In this document: positions 1 to 23,396 of the stretch, one piece after another
Position numbering within the stretch: position 1 is the stretch's first letter
How the letters are laid out: each line of letters opens with the position of its first letter
IMG/VR virus record: IMGVR_UViG_641522625_000005
Direction: 5' to 3' (one strand)
Length of the DNA stretch: 23,396 nucleotides
DNA from: a virus
Taxonomy: Duplodnaviria > Heunggongvirae > Uroviricota > Caudoviricetes
Position numbers and translations under genes: made by a program
The notes under the pieces: model-generated
The model's input: the letters and a program-made list of their open reading frames with translations, nothing else
Told to the model about the DNA's origin: nothing
Databases searched by the model: none

Positions 1-1236
1 CTACGATAACCGCGCATTCAACATGGCTATCTGTTCGTCGTTCATGTCATCAATCCACATACCGTAAATTTCATACACCATCTGCGCAGTTTCATGCCCC
101 ATTTGGCTGGCTATAAATGCCGGGTTCGCTCCTGCCGTCAACAGCCAGCAGGCAAAAGTATGCCGCGTATGGTACGGATTACGGCGGCGAATACCAGCAC
201 GTTTTACTGCTGCATTCCACCTTGCCCCCAAACTGCTTACCGAGTAATAAGGTTTTTGTTTTCCGTTACACACCCTGGGCATGAAAACAAAATGCAGTTT
301 TTGCTTTTCGGTTCTGCCGTACTCCCGATGATAAAAGGTGATTTCGCTTTTGCGATGATGCCCGGTCAGTTTGTATTGCTCCTTCAGTGCTTCAAGAGCA
401 GGCTGCAGTAGTGTTACTGTTCGGATCCCGGCATTTGTTTTTGGGGGACCGAACATATCAAGTATCGTCAGGTTTCTTCTGACATTCACTATTCCCTTTT
501 CGAGATCCACATCCTCCCACGCCAGAGCTGCCAGTTCCCCGTGACGAAGTCCTGAGTAAACGGCAAATTTCCACAAGTTCTGGCTCTGTCCTTTTTCACT
601 TTCCATTAATGCATTGAATTCTGTTTTAGATAACGGATCAGGCTTTATTCTGTTTCGCTGTAATTTTTTTACTCCTTCAAATGGTTTGGTTGATATAAAT
701 CCCGACTGATACGCAAAACGCAACAGCGAACAGAGCAGGGCGATATAGTTATCAACTGTGCGCACGGTTCTTCCTTTTTTGTTGGATCTTGGATTATCCA
801 GGTAAAGCGTTTCTCCATGCAGCAGTTCATTCCGGTAGTTTAAGATATCGCTATAACGAATATGTGATATCGGGGTACTTTCACAAATTATTATTCTAAG
901 TGTTTTTAATTGTGATTTCGTTTTCTTCATTGTGTTTGTTGTTAACTCTGTCTCTTTAATTTTTGTCCAGATATCACAAAGCTCTCCGAACGTTTTTATG
1001 ACTCTCGTTGTCACCATTTTTGCCCCAGTGCTGGACTGGGGAAAACGTCTTAAATACTCAAATTCACCGGAGTTTATTTCATGAACTATCAGCGCTCTTA
1101 AATTTCCGGCCTTTTTAATATTACTGTTTGTAATCTCCCAGCCTTTTAATGTTTCCCGACATCGTTTTCCTCGAAACATGAACCAGATGCGAATGTATCT
1201 ACCTCTAATCTCGACACCTGTTGGTAATTTAGACAT
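1..1236 (-). CDS. intR: Tyrosine site-specific integrase (phage integrase family), 411 aa
   Basis: ATG at 1236..1234, stop TAG at 3..1. C-terminal region with HTRHT...Y motif typical of tyrosine recombinases. Followed 1 nt downstream by an excisionase-like ORF. Length matches my recall of Rac IntR. Confidence 0.9.
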   Translation of the reverse strand: MSKLPTGVEIRGRYIRIWFMFRGKRCRETLKGWEITNSNIKKAGNLRALIVHEINSGEFEYLRRFPQSSTGAKMVTTRVIKTFGELCDIWTKIKETELTTNTMKKTKSQLKTLRIIICESTPISHIRYSDILNYRNELLHGETLYLDNPRSNKKGRTVRTVDNYIALLCSLLRFAYQSGFISTKPFEGVKKLQRNRIKPDPLSKTEFNALMESEKGQSQNLWKFAVYSGLRHGELAALAWEDVDLEKGIVNVRRNLTILDMFGPPKTNAGIRTVTLLQPALEALKEQYKLTGHHRKSEITFYHREYGRTEKQKLHFVFMPRVCNGKQKPYYSVSSLGARWNAAVKRAGIRRRNPYHTRHTFACWLLTAGANPAFIASQMGHETAQMVYEIYGMWIDDMNDEQIAMLNARLS

Positions 1237-1237
1237 A

Positions 1238-1453
1238 TCATGAGTCTTTGATAAACTGATTTATCTTTGGATAGTTGTACCAGATAATCCCTCGTTTGCT
1301 GTCTGGCTTACCTAAAGGAGATACTCGTTTGAAGTGGAAGCCCTCCACCCAACAGTTCTGGCGGTATGCTTCAATTTGTCTGGCCCCCAGACCAGTGCGA
1401 AGCATCAGGCCGTATTCAACCATCCACTCTTCATTAAAGATTACTTGTGCCAT
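1238..1453 (-). CDS. xisR: Excisionase-like small protein, 71 aa
   Basis: ATG at 1453..1451 checked in sequence; the ORF-track start at 1477 is TTG. Position immediately upstream of int; 71 aa matches recalled YdaQ/XisR. Confidence 0.7.
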
Positions 1454-1531
1454 CGCATCACCTCTGGCAGGCGCCAATGTTAGACTGAAATTGACGCCCG
1501 ATGTTGATTATTAATAATCAGCTATGAAGTT

Positions 1532-1741
1532 TTAATTTGAATACAATGCAATTCTCGAGGACTGAAGTTTCTCGCAATTAAAATTTATCAGTTTTACTTT
1601 CTGCTCTCTGGAAACGCCTGCTTCTTTTTTACCTGAGAGCATTTTTTCGCATTCTGATTTCGTTAGTTTAGATTTTGAATATCTTGTCCAGTTAGTAGGA
1701 GTGCCACCTTCCTTTTCAATAGTGGCGGTAATTTTATACAT
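1532..1741 (-). CDS. rcbA: YdaC/RcbA small protein, 69 aa
   Basis: ATG at 1741..1739 (MYKITATIEKEGG...), 69 aa; overlaps the ralR 3' end by 8 nt. Confidence 0.7.
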   Translation of the reverse strand: MYKITATIEKEGGTPTNWTRYSKSKLTKSECEKMLSGKKEAGVSREQKVKLINFNCEKLQSSRIALYSN

Positions 1742-1928
1742 GAACACCTCCATTATTATTTCCAGTGGTTCGTTTATTCCATCTTTCGAGTGCTTCTTTT
1801 TCACTTCCACCATAACCGGTTCGGGATTCGCATCCGTTACACTTCGCTCGGTAATATCCTGAAATGGCTTTCACCGTTACTGATGGACAACCACAAAATG
1901 GACATGGTTTAACATTGTCATATCTCAT
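1734..1928 (-). CDS. ralR: RalR (Lar) restriction-alleviation protein / type I toxin DNase, 64 aa
   Basis: ATG at 1928..1926 gives MRYDNVKPCPFCGCPSVTVKAISGYYRAKCNGCES..., four Cys in CxxC-like spacing; stop TAA at 1736..1734. Confidence 0.8.
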   Translation of the reverse strand: MRYDNVKPCPFCGCPSVTVKAISGYYRAKCNGCESRTGYGGSEKEALERWNKRTTGNNNGGVHV

Positions 1929-1984
1929 AATTTTTCTCATAAAAAATATTTCAAGTTGGCGGTGCATTACACCGCCAGGCTGAA

Positions 1985-2794
1985 TTATTCCTCTGAATTA
2001 TCGATTACACTGTATTCCCCGGTTAATACAGAGGAATCTGCAGGATCGATTGTCAGTGGTTCCTTTTCATCCATTGATACTGCACGCTGGATCTCAATTG
2101 ATACGGGCAAATATTTGAACAGGCGACGAATAGCCGTTTTCTTTGCCATTTCTTCCCAGTGAGTTACCCACGGCCCGTTATTACCAGCTTTACTCAGGCT
2201 GCGCACCAGCTCAATCTGTTTGCGCGTCATAACTTCAAACTGAGTACCTCCGTCTTTCAGTCTTGCGACAGCATAGACGTGGGTAACCGGGGCATCTTCG
2301 TTTTCTCCCGGGCGGTGTATTAACTTTTCATCAAGGCCAAATTCGAAGCTAAACTCGTCACCTTCACGGACAACACGGGCTGACAGGCTGGCGATTTGAC
2401 CAGAACGGCGAGCCAGATCAATCATGCCGCGATAGCCAATGATTAGCTGAACGTTCTTTTTACCGCTCTTTTCGTTTTTATTACCAAAAGGCAGTAAATA
2501 TGCATGACCGAGGGCGCTACCTGGCTCAAGTCCGAGCTGTGAACACTGTACGATCGCACTGACAAAACTCATAGTGTCACAGTTTCCTAACGCCGGAACT
2601 TTACGAATTTCTGTGGTGGCGATACGGATCATACGTTCAGCCGTCATATGGCGTGGAAGAGCTGCTGCCAGTTGCTCTTTCATTGATGGCTGGTTAATAA
2701 AACTAATCACGTCGCTATTTTTAACTGCTGCTGGTGCACGGTTTCCCTGAGTTTTTTGCAGATCGGCTTTTGCGATTGGTGGTTGCTTAGTCAT
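1985..2794 (-). CDS. recT: RecT single-strand annealing protein, 269 aa
   Basis: ATG at 2794..2792 ([14 protein letters not shown]...); 269 aa; start overlaps the recE stop by 8 nt, typical coupled recET pair. Confidence 0.9.
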
Positions 2795-5387
2795 TTGCAT
2801 ATTCCTTAGCCCAGCGGGGCAGTGATAATGTCTTAATAGCTGGCCATTCATCGGTATTCAGGCAGTCAGACAGGGTTCGCAGATTGCGGTGATATTCCTG
2901 TTGACCTGCCAGTTTTGCTTCTTCGCCCATCATGAAAATTTCAACCGGATAACGTCCGCATTCAATAGTTGTGCTGGCAACCAGAAAAACGAAAGTTGGC
3001 TGCACTCCAAACTGTGCTTCATAACCGTCACTGTAGAATGCATCCTGAACGTGATAGCGGTAGTCGTAATAAGCGGTTTTGAATCGTTGAATATCCGCCG
3101 TAGTTTTCACGTCCATGATCCAGTGAAATTCAGGGATAATTTTGTCCGGACGGCACCGACACAAAATTCCTGTTTCAGGATCTTCCCAGTAAATTGATGA
3201 TTCAGCGTGTCCGGCGCTTTCAACAAGCCATTGCCCCAGCGGCAAAGCCATAACGCTTTGATACATGAGTTCAATTTTCCGGCCTTCTTCCGCAGTGATA
3301 ACCGTTTTTCCTGTGCTTGCGCATTCCATCAGAAACGCTTTCTCTTCTTCTTTTCCGGCGTTTGTACGGCGGTTAAATTCAGGTGCTACGATAAAGCGGT
3401 TACTGAATTCTTCCGGTTCAAGTACCCGGCAGTGGAAAGCAGTTCCTAAATCGAGCGTTTTTGTCTTTGTGGTGTCCACGGGGGCATTTTTACGCCACAA
3501 ATATAGTGCCGGAGTATCAGCAATGTCATCGAGCTGAGACTTACTGATACCGGGACCCGCGTGGTAATTCTCATTCGAAATTCCGTAATAAATACCTGGC
3601 TCTATGTCTTCTACGATTACGGGATCTGCGACTTCGCCAGTTTCATCACTGCAATCGCGATGCGGATCGCTGCCAGCATTCTCATTGTGCGGATGTTCAG
3701 CGCCTTCCATTTCCTCCGGATCATTTTCCTTAGCTTCAACCTGACTCTCTTCATCGAATGTTTCCTGGTATGTTGCGTCGCCCATCACCGCACCACAGTC
3801 AGGGCAGTTATCCCCGCCAGTCTGGCCGCAGGCATTGCAGGCTATTTCCGGTTCCTGTTGCACTACTGGCTCAGGTTGATTCATATCTGGGCTGGTTTTT
3901 TCCGTTTCTGGCTGGTTCTGGTACACACAATCGCGAGTCTGGATCCCCTTTACCCATTTCGGATCGTTCGGGTCGCTAATTCCGTCAACAAATTCACCAC
4001 GTGATGCAGCAAGCAATTTATCGTCATCGACAGGATTTTTTGATGGAATGTTTTTCCGGGCTTCATGGAGTTCTGCCCGCAGTTCCTGATATTTCGCATC
4101 AACAGAATTTACCTGTGACTGAGCATCCAGCGGCTGCGTGTCCTGATGATGTTCAGTTGCGTCCGGTTCCATTGTTTCAGCCTCTCCCTGTTCAACTGCC
4201 GTTGTTCCAGATGGTTGCGGTTTTTCTTCATCATCCTGTTTTCCTTCTTCTGTTACTCGCTGCGGCATCGGGGCAGAGGAGCGACCGCAGGCAATATCCA
4301 CGATTTCCGGATCAGGGTTGGCATGATCGGTTTCAGTCAGTACTTTGTTCAGATATTCAGTGACGTGCGCGGGGATGACCTCGATCCCAATTGGTGCTTC
4401 TTTTACGGACGCAACCACGATGGCGCGGGAATAATCCAGCCCGCCAGGCATGGTGATGAATTTGTCGCGGAAAACAGAAAAGGGCGGTTTATTTTCAGCG
4501 ATAATTTCCTCAATGCGTTTAGCGTGTGCCGGATGAAGGTTATAGATGTCCAGATCCATTGAACGGGCCAGTACGCCAGTGGCTACGTCGCGCGCCAGTG
4601 ACGTCAGATCGTGTACGAAACCTTCGCCGCGATCGGTGAGGTTTCCGCCGCCAGCATTAGCACCGGAAGCCGTGCGAGTGATGTGTGAAACACGATTACC
4701 CTTCATCCACTCTTTTGTCAGCAGTCCTCGATCGGTGTAGTCAGCGTTCAGGTATGCTTCGAAAAAAGCAGTTATCAGTCCCAGGTTTGAATTACCAGGA
4801 TTAGGGAAAACTTTGTCAGTGTCACGAACCAGTTTGTGGAGTTCGCGAATTTCCAGCGGGTCGAGCAGGCTGGTTTTGTGGGAAACAGCCAGGGCAGTAA
4901 CAGCCGGTAGTTCTTCAGCCCGAGCAATGTGTAATGCCTGGAGTCCGTCGCGTGAAACGTGCGTTACCGGTTTTTCGCTGCCGTGTTGAGCAAGCCAACG
5001 AATGGGCAGTTCCTGGCCAGAAATTGGGAGTAGCATATTCTCCTCAATCTCAGTCATGTCTTCGCCGTTGACGTTGGTATTGCCTTGATAGTGAGCGTTG
5101 TCTGGTGCTGCTCCCGGTTTTAGTTCCCATGTCATGGAGTCTTTGCTGAGTTGATAGCGTTCACTCCAGGTAAAATCGATCTCACCTTCAGCGGGCAGGT
5201 CATTAACGACAGGAAAATTCGTGGCAACAGCTTTAAAATAGCTGCTCAGTTTTTTACCTGACTTAACGATCAGGTAGTCCAGAGTGGCACAGGTCGATTC
5301 AAAATCGTTGCTTGCCCACAGGACGACGTCAGGTTCACCGGATGATTTTTTCGCTTTCCGTAACAGGAAGAGTGGTTTTGTGCTCAT
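2787..5387 (-). CDS. recE: RecE exonuclease VIII, 866 aa
   Basis: 866-aa ORF, ATG at 5387..5385 with GAGG RBS upstream; acidic middle region, immediately upstream of recT. Confidence 0.9.
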
Positions 5388-5488
5388 TGTTTTTTAACCT
5401 CAACTCAGATTAAAATTCGTTTTGTTCAGTGAATGATCTTGCCGGATACACACTGTTCATAGCCTGCGCCATACGCAGGCTATTTCTT

Positions 5489-5764
5489 TCAGATTTCACC
5501 TTTTAATTTCATTGCAATTAGAGTTGCCAGAAATTCGGCTTTTTTTTCTGCGGGCAGATTCTTTCCGATATGCACCAGGCACATTTTTTTGACACCTTCA
5601 TCAAGTGTTTTTACGTTGCCTGATGGACCATCGATATCAACCACAGTGAATGGGGTTTCTTTATTTTCTGTTTTAATTACGTAGCCAATGCGCTTTCCTT
5701 CCAGATTCACCTCGTGAACAATGTCATCGGTAGTTACAACAGTGGCTTCATAATTGGTAATCAT
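5489..5764 (-). CDS. racC: RacC small protein, 91 aa
   Basis: ATG at 5764..5762 preceded by AAGGAG; MITNYEATVVTTDD...; 91 aa. Confidence 0.75.
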   Translation of the reverse strand: MITNYEATVVTTDDIVHEVNLEGKRIGYVIKTENKETPFTVVDIDGPSGNVKTLDEGVKKMCLVHIGKNLPAEKKAEFLATLIAMKLKGEI

Positions 5765-5838
5765 GTTTTTCTCCTTAATTAAGGTTGAGCGAATACCTGC
5801 CATTTCTGGCATAAATTCAGTTTCGAATAGTCAATTAA

Positions 5839-6009
5839 TTAAAGTTCATGTGCCATCTGGTCTTTTTCGGCACAAGCTTCACTGCAATATTTTCTCGGTT
5901 CGTCTTTTGATAAAATCCCGTGCATGAAGTGAAGCATTCTTTCAATAGCTTTGCTTTCTTCAACGTCTTTTTTGCAAAGGTGGTAAGCACATTTTATTTT
6001 CTTAGTCAT
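5839..6009 (-). CDS. ydaE: YdaE Cys-rich small protein (metallothionein-like), 56 aa
   Basis: Hand-translated from the minus strand (not in the ORF track): [56 protein letters not shown], stop TAA at 5841..5839. Its ATG overlaps the kilR stop (ATGA). Confidence 0.75.
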   Translation of the reverse strand: MTKKIKCAYHLCKKDVEESKAIERMLHFMHGILSKDEPRKYCSEACAEKDQMAHEL

Positions 6010-6230
6010 CACCATGACTCCGCCTTTACAGGTAAACCATCACGACCGAGGAAGACTTTAATCATGCGGTCAGTAATGAATGTTTTTGTGGTCAGGTTAC
6101 GAATATATAGTTTTCGCTTTTTAATATTGTTTGCCGAGGCAATATATGTCCGGCCTTCATGAAGAACATAATCGCCAGGAGTCACACACTGACGTGGTAT
6201 TTCATCAGTTCCGAAGTGATGTGCAATCAT
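6009..6230 (-). CDS. kilR: KilR cell-division inhibitor, 73 aa
   Basis: ATG at 6230..6228 with GGAGA RBS; [29 protein letters not shown]...; 73 aa. Confidence 0.8.
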
Positions 6231-6399
6231 AATTATCTCCATTTTTACAAATGAACTTTGTTGATGCGGTGTCTGGTGCCTCCAGGTGACTGCAACCAGT
6301 TAACAATTACAGTCGGCTTTCCCACCCAAACCAATAAGGACTAACATGACTTTTAACTGTGCCACGTGCGCTTAGCCGCATTCACCGCATCACAAAATT

Positions 6400-6453
6400 C
6401 ACTTTAAAAAGGGCGGACATCAGCCGAACTTCAAGAAAAAAACTGATGCCGCC
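6400..6453 (-). terminator. Candidate intrinsic terminator on the minus strand (11-bp stem with one bulge, 19-nt loop, U5 tail)
   Basis: Arms GGCGGACATCAG (6412..6423) and CTGATGCCGCC (6443..6453); on the minus strand the stem is followed by CUUUUU (complement of 6401..6409). Lies in the kilR-sieB intergenic region. Confidence 0.3.
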
Positions 6454-6671
6454 AGGACTACACACAGCAATGTCGTTATTTACAACCGGAGGCGCACTCC
6501 CACCATTTAAATTTAACAGACAAGACCGACTCTTTATGGATATCGGAAATGCGCCTTCGTGTTGTGCCCGGTTTTATTTCACCACCTCCGGGCTTCGGTG
6601 GTCTCGGCTATACCCCTACAGCGAGAGCTTGTGTTAACATTTCAATACCCTTACAGTTGAGAGTTATTGAT

Positions 6672-7160
6672 ATGTTGGATGTATTTACTCCATTGTTGAA
6701 ACTTTTTGCTAACGAGCCACTCGAAAGACTTATGTATACGATTATCATTTTTGGTCTCACTCTCTGGCTGATACCGAAAGAGTTTACTGTCGCATTCAAT
6801 GCTTATACTGAAATACCTTGGCTCTTTCAGATTATCGTTTTTGCCTTTTCTTTCGTGGTCGCCATTTCCTTCTCAAGATTGCGAGCACATATTCAAAAGC
6901 ATTATTCATTACTACCAGAGCAACGAGTATTGCTTCGTTTATCTGAGAAAGAAATCGCTGTATTTAAAGATTTCCTTAAAACAGGAAATCTTATTATCAC
7001 TTCTCCTTGCCGTAACCCGGTTATGAAAAAATTAGAACGGAAGGGCATCATTCAACATCAGAGTGATAGCGCAAACTGTTCTTATTATCTCGTCACCGAA
7101 AAATACTCCCATTTTATGAAGTTATTCTGGAACAGCAGGAGTAGACGTTTTAATCGTTAG
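6672..7160 (+). CDS. sieB: SieB superinfection exclusion protein, 162 aa, membrane
   Basis: ATG at 6672 (MLDVFTPLLKLFANEPLERLMYTIIIFGLTLWLIPKEF...), hydrophobic N-terminal segments; stop TAG 7158..7160. The ORF-track 5' extension to 6549 is unlikely. Confidence 0.8.
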   Translation: MLDVFTPLLKLFANEPLERLMYTIIIFGLTLWLIPKEFTVAFNAYTEIPWLFQIIVFAFSFVVAISFSRLRAHIQKHYSLLPEQRVLLRLSEKEIAVFKDFLKTGNLIITSPCRNPVMKKLERKGIIQHQSDSANCSYYLVTEKYSHFMKLFWNSRSRRFNR

Positions 7161-7312
7161 CTTACTGTGTGCTTCTCCAACCATCGGCGCGCACCAGTTT
7201 CGGTTTTAAATGTTTTGCTTTTGGTATACGTCATGGCAGTGAACGTTCCATCCTGGTTGGGGAACACGCCGCACACCAGGGATTCGTTGTTGCCGAGGTC
7301 GATTTTTTGCAT
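7157..7312 (-). CDS. ydaF: YdaF small protein, 51 aa
   Basis: Hand-translated: MQKIDLGNNESLVCGVFPNQDGTFTAMTYTKSKTFKTETGARRWLEKHTVS; ATG at 7312..7310; convergent with and overlapping the sieB stop. Confidence 0.65.
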   Translation of the reverse strand: MQKIDLGNNESLVCGVFPNQDGTFTAMTYTKSKTFKTETGARRWLEKHTVS

Positions 7313-7322
7313 TTTGCGAATC

Positions 7323-7457
7323 TCACATCTTGTTGCTACGTATAGCGACTTCTGCCTGCCAGAGATCCCAGTCGTTGCTGCGTAAAGCCTGCACAGCCTG
7401 GTTGTAAGTGATACCGCAACAATCCATCAAATACTGAACTACTTCGTAATGCACCAT
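7323..7457 (-). CDS. ydaG: YdaG small protein, 44 aa
   Basis: Hand-translated: MVHYEVVQYLMDCCGITYNQAVQALRSNDWDLWQAEVAIRSNKM; ATG at 7457..7455 preceded by AAGGGGAGAGA RBS. Confidence 0.65.
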   Translation of the reverse strand: MVHYEVVQYLMDCCGITYNQAVQALRSNDWDLWQAEVAIRSNKM

Positions 7458-7626
7458 CTTATCTCTCCCCTTAACGCCGGGTGGCGGAACTAACTGCTGC
7501 ACTGCAAAATTTGAATCCCGCCGTCATGTTCATACGCCTCGGGCTGGCTACTTAACCCCTTACCACTGCCTGGTAACTCGAAGTATTGCCCGGCGTTCTG
7601 TGGGGCGGGGTGGGTGGTATGCTGGA

Positions 7627-7670
7627 ACTATAGGTAATGCCTAATTGATTGTCAATAGGCTATGCCTAAT
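7627..7670 (-). promoter_or_regulatory. Leftward PL-like promoter with overlapping operator (OL-like)
   Basis: On the minus strand: -35 TTGACA (complement of 7650..7655), 17-nt spacer, -10 TATAGT (complement of 7627..7632). Embedded in a 26-bp element (7645..7670) that is the inverted near-copy of the element at 8295..8320; repeated TGCCTAAT motifs. Confidence 0.6.
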
Positions 7671-7765
7671 GTTTTGAGCGTAACCTAATAGGTGATGGCG
7701 ACAGCAGAAAGTGATGGGGGGGTTAAATAACGGAATCCAGGAGTTTTCCGTCAGACCATATAAGT

Positions 7766-8242
7766 TTAAGTTCCAGTTTTTGTGATGTTCTGGCTTTTCC
7801 GTTCAGATTCAAGAGCTTTCAGATACTTACCCACTTTCATTTCCATCGCTGCTATGTAGGCGCGAACATCGTGGTCAACCCAATCTGGTTCTGTAGCATT
7901 TCCAGATAACAGGAAAGCTACAATCGCTCTTATTTCATCAGAGGCTGCTTGATAAAGGTTGTTTATATCTAAAAGTTCACTTTTTGTATCTGAATTGGTG
8001 GGGGTTGGTATGGGGTATTCGTTAAGCCCCCAATGCTCTGGACCAACAACATCAGAAAAGAAACGCCATAATTCTGGAAGTTTATCTTTACTTATAGAGC
8101 CTTTCTTAATCCAGTCATAAATTGATGGTGGTTGGACTTTAAAGTGGCGTGCGACCTCCGCCTTTGATTTGACGGATCCCGATGCGATTTTTTTGTTAAT
8201 GGCCTGCTCTATCGCTCGGCCTAAGTCTTTACCACTAAGCAT
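7766..8242 (-). CDS. racR: RacR prophage repressor (CI-like), 158 aa
   Basis: 158-aa ORF, ATG at 8242..8240 with AGGAG RBS; N-terminal HTH-like segment (SKAEVARHFKVQPPSIYDWIKKG); divergent from Cro-like ydaS. Confidence 0.9.
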   Translation of the reverse strand: MLSGKDLGRAIEQAINKKIASGSVKSKAEVARHFKVQPPSIYDWIKKGSISKDKLPELWRFFSDVVGPEHWGLNEYPIPTPTNSDTKSELLDINNLYQAASDEIRAIVAFLLSGNATEPDWVDHDVRAYIAAMEMKVGKYLKALESERKSQNITKTGT

Positions 8243-8294
8243 TGCTTAATATTCTCCTATGCGCATTACATTAGGCAATCCCTACCCTTACTGC

Positions 8295-8339
8295 ATTAGG
8301 CACAGCCTATTGACAATTGCGTTAGGCGTCGCCTAATAT
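8295..8339 (+). promoter_or_regulatory. Rightward PR-like promoter with overlapping operator (OR-like)
   Basis: -35 TTGACA 8310..8315, -10 TAATAT 8334..8339 (18-nt spacer) about 27 nt upstream of the ydaS ATG; ATTAGGCA/TTAGGCG repeats; 26-bp element ATTAGGCACAGCCTATTGACAATTGC. Confidence 0.65.
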
Positions 8340-8365
8340 TTCTGTGTGTTTTTGGAGTTCATTCG

Positions 8366-8662
8366 ATGAAAAAAGAGAACTATTCATTCAAGCAAGCTTG
8401 TGCTGTTGTCGGTGGGCAATCAGCAATGGCTAGGCTTTTAGGTGTATCACCTCCAAGCGTAAATCAATGGATCAAAGGGGTACGTCAATTGCCTGCCGAG
8501 AGATGTCCAGCAATTGAACGTGCAACAAGAGGTGAGGTTCTGTGCGAAGAACTTCGTCCTGATATTGACTGGTCATATTTACGACGTTCGGCATGTTGTT
8601 CGCAGAATATGTCAGTGAAGCAACTAAATGACAGTAACAAATCCTCATTTGATCATACCTGA
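8366..8662 (+). CDS. ydaS: YdaS Cro-like HTH protein, 98 aa
   Basis: ATG at 8366 with GGAG RBS; HTH segment (QSAMARLLGVSPPSVNQWIKG); first gene of the rightward operon. Confidence 0.85.
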   Translation: MKKENYSFKQACAVVGGQSAMARLLGVSPPSVNQWIKGVRQLPAERCPAIERATRGEVLCEELRPDIDWSYLRRSACCSQNMSVKQLNDSNKSSFDHT

Positions 8663-8684
8663 AACATCAAGAGGCAAATGATTC

Positions 8685-9107
8685 ATGAAAATCAAGCATG
8701 AGCACATCGAATCAGTGTTGTTTGCCCTAGCAGCCGAAAAAGGGCAGGCATGGGTAGCCAATGCAATTACTGAAGAATATCTGCGCCAGGGGGGCGGCGA
8801 ATTGCCCCTGGTTCCAGGCAAGGACTGGAACAATCAGCAGAATATCTATCACCGTTGGTTGAAAGGTGAAACGAAAACGCAAAGAGAAAAAATTCAGAAG
8901 CTGATCCCAGCAATTCTGGCAATCCTTCCGCGCGAGCTGCGTCACCGACTCTGCATCTTCGATACCCTGGAACGCCGTGCATTACTGGCGGCGCAGGAAG
9001 CGTTAAGTACGGCAATTGATGCGCATGATGATGCAGTCCAAGCCGTTTACCGGAAAGCGCATTTCAGCGGCGGCGGTTCTTCCGACGATTCTGTCATTGT
9101 TCATTAA
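8685..9107 (+). CDS. ydaT: YdaT, 140 aa (CII-position protein; reported toxic when derepressed)
   Basis: ATG at 8685 with AAGAGG RBS; 140 aa; second gene after the Cro-like gene. Confidence 0.85.
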   Translation: MKIKHEHIESVLFALAAEKGQAWVANAITEEYLRQGGGELPLVPGKDWNNQQNIYHRWLKGETKTQREKIQKLIPAILAILPRELRHRLCIFDTLERRALLAAQEALSTAIDAHDDAVQAVYRKAHFSGGGSSDDSVIVH

Positions 9108-9119
9108 GCAAAAGTTTCC

Positions 9120-9977
9120 ATGCTGTTTGTGCTTATTCTAAGCCACCGGGCAGCATCATACGGGGCAATTATGGCCGCATTACCATACATGCAACTGTAC
9201 ATAGCTGATTACCTGGCTGACACCATGCATTTGTCAGCAGAGGAGCATGGTGCGTATTTGTTGCTGATGTTCAATTACTGGCAAACAGGAAAGCCAATAC
9301 CTAAAAACAGGCTGGCAAAAATTGCCCGTCTGACTAACGAGCGATGGGCTGATGTTGAACCATCCTTGCAGGAGTTTTTTTGCGATAACGGCGAGGAATG
9401 GGTGCATCTTCGGATTGAGGAAGATCTGGCATCAGTCAGGGAAAAATTAACCAAAAAATCAGCCGCAGGAAAAGCATCTGTTCAGGCCAGAAGAAGCAGA
9501 AAGGAAGCAGATGTTCAAACAAAACAAGAGAGAAATTTAACAGGTGTTCAAACAGATGTTGAAGTGGTGTTTGAACATGATGTCAACACAAAGGCAACTA
9601 ATAAAGATACAGATAAAGATCTAAAAACAGATCCCCCCCTAAATCCCCCCCGGGGGAATCGAGGTGTCAAAAAGTTTGACCCTCTGGATATTACTTTGCC
9701 GAACTGGATTTCTGTCTCGCTTTGGCGTGAGTGGGTTGAATTTCGCCAGGCATTGCGAAAACCGATTCGAACGGAGCAGGGCGCTAACGGGGCGATACGG
9801 GAGCTGGAAAAATTCCGCCAGCAGGGTTTTTCACCTGAGCAGGTGATTCGACACAGCATCGCCAATGAATACCAGGGCTTGTTCGCGCCGAAAGGTGTTC
9901 GACCTGAGACGTTACTCCGACAGGTTAACACCGTCTCGTTACCGGATAGTGCGATCCCGCCAGGCTTCAGGGGGTAA
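9120..9977 (+). CDS. ydaU: YdaU, putative replication initiator (O-like position), 285 aa
   Basis: 285-aa ORF directly upstream of the DnaC-like gene; contains an internal iteron/AT-rich cluster in a low-complexity K/D/T/P linker. The ATG at 9120 has a weak RBS; the internal ATG at 9171 is an alternative start. Confidence 0.8.
   Translation: MLFVLILSHRAASYGAIMAALPYMQLYIADYLADTMHLSAEEHGAYLLLMFNYWQTGKPIPKNRLAKIARLTNERWADVEPSLQEFFCDNGEEWVHLRIEEDLASVREKLTKKSAAGKASVQARRSRKEADVQTKQERNLTGVQTDVEVVFEHDVNTKATNKDTDKDLKTDPPLNPPRGNRGVKKFDPLDITLPNWISVSLWREWVEFRQALRKPIRTEQGANGAIRELEKFRQQGFSPEQVIRHSIANEYQGLFAPKGVRPETLLRQVNTVSLPDSAIPPGFRG
9508..9660. repeat. Iteron cluster + AT-rich tract + C7-TAAAT-C7-G5 tract (candidate prophage origin inside ydaU)
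   Basis: ATGTTCAAACA at 9511..9521, GTGTTCAAACA at 9544..9554, inverted copy TGTTTGAACA at 9568..9577, degenerate GATGTCAACACA at 9579..9590; then AT-rich 9593..9632; then CCCCCCC (9633..9639) TAAAT CCCCCCC (9645..9651) GGGGG (9652..9656). Confidence 0.45.
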
Positions 9978-9983
9978 CTGACC

Positions 9984-10730
9984 ATGAAAAATATTGCGAC
10001 AGGCGATGTTCTTGAACGTATCCGCAGACTGGCCCCGTCACATGTAACCGCGCCATTCAAGACGGTAGCGGAGTGGCGCGAGTGGCAACTTTCCGAAGGC
10101 CAGAAACGTTGTGAGGAGATCAACCGTCAGAATCGTCAGTTGCGGGTGGAAAAAATTCTGAATCGCTCTGGCATCCAGCCATTGCACCGCAAATGCTCGT
10201 TTTCGAATTACCAGGTGCAGAACGAAGGGCAGCGATACGCGTTGAGTCAGGCGAAATCCATCGCTGATGAACTGATGACCGGGTGTACAAATTTTGCGTT
10301 CAGCGGAAAACCTGGTACCGGGAAGAACCACTTAGCGGCAGCTATCGGGAATCGCCTGCTGAAAGACGGTCAGACAGTGATTGTGGTTACCGTGGCTGAT
10401 GTTATGAGTGCCCTGCACGCCAGCTATGACGATGGGCAGTCAGGCGAAAAATTTTTGCGGGAACTGTGCGAAGTGGATCTGCTGGTTCTTGATGAAATTG
10501 GCATTCAGCGCGAGACGAAAAACGAGCAGGTGGTACTGCACCAGATTGTTGATCGCCGGACAGCGTCGATGCGCAGCGTGGGGATGCTGACAAACCTGAA
10601 CTATGAGGCCATGAAAACATTGCTCGGCGAGCGGATTATGGATCGCATGACCATGAACGGCGGGCGATGGGTGAATTTTAACTGGGAGAGCTGGCGTCCG
10701 AATGTCGTCCAGCCAGGAATTGCGAAGTAA
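9984..10730 (+). CDS. ydaV: DnaC-like helicase loader (IstB-like AAA+ ATPase), 248 aa
   Basis: Walker [11 protein letters not shown], Walker B-like LLVLDEIG; ATG at 9984, 6 nt after the ydaU stop. Confidence 0.9.
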
Positions 10731-10752
10731 TTTTTACCGGGAGAAAAATTTA

Positions 10753-11313
10753 ATGGAGACTGTTTTTGACGCACTGAAAGCAATGGGAAAAGCCACATCC
10801 ATAGAACTTGCTGCGCGACTTGATATCAGTCGTGAAGAAGTGCTGAACGAACTATGGGAACTGAAAAAGGCTGGTTTTGTTGATAAAAGCGCGTACACCT
10901 GGCGTGTGGCTGATAACAATGTTCAGCAGGAACAGCCAGCGCAGGCAGAACTGCCGGAAGAAATCACCACAGCAACAGTAGCGAAAATCTCAGAGTGCGA
11001 TTTAACCGCGACGATTGAACAACGAGGACCACAAACGGCTGATGAGCTGGCTACATTGTTTGGTACCACATCACGCAAAGTGGCTTCAACGCTGGCAATG
11101 GCAATCAGCAAAGGTCGTCTGATTCGCGTAAATCAGGGCGGTAAATTTCGTTACTGCATACCGGGCGATAATTTACCAGCAGAGCCGAAAGCAGCATCGG
11201 TATCTCCGCTCTGGTTATCTGCATCGTCGTCTGCCTGTCATGGGGTGTTAATCATTACCGTGATAACGCCATCGCCTACAAAGAACAGCGCGACAAAAAT
11301 GCCAGAGAACTGA
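10753..11313 (+). pseudogene. ydaW: YdaW remnant: tandem winged-helix-like protein whose 3' end runs out of frame across a deletion junction into Rz sequence
   Basis: ATG at 10753 with GGGAGA RBS ([23 protein letters not shown]...); the C-terminal tail is a different-frame reading of Rz-homologous DNA. Confidence 0.6.
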
Positions 11314-11645
11314 AGCTGGCGAACGCGGCAATTACTGAGATGCAGATGCGTCAGCGTGATGTTGCTGCGCTCGATGCAAAATACACGAAGGAGTTAGCTG
11401 ATGCGAAAGCTGAAAATGATGCTCTGCGTGATGATGTTGCCGCTGGTCGTCGTCGGTTGCACATCAAAGCAGTCTGTCAGTCAGTGCGTGAAGCCACCAC
11501 CGCCTCCGGCGTGGATAATGCAGCCTCCCCCCGACTGGCAGACACCGCTGAACGGGATTATTTCACCCTCCGGGAACGACTGGTAATGATGCAGGCCCAA
11601 CTTGAAGGTGCTCAGCAATACATAACCGAGCAGTGTTTAAAGTAA
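11172..11645 (+). pseudogene. rzpR: Rz-like i-spanin lacking its start codon (5'-truncated by deletion)
   Basis: Frame open from 11172 with no start codon until 11340; encodes ...[61 protein letters not shown]..., recalled as close to lambda Rz from residue ~8 onward. Confidence 0.7.
11401..11586 (+). CDS. rzoR: Rz1-like o-spanin lipoprotein, 61 aa, embedded in the +1 frame of Rz
   Basis: [24 protein letters not shown]... signal peptide with lipobox (VVGC); Pro-rich [16 protein letters not shown]. Confidence 0.8.
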
Positions 11646-11782
11646 AATCTTAACTACAATATGATTCATTTTGATGATTGTTTCATAAGGAACAGTGAAG
11701 TAAGATCTAAGAGGAGTTAAATTTTATACAGTATAATCATAATATTGCAGCAAGGTGGTTATAATTGAAAGAATATTTAGAT

Positions 11783-13240
11783 ATGAATACATCTCATGTA
11801 AGAGTTGTTACTCATATGTGTGGGTTCCTGGTTTGGCTCTATAGTCTTTCAATGTTGCCACCAATGGTTGTAGCATTGTTTTATAAAGAAAAAAGCCTGT
11901 TTGTTTTCTTTATAACTTTCGTTATATTTTTTTGCATTGGTGGCGGAGCGTGGTATACAACTAAGAAATCTGGCATTCAATTACGTACCCGTGATGGGTT
12001 TATTATAATTGTAATGTTTTGGATTTTGTTTTCTGTTATTAGTGCATTCCCTTTATGGATTGACTCAGAACTTAATTTAACGTTCATTGATGCTCTGTTT
12101 GAAGGGGTTTCTGGAATAACAACAACAGGAGCAACTGTAATTGATGATGTTAGTTCATTACCTCGGGCATATTTGTACTATCGGTCACAGTTAAATTTTA
12201 TAGGTGGTTTAGGAGTTATTGTTCTGGCGGTTGCTGTATTGCCATTATTGGGTATTGGTGGTGCAAAGCTTTATCAGTCAGAAATGCCGGGGCCATTTAA
12301 GGATGACAAACTCACTCCCCGCCTGGCCGATACGTCACGGACACTGTGGATAACTTATTCTTTATTAGGTATTGCTTGTATTGTCTGTTATAGACTTGCA
12401 GGAATGCCTTTGTTTGATGCTATTTGTCACGGGATTTCCACAGTTTCGCTTGGTGGTTTCTCAACTCATAGCGAGAGTATCGGATATTTTAATAACTATT
12501 TGGTTGAGCTGGTGGCTGGTTCTTTTTCCCTGCTATCGGCTTTCAACTTCACTCTTTGGTATATTGTTATTAGCAGGAAAACGATAAAACCTTTAATCAG
12601 AGATATTGAACTTCGTTTCTTTCTGTTAATAGCCTTAGGGGTGATCATTGTTACCTCTTTCCAGGTCTGGCATATAGGTATGTATGACTTGCATGGAAGT
12701 TTTATTCATTCGTTTTTTCTTGCCAGCTCCATGCTCACTGATAATGGTTTAGCTACGCAGGATTATGCAAGTTGGCCCACGCACACGATAGTGTTTTTGC
12801 TGTTGTCAAGTTTCTTTGGGGGATGTATAGGTTCAACTTGTGGTGGAATTAAGTCACTTCGATTTCTTATACTTTTCAAACAAAGCAAACACGAGATAAA
12901 TCAGCTTTCTCATCCCAGAGCGTTGTTGAGTGTAAATGTAGGAGGGAAGATAGTTACAGATCGTGTAATGAGGTCTGTATGGAGTTTCTTTTTTCTTTAT
13001 ACTCTCTTCACGGTGTTTTTTATACTGGTGTTAAATGGTATGGGATATGATTTTCTTACATCATTTGCAACAGTGGCTGCATGTATTAATAATATGGGAT
13101 TAGGTTTTGGGGCTACTGCATCGTCATTCGGAGTGCTTAATGACATTGCAAAATGCTTAATGTGCATAGCTATGATTCTTGGTCGCCTTGAAATTTATCC
13201 TGTTATTATATTGTTTTCAGGTTTTTTTTGGCGCTCCTAA
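11783..13240 (+). CDS. trkG: TrkG K+ uptake transporter (TrkH/TrkG family), 485 aa
   Basis: ATG at 11783 (MNTSHVRVVTHMCGFLVWLYSL...); polytopic membrane protein; strongly AT-rich compared with the flanking prophage DNA (cargo gene). Confidence 0.9.
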   Translation: MNTSHVRVVTHMCGFLVWLYSLSMLPPMVVALFYKEKSLFVFFITFVIFFCIGGGAWYTTKKSGIQLRTRDGFIIIVMFWILFSVISAFPLWIDSELNLTFIDALFEGVSGITTTGATVIDDVSSLPRAYLYYRSQLNFIGGLGVIVLAVAVLPLLGIGGAKLYQSEMPGPFKDDKLTPRLADTSRTLWITYSLLGIACIVCYRLAGMPLFDAICHGISTVSLGGFSTHSESIGYFNNYLVELVAGSFSLLSAFNFTLWYIVISRKTIKPLIRDIELRFFLLIALGVIIVTSFQVWHIGMYDLHGSFIHSFFLASSMLTDNGLATQDYASWPTHTIVFLLLSSFFGGCIGSTCGGIKSLRFLILFKQSKHEINQLSHPRALLSVNVGGKIVTDRVMRSVWSFFFLYTLFTVFFILVLNGMGYDFLTSFATVAACINNMGLGFGATASSFGVLNDIAKCLMCIAMILGRLEIYPVIILFSGFFWRS

Positions 13241-13326
13241 TATATGGCTGATTTATAATTGTGAGTTTAATATTATGTTGACTCACTCATTGATCCAATA
13301 CCTAACTTTACCAGCAACACCTCCGT

Positions 13327-13359
13327 CCCCAGTAGCACTGGCTGCTGGGGTGCGTTTTA
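13327..13359 (+). terminator. Candidate intrinsic terminator downstream of trkG
   Basis: CCCCAGTAGC (13327..13336) / GCTGCTGGGG (13341..13350), 9 of 10 bp paired, loop ACTG, followed by TGCGTTTTAT. Confidence 0.35.
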
Positions 13360-13377
13360 TTCATAAAGCAAGGCTGT

Positions 13378-13641
13378 ATGAGCGAGAAATTAAAGATAGT
13401 CTATCGCCCATTACAAGAATTGTCACCGTATGCGCACAACGCCAGGACGCACAGTACTGAGCAGGTGGCACAACTGGTAGAAAGTATTAAGCAATTCGGC
13501 TGGACTAATCCGGTGCTGATTGACGAAAAGGGCGAAATTATTGCGGGTCACGGTCGTGTTATGGCGGCTGAAATGCTCAAAATGGATTCTGTTCCGGTCA
13601 TTGTTCTGTCTGGCCTGACGGATGAGCAGAAGCAGCGATAA
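13378..13641 (+). CDS. ynaK: ParB-like nuclease domain protein fragment, 87 aa (likely C-terminally truncated)
   Basis: ATG at 13378; motif region ...WTNPVLIDEKGEIIAGHGRVMAA... resembles the ParB N-terminal domain; the ORF ends abruptly and overlaps the ydaY start. Confidence 0.7.
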   Translation: MSEKLKIVYRPLQELSPYAHNARTHSTEQVAQLVESIKQFGWTNPVLIDEKGEIIAGHGRVMAAEMLKMDSVPVIVLSGLTDEQKQR

Positions 13642-13981
13642 CGATCAGTATCGCTCCCGTAATGCATTAATCCGTCGCCACATTGAGAAAATGGATGCCA
13701 GTTTGCACGTCGGAACGAAGGAGTTTGATATTTCAAAGGTTTCCGAGGTGGATTCTGTTGATGATTTACTCATTGATAATGCCGCTCGTTATCTGCTGAA
13801 AGACTGGAAAGGGGTTGGTGAACTGGTTAATGGTGTTGAGGTTGCACTGGAATATACGGCAGAACGAGGGATCGCGCTGCTTAAGCAGAATCCAGAGTTG
13901 TACTGGCAGATCCTTGCAGAAGCAGCCAGCATCGCCCAGGGTAAAGAGCAGCAGAAGCAGGATACGATAAAAAAGCCATAG
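13622..13981 (+). CDS. ydaY: YdaY, candidate G-like tail assembly chaperone, 119 aa
   Basis: ATG at 13622; ends ...QDTIKKP with the slippery heptamer A_AAA_AAG at 13969..13975 just before the stop; lies upstream of the tape-measure remnant. Confidence 0.7.
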   Translation: MSRSSDNDQYRSRNALIRRHIEKMDASLHVGTKEFDISKVSEVDSVDDLLIDNAARYLLKDWKGVGELVNGVEVALEYTAERGIALLKQNPELYWQILAEAASIAQGKEQQKQDTIKKP

Positions 13982-14289
13982 CTGCCCAGCGGTGGTTATC
14001 GGAGTTCGGGGGAGAAAGGGGGGAAAAGGCAAGATGGAAGCGAGAAAAACTCAGGTTGCCACCGATACCGGAACCAGAAATAGACCCGGTGCTTAAGGAG
14101 TTGTTGTACGCCTATTCGGTAATATCCCGTGCCCGACGTTATGCTGGAATGGCTGGGGTGCCTTTGCCTTTATCTCTGACAGAGATAAATGAATATTTAG
14201 CCACTCATCCGGTATTGATTGAGCGCGATGAATTTGAAGCAGTGATCTTTGCACTGGATGACCAGTATTTTCAGGAGCAGTGTGTGTAG
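13975..14289 (+). CDS. -1 frame extension of ydaY (GT-like product, about 222 aa if the frameshift occurs)
   Basis: -1 frame is open from 13945 to the stop at 14287..14289 (104 codons after the slip site) and has no start codon of its own until a TTG at 14056. Confidence 0.45.
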   Translation, partial: AIAAQRWLSEFGGERGEKARWKREKLRLPPIPEPEIDPVLKELLYAYSVISRARRYAGMAGVPLPLSLTEINEYLATHPVLIERDEFEAVIFALDDQYFQEQCV

Positions 14290-14409
14290 TTGTTAATTAC
14301 GTACACTCTGTTACAGAGATGTGATGGTGTCTTTAATTAAATCGATGATGCTCCTGGAGAAAAGCATTGCGTGGCCTCGTAATCGCTATATCTACTATTA
14401 TGTCGCCTG

Positions 14410-14436
14410 AAACCCACTTCGCGGTGGGTTTTTTGT
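14410..14436 (+). terminator. Intrinsic terminator-like hairpin upstream of the tape-measure gene
   Basis: AACCCAC (14411..14417) / GTGGGTT (14424..14430), loop TTCGCG, followed by T6 GTTG. Confidence 0.45.
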
Positions 14437-14454
14437 TGTCAGGAGTTTTAATAA

Positions 14455-15483
14455 ATGGCAGAGCAAACCTCGCGTCTCGCAATAATTATTGATAGCACTG
14501 GAGCGAAAAATAATGCTGACAATCTGACCTCCTCATTAGTCAAAATGACGCAGGCTGGGGAAACTGCTGCAAATAGCGCAGGGAAAGTGACTAAGGCAAC
14601 AGAAGATGAGAAGAACGCGCTCGCAAAATTAAAAGCAGCTATTGATCCAGTTGGTGCCGCAATTGATACTGTCGGTCGACGCTATTCTGAATTAAAGAAA
14701 TTTTTCGATAAAGGGCTTATTGATAAAGAAGAATATGAATTTCTTGTCCGTAAACTTAATGAAACCACAGAGGAATTGAGCGGGGTTGCGCAAGCGCAGA
14801 GAGAAGCCGAGAAGGCCGGAAAACTTGCTGCCGCTCAGCAGGAAGCGCAGGCTCAGGCCTTTCAAAGAATGCTGGACAAGATCGACCCTCTGGCTGCGGC
14901 GCTAAGAAATCTTGAACAACAGCATGATGAACTTAATGCTGCGTTTGCATCCGGGAAAATAAATGGTTCTCAGTTTGAGAATTATAGCCGAAAAATACAG
15001 GAAACACGGCGAGAGCTTACCGGAGAGGCTCAGGCAGAGCGAGAAGCAGCAAAAGCGCATGATGAACAGGTTGTTGCTTTGCAACGTCTGATTGCTCAAC
15101 TTGATCCTGTCGGAACTGCTTTTAATCGTCTGGTAGAACAACAGAAACAGCTCAATGAAGCAAAAGCTAAGGGGATGCTTTCTCCTGAAATGTATGAGGA
15201 GCTTTCTGGAAAACTTCGTGCTATGCGGAGTGAGCTTGAGGTTACTCAATCACAATTAAGCAAAACCGGAATGTCGGCAAAACAAACGGCTTTTGCTATG
15301 CGCATGTTGCCTGCACAAATGACGGATATTGTTGTTGGGTTGTCCACTGGTCAGTCGCCATTTATGGTGTTAATGCAGCAGGGCGGCCATTCAGCTATGC
15401 AGGAGACAAGAATCGCCAGCTTACCCGTTACAGCGATACCCGCTGGCATGAAGATTCCGTGCGTAACCGCTGGTTCAGCGTGA
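14455..15483 (+). pseudogene. tmpR: Tape measure protein, N-terminal about 310 aa only (3' end deleted; ORF tail is out-of-frame lom DNA)
   Basis: ATG at 14455 with AGGAG RBS; coiled-coil-rich N-terminus and ...[13 protein letters not shown], recalled as similar to lambda H; similarity stops near 15385. Confidence 0.8.
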
Positions 15484-15599
15484 TGGTGGGGCCGTCTGTG
15501 CGCGTGAATGAATGGTTCAGCGCGTATGCGATGGCGGGTATGGCTTACAGCCGTGTGTCGACTTTCTCCGGGGATTATCTCCGCGTAACTGACAACAAG
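15363..15599 (+). pseudogene. lomR: Lom/Ail-family outer membrane protein, 5' fragment (N-terminus deleted, then interrupted by IS5)
   Basis: Frame 0 reads ...[57 protein letters not shown] up to the IS5 end. Confidence 0.7.
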
Positions 15600-16795
<1,196 letters not shown>

Positions 16796-16985
16796 CAAGG
16801 GGAAAACGCACGACGTGCTGACCGGAAGTGATGACGGTCGCCACAGCAACACGTCTCTGGCGTGGGGAGCTGGCGTGCAGTTTAACCCGACCGAATCCGT
16901 GGCCATTGATATTGCTTATGAAGGCCCCGGCAGTGGCGACTGGCGCACTGACGGTTTCATCGTGGGTGTCGGTTATAAGTTCTGA
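16796..16985 (+). pseudogene. lomR: Lom/Ail-family outer membrane protein, 3' fragment
   Basis: ...GKTHDVLTGSDDGRHSNTSLAWGAGVQFNPTESVAIDIAYEGPGSGDWRTDGFIVGVGYKF, stop TGA 16983..16985. Confidence 0.75.
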
Positions 16986-17011
16986 TTAGCCAGGTAACAC
17001 AGTGTTATGAC

Positions 17012-17039
17012 AGCCCGCCGGTTCAGGCGGGCTTTTTTG
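17012..17039 (+). terminator. Rho-independent terminator after lom
   Basis: GCCCGCC (17013..17019), loop GGTTCA, GGCGGGC (17026..17032), then TTTTTT. Confidence 0.6.
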
Positions 17040-17049
17040 TGGGGTGAAT

Positions 17050-20000
17050 ATGGCAGTAAAGATTTCAGGTGTACTGAAAGACGGCACAGGAAAACCGGTA
17101 CAGAACTGCACAATCCAGCTGAAAGCAAAACGTAACAGCACCACGGTGGTGGTGAACACGCTGGCCTCAGAAAATCCGGATGAAGCCGGGCGTTACAGCA
17201 TGGACGTTGAGTACGGTCAGTACAGCGTTATTCTGTTGGTGGAAGGATTCCCGCCGTCACATGCCGGGACCATTACCGTGTATGAAGATTCTCAACCCGG
17301 TACGCTGAATGATTTTCTCGGTGCCATGACGGAGGATGATGCCCGTCCGGAGGCACTGCGCCGTTTTGAACTGATGGTGGAAGAGGTGGCGCGTAACGCG
17401 TCCGCGGTGGCACAGAACACGGCAGCCGCGAAGAAGTCAGCCAGTGATGCCAGCACATCAGCCCGTGAGGCGGCAACCCATGCGGCTGATGCTGCGGACT
17501 CAGCACGCGCAGCCAGCACGTCAGCCGGACAGGCCGCGTCGTCGGCTCAGTCAGCGTCTTCCAGCGCAGGAACGGCATCAACAAAGGCCACTGAAGCATC
17601 AAAAAGTGCTGCCGCTGCAGAGTCCTCAAAAAGCGCGGCGGCCACCAGTGCCGGTGCGGCGAAAACGTCAGAAACGAATGCTTCAGCGTCACTACAATCA
17701 GCAGCCACATCTGCATCCACCGCGACCACGAAGGCATCAGAAGCTGCGACCTCGGCCCGGGATGCGGCGGCCTCAAAAGAAGCGGCAAAATCATCAGAAA
17801 CGAACGCATCATCAAGCGCCAGTAGTGCAGCTTCCTCGGCAACGGCGGCAGGAAATTCCGCGAAGGCGGCAAAAACGTCCGAGACGAACGCCAGGTCTTC
17901 TGAAACGGCAGCGGGACAGAGCGCCTCGGCTGCGGCAGGCTCAAAAACAGCGGCTGCGTCGTCTGCCAGTGCAGCGTCAACAAGTGCCGGGCAGGCCTCA
18001 GCCAGTGCCACCGCCGCCGGAAAATCGGCAGAAAGCGCCGCATCGTCTGCTTCAACAGCCACAACGAAGGCTGGCGAAGCCACTGAACAGGCCAGCGCAG
18101 CAGCGAGGTCTGCTTCCGCAGCGAAGACATCCGAAACGAACGCGAAAGCGTCGGAAACAAGCGCAGAATCCTCAAAAACGGCTGCCGCATCGTCAGCCAG
18201 TTCGGCGGCGTCATCGGCATCATCGGCGTCTGCTTCAAAAGATGAGGCGACCAGACAAGCGTCAGCAGCGAAGAGCAGCGCCACGACGGCATCCACGAAG
18301 GCGACAGAGGCTGCTGGCAGTGCGACGGCGGCAGCTCAGAGCAAAAGTACGGCGGAATCCGCGGCAACGCGCGCCGAGACAGCAGCTAAACGGGCAGAGG
18401 ATATTGCATCCGCCGTGGCGCTTGAGGATGCAAGTACGACGAAAAAGGGGATAGTACAGCTCAGCAGTGCGACCAACAGTACGTCTGAAACGCTGGCGGC
18501 AACGCCAAAGGCAGTAAAATCAGCCTATGACAATGCAGAGAAACGTCTGCAGAAAGACCAGAACGGCGCTGATATACCCGATAAGGGATGCTTCCTGAAC
18601 AACATTAACGCGGTCAGTAAAACAGACTTTGCTGATAAGCGTGGTATGCGTTATGTGCGGGTTAACGCTCCTGCAGGTGCAACATCTGGAAAATATTACC
18701 CTGTTGTTGTTATGCGTTCTGCTGGCTCAGTAAGCGAACTGGCATCAAGAGTCATTATCACCACGGCAACGCGAACCGCAGGCGATCCGATGAATAACTG
18801 CGAGTTTAACGGATTTGTTATGCCTGGTGGCTGGACTGACAGGGGGCGTTATGCTTATGGCATGTTCTGGCAATATCAAAACAATGAACGAGCCATTCAC
18901 TCAATAATGATGAGTAATAAGGGCGATGATTTGCGCTCTGTGTTCTATGTTGATGGCGCTGCTTTCCCTGTTTTTGCGTTTATTGAAGATGGCCTGTCAA
19001 TATCCGCACCTGGTGCTGATCTCGTTGTTAATGATACGACCTATAAGTTTGGGGCAACAAATCCGGCGACTGAATGTATCGCGGCGGACGTTATCCTTGA
19101 TTTTAAGAGTGGGCGTGGTTTTTATGAGTCTCATTCGTTAATCGTTAACGATAACTTGTCGTGCAAAAAACTTTTTGCCACAGACGAAATTGTAGCGCGT
19201 GGTGGTAATCAGATTCGAATGATAGGTGGGGAGTATGGTGCATTATGGCGTAATGATGGCGCTAAAACTTACCTGCTGCTTACCAATCAAGGTGATGTTT
19301 ATGGTGGCTGGAATACATTAAGACCGTTTGCTATTGATAACGCAACCGGCGAACTGGTTATTGGAACCAAACTGTCCGCAAGTCTGAACGGTAATGCATT
19401 AACAGCAACAAAGCTGCAAACGCCAAGACGGGTTTCTGGTGTTGAGTTTGATGGTTCCAAAGATATTACTTTAACCGCCGCGCATGTGGCTGCTTTTGCC
19501 AGAAGGGCAACGGATACATATGCCGATGCGGATGGTGGCGTTCCATGGAATGCCGAATCTGGCGCTTACAATGTCACCCGCTCTGGCGACAGCTATATTC
19601 TGGTTAACTTCTATACCGGAGTCGGAAGTTGCCGGACCCTGCAGATGAAGGCGCATTACAGAAATGGTGGTCTGTTCTACCGTTCTTCAAGAGACGGTTA
19701 TGGTTTTGAGGAAGACTGGGCAGAAGTTTATACCTCGAAAAATCTTCCACCAGAAAGCTACCCAGTCGGCGCACCAATCCCGTGGCCATCAGATACCGTT
19801 CCGTCTGGTTATGCCCTGATGCAGGGGCAGGCTTTTGACAAATCTGCTTACCCGAAACTTGCAGCCGCTTATCCGTCAGGCGTGATCCCTGATATGCGTG
19901 GCTGGACGATTAAGGGCAAACCTGCCAGTGGTCGGGCCGTATTGTCTCAGGAACAGGACGGCATTAAATCGCATACCCACAGCGCCAGCGCATCCAGTAC

Positions 20001-20412
20001 AGATTTGGGGACGAAAACCACATCGTCGTTTGATTACGGCACTAAATCCACGAATAACACCGGGGCACATACACACAGTGTGAGCGGCTCTACAAACTCG
20101 GCTGGAGCACACACACACTCACTAGCCAACGTGAACACGGCTAGTGCTAACTCCGGTGCTGGTAGTGCATCAACAAGATTGTCTGTTGTGCATAATCAAA
20201 ACTATGCAACATCATCTGCTGGCGCACATACCCACTCACTGTCCGGCACTGCTGCAAGCGCAGGTGCACACGCGCATACTGTCGGTATTGGTGCTCATAC
20301 GCACTCCGTTGCGATTGGTTCACATGGACACACCATCACCGTTAACGCTGCTGGTAACGCGGAAAACACCGTCAAAAACATCGCATTTAACTATATTGTG
20401 AGGCTTGCATAA
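17050..20412 (+). CDS. stfR: Side tail fibre protein, 1120 aa
   Basis: ATG at 17050 ([27 protein letters not shown]...); long Ala/Ser-rich repeat region; C-terminal GAHTHS His-x-His repeats; stop overlaps the tfaR start (TAATG). Confidence 0.9.
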
Positions 20413-20987
20413 TGGCATTCAGAATGAGTGAACAACCACGGACCATAAAAATTTATAATCTGCTGGCCGGAACTAATGAATTTATTGGTGAAGGTGATGC
20501 ATATATTCCGCCTCATACAGGTCTGCCAGCAAACAGTACCGATATTGCACCGCCAGATATTCCGGCTGGCTTCGTGGCTGTTTTCAACAGTGATGAGTCA
20601 TCGTGGCATCTCGTTGAAGATCATCGGGGTAAAACGGTTTATGACGTGGCTTCCGGCAACGCGTTATTTATTTCTGAACTCGGTCCGTTACCGGAAAATG
20701 TTACCTGGTTATCGCCGGAAGGGGAGTTTCAGAAGTGGAACGGCACAGCCTGGGTGAAGGATACGGAAGCAGAAAAACTGTTCCGGATCCGGGAGGCGGA
20801 AGAAACAAAAAACAACCTGATGCAGGTAGCCAGTGAGCATATTGCGCCGCTTCAGGATGCTGCAGATCTGGAAATTGCAACGGAGGAAGAAATCTCGTTG
20901 CTGGAAGCATGGAAAAAGTATCGGGTATTGCTGAACCGTGTTGATACGTCAACTGCACAGGATATTGAATGGCCAGCACTGCCGTAG
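20412..20987 (+). CDS. tfaR: Tail fibre assembly protein, 191 aa
   Basis: ATG at 20412 overlapping the stfR stop; 191 aa, the typical Tfa position. Confidence 0.9.
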
Positions 20988-21084
20988 GGTAAAACATATA
21001 AATTCTATAATTAGATGTATCTTTCCATTTACGGCAAGGAAGGGGGCTTGGAAGACGTAAAGCATCTCACACCGAGATTATTTT

Positions 21085-21675
21085 TTATATGTCAGGTGTC
21101 TGAAGTTTTGCTTTGGCTCTTAAAATGGTTTGCCGCGAGGTTTTGAATTCCCGGGCAATGGCACTTATACTTACACCTGACTTAATTCGTTCGAATACCA
21201 CCTGTTTCTGTTCTTCATTTAACACAGGAGGTCGACCAAAACGTTTCCCTGCGCCGCGGGCTCTTACTATCCCGGAATGAGTGCGTTCAAGTAAAAGGTC
21301 TCGTTCAAATTCAGCGACTGCTGAAATTACTTGCATCATCATTTTTCCTGTTGGACTGGTCAGGTCAATGCCACCCAATGCTAAGCAATGCACTCTGATA
21401 CCTGTTTCGGTCAGTTGTTCCACTGTTTTCCTGATATCCATTGCATTACAACCAAGGCGATCCAGTTTTGTCACAATCAATTGATCACCACATTTCAGGC
21501 GAGCAAGCAACCGGTTAAAACCAGGACGCTCACTGGTTGCTGCTGAGCCGCTAATGTGTTCTTCGATTATTTGCTGAGGTTTGATTTTAAAACCTGCACT
21601 TTCGATTTCCCGGCGTTGATTTTCGGTGGTCTGATCCAGCGTTGATATCCGACAGTAAGCAAAAATTCGAGACAT
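21085..21675 (-). CDS. pinR: Serine-recombinase DNA invertase (Pin/Gin/Hin family), 196 aa
   Basis: N-terminal catalytic region [23 protein letters not shown]... (Ser in RIST) and C-terminal HTH; convergent with tfaR. Confidence 0.9.
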
Positions 21676-21991
21676 AGTGAGACTCTATACGAAATTGGTG
21701 TTCATATCATAATGCATCTCAGAAAATAATTATGATTATTTTTGTGCATATTTGTATGTACACGTTCGAAAATAAACGAATGCGTATGCAACCCCGTAAT
21801 TTTGGTGAGACCCAAAATCGATTTTGTGAAAAATGGCTTTAACTCGGTTTGTTTTTCGAGTTCCGGGCGGACTCAAGGAAGAAGAATAGTGTTGCGTGTT
21901 ATTTTAACCAGATTTCAAGTTGTTTGGTCGTGGAAAAGTGGAGCAAAATGTTGTTAAAGTGGAAAAATGATAAAAAAGTAAGTTTATTATA

Positions 21992-22225
21992 TTACATTTT
22001 ACCATTTAAATTTTGGTTGTCTTTAAGAACTGATATCGCTGTTTGTAATAATTCTTTGTTATCCAGCCATGATGTTTTCTTTATGTTTCCTTCAATGTAA
22101 TCAAGCAATGTTCTGGTATTGATAGGTCTTCCCTGTTTTGCTACTTCCACTACAGCATCCCCTAGGATAATTCTTACTTCAGGAAGCTGCGCAGGGAACC
22201 ACTTTAGGGTGTCTTTTGATTTCAT
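21992..22225 (-). CDS. ynaE: YnaE small protein, 77 aa
   Basis: ATG at 22225..22223 preceded by AAGGA; an in-frame ATG at 22258 would give 88 aa. Confidence 0.7.
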   Translation of the reverse strand: MKSKDTLKWFPAQLPEVRIILGDAVVEVAKQGRPINTRTLLDYIEGNIKKTSWLDNKELLQTAISVLKDNQNLNGKM

Positions 22226-22347
22226 GAAGATATTCCTTAAAATATTATTGATTTTCATTGCGATATTGTATGTCTGATTCAGGATATGTTGACTTATACA
22301 TCGGTTTTGTCTGGGTTATTGGATATGCCAATCCCTAATTTTATTAG

Positions 22348-23396
<1,049 letters not shown>

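What the first reader, a model, noticed from the sequence alone, without database searches (positions are those of the whole stretch)
6231..6671. 440-bp kilR-sieB divergent intergenic region with a minus-strand terminator-like hairpin
kilR (leftward) and sieB (rightward) diverge from this unannotated region; any PL transcript must cross sieB antisense to reach kilR. A bulged 11-bp stem (6412..6453) followed by U5 on the minus strand could stop such read-through. The region may also hold an sRNA or independent promoters for kilR and sieB (possible -35 TTGTGT 6629..6634 and -10 TACAGT 6652..6657 for sieB).
Basis: seen in the sequence. Interest (0 to 1): 0.4.

Follow-up and report, generated by a model that had tools for sequence, protein, structure and literature searches.

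The report
KilS small RNA upstream of kilR
The hairpin is real, but it is the terminator of KilS, a small regulatory RNA published in 2021 that is made from the leader of the Rac prophage toxin gene kilR; here it also turns out to be a relative of the prophage RNA DicF and to carry the same 16-base stretch as the core E. coli small RNA RprA.

Summary
The window is the Rac prophage of E. coli K-12.

The feature is already published. Bar et al. 2021 (PMC8175672) describe the Hfq-dependent sRNA KilS at MG1655 1,418,502 to 1,418,405, which is window 6503..6406. It has a dRNA-seq start site at 6503, an RNase E site at 6472 and its 3' end on the last U.

Three points are added here:
- **DicF paralogue.** KilS matches Rfam DicF at 39 bits, below the cut-off of 48. 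Homology runs from the stem to the kilR ribosome-binding site, in the same position as dicF-dicB.
- **Prophage family.** KilS belongs to a large Enterobacterales prophage family with an invariant 15-nt stretch, UUGCUGUGUGUAGUC, and a covarying terminator.
- **Shared seed.** That stretch sits directly after the RNase E site and is identical to the conserved 3' region of RprA.

The 163-nt kilR leader closes into a 21-bp helix. This is the region where RNase III cuts the homologous dicBF transcript.

The proposed sieB promoter is a chance-level 7/12 match.

Verdict: observation confirmed, sRNA and terminator reading right, feature already known.

The parts
6566..6593 (-). Hairpin GCCCGG...CCGGGC. 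A published 'orphan' Term-seq 3' end lies 3 nt downstream, at window 6563 (MG1655 1,418,562). It marks the end of a transcript that enters from the sieB side.
   Evidence: Sequence. Adams et al. 2021 supplementary file 1. The coordinate offset of 1,411,999 was calibrated on the uspF and racC-antisense terminators and confirmed by the KilS 3' end landing on the last U.
6510..6518 (-). Probable KilS/kilR promoter: an extended -10 TGtTAAATT, 6 nt upstream of the mapped start site, with no good -35.
   Evidence: It is the only minus-strand sigma-70-like match placed to give a start at 6503. The TGTCGTTAAAT motif is conserved in Rac-type and Qin-type relatives. Promoter activity is inferred, not shown.
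6406..6503 (-). KilS primary transcript, 98 nt (MG1655 1,418,502 to 1,418,405). In the predicted fold the 5' 45 nt pair with the seed and hide it.
   Evidence: Bar et al. 2021, Table 2B and supplementary Table 6: dRNA-seq start site 1,418,502, northern signal in stationary phase that is absent in the hfq deletion, RIL-seq partner yncL. Fold -34.9 kcal/mol, z -3.3.
6472..6472 (-). Reported RNase E cleavage site (MG1655 1,418,471), 2 nt upstream of the invariant seed. Cleavage here would give a 67-nt form (window 6472..6406) with the seed near its 5' end.
   Evidence: Clarke 2014 site as listed in Bar 2021 supplementary Table 6. In the fold of the 67-nt form the seed is largely unpaired.
6456..6470 (-). 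Invariant 15-nt seed UUGCUGUGUGUAGUC. With A6471 it forms a 16-nt stretch identical to the conserved 3' region of RprA.
   Evidence: The motif was part of the search pattern that collected the family. Everything around it varies: 56 distinct sRNA-body variants, 82 counting flanks, from at least 120 viral-contig stretches plus hits in 24 representative genomes. Rfam RprA alignment. RprA sequence checked against the annotated rprA gene. 0/2000 shuffles reach a 16-nt match.
6406..6453 (-). Intrinsic terminator of KilS: an 11-bp stem with bulged U6417, a 19-nt loop, C, then U5 (6410..6406). It is homologous to the DicF terminator.
   Evidence: The 3' end was mapped by RNA-seq in Bar 2021.
6243..6405 (-). 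Structured kilR leader. A 21-bp closing helix (6403..6383 with 6271..6250) encloses three smaller helices. It is about 80% identical to the dicF-dicB spacer and is the predicted RNase III substrate on read-through transcripts.
   Evidence: Pairwise alignment. RNAalifold consensus: 45 pairs, 7 with compensatory changes. Weak Rfam STnc100 match at 28 bits against a cut-off of 47. RNase III produces the 72-nt DicF 3' end 19 nt past its terminator (PMC5069750).
6009..6240 (-). kilR Shine-Dalgarno GGAG (6240..6237) and coding sequence (start ATG 6230, 73 aa).
   Evidence: RefSeq annotation. PHROG Kil, E 7e-35.
6672..7160 (+). sieB coding sequence, 162 aa as annotated. The upstream in-frame ATG at 6549 would give 203 aa, but the extension matches no family.
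6629..6657 (+). Present, but weak and unsupported.
   Evidence: 7/12 match, one of seven comparable plus-strand matches in the region.

Best explanation
The hairpin is the Rho-independent terminator of KilS, an Hfq-dependent small RNA made from the 5' leader of the Rac prophage toxin gene kilR.

Shown by others:
- Transcription starts at window 6503 on the minus strand.
- The RNA ends on the last U at 6406, giving a 98-nt species.
- It accumulates in stationary phase and is not detected in the hfq deletion strain.
- An RNase E site lies at 6472.
- KilS forms RIL-seq chimeras with yncL.

Shown here:
- KilS is a paralogue of DicF. The terminator hairpin and the whole downstream leader are homologous to the dicF-dicB segment of Qin-type prophages and occupy the same position, just upstream of a cell-division inhibitor in the early-left operon.
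- It is one member of a large Enterobacterales prophage family. The only invariant part is the 15-nt stretch UUGCUGUGUGUAGUC, 2 to 4 nt ahead of a GC-clamped, covarying terminator.
- That stretch equals the conserved region just upstream of the RprA terminator.

Inferred mechanism:
1. Most transcripts from the promoter upstream of 6503 stop at the terminator. This keeps toxic kilR off and yields KilS.
2. In the primary transcript the seed is paired with the 5' leader. RNase E cleavage at 6472 frees it close to a monophosphorylated 5' end, as happens for DicF.
3. The freed seed pairs with C/A-rich mRNA sites such as the yncL 5' UTR.
4. Transcripts that read through, or arrive from upstream, fold the 21-bp leader helix. 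RNase III cuts it, separating the sRNA from the kilR message, as in dicBF.
5. Rho/NusG silencing of kilR, known from the literature, acts on top of this.
For: Identity with KilS:
- Coordinates, start site, RNase E site, probes and northern description are in PMC8175672.
- The probes map to window 6413..6435 and 6454..6483.

DicF paralogy:
- Rfam DicF matches 6466..6411 (-) at 39.1 bits, E 5e-7. Genuine DicF scores 76.7 bits by the same method.
- Homology to the dicF-dicB locus runs from window 6455 to 6250.
- Most E. coli genomes carry about 80% identical copies upstream of dicB.
- On an otherwise about 85% identical upstream scaffold, the DicF and KilS-type seeds align.

Family, structure and seed:
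- Family size and variants.
- Covariance model and stem covariation.
- Seed hidden in the 98-nt form and exposed in the 67-nt form.
- RprA identity.
- Leader helix.
- RNase E and RNase III biogenesis of DicF: PMC5069750.
- yncL -38..-17 pairs with the seed; the 16-nt seed gives -15.7 kcal/mol, in the top 3.9% of background windows.
- Rho/NusG silencing of kilR: PMC5793797, PMC12482147.
Against: - Published Term-seq of wild-type MG1655 in three conditions lists no 3' end at about 6406. KilS is therefore low-abundance outside late stationary phase. dicF is missing from those tables too.
- The KilS score is below the Rfam DicF cut-off.
- How well the terminator stops transcription, and how much reads through, has not been measured.
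- The yncL pairing is only modestly better than background: about 4% for the 16-nt seed and about 6% for the 18-nt version.
- The RprA targets tolB-pal-cpoB show no complementarity to the seed.
- One of the two published northern probes covers the 16 nt shared with RprA. RprA is similar in size to KilS (105 against 98 nt) and, from my knowledge, also Hfq-dependent and most abundant in stationary phase. I could not tell which probe gave the published blot.
Confidence: 0.85

Rival explanations
1. The hairpin is only an early-left (PL-type) operon terminator, comparable to the lambda tL terminators. It limits read-through from the immunity region into kilR-recET unless a phage antiterminator is present. 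The short RNA would be a by-product with no function.
For: - Gene order places it in the leftward early operon.
- In phage phiSTEC1589-Stx1c the homologous element lies downstream of an annotated N antiterminator gene.
- A transcript entering from the sieB side exists and ends at 6563.
- kilR is known to be silenced by termination factors.
Against: - A start site lies only 97 nt upstream of the 3' end.
- The product is not detected without Hfq and forms RIL-seq chimeras.
- The 15 nt just upstream of the stem are invariant while the stem itself drifts with compensatory changes. Selection for termination alone does not explain that.
- The two roles do not exclude each other.
Confidence: 0.1
2. 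The element is a decayed, non-functional remnant of dicF in a defective prophage.
For: - It scores below the Rfam DicF cut-off, and its 5' region differs from the DicF seed.
- Rac is cryptic.
- K-12 carries a private G-to-A change at 6272 in the leader.
Against: - The same seed and architecture occur in complete phage records from GenBank and in many prophages across Enterobacterales. All 56 distinct sRNA-body variants recovered have the terminator hairpin and U run, and in nearly all the hairpin is intact.
- The Rac copy scores 66 bits on a model built from other members.
- It is expressed and not detected without Hfq.
Confidence: 0.03
3. The conservation acts on DNA, for example as a module-boundary sequence for recombination between mosaic lambdoid genomes or as a protein-binding site, rather than on a seed in RNA.
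For: - The sRNA-plus-leader cassette sits at a mosaic junction and precedes at least six unrelated downstream genes. Its upstream flanks are also unrelated between classes.
Against: - The hairpin next to it covaries as RNA.
- The motif always lies on the transcribed strand at a fixed distance from a terminator.
- An RNase E site lies 2 nt upstream of it.
- The same 16 nt are conserved in RprA, a chromosomal sRNA gene outside any phage.
Confidence: 0.02
4. The intergenic region encodes a protein: either the 92-aa plus-strand ORF 6359..6637 or a longer SieB starting at 6549.
For: Both open reading frames exist.
Against: - Neither has a PHROGs match.
- RefSeq annotates neither.
- The ORF overlaps the RNA structures that are conserved and covary on the opposite strand.
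Confidence: 0.01

Closest known systems
KilS sRNA of E. coli K-12 (Bar et al. 2021, Front Microbiol 12:635070)
   Same: It is the same object. The coordinates 1,418,502 to 1,418,405 equal window 6503..6406.
   Different: Nothing differs physically. The paper's main text does not mention DicF or Rac (term search). In the parts I read it does not mention the RprA-identical stretch, the prophage family or the leader helix.
DicF sRNA of the Qin prophage dicBF operon (Rfam RF00039)
   Same: - Position in the early-left operon, just upstream of a small cell-division inhibitor gene.
- Homologous GGCGG...CCGCCCUUUUUAAAGUG terminator.
- About 80% identical downstream leader.
- A 5' end made, or makeable, by RNase E, with the seed directly at that end.
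- Hfq association.
   Different: - The score is below the Rfam cut-off (39.1 against 48).
- The seed is UUGCUGUGUGUAGUC rather than UUUCUGGUGACGU. The two align, with 2 indels and 3 substitutions.
- The loop differs.
- KilS has its own mapped start site, whereas DicF is cut out of a polycistronic transcript.
- No ftsZ, xylR or pykA regulation has been shown for KilS.
RprA sRNA (Rfam RF00034)
   Same: The 16 nt AUUGCUGUGUGUAGUC, preceded by AACGA, lie 3 to 4 nt upstream of the terminator stem in both RNAs. RprA is also cut by RNase E to a shorter 3' form (PMC6202311).
   Different: There is no other similarity (28 bits against a cut-off of 70). RprA is a core chromosomal gene under Rcs/Cpx control. 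Its characterised E. coli seed for rpoS, csgD and hdeD lies further 5', in a stem-loop at about nt 31. What the shared stretch does in RprA could not be checked in the papers I could reach.
STnc100 (Rfam RF02076)
   Same: The kilR leader (6409..6223) and the dicF-dicB spacer both give weak matches to this model, at 28 and 38.8 bits.
   Different: Both are below the cut-off of 47. Nothing is known about its function, and I did not examine the Salmonella locus.
5'-UTR-derived sRNAs made by premature termination (for example MotR, listed in the same table as KilS)
   Same: One promoter yields either a short terminated sRNA or the full mRNA.
   Different: The downstream gene here is a prophage toxin that is additionally silenced by Rho/NusG.

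Membership tests
KilS (published E. coli K-12 sRNA) | Genomic coordinates and strand: MG1655 1,418,502 to 1,418,405, minus | tested here: met
   An offset of 1,411,999 was derived from Term-seq flanking sequences. It puts KilS at window 6503..6406, with the 3' end on the last U of the U5 run. The published probes match window 6413..6435 and 6454..6483 exactly.
KilS (published E. coli K-12 sRNA) | Hfq-dependent accumulation and RIL-seq interactions | not testable with these tools
   Taken from PMC8175672. Probe 2 may cross-react with RprA.
DicF (Rfam RF00039) | Covariance-model score at or above the curated cut-off of 48 bits | tested here: not met
   39.1 bits, E 5e-7. Genuine DicF scores 76.7 bits.
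DicF (Rfam RF00039) | Terminator hairpin and flanks homologous to dicF, in the same position upstream of a division-inhibitor gene | tested here: met
   Alignment from window 6455 to 6250 with dicF-dicB loci. Annotated neighbourhoods.
DicF (Rfam RF00039) | DicF 5' sequence UUUCUGGUGACGUU, used to pair with xylR and pykA | tested here: not met
   It is replaced by UUGCUGUGUGUAGUCC. The two align only partly.
DicF (Rfam RF00039) | 5' end made by RNase E; 3' end made by termination or by RNase III in the downstream helix | tested here: inconclusive
   An RNase E site is reported at 6472. The 21-bp helix with the same sequence as in dicBF is present. RNase III cleavage has not been shown for Rac.
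DicF (Rfam RF00039) | Represses ftsZ translation and blocks cell division | not tested
   No ftsZ sequence was fetched, and I found no experiment on this.
KilS-type prophage sRNA family (defined here) | UUGCUGUGUGUAGUC, a 2 to 4 nt linker, then a GGCGG-clamped covarying hairpin and a U run | tested here: met
   66.1 bits on model R1, which was built without this copy. Covariation statistics.
RprA (Rfam RF00034) | Covariance-model score at or above 70 bits; three stem-loops; Rcs-dependent chromosomal gene | tested here: not met
   28.1 bits, E 0.41. Only the 16-nt stretch and the placement of the terminator are shared.
Intrinsic (Rho-independent) terminator | GC-rich stem directly followed by a U run, with RNA 3' ends mapping in that run | tested here: met
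   The stem and U5 are in the sequence. The 3' end at the last U comes from published RNA-seq. Efficiency has not been measured, and no entry appears in wild-type Term-seq lists.

The most novel reading that the evidence does not exclude
KilS is the K-12 member of a widespread, so far undescribed class of Enterobacterales prophage sRNAs. Their invariant, RNase E-exposed seed is a copy of the conserved 3' region of the core sRNA RprA, and DicF is a diverged member of the same class. On induction, or in stationary phase, these prophages would then act on part of the RprA regulon or compete with RprA for its partners. They would deliver this through a portable sRNA-plus-leader cassette placed in front of varied host-takeover genes.
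Probability: 0.3. Interest if true: 0.55.

Novelty: already known. Interest (0 to 1): 0.3.

Why it matters
The flagged hairpin and the sRNA guess are correct but not new: KilS was reported in 2021. RefSeq records show no feature here and Rfam has no family for it, so a sequence-only reader would keep rediscovering it.

The comparative results may be useful to specialists.
- They tie KilS to DicF, which has been studied for 30 years.
- They define a large prophage family with a single invariant seed.
- They show that this seed is shared with RprA and sits right after a mapped RNase E site.

That gives concrete, testable hypotheses for KilS, whose only reported partner is yncL. It also bears on how expression of the toxin KilR is gated: intrinsic terminator, then an RNase III-type helix, then Rho/NusG. 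KilR underlies OxyS-induced growth arrest and bicyclomycin toxicity.

Tried and rejected
- **Simple scan.** The promoter and terminator scan found nothing in 6231..6671, because the hairpin loop is too long for its rule.
- **Rfam at curated cut-offs.** Nothing was found in the region, and nothing for 12 + 18 related loci. The family is therefore not in Rfam, and the hits from other genera are not rprA genes.
- **Near-perfect targets.** I searched 1.3 Mb of fetched phage and prophage DNA for targets of the seed. Only the antisense of the seed itself appeared.
- **RprA MAPS targets.** I tested tolB, pal and cpoB for complementarity to the shared 16 nt and found none.
- **Term-seq of wild-type MG1655.** There is no 3' end at 6406, and no Rho-termination region is listed for 1,418,0xx to 1,419,1xx.
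- **Papers I could not reach.**
  - Not held: Faubladier and Bouche 1994, Conter et al. 1996, Papenfort et al. 2015 and Thomason et al. 2015.
  - Melamed 2016 is held, but its RIL-seq supplementary tables are not.
  - From memory only, the 1994 and 1996 papers may already note a dicF-like sequence next to the Rac kil gene. I could not verify this, so the DicF paralogy may not be new.
- **Uninformative searches.** Two full-text searches matched unrelated words. The RNase III cleavage-site paper says nothing on this locus.
- **Coding potential.** The 92-aa ORF and the N-terminal extension of SieB match no family.
- **Genome-wide target prediction.** Not possible, because the whole K-12 genome could not be loaded.

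Full report
**What the window is.** The 441-bp query is 100% identical to E. coli K-12 derivatives. It lies in the Rac prophage between kilR (window 6009..6230, minus) and sieB (6672..7160, plus), and RefSeq annotates nothing under it. PHROGs confirms both flanking proteins and finds nothing for the ORFs inside the region. A match covering at least 80% of the region is present in 1758 of 5426 complete E. coli genomes. Its kilR-proximal 170 bp has about 80% identical copies in 4398 genomes, usually several per genome.

**Checking the observation.** On the minus strand GGCGGCAUCAG (6453..6443) pairs with CUGAUG-U-CCGCC (6423..6412), and C plus U5 (6410..6406) follow.
- The hairpin folds at -19.5 kcal/mol, against -9.5 +/- 2.5 for dinucleotide shuffles.
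They are one of seven equally good plus-strand matches in the region.
- A start about 7 nt after that -10 would leave no room for the GAGAG Shine-Dalgarno sequence ahead of the ATG at 6672.

**What it is: a DicF-type element.** A permissive Rfam scan matched 6466..6411 (minus) to DicF at 39.1 bits (E 5e-7, cut-off 48). It matched the segment from 6409 to 6223 weakly to STnc100. Genuine DicF scores 76.7 bits by the same method.
- The about 80% identical copies in other genomes lie directly upstream of dicB in Qin-type prophages.
- Pairwise alignment shows homology starting at the 5' arm of the hairpin (window 6455) and running to 6250, just before the kilR ribosome-binding site.
- The segment upstream of the stem differs. 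DicF has UUUCUGGUGACGUU where Rac has UUGCUGUGUGUAGUCC.

**It is already published.** Bar et al. 2021 (PMC8175672) predicted an sRNA from RIL-seq data in 'sieB.kilR.IGR' and confirmed it by northern blot. They named it KilS.
- Coordinates are 1,418,502 to 1,418,405 on the minus strand, classed as kilR 5' UTR.
- The signal appears in stationary phase and is absent in the hfq deletion strain.
- The dRNA-seq start site is 1,418,502 and an RNase E site lies at 1,418,471.
- The RIL-seq partner is yncL.

I derived the offset between window and MG1655 coordinates (1,411,999) from the flanking sequences printed in the Term-seq tables of Adams et al. 2021. With it, KilS is window 6503..6406. The published probes match window 6413..6435 and 6454..6483. 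An extended -10, TGtTAAATT (6518..6510), sits at the right distance from the start site and is conserved in relatives.

The paper's main text does not mention DicF or Rac. In the parts I read it does not mention RprA.

**Other transcript data.** The wild-type Term-seq tables list no 3' end near 6406 in any of three conditions, and dicF is absent from them as well. They do list an 'orphan' minus-strand 3' end at 1,418,562, which is window 6563. It lies 3 nt after the hairpin GCCCGG...CCGGGC (6593..6566), in the third condition list, which by the caption's order is M63 glucose. So some transcription enters from the sieB side and ends 60 nt upstream of the KilS start. The literature says kilR is silenced by Rho and NusG and derepressed when OxyS lowers NusG.

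**The family.** A scan of one genome per species returned 24. About twenty carry the element. Most are Enterobacterales: Escherichia, Shigella, Citrobacter, Enterobacter, Erwinia, Pectobacterium, Mixta and others. A few are records labelled as other taxa, and three lack the hairpin.
- Among 56 distinct sRNA-body variants (82 counting flanks), the 15 nt UUGCUGUGUGUAGUC are fixed. The motif was part of the search pattern.
- The hairpin sequence changes freely while staying paired.
- The upstream flanks fall into unrelated classes.
- A covariance model built from 13 members, without the K-12 copy, scores window 6470..6406 at 66.1 bits and finds no second copy in the window. DicF proper scores 26.4 bits on this model.
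- On the model-aligned set, 97% of stem cells pair (83.6% in shuffles), and 9 of 11 pairs carry compensatory changes. None of 500 shuffles does as well, and slid registers collapse to 32-55%. This alignment was fitted to the model, which favours the structure somewhat.
- None of these loci reaches any Rfam cut-off at the element.
- On a Qin-like upstream scaffold that is about 85% identical, the DicF seed and the KilS-type seed align with two indels and three substitutions. DicF therefore looks like a diverged member of this family.

**The RprA connection.** The Rfam RprA alignment (28 bits, far below its cut-off) rests on one block, AUUGCUGUGUGUAGUC. This block is upper-case (highly conserved) in the RprA consensus and lies 3 to 4 nt before its terminator.
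- I checked the RprA sequence against annotated rprA genes: 100% identity in 5420 genomes.
- A 16-nt exact match was never reached in 2000 dinucleotide-preserving shuffles of the region; the maximum was 15, once.
- RprA is also cut by RNase E to a shorter 3' form (PMC6202311). My recollection that the cut lies just upstream of this block is unverified.
- In KilS the reported RNase E site is 2 nt upstream of the block.
- In the 98-nt primary transcript the block is predicted to pair with the 5' leader. In the 67-nt product it is mostly free.
- The characterised E. coli seed of RprA lies elsewhere in the molecule, so what the shared block does in RprA remains open.

**Targets.** The yncL 5' UTR (-38..-17) can pair with the block as 6 + 10 bp around a 5-nt bulge. 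Measured with the 16-nt seed this gives -15.7 kcal/mol, in the top 3.9% of 2396 background windows. That is suggestive, not decisive. No near-perfect target exists in 1.3 Mb of phage loci. The tolB, pal and cpoB start regions show nothing.

**The leader.** The 163 nt between the U run and the kilR Shine-Dalgarno sequence are conserved as a block in front of at least six unrelated genes: kilR, dicB, and ORFs of 76, 90, 94 and 200 aa.
- RNAalifold closes the block with a 21-bp helix, 6403..6383 with 6271..6250, around three smaller helices. Seven of 45 pairs carry compensatory changes.
- In dicBF, RNase III creates the 72-nt DicF 3' end 19 nt beyond the terminator (PMC5069750). That position falls in the 5' arm of this same sequence.
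- RNase III processing of read-through kilR transcripts is therefore the likely role. This is inferred.

**Verdict.** The terminator and sRNA interpretation is right, and the sieB promoter is not supported. The object is the known sRNA KilS, so novelty is 'already known'. The added value is the placement of KilS as a DicF paralogue within a large prophage family that shares its seed with RprA. That may or may not be in older literature I could not read.

Noticed in passing
window 5459..5487 (+): A clean plus-strand intrinsic terminator (10-bp stem, then UUCUUUC) lies antisense to racC. It coincides with a very strong Term-seq 3' end (MG1655 1,417,486) in all three wild-type conditions of Adams et al. 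2021. This suggests an abundant, unannotated plus-strand RNA antisense to recE/racC.
   Followed up: partly
window 1557..1735 (+) and 20755..20953 (+): Rfam hits above the curated cut-offs: the RalA antitoxin sRNA (225 bits) and IS009 (221 bits).
   Followed up: no
window 7680 (-) and 8149 (-): Published minus-strand Term-seq 3' ends lie just downstream of racR (listed in the two LB conditions) and inside racR (listed in all three conditions). In the third condition the end downstream of racR is not listed, and one at window 6563 is listed instead.
   Followed up: partly
window 6272 (-): K-12 Rac has A where almost all relatives have G. This breaks the basal pair of the conserved small leader hairpin CCUGG-AGGCA-CCAGG.
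   Followed up: partly
L043 5552..5643; L014 4111..4198; L053 8099..8189: Family members with long (about 65-nt) terminator hairpins carry a conserved Shine-Dalgarno sequence plus AUG UUC mini-ORF inside the hairpin. This could couple translation to termination. The K-12 copy lacks it.
   Followed up: no
window 6454..6483: KilS northern probe 2 of Bar et al. 2021 covers the 16 nt shared with RprA. RprA is 105 nt against 98 nt for KilS and, from my knowledge, also Hfq-dependent and most abundant in stationary phase. Cross-hybridisation is possible if that probe gave the published blot.
   Followed up: partly
L001-L126, leader alignments: The sRNA-plus-leader cassette is a mosaic module found upstream of at least six unrelated small genes in different prophages: kilR, dicB, and ORFs of 76, 90, 94 and 200 aa.
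   Followed up: partly
window 6550..6556 with 6490..6496 (-): AGGCGCA and UGCGCCU can pair across the KilS promoter and start site, and they covary with relatives (AAGCGCACGG with CCGUGCGCUU in phiSTEC1589). This helix could form only in transcripts arriving from upstream of the KilS promoter.
   Followed up: partly
window 6549..7160 (+): An in-frame ATG at 6549 would extend SieB from 162 to 203 aa. The 41-aa extension matches no family, and some phage records annotate the longer form.
   Followed up: partly

Follow-up and report, generated by a model that had tools for sequence, protein, structure and literature searches.

In the immunity region of phage lambda, OL1-3 with PL and OR1-3 with PR and PRM are bound by both CI and Cro. 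For CP-933P of E. coli O157:H7, a switch formed by PaaR2, YdaS and YdaT was described, with the promoters PR933P, PRM933P and PL933P and the operators OL1-3 (PMC8630535). The Rac prophage of E. coli K-12 has been studied for the essentiality of RacR, the toxicity of YdaS/YdaT, division arrest by KilR, RecET recombineering and the silencing of foreign DNA by Rho/NusG. An analogy of Rac with lambda cI/cro/cII was already drawn by Casjens and by Jobling (PMC5917428); the lambda-like immunity region proposed in the preliminary description of this DNA is supported, and for the right side of racR it is not new.

The right-hand cluster is already published. Three GCCTAA/TTAGGC repeats were found in the 123-bp intergenic region, with three RacR complexes in EMSA and enrichment in ChIP-qPCR (PMC5700373). 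Primer extension gave a single ydaS start, mutation of TAATAT abolished the promoter, and a DNase I footprint of RacR led to an ATTAGGC logo, to the dyad (T/A)TAGGC-n3-GCCTA(T/A) and to sites named O1-O3 (PMC9638921). Four operators and a promoter of the form TTGACA/18/TAATAT were given elsewhere (PMC11879457). That RacR controls ydaS through the right-hand operators, as had been suggested from the sequence, is therefore experimentally established (PMC9638921, PMC5700373).

The left half of the arrangement, in contrast, is apparently unreported in Rac. Current papers treat the racR-ydaS intergenic region as the sole RacR target and call the rest of the regulon uncharacterised: PMC9638921, PMC5700373 and PMC11879457 cover only this region and the racR 5' end, PMC11014345 describes the RacR regulon, with the 'ydaFG operon' as part of it, as not characterised, and PMC6765115 goes no further than speculating that RacR acts on distant genes. 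Sites downstream of racR are not mentioned in PMC5700373, PMC9638921, PMC11879457 or PMC5917428, and PMC9638921 never names ydaG, ydaF or kilR. In the literature searched, no description of a Rac left cluster as PL/OL was found, and the earlier kil/sbcA literature could hold one; the search also returned no RacR ChIP-exo or ChIP-seq data and, for the left site, no assay of RacR binding, no reporter fusion and no mapped start of transcription. The left element is very probably a RacR-repressed PL/OL, apparently of an ordinary lambda style.

Identity of the window and gene order

The window, a stretch of 23,396 nucleotides, is the Rac prophage of E. coli K-12. Positions 7300-8700 are 100% identical to MG1655 and related laboratory strains, and the Rac prophage annotation is collinear with the first 16 kb. 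The identities given to racR, ydaS and ydaG/ydaF of the K-12 Rac prophage in the preliminary description proved correct by sequence match and annotation. The genes concerned are as follows.

7157-7312, minus strand: ydaF (DUF1391), in the leftward operon after ydaG
7323-7457, minus strand: ydaG, first gene of the leftward operon, 44 aa, UBA-like (annotation, domain search)
7766..8242, minus strand: racR, the repressor gene, 158 aa (gene calls, sequence match, annotation)
8366..8662, plus strand: ydaS, which opens the rightward operon; Cro-like, with Pfam YdaS_toxin and P22_Cro matches

Leftward of racR, the minus strand carries in order ydaG, ydaF, kilR, ydaE, racC, recE, recT, ralR, rcbA, xisR and intR, with sieB on the plus strand between ydaF and kilR. 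Rightward, the plus strand carries ydaS (8366-8662), ydaT, ydaU and ydaV.

A mirror repeat and an operator dyad flanking racR

The inverted repeat that had been claimed on the two sides of racR, with 22 of 26 identities, was found exactly so: the reverse complement of 7645..7670 is ATTAGGCATAGCCTATTGACAATCAA and 8295..8320 is ATTAGGCACAGCCTATTGACAATTGC, with four differing positions. In a repeat search, the inverted match reached 35 nt at 83% (arms 7648-7682 and 8283-8317). Chance was controlled with 300 dinucleotide-preserving shuffles of the two intergenic (non-coding) regions, in which the best inverted 26-mer had at most 19 identities against 23 observed and the best inverted 35-mer at most 24 against 29 observed; neither observed value was reached by any shuffle. 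The mirror repeat is far beyond chance.

A motif search across the window, which had been proposed along with the repeat, found the motif confined to the two elements flanking racR. Exact copies of ATTAGGCA number four in the 23.4-kb window (0.88 expected), two per element and nowhere else, as located by an exact-match search.

7638 and 7663, minus strand: ATTAGGCA, exact copies
8270 and 8295, plus strand: ATTAGGCA, exact copies

The dyad TTAGGCNNNGCCTAA (TTAGGC-N3-GCCTAA), searched with up to two mismatches, gave five sites against 0.62 expected (0/100 shuffles), at 7630, 7655, 8271, 8296 and 8322, all of them in the two racR-flanking clusters. With up to three mismatches the whole window holds eight sites, every one inside 7630-7688 or 8210-8336; the count of zero outside the clusters against ~8 expected is marginal, as 3 of 180 composition-matched permuted dyads also gave zero. 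Half-sites surround both elements, as had been stated, and their sequence is corrected to ATTAGGC, one arm of a dyad operator with a 3-nt spacer. Similarly, the 26-bp element is real, but the repeated unit is the 15-17 bp dyad, the 26 bp representing OR2 or OL2 together with the -35 fused to it.

Each element had also been described as holding an outward-pointing TTGACA promoter, and a consensus scan of 7300-8500 bore this out with exactly two sites, both outward. The plus-strand promoter toward ydaS (TTGACA/18/TAATAT) matches the consensus at 10/12 positions, while the minus-strand promoter toward ydaG-ydaF-kilR-recET (TTGACA/17/TATAGT) matches at 11/12 and is the best promoter match of that scan. 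Terminator-like scan matches at 8321-8337 and 7656-7668 (plus strand) were rejected as terminators, being operator palindromes followed by T-rich sequence.

Parts of the right and left clusters

On the right, the dyad search placed the following sites around the ydaS promoter and the 5' end of racR.

8210..8224, plus strand: weak site in racR, TATCGCTCGGCCTAA, three mismatches, with one good half-site GCCTAA (dyad search)
8234..8250, plus strand: operator over the racR start codon (ATG), ACTAAGCATTGCTTAAT, the 'O3' of PMC9638921 (dyad search)
8270..8286, plus strand: OR3, ATTAGGCAATCCCTACC, two mismatches (dyad search)
8295..8311, plus strand: OR2, ATTAGGCACAGCCTATT, one mismatch, fused to the PydaST -35 (dyad search, PMC9638921)
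8310..8339, plus strand: PR, identical to PydaST, with -35 TTGACA at 8310-8315, an 18-nt spacer and -10 TAATAT at 8334-8339 (consensus scan; PMC9638921, PMC11879457)
8321..8337, plus strand: OR1, GTTAGGCGTCGCCTAAT, a perfect dyad overlapping the PydaST -10 (dyad search)

[quoted passage not shown] A single TTAGGC site within the racR coding sequence was reported as well (PMC9638921). The operator over the start codon has an equivalent at position 0 in nearly all relatives, and OR3, going by its sequence, is the counterpart of the ancestral O2 (TTAGGCAATTCCTAT) of other genera.

On the left, the corresponding parts are predicted as follows.

7627..7655, minus strand: predicted PL core, with -35 TTGACA at 7655..7650, a 17-nt spacer and -10 TATAGT at 7632..7627 (consensus scan, 40 related loci, homology boundary)
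7629..7645, minus strand: OL1, ATTAGGCATTACCTATA, two mismatches in 12 specified positions (dyad search)
7654..7670, minus strand: OL2, ATTAGGCATAGCCTATT, one mismatch (dyad search, comparative loci)
7673..7689, minus strand: OL3 candidate, ATTAGGTTACGCTCAAA, three mismatches (dyad search)

The predicted +1 of PL is at ~7620 (A), 146 bp beyond the racR stop codon. OL1 is placed between the -35 and the -10, overlapping the -10, and is kept in E. coli racR-type variants. The -35 hexamer begins with the final two bases of OL2. The OL3 candidate lies 19 bp from OL2; among E. coli variants only its ATTAGGT half-site is conserved, and the equivalent site has two mismatches in E. ruysiae (L004) and in phage vB_EcoS-683R6. 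OL thus comprises two good sites and a conserved half-site, and OR four to five sites.

The two cassettes share a common build, in which the outer operator (OR2, OL2) ends in GCCTAT and its last TT starts the -35 TTGACA, and the inner operator (OR1, OL1), 25-26 bp from the outer one, fills the spacer and overlaps the -10. As a dyad, OL1 with its two mismatches is a poorer match than the perfect OR1.

Conservation of the cassette with the RacR-type domain

Among RacR homologues the N-terminal 73 residues are almost invariant. The comparative set, drawn from a scan of one genome per species, comprised 62 loci encoding a RacR-type DNA-binding domain in Escherichia, Mixta, Morganella, Proteus, Klebsiella, Erwinia, Achromobacter, Burkholderia, Comamonas, Lysobacter, Cupriavidus and Pseudomonas. 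In most of the 62, dyads near -60, -35 and 0 precede the repressor gene. At 40 of the 62, a dyad pair 24-26 bp apart was found 68-3142 bp 3' of the repressor stop codon; all of these pairs read TTAGGCnnnGCCTAT-TGACA-n7/8-TTAGGCnnnGCCTAAT-AT and lie on the strand of the repressor, firing away from its gene (40/40 loci). The -35 among the 35 non-identical cassettes is TTGAC in 25, TTTAC in nine and TTGTC in one. By the criteria used, no downstream pair was found in the other 22/62 loci; in some of these the operators have diverged, the contig is short or the pair falls outside the 4-kb flank. Across loci, the left dyads are found together with the RacR-type DNA-binding domain.

The cassette is kept even at loci with 1-3 kb of unrelated cargo, partly on the opposite strand, between the repressor gene and the cassette. 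Within E. coli, the left cassette is conserved across variants despite flanks diverged to ~80% identity, and a sequenced phage (L064) carries it unchanged. Two isolated phages have both clusters, namely the sequenced vB_EcoS-683R6 (RacR 98.7%) and Klebsiella phage KpF5 (56%), whose genome is complete. Furthermore, at ten Pseudomonas/Achromobacter loci a boxA (CGCTCTTTA), the only one in the 8-kb locus, follows ~50-70 nt past the cassette -10 on the same strand, which is the position expected of an early-operon leader.

RacR itself gave no Pfam or PHROG family above threshold; Pfam HTH_17 was a sub-threshold match (18.7 bits against a cut-off of 27). Its AlphaFold model, of moderate confidence (mean pLDDT 79), has five helices in its N-terminal and three in its C-terminal domain, with a disordered linker between them. 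When the model was compared with the PDB by Foldseek, the best matches were all XRE/Cro/cI-NTD folds, which were weak (E at least 0.3) and none of them significant. Peptidase_S24 had no match in RacR, residues 87-153 of which form the three helices of the model, and was found in 9/10 longer relatives with a RacR-type N-terminal domain, and also in P0103, P0105, P0114 and P0117. The longer relatives also carry the same operators. The enterobacterial RacR looks like a classical CI-type repressor that has undergone a domain swap and is presumably not cleavable in the SOS response.

The predicted leader and the edge of the immunity module

7458..7620, minus strand: predicted PL leader, the ydaG 5' UTR, C-rich at its 5' end (alignments with other prophages)

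A search with 7458-7765 returned thousands of E. coli genomes that match the left half only, and the predicted leader is common to prophages of three other immunity types at 85-98% identity. Rac and two diverged racR-type prophages were aligned with L069, which has the Rac left arm and a different HTH repressor, L070, which has a LexA-family repressor, and L071, which has paaR2-paaA2-parE2 and is of the CP-933P type. A sequence beginning CATACCAACCCACCCCGCCCCACAGAACGCCGGGCAATAC is common to all the aligned prophages and starts at the predicted +1; directly upstream, both the -35/-10 and the palindromes differ from one immunity type to the next. PL933P of CP-933P was cloned and is repressed ~100-fold by PaaR2 and by YdaS (PMC8630535). 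Because the homology starts at the predicted +1, and in view of the PL933P data, the Rac cassette stands where a PL has been verified experimentally, on the border of the exchangeable immunity module.

Since PL933P is repressed by YdaS as well as by PaaR2 (PMC8630535), and since YdaS, an HTH protein, belongs to the P22_Cro/YdaS family, the left sites might be operators mainly of the Cro-like YdaS and not of RacR. This is the least probable of the alternatives considered, as the left dyads have the same sequence as the RacR footprints at OR (PMC9638921) and track the RacR-type DNA-binding domain across loci. The use of the same sites by both proteins would be the expected lambdoid situation, so that it complements repression of a left promoter by RacR instead of truly rivalling it.

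The leader was also searched for other signals. No Rfam family was found in the region, either with the whole window at the gathering threshold or with 7400-7700 at E<=1; elsewhere in the window, Rfam matched RalA and IS009 only. The fold of the predicted leader was not significant (z = -1.46), and an alignment fold of seven leaders gave two pairs with compensatory changes, the variation being too small to judge by. A boxA/nut search of the Rac leader gave nothing better than three mismatches, and the first leftward gene is not an N-type antiterminator but encodes the 44-aa UBA-like peptide YdaG.

Leftward expression and alternative explanations

In published RNA-seq, the leftward genes were raised 40-100-fold when racR expression was reduced (PMC6765115; bioRxiv 10.64898/2026.09.06.749655). 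The C protein lowers racR transcription, upon which ydaC, kilR and ralA rise >70-fold and ydaF, ydaG, ydaE and racC ~40-fold (PMC6765115); the leftward genes also rise under CRISPRi of racR (bioRxiv 10.64898/2026.09.06.749655). As leftward transcripts rise while racR transcription falls, these data argue against read-through from the racR promoters and for a separate promoter repressed by RacR. The leftward derepression could in part be indirect, via YdaS/YdaT or excision.

The left element might instead bind RacR and have no working promoter in K-12, either as a relic in a cryptic prophage or as a looping site that stabilises OR. Rac is indeed a defective prophage, and OL1 departs from the consensus. 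This explanation is nevertheless very unlikely, for the left hexamers are the best promoter match of the region (11/12), the cassette is identical in phage L064 and kept in E. coli variants with flanks only ~80% identical, and RacR depletion strongly induces the leftward genes (PMC6765115; bioRxiv 10.64898/2026.09.06.749655).

Silencing of kil was attributed to a Rho-dependent terminator in racR acting on a 'PRM' transcript, PL not being considered (PMC4150792). It could be supposed from this placing of Rho-dependent silencing inside racR that the leftward genes are driven by read-through from the racR promoters past the Rho-dependent 'trac' in racR, or indirectly via YdaS/YdaT, and that the left repeat is incidental; the hairpin beyond the stop codon of racR is only modest, so that some read-through is possible. 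Such a source is less likely even than a relic or a looping site: it predicts the opposite of the rise of leftward transcripts and fall of racR observed with the C protein and CRISPRi (PMC6765115; bioRxiv 10.64898/2026.09.06.749655), and the cassette is conserved even at loci with 1-3 kb of cargo, some of it opposite-strand, after the repressor gene. A RacR-repressed PL and Rho termination are compatible, in that Rho could also stop leaky PL transcripts in the C-rich leader.

Proposed mechanism and its meaning

The (A)TTAGGC-N3-GCCTAA(T) dyad is most likely bound by a RacR dimer. Such binding was shown on the right side, and on the left we infer it from the identical dyads, their co-occurrence with the DNA-binding domain and the published RNA-seq. 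RacR on an operator pair would occlude both hexamers of each promoter. On the right it silences ydaS-ydaT, as shown in the literature, and on the left it would silence the operon of ydaG, ydaF, kilR, ydaE, racC, recET, ralR, xis and int. Both promoters would fire once RacR levels drop, and the Cro-like YdaS, to judge from CP-933P, probably uses the same sites later. Cooperativity of adjacent dimers and an OL-OR loop are plausible by analogy, the spacings of 25-26 bp and 641-692 bp being compatible with them.

A wider proposal is possible and, taken as a whole, doubtful. PL at 7627-7655, and not racR read-through, might be the physiological source of the kilR, recET, ralR and xis/int transcripts, including the lethal kilR expression under compromised Rho/NusG and perhaps the activation of recET in sbcA mutants, with leaky PL transcripts normally stopped in the conserved C-rich leader. 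Under the same proposal, the operator-TTGACA-operator-TAATAT cassette and the RacR-type domain would be an ancient portable unit of Gamma- and Betaproteobacteria, joined to S24 or, in enterobacteria, to a non-cleavable helical domain, and the additional operator unit at OR in E. coli would have arisen as a copy from OL.

A strong RacR-controlled promoter, predicted 146 bp past racR, would offer a one-step explanation for the co-induction of the genes from ydaG to intR, and it matters for models in which kilR is transcribed from the racR promoter. The left element is a defined mutational target for separating the effects of the two arms. A left PL/OL is useful for annotation of the RacR regulon and for interpretation of kilR and recET; it is to be expected of any lambdoid phage and comes as no surprise.

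Comparison with CP-933P and lambda

CP-933P and Rac agree in genome neighbourhood and in having YdaS/YdaT as partners. The leader of CP-933P is ~89% identical to that of Rac, its PL is at the same relative position, and there too PL mirrors PR. The repressor of CP-933P and its operators (AACTGTT-type repeats) are, however, unrelated to those of Rac, and a toxin-antitoxin pair, paaA2-parE2, lies between its repressor gene and PL.

The Rac operator differs from that of lambda in sequence and in length (a dyad of 15-17 bp whose arms are 3 nt apart, against 17 bp); the sites number four to five at OR and two plus a half-site at OL, against OR1-3 and OL1-3; and OL and OR are 641-692 bp apart, against ~2.4 kb. 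Unlike lambda CI, RacR is without the S24 autocleavage domain. Rac also differs from lambda in having no N gene and, as far as detected, no boxA in the leader, and YdaS reportedly does not repress racR (PMC9638921).

In lambda as in Rac, the repressor gene lies between two operator clusters, and the divergent early promoters point outward, each under an adjacent dyad pair with centres ~24-26 bp apart. The promoter of the repressor itself has a third or further site, the repressor mRNA is leaderless (as published for racR), and kil, recombination genes and xis/int are part of the leftward operon. In relatives, the space from the repressor gene to PL serves as a cargo slot, as it does for rexAB in lambda. 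In Rac, the repressor gene is divergent from a cro-like gene, with intergenic operators over PR and over the repressor's own promoter, and at the sequence level a second operator cluster lies beyond racR, over an outward early-left promoter. In conclusion, the two elements flanking racR look functional and are very probably the standard lambdoid OL/PL and OR/PR arrangement of the Rac immunity region.

Shown and predicted operators on either side of racR

The RacR operators in the racR-ydaS intergenic region (OR) of Escherichia Rac (window 8270-8320) were found to include one unit more than the regions upstream of the repressor in the loci from other genera (L005-L062).

Operator positions upstream of the repressor gene
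Escherichia Rac: -87, -61, -36, 0
Other genera: -60, -35, 0

In K-12, OR3 (GCAATCCCTAC) matches the ancestral O2 (GCAATTCCTAT), and the TTGACA adjoining the latter has been lost. The inserted unit, OR2 with its -35, resembles OL2, one of the candidate operators at the predicted leftward promoter PL downstream of racR, at 22 of 26 positions, which suggests that the extra OR unit of Escherichia may have arisen by duplication or conversion from OL. Beyond 7600-8400, where the two operator clusters lie, no dyad of the operator type TTAGGC-N3-GCCTAA with up to three mismatches was found in the whole window, as against about eight expected from shuffles; outside the clusters 3/180 composition-matched permuted dyads likewise gave zero. 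For a possible avoidance of spurious operators in the window, there is at most weak evidence.

Transcripts from racR and from the predicted PL

Three features of the window are concerned here.

7458-7620 (-): leader after the predicted PL, about 165 nt
7727-7753 (-): modest hairpin directly past the racR stop codon
7766-8242: racR

The hairpin, UGACGGAA...UUCCGUUA followed by UUUAA, may act as a weak intrinsic terminator between racR and OL; its fold was not significant (z = -0.9). As for the start of the racR transcript, the "trac" paper (PMC4150792) describes an "untranslated region +1 to +210" ahead of racR, with a site for Rho loading in it. This is hard to reconcile both with the racR-ydaS intergenic region, which is only 123 bp, and with the main racR transcript having been reported as leaderless (PMC9638921).

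The leader is 85-98% identical across E. coli prophages that between them carry four different immunity modules (L066-L071 compared), and roughly its first 100 nt hardly vary among them. In an alignment fold of these leaders, the C-rich tract at the 5' end (ACCCACCCCGCCCCAC) pairs with GGGG(T/A)T further downstream, and this pairing shows a single C-G to U-A double change. The single-sequence fold of 7458-7620 was not significant, and an Rfam search of the leader gave no family match. A rut site, a processing site and an antitermination element are possibilities for its role.

In Pseudomonas and Achromobacter relatives (L014, L041, L043, L046-L049, L052-L054), a perfect boxA, CGCTCTTTA and often CGCTCTTTAAC, lies 3' of the PL-like cassette, about 50-70 nt past its -10. 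Often there is a short hairpin ahead of it, with a stem that differs from locus to locus (for instance GCAGTC...GACTGC versus CGAGG...CTCG), and the hairpin and boxA together look like a nutL site, of which no counterpart was found in Rac.

Other records and elements

Rfam matches at gathering level were obtained for two elements.

1557-1735 (+): RalA, the antitoxin sRNA of RalR
20755-20953 (+): IS009

Both are known Rac features with no relation to the operator cassettes flanking racR. The 5.2-kb contig L003 (JARKOR010000130.1), which bears the label of a "Candidatus Nanosynbacter" MAG, has the operator layout of K-12 Rac and a racR product 100% identical to that of K-12; contamination by E. 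coli or mis-binning almost certainly accounts for it.

RacR relatives and the gap before the cassette

The N-terminal DNA-binding domain of RacR (residues 1-73) is nearly invariant, and in 9/10 longer relatives tested (L011, L012, L014, L020, L024, L031, L041, L047, L056) it is fused to Peptidase_S24, in place of which E. coli RacR carries a three-helix C-terminal domain of about 70 residues. No Pfam or PHROG family scored above threshold for RacR.

A gap of variable length, between about 70 bp and 3.1 kb, separates the repressor stop codon from the PL-like cassette (L012-L062, L065) and holds unrelated cargo genes.

Examples of gap cargo
Ankyrin repeats
Schlafen/AlbA_2 with HATPase_c_4
HTH-ParE toxin-antitoxin pair
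DUF5131
Thymidylate kinase
P63C-domain protein
M78/IrrE peptidase

The gap gene of phage KpF5 is annotated in its record as "protein of unknown function DUF450", and K-12 Rac has no cargo between racR and the predicted PL cassette. The gap of the RacR-type loci is a slot for morons, comparable to that of rexAB in lambda.

Follow-up and report, generated by a model that had tools for sequence, protein, structure and literature searches.

The Rac prophage of E. coli K-12 probably replicates from an origin inside its own initiator gene, ydaU, at positions 9472–9656 of the DNA stretch analysed here (the window, 23,396 bp), and this origin is most probably oriJ. The window corresponds to Rac and is 100% identical to MG1655. 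Adding 1,411,999 to a window position gives the position in NC_000913.3, so that the candidate receives base-level coordinates of about 1,421,471–1,421,655, where the reference annotation has no rep_origin feature. It is the sole combination of iterons and an AT-rich tract in the 23.4-kb window. A preliminary description had proposed a lambda-like origin within the initiator gene, and this core claim was supported by every comparative test that we ran. The architecture of the origin is classical, while the initiator family, the uncharacterised DUF1376, is not.

The replication locus and its repeat array

The features of the locus are listed in Table 1. An ATG at 9171, downstream of the annotated ydaU start at 9120, is the start common to all homologues (N-terminus MAALPYMQLY). 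The sole Pfam match of YdaU is DUF1376 (PF07120, E=2.7e-26, aa 22–104), and its PHROG matches are described as 'primosomal protein' and 'replication initiation O-like'. Phage_rep_O (PF04492), which matches the O protein of Gifsy-1 at 1.5e-30, is absent from YdaU, which is thus a candidate for an O-like protein in function and not a member of the Phage_rep_O family. YdaV matches IstB_IS21 (9e-20) and Bac_DnaA (9e-9) in Pfam, and the 'DnaC-like helicase loader' PHROG at 1.7e-85. Transcripts of ydaS-T-U-V that start in the racR-ydaS region would cross the candidate origin, and no convincing internal promoter or terminator was found in ydaU and its surroundings. Loss of RacR de-represses ydaS/T and ydaU-W (bioRxiv 10.64898/2026.09.06.749655).

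Table 1. Features of the candidate Rac origin and of the surrounding replication genes (window positions).
Feature	Position	Strand	Basis or remark
racR-ydaS intergenic control region, promoter-like site 8310-8339, operator repeats	8243..8365	+	
ydaU, putative initiator gene containing the candidate origin	9120..9977	+	ORF; Pfam DUF1376; PHROG
DUF1376 domain-coding region, predicted winged-helix DNA-binding domain, proposed iteron reader	9183..9431	+	
Iteron array, about 12 units of 11-12 bp, family consensus NAAC(R)NNNGTT	9472..9605	.	repeats, lag-11 periodicity, homologous arrays, synonymous constraint
Iteron core 1, ATGTTCAAACA, dyad TGTT-CA-AACA	9511..9521	+	decayed in Rac-SA53-type alleles
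Iteron core 2, GTGTTCAAACA	9544..9554	+	unchanged in nearly all close alleles
Iteron core 3, exact inverted copy, + strand TGTT-TG-AACA	9568..9578	-	unchanged in nearly all close alleles
A-rich, easily melted tract, putative DNA-unwinding element, CAACTAATAAAGATACAGATAAAGATCTAAAAACAGAT	9595..9632	.	duplex stability, conservation
C7-TAAAT-C7-G5 tract, encodes PPLNPPRG at start of C-terminal module	9633..9656	.	
YdaU C-terminal module, putative helicase/loader-recruiting part	9657..9977	+	
ydaV, DnaC/IstB-like AAA+ helicase loader, partner of YdaU C-terminal module	9984..10730	+	

The array and the AT-rich tract (together 9472–9632) are located between the part of the gene that encodes DUF1376 and the C-terminal module, which begins at about 9657. 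The repeats had been assigned to the linker of ydaU, which is correct, and placed 'directly upstream' of ydaV, which is loose, since about 330 bp lie between. The 11-mer ATGTTCAAACA occurs exactly at 9511–9521 (+) and 9568–9578 (-), and GTGTTCAAACA, with a single mismatch, at 9544–9554 (+). The three copies counted before are therefore two exact copies and one that matches at 10/11 positions; the two degenerate copies counted with them are found as ATGTTGAAGTG (9556–9566) and ATGTCAACACA (9580–9590). The whole 23,396 bp contain no further match with at most one mismatch. With up to two mismatches, 12 matches are present in the window against 11.2 expected by chance, so the signal is the clustering of the copies and not their number.

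The true repeat unit is an array element of about 11 bp, and the 11-mer described initially is the junction of two neighbouring units. This 11-mer almost equals its reverse complement (TGTT-CA-AACA vs TGTT-TG-AACA), which makes the 'inverted copy' another unit of the array. A repeat search identified a 14-nt family at 9472, 9505, 9538 and 9550, with spacings of 33, 33 and 12, as the top-ranked repeat cluster of the entire window. Strong units end at 9482, 9515, 9548, 9560, 9571 and 9583. The K-12 array shows signs of partial decay: the unit consensus is lost over about 22 bp in each of two places (9483–9504 and 9516–9537), and only three good cores are present. Several iterons have dyad character (TGTT-NN-AACA) and lie in helical register, with spacings of 33, 12, 11 and 12 bp. 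The best 77-nt window of lag-11 autocorrelation in ydaU begins at nucleotide 346 of the gene (approximately 9516–9592 of the window), and its score is reached by 5 of 1000 codon permutations. The DnaA-box motif TTWTNCACA is found just three times in the window, each time at position 12345 or higher and never near the candidate; this is neutral for an origin of the lambda type.

It could be argued that the inverted copies act as a structured element in the mRNA of ydaU, with a role in, for instance, its translation or stability. The + strand RNA of 9495–9665 does fold with z = -2.1 (7 of 200 shuffles were as good), with pairing between core 1 and core 3. This value is marginal, however, and the other strand gives z = -1.4. 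In addition, there is no Rfam family match in or near ydaU, core 1 is mutated in Rac-SA53-type alleles with no compensatory changes seen, and the direct 11-bp arrays of the relatives cannot make such a hairpin. An RNA element is thus hardly credible as the explanation of the repeats.

Conservation of the array among DUF1376 relatives

A NAAC...GTT array with a period of 11 bp occupies the same place in DUF1376 initiator genes from phages of E. coli, Pseudomonas, Bordetella and Moraxella. In 15 of 19 representatives the best lag-11 window begins at gene nucleotide 314–382, and for nine relatives the lag-11 score was reached by none of 1000 codon permutations. In the Bordetella, Pseudomonas and Moraxella phages, as well as in relatives from IMG/VR, units of 11 bp can be seen to follow one another without gaps. 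Repeats missing from ydaU homologues had been named as evidence that would speak against an origin; we observe the opposite, as both position and phasing are kept in divergent homologues. Several distant members of the family differ: one (L010) has no repeats, and three (L011, L013 and L014) have other motifs. The phage record vB_EcoS-683R6 contains an origin segment identical to that of Rac.

The linker is of low complexity and contains repeated peptides (DVQT...GVQT, DTDKD). The DNA repeats might therefore be a by-product of peptide repeats (DVQT/GVQT/DVEV, (DT)n) that arose by slippage or were retained for their linker properties, with no function as DNA. Relatives differ in the copy number of hexamer repeats that code for (DT)n, (KN)n or (NQ)n, and an alignment of the family brings the peptide motifs STxVE and TNKD into register, so that part of the linker conservation could be at the protein level. 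However, the period of 11 is not a multiple of 3 and cannot stem from codon or peptide repeats; the same mismatch with the codon length applies to the periods found in other members (5, 7 and 8). The inverted Rac copy reads VFEH, not DVQT. Different repeats are also found in the same slot next to unrelated N-terminal domains, as described below. Taken with the codon data that follow, we regard a peptide origin of the array as quite unlikely.

In the linker, codon identity among pairs with the same amino acid is 0.68–0.99, although amino-acid identity is only 0.24–0.62. The corresponding codon identity in the well-conserved DUF1376 domain is 0.39–0.55, with one bin at 0.67. The higher conservation of synonymous sites in the linker than in the folded domain supports selection that probably acts at the DNA level. 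A Pseudomonas phage and a Moraxella phage, whose proteins are each about 25–47% identical to YdaU in the alignment, have TAACGACCGTTCAACGACCGTT in identical form and share seven consecutive identical codons. A DNA signal that constrains the protein linker would make ydaU a clear case of overlapping codes.

Exchange of modules and the tracts downstream of the array

The slot occupied by the Rac array carries other repeats in other initiators. Five N-terminal initiator types each have their own repeats at this position, and a DnaC-like gene follows every type. Initiators of the phrog_2509 type contain GTTAC/GTAAC 7–10 times (1/2000 and 0/2000 codon permutations), an initiator of the O-family type has four copies of CATCRGGTCAAAATG, one of the HTH_36 type carries GTTGACCCGTCAAAT twice in full and in further partial copies, and Gifsy-1, whose initiator is a true Phage_rep_O protein, contains six iterons of the lambda type. 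Each of these types has the linker array followed by an A-rich tract that contains GATCT. The phrog_2509-type and Gifsy-1 initiators also have the Rac-type C-tract and the KKFDPL C-terminal module further downstream. Only the C-terminal tail is common to Rac and the O-family and HTH_36 types. The C-terminal module of YdaU is shared at 84–99% with prophage initiators whose N-terminal domains are unrelated.

Iteron sequence thus changes together with the N-terminal domain, and the C-terminal module goes with the loader. Pseudomonas phages that lack ydaT still carry CGTTSAACG units, which indicates that the iteron type tracks DUF1376 and not the neighbouring genes. It appears that lambdoid replication modules are rebuilt at the origin by exchanging the N-terminal domain and its iterons against the AT-rich tract, C-terminal domain and loader.

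The stretch rich in A and T that had been noted after the repeats is present, and its duplex stability is the lowest in the replication module. The A-rich tract has a GC content of 0.33 and is the lowest-stability window of 30, 40 and 60 bp within 8243–10730. Between 9589 and 9632, A+T accounts for 32 of 44 positions, of which 25 are A, and two GATC sites are located in the tract at 9618 and 9630. The DNA is kept as ACTAATAAAGAT(NNNGAT)nCTAAAAGA in relatives with 47–60% amino-acid identity, and the two alignment bins spanning most of the tract have synonymous-codon identities of 0.81 and 0.99. The N-terminal and C-terminal modules are swapped among prophages at this tract, with homology breakpoints at query positions 488–506. 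A 'mosaic breakpoint' at query position 488 in H16 was rejected, as it is actually an IS3-family insertion in one strain.

A cis site with a role other than initiation has to be weighed against the origin. The array could consist of YdaT, YdaS or RacR sites, or serve autoregulation, a transcription roadblock, partition, packaging or, as a recombination hotspot, the exchange of modules itself. Operators and centromere-like sites typically consist of repeat arrays too, and the AT-rich tract is a mosaic junction with an IS insertion. We nevertheless consider such a role very unlikely, because the operators of RacR/YdaS have a different motif (8242–8337), no site matching a YdaT-type motif was found in 9450–9700, and the iteron type follows the initiator N-terminal domain across hosts with differing neighbour genes. 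In Gifsy-1 the slot holds lambda-type iterons beside a Phage_rep_O domain, and the stability minimum comes after the array, as it does in origins.

The C7/C7/G5 tract noted in the preliminary description follows at 9633–9656, and consists of C7 (9633–9639), TAAAT, C7 (9645–9651) and G5 (9652–9656). Within it, CCCCCGGGGG is an inverted repeat. Its counterparts are C5-TAAAT-C5-AC-G6 (L059), C5-TAA-C5-GCAAGC-G5 (Bordetella phage) and C5-TTTAAT-C5-TAA-G3 (Gifsy-1). All four Pro codons of the tract are CCC, compared with 1 of 28 elsewhere in ydaSTUV. At the level of sequence comparison, the tract is shown to be under DNA-level constraint. The expectation that the C7 runs are prone to slippage was not borne out: none of 41 Rac-type (C7-tract) loci has a change of +/-1 in a C run, while one in-frame 12-bp duplication and one G4 were found among the same loci.

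A model of initiation, oriJ and related systems

The DUF1376 domain was modelled with a pLDDT of 85, from an alignment obtained by a homologue search that started with the Bordetella-phage domain; another homologue search returned only E. coli entries of about 100% identity. The model matches winged-helix domains, including those of origin-recognition and plasmid-initiator proteins. A profile search of the PDB with DUF1376 gave no significant match. Single-sequence AlphaFold2 of full-length YdaU reached a pLDDT of 51, and Foldseek on that model was uninformative. The C-terminal tail VNTVSLPDSAIPPGFRG (9924–9974) is DnaT-like, with the conserved pattern ...VN.VS.PD..IPPGFRG, and matches DnaT (PDB 2ru8 and 9zbt) with E values of 0.003–0.012, mainly over the last ~21 residues. 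The similarity is solid for those residues only. The DnaT DNA-binding domain (PF17948) was not detected by Pfam in Rac YdaU, but two sister DUF1376 proteins, L005 and L073, have it.

We propose the following sequence of events. Loss of the RacR repressor would switch on ydaS-T-U-V and send transcription through the origin, with an effect on the origin like that in lambda. The predicted winged helix of YdaU would then bind the TGTT-NN-AACA units. These are spaced by about one helical turn, so that the YdaU copies would line up on one face of the DNA, and the bound protein may form an O-some-like complex. Stress from this complex could melt the A-rich tract (9595–9632), in keeping with its computed stability. 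The C-terminal module, with its DnaT-like tail, and the DnaC-like YdaV would bring host DnaB onto the opened strands, as suggested by domain homology and the co-inheritance of the modules. The C7/C7/G5 inverted repeat would form the right edge of the origin, and could be a GC barrier to unwinding or a structural element. In this reading the 'domain of unknown function' DUF1376 would gain a working function, the recognition of origin repeats.

It is possible, and we put it forward only tentatively, that DUF1376 proteins in general are widespread and unrecognised initiators of phages and prophages, in which the winged helix reads 11-bp-phased iterons in the DNA of its own linker and the DnaT-like module nucleates on A-rich single strand, marking the loading site of DnaB/DnaC. 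If so, one small protein would perform a DnaA-like two-step, the host dnaT-dnaC restart pair and the phage modules would be of common ancestry, and the 'cryptic' Rac of K-12 would still self-amplify after RacR loss.

A Rac origin has reportedly been known genetically since the late 1970s, and oriJ is said to have been defined in this way by Diaz and Pritchard in 1978–79. Rac was later described as having an active origin, oriJ (PMC3945230), and Potrykus et al. 2000 (Plasmid 44:111) name oriJ plasmids in their title. We found no base-level account of the origin in a full-text literature search, to which the original oriJ mapping papers are external. We infer that the ydaU candidate and the genetically defined oriJ are the same. 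The 'oriJ' primers of PMC3945230 amplify 10241–10395, inside ydaV, and were not used as mapping evidence.

Alternatively, the segment may be an origin by descent that is a dead relic in K-12, with oriJ activity, if real, located elsewhere or dependent on host functions only. Rac is cryptic with truncated late genes, has been termed 'replication-defective' (PMC11014345), and has an array less regular than those of its relatives, with the two stretches described above. Yet the ORFs of both ydaU and ydaV are intact, nearly all close alleles sampled keep cores 2 and 3 and the AT-rich tract without change, and the identical segment occurs in a phage record. The reported active origin and the plasmids named in the title cited above also speak against a relic, as does the transient rise in Rac copy number upon loss of RacR (PMC11014345). 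In lambda, the two iterons adjoining the AT-rich tract suffice in vitro (cited in PMC7466680). We therefore consider a relic improbable and retain the reading of a working origin. The disagreement between 'replication-defective' and 'active origin' becomes directly testable with the coordinates given here, which also bear on the copy-number and toxicity effects of RacR loss and on the stability of K-12 derivatives.

The layout of the candidate resembles that of the origin in gene O of lambda and the Stx phages 933W and P27, where lambda-type iterons are experimentally established origin sites (PMC7466680). In both cases the initiator gene holds the known or candidate origin at its centre, where several iterons run directly into an AT-rich tract. 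The N-terminal half of the initiator is paired with the iterons and its C-terminal half with a helicase-delivery partner, and the gene is downstream of cro/cII-like genes, so that early transcription crosses the origin. Unlike lambda, the Rac initiator is a DUF1376 and not a Phage_rep_O protein, its partner is a DnaC/IstB-type AAA+ loader and not lambda P, and the right edge of the candidate origin is the C7/C7/G5 tract. Lambda-type origins have four to six iterons that are 19-bp palindromes, whereas the Rac units are about 10–11 bp long and phased at 11–12 bp. The iteron origins of the plasmids pSC101, R6K, P1 and F, which are located outside the rep gene and have 17–22-bp iterons and normally DnaA boxes, differ from the Rac array with its in-gene position, its units of about 11 bp and the absence of a nearby DnaA box.

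In E. coli, dnaT is located just upstream of dnaC, and acts in the replication-restart primosome. The same order, an adaptor gene followed by a DnaC-type loader gene, is seen in Rac, and the YdaU tail nearly equals the DnaT tail VNTVSEPDSQIPPGFRG. In contrast to YdaU, DnaT has no DUF1376 and is targeted to forks by PriA/PriB, not to an origin by iterons. Gifsy-1, in which a Phage_rep_O protein is combined with a DnaC homologue, has a right half homologous to that of Rac, comprising ...AAAGATCTAA-C5-T(T/A)AAT-C5..., the KKFDPL...PPGFRG module and the DnaC-like gene, and has its iterons directly upstream of this half as well. The left half is replaced: Gifsy-1 has an O-type domain and six ATCCCCGAAAAGGGGGA-type iterons, and Rac has DUF1376 and TGTTCAAACA-type units.

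An 11-bp repeat array inside ydaU

The window corresponds to Rac, a cryptic prophage of E. coli K-12 (intR ... recET ... kilR, sieB, racR, ydaS, ydaT, ydaU, ydaV, ydaW', rzoR, trkG). From ydaU to ydaV the sequence agrees 100% with MG1655 (NC_000913.3 coordinate = window coordinate + 1,411,999). In a scan of the whole window, the repeat cluster in ydaU is the strongest, and the racR-ydaS operators rank behind it. The preliminary description counted three copies of an 11-bp motif directly upstream of ydaV. Two copies of ATGTTCAAACA are exact, while the third, GTGTTCAAACA, is a partial match; the cluster does precede ydaV, but by about 330 bp. No further match with one mismatch or fewer occurs elsewhere in the 23.4 kb window. 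With two mismatches allowed, the window total equals chance, and the clustering is therefore the signal.

Features of the ydaU region and its surroundings (window coordinates)
Feature	Position	Remarks
ydaU	9120-9977	holds the repeat cluster; Pfam DUF1376 at residues 22-104, no other domain
ydaV	9984-10730	IstB/DnaC-like AAA+ protein
11-bp unit array	9472-9605	units AAGCATCTGTT to CAACTAATAAA
14-nt repeat family	9472, 9505, 9538, 9550	spacings 33, 33, 12
ATGTTCAAACA (cores 1 and 3)	9511-9521 (+), 9568-9578 (-)	exact
GTGTTCAAACA (core 2)	9544-9554	10/11 copy of ATGTTCAAACA
AT-rich stretch	9589-9632	25 A, 7 T of 44
C/G tract	C7 9633-9639, TAAAT, C7 9645-9651, G5 9652-9656	codes PPLNPPRG
Iteron-like ATGTTCAATTA, GATGTTGAACCA	9267-9277, 9351-9362	DUF1376-coding part
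C-terminal tail VNTVSLPDSAIPPGFRG	9924-9974	last 17 residues of YdaU
TRCATTAGGC	8267, 8292, 8318 (direct); 8242, 8329 (inverted)	racR-ydaS intergenic region, 8242-8339
Promoter-like site	8310-8339	racR-ydaS intergenic region
Inverted repeat ATGATTCATGAAAATCAA	8678-8695	across the ydaT start
AT-rich stretch	11641-11740	upstream of trkG

Besides the 14-nt family found by repeat search, the cluster can be read in an 11-bp register: AAGCATCTGTT, CAGGCCAGAAG, AAGCAGAAAGG and AAGCAGATGTT, then 22 nt of decayed sequence, then TAACAGGTGTT, CAAACAGATGTT, GAAGTGGTGTT, TGAACATGATGT, CAACACAAAGG and CAACTAATAAA. The 11-mer described first is the junction between two units (...ATGTT|CAAACA). Its core, TGTT-CA-AACA, is close to its own reverse complement, with the central dinucleotide flipped in TGTT-TG-AACA. 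The "inverted" copy is therefore another array unit, and each unit has dyad character. The best 77-nt window for the lag-11 score (11-nt autocorrelation) starts at gene nt 346, and its score is reached by 5/1000 codon permutations.

Homologous ydaU genes carry the repeats as well, in keeping with an origin. Among DUF1376 initiator genes gathered from annotated phages and IMG/VR (80 loci), the best lag-11 window starts at gene nt 314-382, just past the DUF1376 domain, in 15 of 19 non-redundant representatives; in nine representatives, none of 1000 permutations matches the observed score. The arrays can be recognized by eye; examples are a Bordetella phage (ACGACCGATCA ACACCAGTTCA ACGGCTGTTCA ACAGCCGTACA ACGACTGTGCA), Pseudomonas phage UFJF_PfDIW6 (ACGACCGTTCA ACGACCGTTGA AATCCCGTTGA ACGAAAACTCA) and locus L073 (CAACGGAACGA CAACGGGTGTT CAACGGGCGTT GAATCACCGTT ...). 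A period of 11 does not correspond to whole codons, so that peptide repetition is no source of it. The hexamers GTT(C/G)AA and TT(C/G)AAC are 3.7-fold denser at gene nt 300-450 than in the rest of the DUF1376 genes (Fisher p = 6e-7).

Iteron-like sequences are also present within the DUF1376-coding part of Rac, and two Pseudomonas phages (L007/L009) contain an 11-bp-phased CGACCGTTG array at gene nt ~133-215 (permutations 1/1000 and 38/1000). They may represent a secondary group of iterons, or simply reflect the conserved peptide NDRW..VE.

Flanking tracts and selection on the DNA

The AT-rich stretch and the C7/C7/G5 tract are as originally described. Across the whole replication module and its intergenic regions, duplex stability is lowest within 9589-9632, for windows of 30, 40 and 60 bp alike. 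An A/C-rich, G/T-poor simple-repeat tract lies 3' of the array in every DUF1376 member collected, as (GATACA)n, (GAACCA)5, period-7 AACCAAT or period-8 TTAACCCA. In the Rac-related group it is kept at the DNA level as ACTAATAAAGAT(NNNGAT)nCTAAAAGA, with GATC sites. The hexamers (GATACA)n and (AAGAAT)n differ in copy number among relatives (L073-L094, gene nt ~420-450; DPDTD to DTDTDTDTDTDTD), and at locus L051 (1960-1998) 12 bp, CCCCCCCTAAAT, are duplicated in frame, giving PPLNPPLNPP; the A-rich tract therefore grows and shrinks in frame. In E. coli 2010C_5028 (L002), an IS3-family element (701-2871) lies within the AT-rich tract at about window 9607-9614 and splits the gene.

The prolines of the C/G tract are encoded by CCC in 4/4 cases, against 1/28 elsewhere in ydaSTUV (hypergeometric p ~1.4e-4). 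Related forms recur: C5-TAAAT-C5-AC-G6 (the form of six 59%-identity relatives), C5-TAA-C5-GCAAGC-G5 (a perfect hairpin, in a Bordetella phage) and C5-TTTAAT-C5-TAA-G3. Because of this bias and recurrence, the homopolymer character is probably selected at the DNA level, and at the right edge of the candidate origin the tract may form a GC barrier or act through its inverted repeat. The C7 runs had been called prone to slippage. Comparison of 41 Rac-type (C7-tract) loci does not bear this out: 39 are C7/C7/G5, one has G4 and one the in-frame 12-bp duplication, with no ±1 change in a C run.

Synonymous codon choice was compared in a codon alignment of 13 representatives, as same-codon use among pairs sharing the amino acid. 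Within the DUF1376 domain, the codon is the same in 39-55% of such pairs (one bin 67%) at an amino-acid identity of 0.62-0.97. For the linker columns (Rac 9519-9630), the figure is 68-99% at an identity of 0.24-0.62. TAACGACCGTTCAACGACCGTT, seven successive identical codon choices, is shared exactly by one phage of Pseudomonas and one of Moraxella; aligned with YdaU, each of their proteins shows only about 25-47% identity. The alignable linker peptides STxVE and TNKD are translations of the iteron cores TCAAC and GTTGAA and of the AT-rich tract, and we infer that they are a consequence, not a cause, of the DNA motifs. Codon choice thus indicates that the linker is under DNA-level selection. 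A purely protein-level linker fails to explain the repeats: their period does not fit codons, one copy is inverted, synonymous sites are constrained and modules are swapped. Structured mRNA is a marginal alternative: the fold z is -2.1, but the structure is not conserved.

Module exchange and the candidate origin

In a megablast search of 5,426 complete E. coli genomes, the match of many prophages to Rac begins only at query ~497 or ~601, at the AT-rich tract or just past the C/G tract. Their initiators combine the Rac C-terminal module and ydaV with unrelated N-terminal parts. Each N-terminal type brings its own repeats: GTTAC/GTAAC x7-10 with a phrog_2509-type N-terminus (codon permutations 1/2000 and 0/2000), CATCRGGTCAAAATG x4 in an "O family" type, and two full and more partial copies of GTTGACCCGTCAAAT in an HTH_36 type. 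The reverse combination is found in Rac-SA53 and many IMG/VR loci, where the DUF1376 domain and array are joined to other C-terminal modules, some with a Pfam DnaT domain. The iteron type goes with DUF1376 even in Pseudomonas phages without ydaS/ydaT. In the Gifsy-1 initiator, the Phage_rep_O domain is genuine (E = 1.5e-30). Its six iterons are of the lambda type and resemble ATCCCCGAAAAGGGGGA; ...AATATAAAAGATCTAACCCCCTTTAATCCCCCTAAGGG, a KVKFDPL...PTGFRG C-terminal domain and a DnaC homologue come after them. This right-hand half is homologous to Rac AAAGATCTAAAAACAGATCCCCCCCTAAATCCCCCCCGGGGG...KKFDPL...PPGFRG, and the Rac repeats therefore sit exactly where a bona fide lambdoid initiator has its O-type iterons. 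The tract may also have a role in regulation or recombination, as modules join there and an IS has inserted, but this leaves the Gifsy-1 equivalence unexplained.

We regard module swapping as the strongest argument for an origin. Together with the Gifsy-1 slot, the same-place arrays and the synonymous constraint, it favors the lambda-like origin inside the initiator gene that was first proposed, and the array and AT-rich tract are likely a replication origin. In lambda, the N-terminal half of the initiator is matched to the origin, and the C-terminal half to the partner that delivers the helicase; the module swaps among Rac and its relatives follow this rule. Iterons and an AT-rich tract lie in the middle of gene O (PMC7466680). 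While this architecture is classically lambdoid, YdaU tested as outside the O family, the units differ from those of lambda in length and phasing, and the loader is of the DnaC type.

The genetically defined Rac origin, oriJ, has been known since 1978-79; no base-level placement was found in the literature searched or in NC_000913.3. We infer that the candidate origin is identical with oriJ. Primers "framing oriJ" (PMC3945230) amplify 155 bp inside ydaV (10241-10395), 600-800 bp from the array, and report regional copy number, not origin position. Published statements on Rac replication conflict (PMC11014345 versus PMC3945230), and the origin reading bears on whether Rac is still able to replicate. 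The K-12 origin may in part be a decayed relic, as the consensus has been lost in two stretches of the array and Rac was termed "replication-defective" (PMC11014345). However, almost every close allele sampled retains cores 2 and 3 and the AT-rich tract without change, a phage record contains the identical segment, an active oriJ has been reported, and a transient rise in Rac copies was seen in PMC11014345 (NAR) too. An origin here would give DUF1376 a putative function, with testable coordinates.

YdaU and neighboring sequences

AlphaFold2 modeled YdaU residues 1-110 confidently from a 55-sequence alignment (pLDDT 85, pTM 0.73); the model comprises helices and a beta-hairpin and has a long helix at its C-terminal end. 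By sequence, DUF1376 matches no solved structure. The C-terminus matches E. coli DnaT (PDB 2ru8, 9zbt; E 0.003-0.012) over essentially the last ~21 residues, and its tail nearly equals that of host DnaT (VNTVSEPDSQIPPGFRG). All four other initiator types preceding a DnaC-like gene, including the O, HTH_36 and phrog_2509 types, end in this tail, which probably serves as a common docking peptide for the helicase or its loader. The DnaT C-terminal domain forms filaments on ssDNA and marks the DnaB loading site (PMC13377028), which suggests, by analogy, a similar role for the YdaU C-terminal module.

Many metagenomic DUF1376 proteins are short and contain only this domain, and some (among P0146, P0147 and P0153) are fused to HNH nuclease domains (PF01844, PF14279); these architectures indicate that DUF1376 is also used outside YdaU-type initiators. 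The annotated ydaU start (ATG 9120) adds 17 residues (MLFVLILSHRAASYGAI; 9120-9173) found in no homologue. In every relative, from E. coli to Pseudomonas, the protein starts with MAALPYMQLY, corresponding to the ATG at 9171 in Rac, and the start is probably mis-annotated.

The TRCATTAGGC copies between racR and ydaS are presumably RacR/YdaS operators. The inverted repeat at ydaT has one mismatch to TTGATT-N6-AATCAA, which we take to be the site of the CII-like YdaT of CP-933P. The stretch upstream of trkG, with four loose AGTAAAATCTT copies, ranks with the window's least stable duplexes and is probably the junction of the trkG insertion (moron) with phage sequence.

Follow-up and report, generated by a model that had tools for sequence, protein, structure and literature searches.

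The Rac prophage gene ydaY of Escherichia coli K-12 as a probable 5′-truncated relic of a siphophage tail assembly chaperone locus with a −1 frameshift

Positions 13,630–14,289 of the window (the whole 23,396-nucleotide stretch of viral DNA analyzed here) very probably represent the 3′ three-quarters of a Rac-like siphophage tail assembly chaperone locus with a −1 frameshift, of which the copy in E. coli K-12 is a relic; we put the probability of this reading at about 88%. This region of the window matches E. coli K-12 strains at 100% identity; in K-12, ydaY (b1366) occupies approximately bp 1,425,621–1,425,980 of NC_000913.3, inside the "cryptic prophage Rac," and trkG is followed there by ynaK, ydaY, ynaA (a fragment of the tape measure gene), an IS5-interrupted lomR, and stfR. 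That ydaY and the −1 frame at its end form a G/GT-type tail assembly chaperone pair with a programmed −1 frameshift is well supported. The first-pass annotation had proposed such a chaperone upstream of the tape measure gene, and this part of its interpretation is borne out by a match to the PHROG 313 profile, by synteny, by a slip site and −1 open frame that are conserved in relatives, and by a coding signature in a stretch that has no start codon. Its further suggestion, that the K-12 gene is intact, is not upheld, for the reasons given below.

The ydaY frame (13622–13981; this and the other genes and signals described here are on the + strand) is a chimeric, 5′-truncated "G" frame, as judged from PHROG 313, tblastn, and protein alignment; it opens with the ATG at 13622 and ends with a TAG at 13979–13981. 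The slippery heptamer A_AAA_AAG lies at 13969–13975 and is phased AT[A AAA AAG] CCA TAG in this frame, which is the canonical X_XXY_YYZ arrangement; the earlier placement of the heptamer two codons before the stop is thus correct, and the stop follows one codon past it. Its assignment as a −1 ribosomal frameshift site relies on this phasing and on the homologous sites in relatives. No stop codon interrupts the −1 frame between 13945 and the TAG at 14287–14289, and the TTG at 14056 is the only ATG, GTG, or TTG in it ahead of the conserved core (at about codon 27). A −1 shift on the heptamer would therefore add a "T" extension of 104 codons (AIAAQRW...QEQCV) plus the TAG (13975–14289), which on the evidence of profiles and its coding signature should be reached by frameshifting only, and the predicted fusion (join of 13622–13975 and 13975–14289) is 222 amino acids long in K-12 and 252–256 in intact relatives. 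The extent of the open −1 frame, its lack of a start before 14056, the length of the fused product, and the gap of about 165 bp before the tape measure gene (exactly 165 nt to its ATG at 14455) had all been described correctly from the letters. The heptamer by itself is common, as AAAAAAG occurs 11 times on the two strands of the window. The window has 43 stop-to-stop frames of 100 codons or more, and the last 20 codons of these contain seven in-frame XXXYYYZ heptamers; only that of ydaY is followed by a long −1 frame, which runs 101 codons past the stop, against no more than two codons for the others.

In profile searches, ydaY matches PHROG 313, "Tail assembly chaperone" (a name that, like all PHROG names, derives from the annotation of depositors), with an E value of 6.9e-37, but over profile positions 47–149 of 258 only. 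The extension is matched more weakly to named families: it finds the unnamed PHROG 1189 at E 1.4e-36, PHROG 313 positions 173–246 at E 0.0097, PHROG 3817 ("tail chaperonin") at E 0.01, and Pfam Phage_TAC_18 at E 4.7e-4, the last being under the gathering score, although the same weak match recurs in six of 21 family members. The extension matches the C-terminal part of the 258-position PHROG 313 profile, so this profile was evidently built partly from joined products. The profile search called for by the first-pass annotation supports chaperone identity. Scans of ydaY against NCBIfam and a Pfam release that predates PF27119 gave no matches; PF27119, "Phage_YdaY," has precomputed matches on all of the G-type homologs, some of which are 100% identical over the ydaY region. 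The proteins are mildly acidic (pI 5.0–6.2). A structure search of BFVD returned named matches that are nearly all tail or tape measure chaperones, with modest TM-scores of 0.4–0.5. The fold match to the HK97 chaperone (PDB 2ob9) is likewise modest, at 8% sequence identity and with a query model pLDDT of 67.7, and no sequence-level link to the HK97 protein was found; searching PDB sequences with the G and T profiles gave no meaningful hit. An AlphaFold2 model of a natural G-T fusion (P0001, discussed below) has a pLDDT of 46 and is too poor for use.

The position of the pair in complete genomes agrees with this identification. The intact Rac-like prophage in NZ_CP180604.1 has P22-type capsid genes, a tail terminator gene, a tail tube gene, ydaY followed by a 77-amino acid "hypothetical protein," a gene for a 1077-amino acid tape measure protein, and lambda-like M, L, K, I, and J genes. 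The same order of tail tube, G, T, and tape measure is found in Klebsiella, Erwinia, Pseudomonas, and Acinetobacter phages, sometimes with extra small open reading frames before the tape measure gene. The module is also carried, at 98–100% DNA identity, by isolated siphophages of E. coli and Salmonella, and 1586 of the 5426 complete E. coli genomes contain a match to it. A location of the chaperone pair between the tube and tape measure genes is therefore true of the intact relatives; the window keeps the tape measure side only, 165 nt downstream.

The K-12 locus differs from these genomes by a deletion whose junction lies at 13630–13631, with a 2-nt AA microhomology. In a three-way alignment that sets K-12 against the NZ_CP180604.1 DNA around ynaK and around the chaperone gene, the DNA to the left of the junction is ynaK DNA up to ...GATGAGCAGAA and that to the right is chaperone DNA from AAGCAGCGATAACG..., with a 2-nt overlap. 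Megablast matches split at the same place (query 331/332, which is window 13630/13631), and in these matches some genomes have the ynaK part to the left, others the part from the chaperone gene onward, and others again have the two at different locations. Compared with the intact Rac-like prophage, K-12 lacks about 11.5 kb, namely the remainder of ynaK together with the genes for terminase, portal, head, tail terminator, and tail tube. What remains of ynaK (13378–13641) is the 5′ third (87 codons) of a ParB-like gene (Pfam ParB_N, E 2.7e-7; PHROG 620, positions 3–88 of 217) whose product has 255–263 amino acids in relatives; the full-length frame is present in the two relatives designated L009 and L030. 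On the other side, ynaA (also tmpR; 14455–15483) encodes the N-terminal 342 codons of the 1077-amino acid tape measure protein (Pfam TMP_2, E 4e-17; PHROG 3827, E 2e-102), whose intact gene is 3234 nt long, and the RefSeq note for ynaA reads "missing C-terminus."

The deletion also removed the beginning of the chaperone gene. The authentic G gene has 149–153 codons, of which K-12 keeps codons 38–153 and has lost the first 36 or so, and in tblastn searches the K-12-like genomes match residues 38–153 only. The first three codons of ydaY, including the ATG at 13622, are ynaK DNA read out of frame. The missing N-terminus holds the family-invariant residues E17, R18, W19, P22, L32, and V36 as well as two predicted beta strands. 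In an intact prophage (designated L001 here) the chaperone frame runs 34 codons upstream of the annotated TTG, to an ATG at position 5891 or 5903 of that sequence; these ATG codons are preceded by GGGGGA or GAGG as ribosome-binding sites, and the 34 codons are conserved across genera.

It might nevertheless be argued that K-12 ydaY is a complete, functional recoding gene that has wrongly been regarded as a pseudogene. The open reading frame possesses an ATG, the heptamer and T frame are unbroken and identical to those of complete prophages, and RefSeq and PGAP annotate a 119-amino acid "protein YdaY" even in intact prophages. However, homology begins only at 13630/13631, beyond the ynaK-derived ATG, the tail tube gene is absent from the window, the tape measure gene is truncated to 342 of 1077 codons, and the 119-amino acid length is an annotation transferred from K-12, the real frame being 34 conserved codons longer at its upstream end. 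We consider an intact K-12 gene very improbable, and the claim to this effect in the first-pass annotation does not survive. The description of ydaY as an annotated pseudogene is outdated in any case, as NC_000913.3 lists b1366 as a CDS for a "putative uncharacterized protein YdaY," with no slippage annotated. Because K-12 is identical to the intact L001 prophage from 13630 to 14460, sequence decay cannot be used to argue for loss of function here, and the slip site and T frame are preserved in K-12 because they have not yet been mutated. The K-12 copy is most likely a functionless relic, as judged from its missing N-terminus and missing partners, and its truncated product, if made at all, should be non-functional.

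The frameshift arrangement itself is conserved well beyond Rac. In every relative, at identities as low as 31%, a tblastn search with the fused product gives two separate matches that lie in different frames, and a homologous slip site, with an entry site of the N_NNA_AAG type, was located in 24 relatives from Escherichia to Acinetobacter. In 20 of the 24 the heptamer is canonical, either A_AAA_AAG (Escherichia, Shigella, Citrobacter, Klebsiella, Siccibacter, Dryocola, and Scandinavium) or G_GGA_AAG (Raoultella, Serratia, Pantoea, Tatumella, and two Acinetobacter phages). The four exceptions, all scored as retaining A_AAG, have the non-canonical sites C_GCA_AAG followed by TAA (Erwinia phage Gungnir39), G_GAA_AAG (two Pseudomonas phages), and G_GGG_AAG (one Pectobacterium prophage). 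The residues encoded at the site vary (IKK, VKK, VGK, and CGK) while slipperiness is kept, and the slip-site lysine is an invariant column in the protein alignment. The −1 open frame from the slip site is 104–119 codons long in all 24 relatives, so that both the slip site and the open −1 frame, which the first-pass annotation had singled out for comparison among related prophages, prove to be conserved. One of the Acinetobacter relatives, phage TRS1, already has the joined CDS annotated.

The downstream frame has been annotated in some genomes as an independent small gene that starts at the TTG at 14056 (77 amino acids, by PGAP) and would require no frameshift. A 77-amino acid "hypothetical protein" is annotated in L001 and one of 41 amino acids in ER1709, and gene callers predict many variants of 60–138 amino acids, but this scatter of predicted starts suggests that there is no real one. 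Twelve of 16 relatives have no ATG, GTG, or TTG from 10 codons before to 31 codons after the slip site. Moreover, the 27 codons that precede the TTG at 14056 are conserved as protein and carry a synonymous signature in the T frame only: synonymous and nonsynonymous differences number 1128 and 1045 in that frame, against 273 and 2006, and 154 and 2010, in the other two. In the same 27-codon stretch after the slip site, third positions differ about twice as often as positions 1 and 2. The lack of starts in 12 of the 16, together with this T-frame coding constraint, means that the extension cannot be an independently initiated gene, and little credence is left for that explanation. The small protein YnaM had also been considered as a product of the T frame, but wrongly; ynaM lies between ynaE and ttcC.

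A ribosomal frameshift is not the only conceivable way into the T frame, since RNA polymerase could slip on the A run, of which there are six consecutive residues at the K-12 site, or ribosomes could terminate at the G stop, only one codon after the heptamer in K-12, and then reinitiate. The first of these is excluded by the G_GGA_AAG variants, as about half of the relatives use this site and its three A residues are too short a run. Against reinitiation, the zero-frame stop varies in position from zero to 29 codons past the heptamer, there is no start codon near the stop, and T-frame homology and conservation begin directly after the heptamer in every relative. Taken together these routes seem about as improbable as independent initiation, and −1 ribosomal slippage at the heptamer is preferred. 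No stimulatory RNA structure was found: the hairpin immediately downstream of the K-12 heptamer is no more stable than expected from shuffled sequence (z = +0.91), and the consensus of 14 sequences has an energy of −1.08 kcal/mol and zero covariation. Because no conserved downstream structure was found, the frameshift appears to depend on the heptamer alone.

That a frameshift mutation in a once-continuous gene of this defective prophage happened to leave a coincidental heptamer, of which the window has 11, can be dismissed, because the two-frame layout and slip site are conserved in every relative examined, isolated phages included, and the one in-frame fusion of G and T that was encountered (P0001) arose secondarily through a 35-nt deletion. 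A second apparent "fusion" of 220 amino acids (P0002) reads through the wrong frames and resembles a homopolymer sequencing error, and it was set aside.

A well-known system of this kind is the phage lambda gpG/gpGT chaperone pair, which is reportedly produced by a −1 frameshift at G_GGA_AAG (Levin et al. 1993; Xu, Hendrix, and Duda 2004; summarized in PMC10885494). The lambda site is reported to lack a conserved RNA structure downstream. The YdaY family resembles it in the order of tail tube gene, G, a startless T in the −1 frame, and tape measure gene, in a slip site that lies a few codons before the G stop, in the use of the exact lambda heptamer by about half of its members, and in the absence of a conserved stimulatory structure and the mild acidity of the proteins. 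It differs from lambda in that sequence similarity is undetectable (hhalign probability 0.1% for both G and T), in that the K-12, Klebsiella, and Citrobacter members use A_AAA_AAG, and in the 5′ truncation of the K-12 copy. Also, T overlaps H in lambda, whereas here T and the tape measure gene lie about 165 nt apart, and the intervening DNA contains a terminator-like hairpin followed by a T run (14409–14442) whose sequence is identical in the intact L001 prophage.

Other known frameshift sites offer further parallels. One is Acinetobacter phage vB_AbaS_TRS1 gp18/gp19, a true but distant homolog (31–39% identity in the T part, with G alignable) whose joined CDS is called a "putative tail assembly chaperone" with a −1 frameshift annotated at G_GGA_AAG; this phage differs in that it has another host, is intact, and has a zero frame that runs 26 codons past the slip site. 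According to the summary of Xu et al. (2004) given in PMC10885494, the frameshift is conserved in tail chaperone genes, and −1 frameshifting of 6–7% has been measured for the cluster of HK97-like chaperone frameshifts (PMC3711429). The E. coli dnaX gene (tau/gamma) has the identical heptamer, A_AAA_AAG, and the same tRNA-Lys slippage mechanism, but there an upstream Shine-Dalgarno-like element and a downstream hairpin give a shift of about 50% that leads to early termination (PMC9307594; PMC5389563); the ydaY family has no conserved stimulators, and the shift makes the protein longer, by 104 residues in K-12.

The most probable account of the locus can be drawn from these comparisons. In intact relatives the 149–153-codon G frame downstream of the tail tube gene would be translated by most ribosomes through N_NNA_AAG to its stop, and a minority would slip back one base there, with the Lys-tRNA on AAG re-pairing with AAA. 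The slipped ribosomes would go on for 104–119 codons in the −1 frame to give a G-T fusion with, in an intact relative, the predicted junction peptide ...QQKQDTIKKAIAAQRW.... By analogy with lambda gpG/gpGT and HK97, G and GT may coat the tape measure protein while the T part recruits the tail tube protein, and a small percentage of ribosomes may be expected to shift. In K-12 the deletion of about 11.5 kb joined ynaK at about codon 85 to chaperone codon 38 and so created the chimeric open reading frame ydaY. The slip site and T frame of K-12 are perfect in sequence and would still frameshift if translated.

The ydaY locus thus adds an unannotated case to a well-known class of recoding genes, and what K-12 has of it is a relic. 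Searches of the literature on ydaY, b1366, or Rac found no prior description that connects them with a frameshift or a tail chaperone, and searches for proteomics, ribosome profiling, or reporter results for a YdaY-family fusion protein found none. The biological weight of the finding is small, as this is the textbook arrangement expected of long-tailed phages and the K-12 copy almost certainly has no activity, and its value lies mainly in annotation. An "uncharacterized" K-12 gene is given a function, as a tail assembly chaperone relic, and an unannotated −1 frameshift signal is identified in the best-annotated bacterial genome. The truncated 119-amino acid K-12 form ("protein YdaY," with an internal TTG start) is being spread by RefSeq onto intact prophages, in which the real gene has 149–153 codons and its start should be corrected, and gene calls render the T frame as various "hypothetical proteins" instead of as part of a joined CDS, so the correction reaches many genomes.

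Two further ideas are tentative and, on balance, doubtful. The first is that A_AAG alone, through Lys-tRNA slippage, is the essential element for frameshifting in tail chaperone genes; the second, more speculative still, is that the K-12 relic, if translated, might yield G′ and G′T′ products that interfere with the tails of superinfecting Rac-like phages. If the first were true, the intact Erwinia (C_GCA_AAG) and Pseudomonas (G_GAA_AAG) phages would produce GT at sites that do not conform to the X_XXY_YYZ rule, and the Erwinia site is perhaps helped by its adjacent TAA stop codon.

Annotation gives ynaK (13378-13641; 87 aa) a ParB-like nuclease domain, but the gene represents no more than the N-terminal third of its full-length counterpart in related prophages, a ParB-like protein of 255-263 aa; its truncation and the cut in ydaY are the work of one and the same deletion. 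In relatives, the next gene after the full-length ynaK counterpart matches PF20691 (TAGT), and in the intact prophage the terminase genes come after that one.

The K-12 deletion enters the chaperone gene at codon 38, and other deletions end nearby. In-frame fusions to this gene are present in two further decayed Rac-like prophages on other E. coli contigs (L030:~6380-6410 and L032:~440-470). Protein P0009 has a small-terminase-like N-terminus fused to the chaperone, and P0005/P0007 carry a large-terminase-like fragment instead. These fusions have different left partners yet share an identical right breakpoint (...TAGACGGGTTAAAAC, chaperone codon 30). In P0017, ynaK is joined to the chaperone gene at about codon 48. 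In all, the first third of the gene is the end point of at least five different deletions (those of P0009, P0005/P0007, K-12, P0017 and P0006). This clustering could reflect a recombination hot spot, or it could be a product of ascertainment bias.

In the intact prophage of NZ_CP180604.1, the chaperone G frame that corresponds to window 13622-13981 occupies L001:5891-6352. "Protein YdaY" as called by RefSeq/PGAP in intact prophages has 119 aa and an internal TTG start (L001:5993), and this call is a copy of the truncated K-12 form. Upstream of the TTG, 34 further codons of the frame are open and conserved, as far as an ATG preceded by a ribosome-binding site. Annotation of the intact gene seems to have been modelled on the K-12 relic.

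One E. coli protein of 240 aa, P0001, is a natural in-frame G-T fusion. A 10-nt direct repeat, GCAGAAGCAG, lies at window 13916-13925 and 13951-13960, and the P0001 sequence (...ILAEAGYDKKAIAAQRW...) is that expected from a 35-nt deletion between the two copies. The prophage that encodes it would be left with a GT-like protein alone, without free G.

Several relatives carry a non-canonical slip site at the homologous codon: C_GCA_AAG directly followed by a TAA stop in Erwinia phage Gungnir39 (L004:1986-1995), G_GAA_AAG in Pseudomonas phages phiPSA1 and Aurca01 (L005:434-440 and L006:1887-1893), and G_GGG_AAG in a Pectobacterium prophage (L020:1920-1926). Only A_AAG is common to the whole chaperone family.

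Between the T frame and the tape measure gene, the 165-nt spacer contains a strong terminator-like hairpin on the + strand (14409-14442; GAAACCCAC-TTCG-CGGTGGGTTTT plus a T run), whose copy in the intact prophage is identical. A terminator in the middle of a late tail operon would either require antitermination or attenuate tape measure expression. Klebsiella and Pseudomonas relatives (L003:2416-3251 and L006:2250-3507) have extra small genes, encoding a membrane protein and hypotheticals, at the same spot as this E. coli hairpin spacer, so this location resembles an insertion site for morons.

Follow-up and report, generated by a model that had tools for sequence, protein, structure and literature searches.

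The right-hand part of the window (the whole stretch of DNA analysed, 23,396 nucleotides) carries two insertion sequence (IS) copies in opposite orientation, copy 1 on the minus strand and copy 2 on the plus strand. Between them lie 5552 bp (16796-22347) that hold tail fibre, recombinase and cold-shock genes. Gene calls were taken from the annotated identical NEB10-beta and MG1655 loci, and a window coordinate equals the coordinate in the matching-genome locus plus 9399.

Features of the locus

15390-15599, plus strand: lomR 5' fragment (Ail/Lom outer-membrane protein pseudogene, broken by copy 1), from the NEB10-beta/MG1655 annotation
15596-15599, no strand: target-site duplication CAAG left of copy 1, read from the sequence and equal to the right-hand CAAG
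15600-16795, minus strand: IS copy 1, a complete ISKpn26-type IS5-family element of 1196 bp and the Rac-resident K-12 copy, from terminal repeats and PGAP (the NCBI annotation pipeline); right inverted repeat (IRR) at 15600, left one (IRL) at 16795
15747-16727, minus strand: copy 1 transposase, 326 aa, open reading frame (ORF) intact, from the ORF list and Pfam (DDE_Tnp_1 7.7e-36, DUF772 3.2e-21)
16796-16799, no strand: target-site duplication CAAG right of copy 1, read from the sequence
16797-16985, plus strand: lomR 3' fragment, from the annotation
17050-20412, plus strand: stfR, Rac side tail fibre gene, from the ORF list and annotation
20412-20987, plus strand: tfaR, tail fibre assembly gene, from the ORF list and annotation
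21085-21675, minus strand: pinR, serine invertase/resolvase-family recombinase, from Pfam (Resolvase 2.5e-36, HTH_7 3.8e-11) and annotation
21992-22225, minus strand: ynaE (PGAP label ydfK), cold-shock protein paralogue, from the annotation
22294-22347, minus strand: ynaM C-terminal fragment of a small-protein gene split by copy 2, from the annotation (ynaM is intact in MG1655)
22344-22347, no strand: target-site duplication TTAG left of copy 2, read from the sequence; its right-hand partner falls beyond the window end, at window-equivalent 23543-23546
22348-23396, plus strand: IS copy 2, canonical IS5, truncated by the end of the window after 1049 of its 1195 bp; from the IRL at 22348 and identity to MG1655 IS5
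22416-23396, plus strand: copy 2 transposase, 326 aa (338 aa if started at the ATG at 22380), from the ORF list and Pfam

The original prediction had placed both copies and their orientations correctly to the base (copy 1 at 15600-16795, copy 2 from 22348), and its flanked segment of about 5.5 kb with stfR, tfaR, pinR and ynaE agrees with the annotation, to which we add the lomR 3' fragment and the ynaM fragment. The Rfam family IS009 maps within tfaR, at 20755-20953.

Positions 15400-23396 are 100% identical in NEB10-beta, EPI300, GB2005 and other records. This part of the window is very probably where the defective Rac prophage of a DH10B-type Escherichia coli K-12 strain has its right end, and two different IS5-family elements have each entered it by a simple insertion independent of the other. 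The two-IS arrangement in the DH10B-type Rac prophage is already annotated and ordinary.

Two distinguishable IS5-group elements

Both copies have the length and ends of the IS5 group, at about 1.2 kb with 16-bp terminal inverted repeats GGAAGGTGCGAA(C/T)AAG; both ends of copy 1 were read inside the window, and for copy 2 the left end was read in the window and the right end from the matching genome. Each copy holds a single DDE transposase ORF of 326 aa (Pfam DDE_Tnp_1 at about 7e-36, DUF772 at about 3e-21), and each is flanked by its own 4-bp target-site duplication, CAAG on both sides of copy 1 and TTAG on both sides of copy 2. The terminal repeats of copy 1 read GGAAGGTGCGAATAAG at 15600 and GGAAGGTGCGAACAAG (the reverse complement) ending at 16795. 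Copy 2 in the matching genome is 1195 bp long and ends at window-equivalent 23542, followed by TTAG; the end of the window coincides with the stop codon of its transposase (23396).

A full alignment of the two copies gave 91.4% identity (103 differences over 1198 columns), rising to 94.7% in the transposase coding sequence (52 of 981 positions differ). Aligned as an inverted repeat, the arms comprise 985 nt at 95% and 51 nt at 88%. The differences are concentrated at the ends, and the longest identical tract spans 173 bp (16099-16271 against 22872-23044). Among the changed codons 40 are synonymous and 8 non-synonymous, so that the 326-aa proteins differ at eight residues (T14S, T38V, A39E, K214E, K249R, N254H, V315A and Q326H); over their first 47 nt the two transposase genes show exactly 4 mismatches, as had been estimated from the sequence. 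We rejected a reading of the copies as the same IS or as recent duplicates, near-identity not extending over the full length (91.4%, with the right end of copy 1 at about 80% to canonical IS5). The earlier statement that they are distinct, diverged isoforms whose proteins differ at several residues is thereby upheld and can be sharpened to an ISKpn26-type copy 1 and a canonical IS5 copy 2.

Copy 1 is assigned to the ISKpn26 type from its PGAP label ('IS5-like element ISKpn26 family transposase') and from ISKpn26-annotated copies in E. coli, rather than from the ISfinder type sequence. ISKpn26 is a 1,196-bp member of the IS5 family that makes a 4-bp duplication (PMC8023600), and copy 1 resembles it in its length of 1196 bp, its 4-bp duplication and its diverged right end, which recurs in about 2,500 E. 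coli records, most of them carrying the ISKpn26 label, at 95-100% identity. Against canonical IS5 this right end (191 nt, window 15600-15790) reaches only 79.8%. ISKpn26 itself is best known from Klebsiella pneumoniae plasmids and from acrR and mgrB insertions. Over the compared region 15400-17000, copy 1 differs from the MG1655 Rac copy at a single nucleotide (window 16088, T versus C), which changes the transposase by E214K; this change belongs to the laboratory lineage and is unlike ISKpn26.

The IS5 at yghO/yghQ in MG1655 and copy 2 agree at 1195/1195 positions, and the copy 2 transposase has the accession of canonical K-12 InsH (WP_000019403.1). The target motif of IS5 is YTAR (PMC10359306), which TTAG fits; CAAG of copy 1 (CTTG on the other strand) is one base off YTAR on either strand. 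Copy 2 thus shares sequence, transposase accession and a YTAR-type 4-bp duplication with the canonical insH copies of K-12, and only its location, ynaM in Rac, differs.

Possible inversion of the enclosed segment

An inverted IS pair could serve as a substrate for homologous recombination, so that the 5.5-kb tail-fibre/invertase segment flips within a population. The geometry permits this, since the inverted arms of about 1.2 kb are 91% identical and include the perfect tract of 173 bp, longer than the roughly 25-30 bp that RecA-dependent recombination needs in E. coli as its minimal processing segment. We nevertheless regard such flipping as very unlikely. A synthetic inverted junction of 4196 nt (lomR side, IS and reverse-complemented ynaE/pinR side) was searched against 5,426 complete E. 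coli genomes and matched at no place at >=80% coverage, the best match (64%) being uninverted flank plus IS. All 15 genomes with both copies are in the window orientation and collinear with the window (15/15), and the inverted junction was found in 0/5,426 genomes; finished assemblies are consensus sequences in which a minority isoform in a culture is invisible, and 15 both-copy genomes give low power for a rare inversion. The 8.6% divergence of the arms, of a kind that strongly lowers recombination via mismatch repair, and a recA1 host also disfavour the event; DH10B-type strains are recA1, and we take this status for the source strain from DH10B rather than from the window. Nor would a flip have an obvious phenotype, since it would leave stfR intact in a prophage that is defective anyway.

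The IS pair would in principle permit RecA-dependent inversion or composite transposition, and both should be rare given copies that are 8.6% diverged and share no identical tract longer than 173 bp, in a recA1 DH10B host. There is a slim chance, by our estimate, that a recA+ background or transposase acting on the outer ends yields occasional inversion or transposition of stfR-tfaR-pinR-ynaE, which would leave DH10B-type cloning hosts with a structural polymorphism that has gone unnoticed, and that the clustered divergence (a 173-nt identical core with diverged ends) records past recombination between IS5 and ISKpn26 lineages.

The locus also carries its own invertase gene. As in the Mu Gin/G segment, P1 Cin and e14 Pin, the Rac serine invertase gene pinR adjoins a tail fibre gene and an assembly gene; unlike the Mu, P1 and e14 switches, the Rac locus has no alternative fibre cassette. 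A Din-family (Hin/Gin/Cin/Pin) switch was taken to require, besides an invertase, alternative fibre C-termini flanked by a pair of 26-bp crossover sites in inverted orientation. We found no match to a AAACCNNGGTTT-type crossover core at <=1 mismatch and no convincing inverted-repeat pair for a Pin-type switch, only short, weak repeats as expected by chance, and the gap between tfaR and pinR is only 97 bp. The invertase is present without a crossover-core match, credible inverted repeats or a second fibre cassette, and we rejected a switch of this family here. The pairing of pinR with the tail fibre genes is unrelated to the IS bracketing.

The composite-transposon reading and the history of the two insertions

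The 7.9-kb unit (IS, stfR-tfaR-pinR-ynaE, IS) might instead be a composite transposon, acquired or movable as one piece. Like Tn10 (IS10) and Tn5 (IS50), it has two inverted IS copies, cargo genes between them and intact outer ends, here with the same 16-bp terminal repeat GGAAGGTGCGAATAAG, and neither transposase ORF is broken, each encoding a DDE domain. The Rac pair is unlike Tn10 and Tn5, however, in consisting of different, separately inserted elements with no shared outer duplication and no sign that the unit ever moved. The outermost tetranucleotides do not match (CAAG next to copy 1, TTAG next to copy 2), whereas the two 4-bp sequences around each individual IS do; the insertions were therefore separate, and movement of the unit as a composite never took place. 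The genes in between belong to Rac itself, and MG1655 and MC1061, compared here as strains lacking one insertion, have copy 1 and the cargo and no copy 2. A search of the 5.5-kb segment against 72,556 plasmids gave no high-identity copy: the matches are homologous lambdoid tail regions only, at <=97.5% identity, and some of these entries are really chromosomes or phage-plasmids listed among the plasmids. No second context was found in the 5,426 E. coli genomes or in these plasmids. The unshared outer duplications and the copy-1-only strains refute past movement as a composite unit, and we give the composite reading as a whole almost no credence.

The suggestion in the original prediction that the pair inverts or mobilises the segment therefore found no support, in contrast to its claim of distinct isoforms: the junction searches, the uniform orientation, the plasmid search and the separate duplications all speak against it. 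No strain in the available data shows a rearrangement, the outcome that the prediction had itself named as contradicting it, which leaves inversion as only a generic possibility.

A single duplication at the locus followed by divergence in place, or decay of copy 1 from a K-12 IS5, is a negligible prospect: the copies share the IS5 group, termini that agree over 12 bp and a central region with hardly any differences, but copy 2 matches another K-12 IS5 at 100% and copy 1 at only 91.4%, the sequence type of copy 1 is widespread in wild E. coli as ISKpn26, both chromosomal and plasmid-borne, and these ISKpn26-type right ends together with the 1195/1195 match of copy 2 refute both versions. The coding changes are mostly synonymous (40/48 changed codons) and the copy 1 ORF is intact; this points to a separately evolving functional lineage, not to decay.

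The two copies are independent insertions, decades to ages apart, and their opposite orientation and 'bracketing' of stfR-tfaR-pinR-ynaE are a coincidence of two events, with no functional unit. In the first step, a 1196-bp ISKpn26-type element inserted into lomR and duplicated CAAG. The lomR/copy 1 junction was present in 334 genomes in the E. coli genome search, and because these include MG1655, MC1061, ER1709 and DHB4 the insertion is old and probably predates the divergence of K-12 laboratory stocks. In the second step, a resident canonical IS5 of 1195 bp entered ynaM just downstream of ynaE, duplicating TTAG. MG1655, MC1061, DHB4 and ER1709 match the window only up to 22347, the base before copy 2 starts. 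The only direct consequences of the two insertions would be the disruption of lomR and ynaM.

The importance of the arrangement is low, with no new mechanism or gene function implied. It documents an extra canonical IS5 in ynaM of the DH10B-type Rac prophage and illustrates K-12 as the host of two distinguishable IS5-group elements. The ynaM::IS5 junction occurs in 15/5,426 complete E. coli genomes, including known DH10B derivatives. Other strains that seemingly share the ynaE/ynaM-IS junction were rejected, their insertions really lying elsewhere (CT02, IS5 in a Qin-type pin gene; DLI.5a, ISKpn26 in ydfJ). The junction is a handy lineage marker, which flags a 'DH5a'-labelled record and a lake-isolate derivative as DH10B-type at this locus.

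Two IS5-family elements in inverted orientation

Two IS5-family copies, one in lomR and one in ynaM, lie in opposite orientation where the original prediction had placed them. They form an inverted repeat of 985 nt at 95% and 51 nt at 88%, and their termini and flanking tetranucleotides were located as follows:

15600-16795, minus strand: copy 1, 1196 bp, with IS5-type termini GGAAGGTGCGAA(T/C)AAG at both ends
15747-16727, minus strand: copy 1 transposase, a 326-aa ORF from the ORF list
From 22348, plus strand: copy 2, preceded by TTAG; the window stops at its transposase stop codon, 23396

Copy 1 has CAAG on either flank, and in the full genome copy 2 extends to 1195 bp, with TTAG again on its far side. 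Both transposases retain intact DDE_Tnp_1 and DUF772 domains (Pfam).

The copies had been read as distinct isoforms and not recent duplicates, rightly so: full-length global alignment gave 103 differences in 1198 columns, 5 gap columns among them (91.4% identity), and the roughly four differences noted in the first 47 nt of the transposase genes number exactly four. The 981-nt CDS holds 52 differences (94.7% identity), 36 of them in its first 426 nt, with 40 codons changed synonymously and 8 non-synonymously (copy 1 to copy 2: T14S, T38V, A39E, K214E, K249R, N254H, V315A and Q326H). The non-coding ends are far more diverged, with 16 differences in the first 100 alignment columns and 27 in the last 98. 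A perfectly identical 173-nt tract (16099-16271 and 22872-23044), set against IS ends that are 16-27% diverged, exceeds expectation under evenly spread differences (permutation p about 0.002); past IS5/ISKpn26 recombination or dual-coding constraint could explain this core. The tract overlaps a conserved 122-aa antisense ORF (16083-16451, plus strand; 22692-23060, minus strand).

Copy 2 is identical at 1195 of 1195 positions to the MG1655 IS5 at yghO/yghQ, the two share transposase accession WP_000019403.1, and the TTAG duplication conforms to YTAR, the target reported for IS5 (PMC10359306). The MG1655 element itself has no matching duplication (TTAA versus CTAA at 402-409 and 1605-1612 of L003, the yghO/yghQ locus) and yghQ is truncated, a configuration consistent with an IS5-associated deletion or rearrangement there.

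Copy 1 is annotated in NEB10-beta and MG1655 as 'IS5-like element ISKpn26 family transposase', and in length and 4-bp duplication it fits the published description of ISKpn26, an IS5-family element of 1,196 bp that generates a 4-bp duplication (PMC8023600). Its most diverged 191 nt (15600-15790) recur in E. coli on chromosomes and plasmids, mostly under the label ISKpn26 (1,591 records at ≥99% identity and a further 895 at 95-99%), whereas canonical IS5 copies reach only 79.8% over this stretch. At 16088 the window has T and the MG1655 Rac copy C, a single G-to-A change on the transposase strand that converts E214 to K near the SADAGY motif; both the MG1655 Rac copy and canonical IS5 have E here, and judged from these sequences K is not ancestral. 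Across the stretch with 16088, MC1061, ER1709 and DHB4 are 100% identical to the window, and therefore evidently carry the change too.

Locus and history of the arrangement

Positions 15400-23396 match E. coli NEB10-beta, EPI300, GB2005, the HE_ and CM series and a few others at 100.0% identity over the full length. The NEB10-beta annotation identifies the right half of the defective Rac prophage, in the order ydaU, ydaV, trkG, ynaK, ydaY, ynaA and lomR' before copy 1; 'lomR, stfR, tfaR, pinR, ynaE (labelled ydfK) and 'ynaM in the 5552 bp between the copies; and ynaM', uspF, ompN and nifJ after copy 2. ydaU is frameshifted in that annotation (1-578 of L001, the NEB10-beta locus) and is an intact 285-aa ORF in the window (9120-9977), whose source may thus be a DH10B-type record other than NEB10-beta.

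The two junctions differ in distribution. The lomR::IS junction (15250-15950) was found at ≥80% coverage in 334 genomes, in agreement with 340 for the long query at the same threshold, and the records listed include MG1655, MC1061, ER1709, DHB4 and further K-12 laboratory strains. Only 15 records contain the whole pinR-ynaE-ynaM::IS5 junction (21400-23396), at about 100% identity; among them are NEB10-beta, EPI300 and GB2005, which are DH10B derivatives. In MG1655, MC1061, DHB4, C3026 and ER1709 the 100% match breaks off after query position 6948 (window position 22347), the base immediately before copy 2; MC1061, the ancestor of DH10B, is thus without this copy. The 15 records also include CP076470 (labelled 'DH5a') and CP110859 (TSW4848-W1, a lake-isolate derivative), which suggests mislabelling or a DH10B-type recipient background.

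Each IS has its own perfect duplication, the tetranucleotides beyond the outer ends differ (CAAG versus TTAG) and copy 2 is restricted in distribution; the arrangement therefore reflects two separate simple insertions. The second was recent: a resident IS5 transposed within the genome while the DH10B lineage was already in laboratory use. On the sequence evidence, the bracketing is coincidental and does not mark a transposon acquired in one piece.

In wild strains, IS5 or ISKpn26 has inserted independently into the homologous end of Qin-type prophages. Inspection of apparent IS5-type matches near ydfK/ynfT in CT02 and DLI.5a lent no support to a common hot spot at the ynaM position: the CT02 element lies inside pin (L004, 1186-2975) and that of DLI.5a in ydfJ, at a Qin-type prophage end (L005, 3136-4116).

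Inversion, mobilisation and the pinR invertase

The inverted pair had been proposed to invert or mobilise the enclosed segment. We modelled the left junction expected from homologous recombination between the copies as a 4196-nt query (the IS, joined on one side to 1500 nt from ynaA/lomR and on the other to 1500 nt, reverse-complemented, from ynaM/ynaE/pinR). Searched against all 5,426 complete E. coli genomes, the query was nowhere covered to ≥80%; its best matches, at 64%, were uninverted flank plus IS. The 15 genomes that carry both copies each align collinearly with the window in one piece. Among plasmids the 5.5-kb segment matched no record at ≥99%, the matches being homologous lambdoid tail regions, none above 97.5% identity. 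These three results therefore count against the proposal: within the available data, no strain is rearranged at these junctions.

In E. coli, two copies that are 8.6% diverged and share at most 173 bp of uninterrupted identity could still undergo rare RecA-dependent exchange, but mismatch repair strongly suppresses such homeologous exchange, and DH10B-type strains are recA1. Nor would an inversion have any evident effect, since it would leave stfR intact in a prophage that is defective. The proposed inversion or mobilisation is a textbook possibility that finds no support in the 5,426 genomes. Public records already annotate both IS elements.

pinR is a genuine member of the resolvase/invertase family (Pfam). 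The enclosed segment contains no second fibre cassette and only short, weak inverted repeats, the tfaR-pinR gap is 97 bp, and a search for a Din-type crossover core found none. The tail-fibre/invertase association is a remnant, unrelated to the IS bracketing.

Rfam matched IS009, a candidate small RNA, within the 3' half of tfaR (20755-20953, plus strand; 220.9 bits), and RalA, the antitoxin sRNA of the RalR toxin in the type I toxin-antitoxin system of Rac (1557-1735, plus strand; 225.1 bits). A 35-nt inverted repeat, 83% complementary (7648-7682 and 8283-8317), lies either side of the racR ORF (7766-8242, minus strand), and its arms may be paired operator or regulatory regions around the repressor gene.

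Follow-up and report, generated by a model that had tools for sequence, protein, structure and literature searches.

Within the 3' part of pinR in the Rac prophage of Escherichia coli K-12 lies a short stretch of DNA that resembles one half of the crossover sites used by the Gin/Pin family of invertases. This raises the question of whether PinR is an invertase that carries a recombination site in its own gene or whether the stretch is merely coding sequence, and, beyond that, what kind of recombinase PinR is. The DNA that was analysed (23,396 nt, hereafter the window) is the K-12 Rac prophage. Positions 20300-22350 are identical to the K-12 derivative NEB10-beta (100% over the full length), and the gene order lomR::IS5, stfR, tfaR, pinR, ynaE, ynaM is the same as in MG1655. 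The pinR gene is convergent with stfR-tfaR and has its 3' end toward the tail-fibre genes, from which it is separated by a tfaR-pinR spacer of 97 bp; such a location of pinR or pinQ beside lambdoid tail-fibre genes is found in about half of the complete E. coli genomes and also in free phages. The coordinates of the features that are discussed in the following are collected in the table.

Table. Features in and around pinR of the Rac prophage, in window coordinates, with the corresponding sites of relatives
Feature	Position	Strand	Description
pinR	21085-21675	minus	196 aa, small serine recombinase with Resolvase and HTH_7 domains (Pfam)
gix-like stretch	21124-21150	minus	PinR codons 176-184, E-F-K-T-S-R-Q-T-I, recognition-helix region of HTH_7
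Gin-type half-site look-alike in pinR	21139-21150	minus	GAATTCAAAACC, followed by central TC at 21137-21138
Top-scoring Gin-type half-site look-alike of the window	19702-19713 (stfR)	minus	TTCCTCAAAACC, 13.7 bits, encodes GFEE
Cys76 codon of PinR	21448-21450	minus	TGT; the equivalent residue of gamma-delta/Tn3 resolvase is the catalytic Arg71
Putative res relic, whole	21683-21788	minus	homologous to the three-subsite array of relatives; five of six half-sites degenerate
Putative relic of res subsite I (crossover)	21763-21788	minus	CATACGCAT-TCGTTTAT-TTTCGAACG; half-sites 3.9 and 5.7 bits, those of intact relatives 11-17 bits
Putative relic of res subsite II	21717-21748	minus	32 bp, TGCACAAAA...TTTCTGAGA; half-sites 3.3 and 1.0 bits
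Putative relic of res subsite III	21686-21710	minus	beside the pinR start codon; distal half-site -0.7 bits
Proximal half-site of subsite III	21686-21694	minus	TATACGAAA, 14.1 bits, the sole well-kept one
res of relatives			subsite I, 26-bp inverted pair; subsite II, 32-bp inverted pair; subsite III, two proximal half-sites, 13 bp apart, beside the start codon
Intact subsite I of the IncF-plasmid relative			TGTCCGAAATCGACCGGTTTCGGACA

Some further observations concern the surroundings of the gene. A recurrent mosaic junction is located at 20865-20876, within the 3' end of tfaR, and many E. coli prophages with unrelated fibre genes have nothing else in common here than the spacer, pinR, ynaE/ydfK, and ynaM/ynfT, together with the terminal 110-125 bp of tfa; in two such prophage loci (L001, L002) the shared tfa remnant is annotated as an N-terminally truncated pseudogene. 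Two IS5 transposase genes are present (15747-16727 and 22380-23396), one of them within lomR as in MG1655, the second directly past ynaM at the end of the window. When the flank was compared, NEB10-beta matched the whole query of 2,051 nt and an MG1655-type record ended 3 nt earlier. This hints at a source of the DH10B lineage with an extra IS5.

The gix-like stretch within pinR

The reverse complement of 21124-21150 reads GAATTCAAAACCTCGCGGCAAACCATT, exactly as the initial annotation had given it, and the consensus to which it had been compared, TTATCCAAAACCTCGGTTTACAGGAA, turned out to be precisely the 26-bp sequence that AF083977 has for the gixL and gixR sites of phage Mu. The likeness that had been claimed for the left half exists in part. 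Nine of 12 positions of the gix half TTATCCAAAACC-TC agree in register with GAATTCAAAACC, and the central TC is also shared, but the 11-mer TCAAAACCTCG that had been quoted for the match does not occur in gix, which has TCCAAAACCTCG, and the longest exact run that the stretch and gix have in common is not 11 but 10 nt long (CAAAACCTCG). The good half also has a correctly placed A-tract and a CC beside the core. The right half had been described as not matching the consensus, and indeed only 3-4 of its 12 positions agree.

The weight of such a likeness was assessed with half-site matrices, the first of which was made from sites read from Mu, e14, and P1, plus hixL, and the second by extension of this set with six published crossover sites from prophages of E. 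coli EC958 (PMC4134206, Table 3). A preprint on a 'pinR' of Salmonella Senftenberg was discarded as a source of sites, as it concerns a hin-like gene of the fljAB switch and holds no site information. Ten true Gin/Cin/Pin sites score 14-32 bits, whereas the best 26-bp Gin-type candidate that the scan of the window brought up, a scan that had been proposed along with the annotation, reaches 8.7-9.4 bits. The stretch itself, taken as a full site, scores -3.9 bits with the first matrix and -8.3 bits with the ten-site matrix, which corresponds to ranks 265 and 632, respectively, among the 23,371 positions of the window. Its good half scores 9.2 and 8.8 bits with the two matrices and is thereby 10th to 14th among the half-sites of the window, about a dozen equal or better half-sites being found elsewhere, and for the second half the two matrices give -13 to -17 bits. 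The best look-alike of the window lies in stfR, where it outscores the one in pinR; it is also without a partner half and does not code for the NLGL motif found at the junctions of invertible fibre genes.

A similar picture emerges from 300 first-order Markov simulations of the window, by which chance expectations were estimated. Exact runs of 10 nt in common with gix are expected 0.85 times per window and those in common with any of five true sites 5.1 times (4 were observed). For matches to the 11-mer of the initial annotation with at most one mismatch, the expectation is 0.52 per window. If the expectation for the 10-nt runs is limited a priori to pinR and 100 nt on either side, it falls to 0.03 for gix alone and to 0.17 for any of the five sites, and the position within pinR, with its expectation of about 0.03 for gix alone, is thus at most a nominal hint of something other than chance. 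From the matrix ranks and the Markov expectations, it therefore follows that the gix likeness of 21124-21150 is at chance level.

That stfR and tfaR contain no partner site had been noted before, and the two matrices and the gix 26-mer did not reveal any such site in the remainder of the 23.4-kb window either; even with up to 3 mismatches, the gix 26-mer had no match in the window. A tail-fibre junction motif of the NLGL type was not found in StfR, and a search of 16900-22400 for long inverted repeats flanking stfR-tfaR yielded only short pairs at chance level, with 53 inverted pairs of at least 11 nt in the surrounding 5.5 kb. The tfaR-pinR spacer was also considered as the place of a relic site, but nothing scored there with either matrix. 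In the E. coli population, 160 nt centred on the stretch are colinear in 2,693 of 2,699 records, and no rearrangement junction at the stretch was seen in this set; the breakpoints among the sampled rows are at 20865-20876, 20974-20978, 21041, 21174, and 21326, and none is at 21137. A published BLAST survey likewise reports inversions in e14 only and not in Rac or Qin (PMC12529663). With neither an invertible segment nor a partner site around its gene, PinR in Rac is an orphan, and to this extent its description as an orphan invertase was appropriate; the second half of that term is another matter, to which the DNA-binding domain and the res sites of relatives are relevant (see below).

In comparison with the known invertase systems, the stretch is unusual in its position. 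In Mu, gixR is located 67 bp upstream of gin, and in e14, pixR (4606-4631 of the e14 locus L005) is located upstream of pinE, whereas the Rac stretch lies inside pinR. In P1, cixL overlaps the stop codon of cin, and the stretch is likewise found in or near a serine recombinase gene, but it lies 37-63 nt inside of it (codons 176-184 of 196), and in the protein alignment it falls on the recognition helix of Cin and not on the terminus, so that its position does not correspond to that of cixL. None of the Mu, e14, and P1 sites lies within the part that codes for the helix-turn-helix, and unlike Gin, Cin, Pin, and Hin sites, the stretch lacks a second half-site as well as an inverted partner and an invertible segment. 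It could be imagined that an invertible tail-fibre segment once existed beside the 3' end of pinR and that the stretch is the eroded crossover site at its boundary, which would be in line with cixL at the cin stop codon and with the orientation of pinR toward the tail-fibre genes. With the stretch being inside the gene, at the recognition helix and unaligned with the cin terminus, this is highly improbable, also because plasmid relatives without neighbouring tail-fibre genes code for the peptide of the stretch as well, because the PinR family has sites of another type, located upstream of the gene, and because the module boundary across genomes is at the tfa 3' end (20865-20876) and not at the stretch. 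In addition, the free phage HannyBb has an identical PinR beside a single set of fibre genes, without any alternative set.

Serine invertases require identical core dinucleotides for strand exchange. The stretch has the core TC/GA, as has Mu gix with its TC, but e14 pixL and pixR both have TT/AA, and a strand exchange of the stretch with pix would consequently leave mismatched overlaps; the pix sites of e14 are the only Gin-type sites in K-12, as Mu is absent from this genome. The stretch had been regarded as a quasi-site within the recombinase's own gene, analogous to the cixQ quasi-sites of P1 Cin, which were reportedly defined by Iida and Hiestand-Nauer (1986/1987) via recovered recombination products. 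The concept is alike, as in both cases a poor, half-matching site would be used by an invertase at low frequency, but recombination products were recovered for cixQ and none have been seen for the stretch, which moreover has the core TC and not the TT of e14 pix. The analogy could not be upheld: only one half resembles the consensus, and this at a level that is reached at about a dozen other places, the 2,699 E. coli records show no junction at the stretch, and the motif is lost in relatives. That the stretch serves as a weak Gin/Pin-type crossover site, occasionally used by PinE, the genuine Gin-family invertase of K-12, or by over-produced PinR/PinQ in rare rearrangements between Rac or Qin and e14, is therefore very unlikely. 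Its one half-site with 9 of 12 matches and with the A-tract and the CC in place would fit such a use, Cin quasi-sites are documented in the literature, and a stimulation of inversion at pix sites by PinQ/PinR has been reported (PMC12529663), but against this stand the second half with its strongly negative scores, the equal or better half-sites elsewhere in the window including the 13.7-bit one in stfR, the deviating core, the colinearity of nearly all records, and the survey without Rac or Qin inversions.

What remains is the coding function of the stretch. The sequence AREF-x-T-[ST]-RQTI is present in 115 of 120 representatives of the PinR subfamily, and relatives with 57-83% identity keep the peptide in the EFKTSRQTI region but not its DNA, which reads GAGTTTAATACCACC, GAATTCAAGACGACT, or GAATTCAAAACCAGC. 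The closest non-prophage relative, encoded on an IncF plasmid (83% protein identity), has GAATTCCGAACCACA instead of the gix-like run. The DNA motif is lost in these relatives at synonymous or conservative positions, and since the peptide is nearly invariant while the DNA differs, the gix-like 10-nt run appears to depend on the codons AAA (Lys), ACC (Thr), and TCG (Ser) of the Rac/Qin lineage. The two prophage alleles, with an overall nucleotide difference of about 10%, have no substitution in 21116-21150. An extra conservation of the stretch at the DNA level was nevertheless rejected, as other unchanged runs in the same allele pair are as long as these 35 nt or longer, as the peptide is invariant there, and as the homologue on the IncF plasmid lacks the run.

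A 12-nt inverted repeat (21088-21099 and 21173-21184, 11 of 12 positions complementary) has its centre within 1.5 nt of the centre of the stretch. Together with the unchanged 21116-21150, this could be taken to mean that the stretch or the flanking repeat acts as DNA or RNA, for example as a site for a PinR monomer or in an mRNA structure. Such a regulatory role can hardly be assumed, however. Ordinary codons make up the two arms of the repeat (TPDI and KSGV), there are many similar pairs nearby (the 53 pairs mentioned above), and the repeat is thus probably due to chance. The stretch scores -1.6 bits on the half-site matrix of the PinR subfamily, which is why it does not appear to be a cognate-type half-site for this subfamily either, the motif is lost in relatives, and half a subsite is insufficient for binding by a related resolvase (PMC12217951). 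It is thus very likely that the stretch 21124-21150 is a coding by-product without site function and not a real feature; it would have no DNA function of its own and would merely code for EFKTSRQTI in the recognition helix of PinR.

PinR and the res arrays of its relatives

If the stretch is not the site, the question arises to which type of serine recombinase PinR belongs. The protein has a PF00239 domain (125 bits) and a PF02796 domain (43 bits) and shares 35-38% identity overall with Gin, Cin, and PinE. In the DNA-binding domain, the identity to these three invertases is only 11-18%, whereas they share about 60% among themselves in this part, and it is 52-75% with those relatives of PinR that have res arrays. 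In comparisons with PDB entries, Gin is found with 105 bits and gamma-delta resolvase with 83 bits, gamma-delta and Tn3 resolvases having E-values of about 1e-22, and by sequence PinR thus seems to be about as near to the gamma-delta/Tn3 resolvases as to Gin. Homologues with 60-90% identity are found in 1,858 plasmid records and also in many Proteobacteria. Rare chimeric PinR proteins (P0004-P0008) consist of an N-terminal part of the IncF-plasmid type, with Arg76, and a C-terminal part of the Rac type. This composition suggests either a homologous exchange between plasmid resolvase genes and prophage pinR or else chimeras of assembly; the proteins are singletons and mostly encoded on short contigs.

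At the loci of seven divergent relatives, a conserved array of about 115 bp with TGT(A/C)CGAAA half-sites is found directly upstream of the recombinase gene, with position and spacing being kept. Three plasmids outside of this model set have the same array with the same distances, and the profile detects them with E-values of 1e-27, 2e-22, and 1e-9, so that a res of three subsites upstream of the gene was found in ten relatives. According to the rule for res of the Tn3 type, such a site is about 120 bp long and has three dimer-binding subsites, of which subsite III adjoins the start codon (PMC12217951). The arrays of the PinR relatives are like Tn3/gamma-delta res in having three differently spaced subsites, a proximal subsite III, and half-sites of the TGTCCGAAA kind. 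They differ in that subsite I has 26 bp in the PinR subfamily and 28 bp in Tn3/gamma-delta res, and in that the proximal subsite of the PinR subfamily looks like two half-sites in direct orientation. The upstream arrays in the relatives are probably functional res sites. In a relative from Sphingobium that has a different recognition helix, different repeats (TATCTAAAA) are found at the same positions, which is a co-variation of helix and repeats, albeit in a single case. In Erwinia oleae (L020), another PinR-like gene with TGTACGAAA repeats of its own lies upstream of the PinR homologue, the two genes being arranged back to back in divergent orientation.

The designation of PinR as a Gin/Pin-type invertase is doubtful, because its DNA-binding domain is that dissimilar from those of Gin, Cin, and PinE and because its relatives have a Tn3-type res with a different half-site. 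PinR rather belongs to a mostly plasmid-borne subfamily of small serine recombinases, in which the cognate site would be the res directly upstream of the gene.

The region upstream of Rac pinR and residue 76

A DNA profile of the res of the seven relatives matches the window only once, at 21683-21771 directly upstream of pinR (E = 7.9e-8). The intact half-sites of the relatives mostly score about 10-17 bits, and by this measure only the half-site next to the pinR start codon is well kept (see table). The Rac subsite I as a pair scores 9.7 bits, which is within the shuffle null, as compared to 33.9 bits for the site of the IncF plasmid, and its left half is not alignable with the res of the relatives. 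The same decay is found in the other E. coli prophage allele and in phage HannyBb, and a second paired site of the PinR type (res-like) above the shuffle null was not detected elsewhere in the window. The Rac region thus appears to be a relic and not an intact res. PinR would then be an orphan by erosion of its own res and not by loss of an invertible tail-fibre segment. As the recognition helix of PinR is nearly identical to that of the relatives with intact res, PinR probably still prefers half-sites of the TGTMCGAAA type. An AT-rich short dyad, ATTTTGG-tgagac-CCAAAAT, is located at about 21790-21815, in that part of the ynaE-pinR spacer which separates the res relic from ynaE. The scan for promoters and terminators around pinR did not list this dyad as a terminator and as a whole gave nothing decisive.

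An orphan resolvase with an intact-looking gene in a chromosomal mobile element and with a non-working res has likewise been described for SGI1 (PMC12217951). In that case, an integron has inserted into the res and split it, and the site can be restored, whereas the Rac res is eroded by point changes and the enzyme in addition has a Cys at the position of a catalytic Arg. In alignments, the LDRLGR of gamma-delta, Tn3, Gin, PinE, and Cin corresponds to LDRLGC in PinR. Arg is present at the position of residue 76 in 112 of 120 family representatives, and Cys in only five, all of which are clusters of prophage PinR/PinQ that together stand for several thousand sequences. The catalytic set Y6, R8, S10, D36, R68, and R71 (Tn3 numbering) is thereby incomplete in PinR/PinQ at R71, which is Cys76, the others being present, with a Glu replacing D36 throughout the PinR subfamily. 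In Tn3 resolvase, recombination is abolished and cleavage reduced about 1000-fold upon mutation of any of six residues, among them R71, and R71A as well as R71K abolish recombination (PMC2794168). It is likely that Cys76 impairs catalysis by PinR. With a dN/dS of 0.33 for the pair of prophage alleles and of 0.15-0.20 for prophage genes compared with plasmid genes, the constraint on pinR is relaxed but not absent.

PinQ, PinR, and the P segment of e14

PinQ, which is 99% identical to PinR, has been related to inversion of the P segment of e14 in a paper from 2025, of which a preprint version deals with PinR. According to this paper, over-produced PinQ raised P-segment inversion from about 30% to 88% and gave protection against T2, and the P segment was locked in pinE and in pinE pinQ mutants; an in vitro recombination assay does not appear among the section headings of that paper (PMC12529663). 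The pix sites of e14 (2779-2804 and 4606-4631 of L005) score 3-5 bits on the half-site matrix of the PinR subfamily. A direct catalysis by PinQ or PinR at pix would be in tension with the comparison of the domains, with the res relic, and with Cys76, and if PinQ acts directly on the P segment, a recognition of Gin-type half-sites by PinR would have to be assumed after all.

It is possible, although on balance somewhat doubtful, that PinR and PinQ are exapted plasmid-type resolvases whose res has eroded and whose catalytic Arg has changed to Cys, and that they have been kept for a role other than that of a recombinase acting in cis. This role may be that of a DNA-binding regulator that uses the one surviving half-site in the promoter, or that of a modulator of PinE, and the latter option could reconcile the stimulation of P-segment inversion by PinQ with the locked P segment in the pinE mutant. 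The gix-like stretch has no part in such an exaptation, and nothing new on DNA inversion follows from 21124-21150. PinR and PinQ are annotated, named, and discussed as Pin-type invertases, but the evidence gathered here would place both with the res-dependent resolvases, and this placement, together with the missing catalytic Arg, bears on the claim from 2025 that PinQ and PinR invert the P segment of e14.
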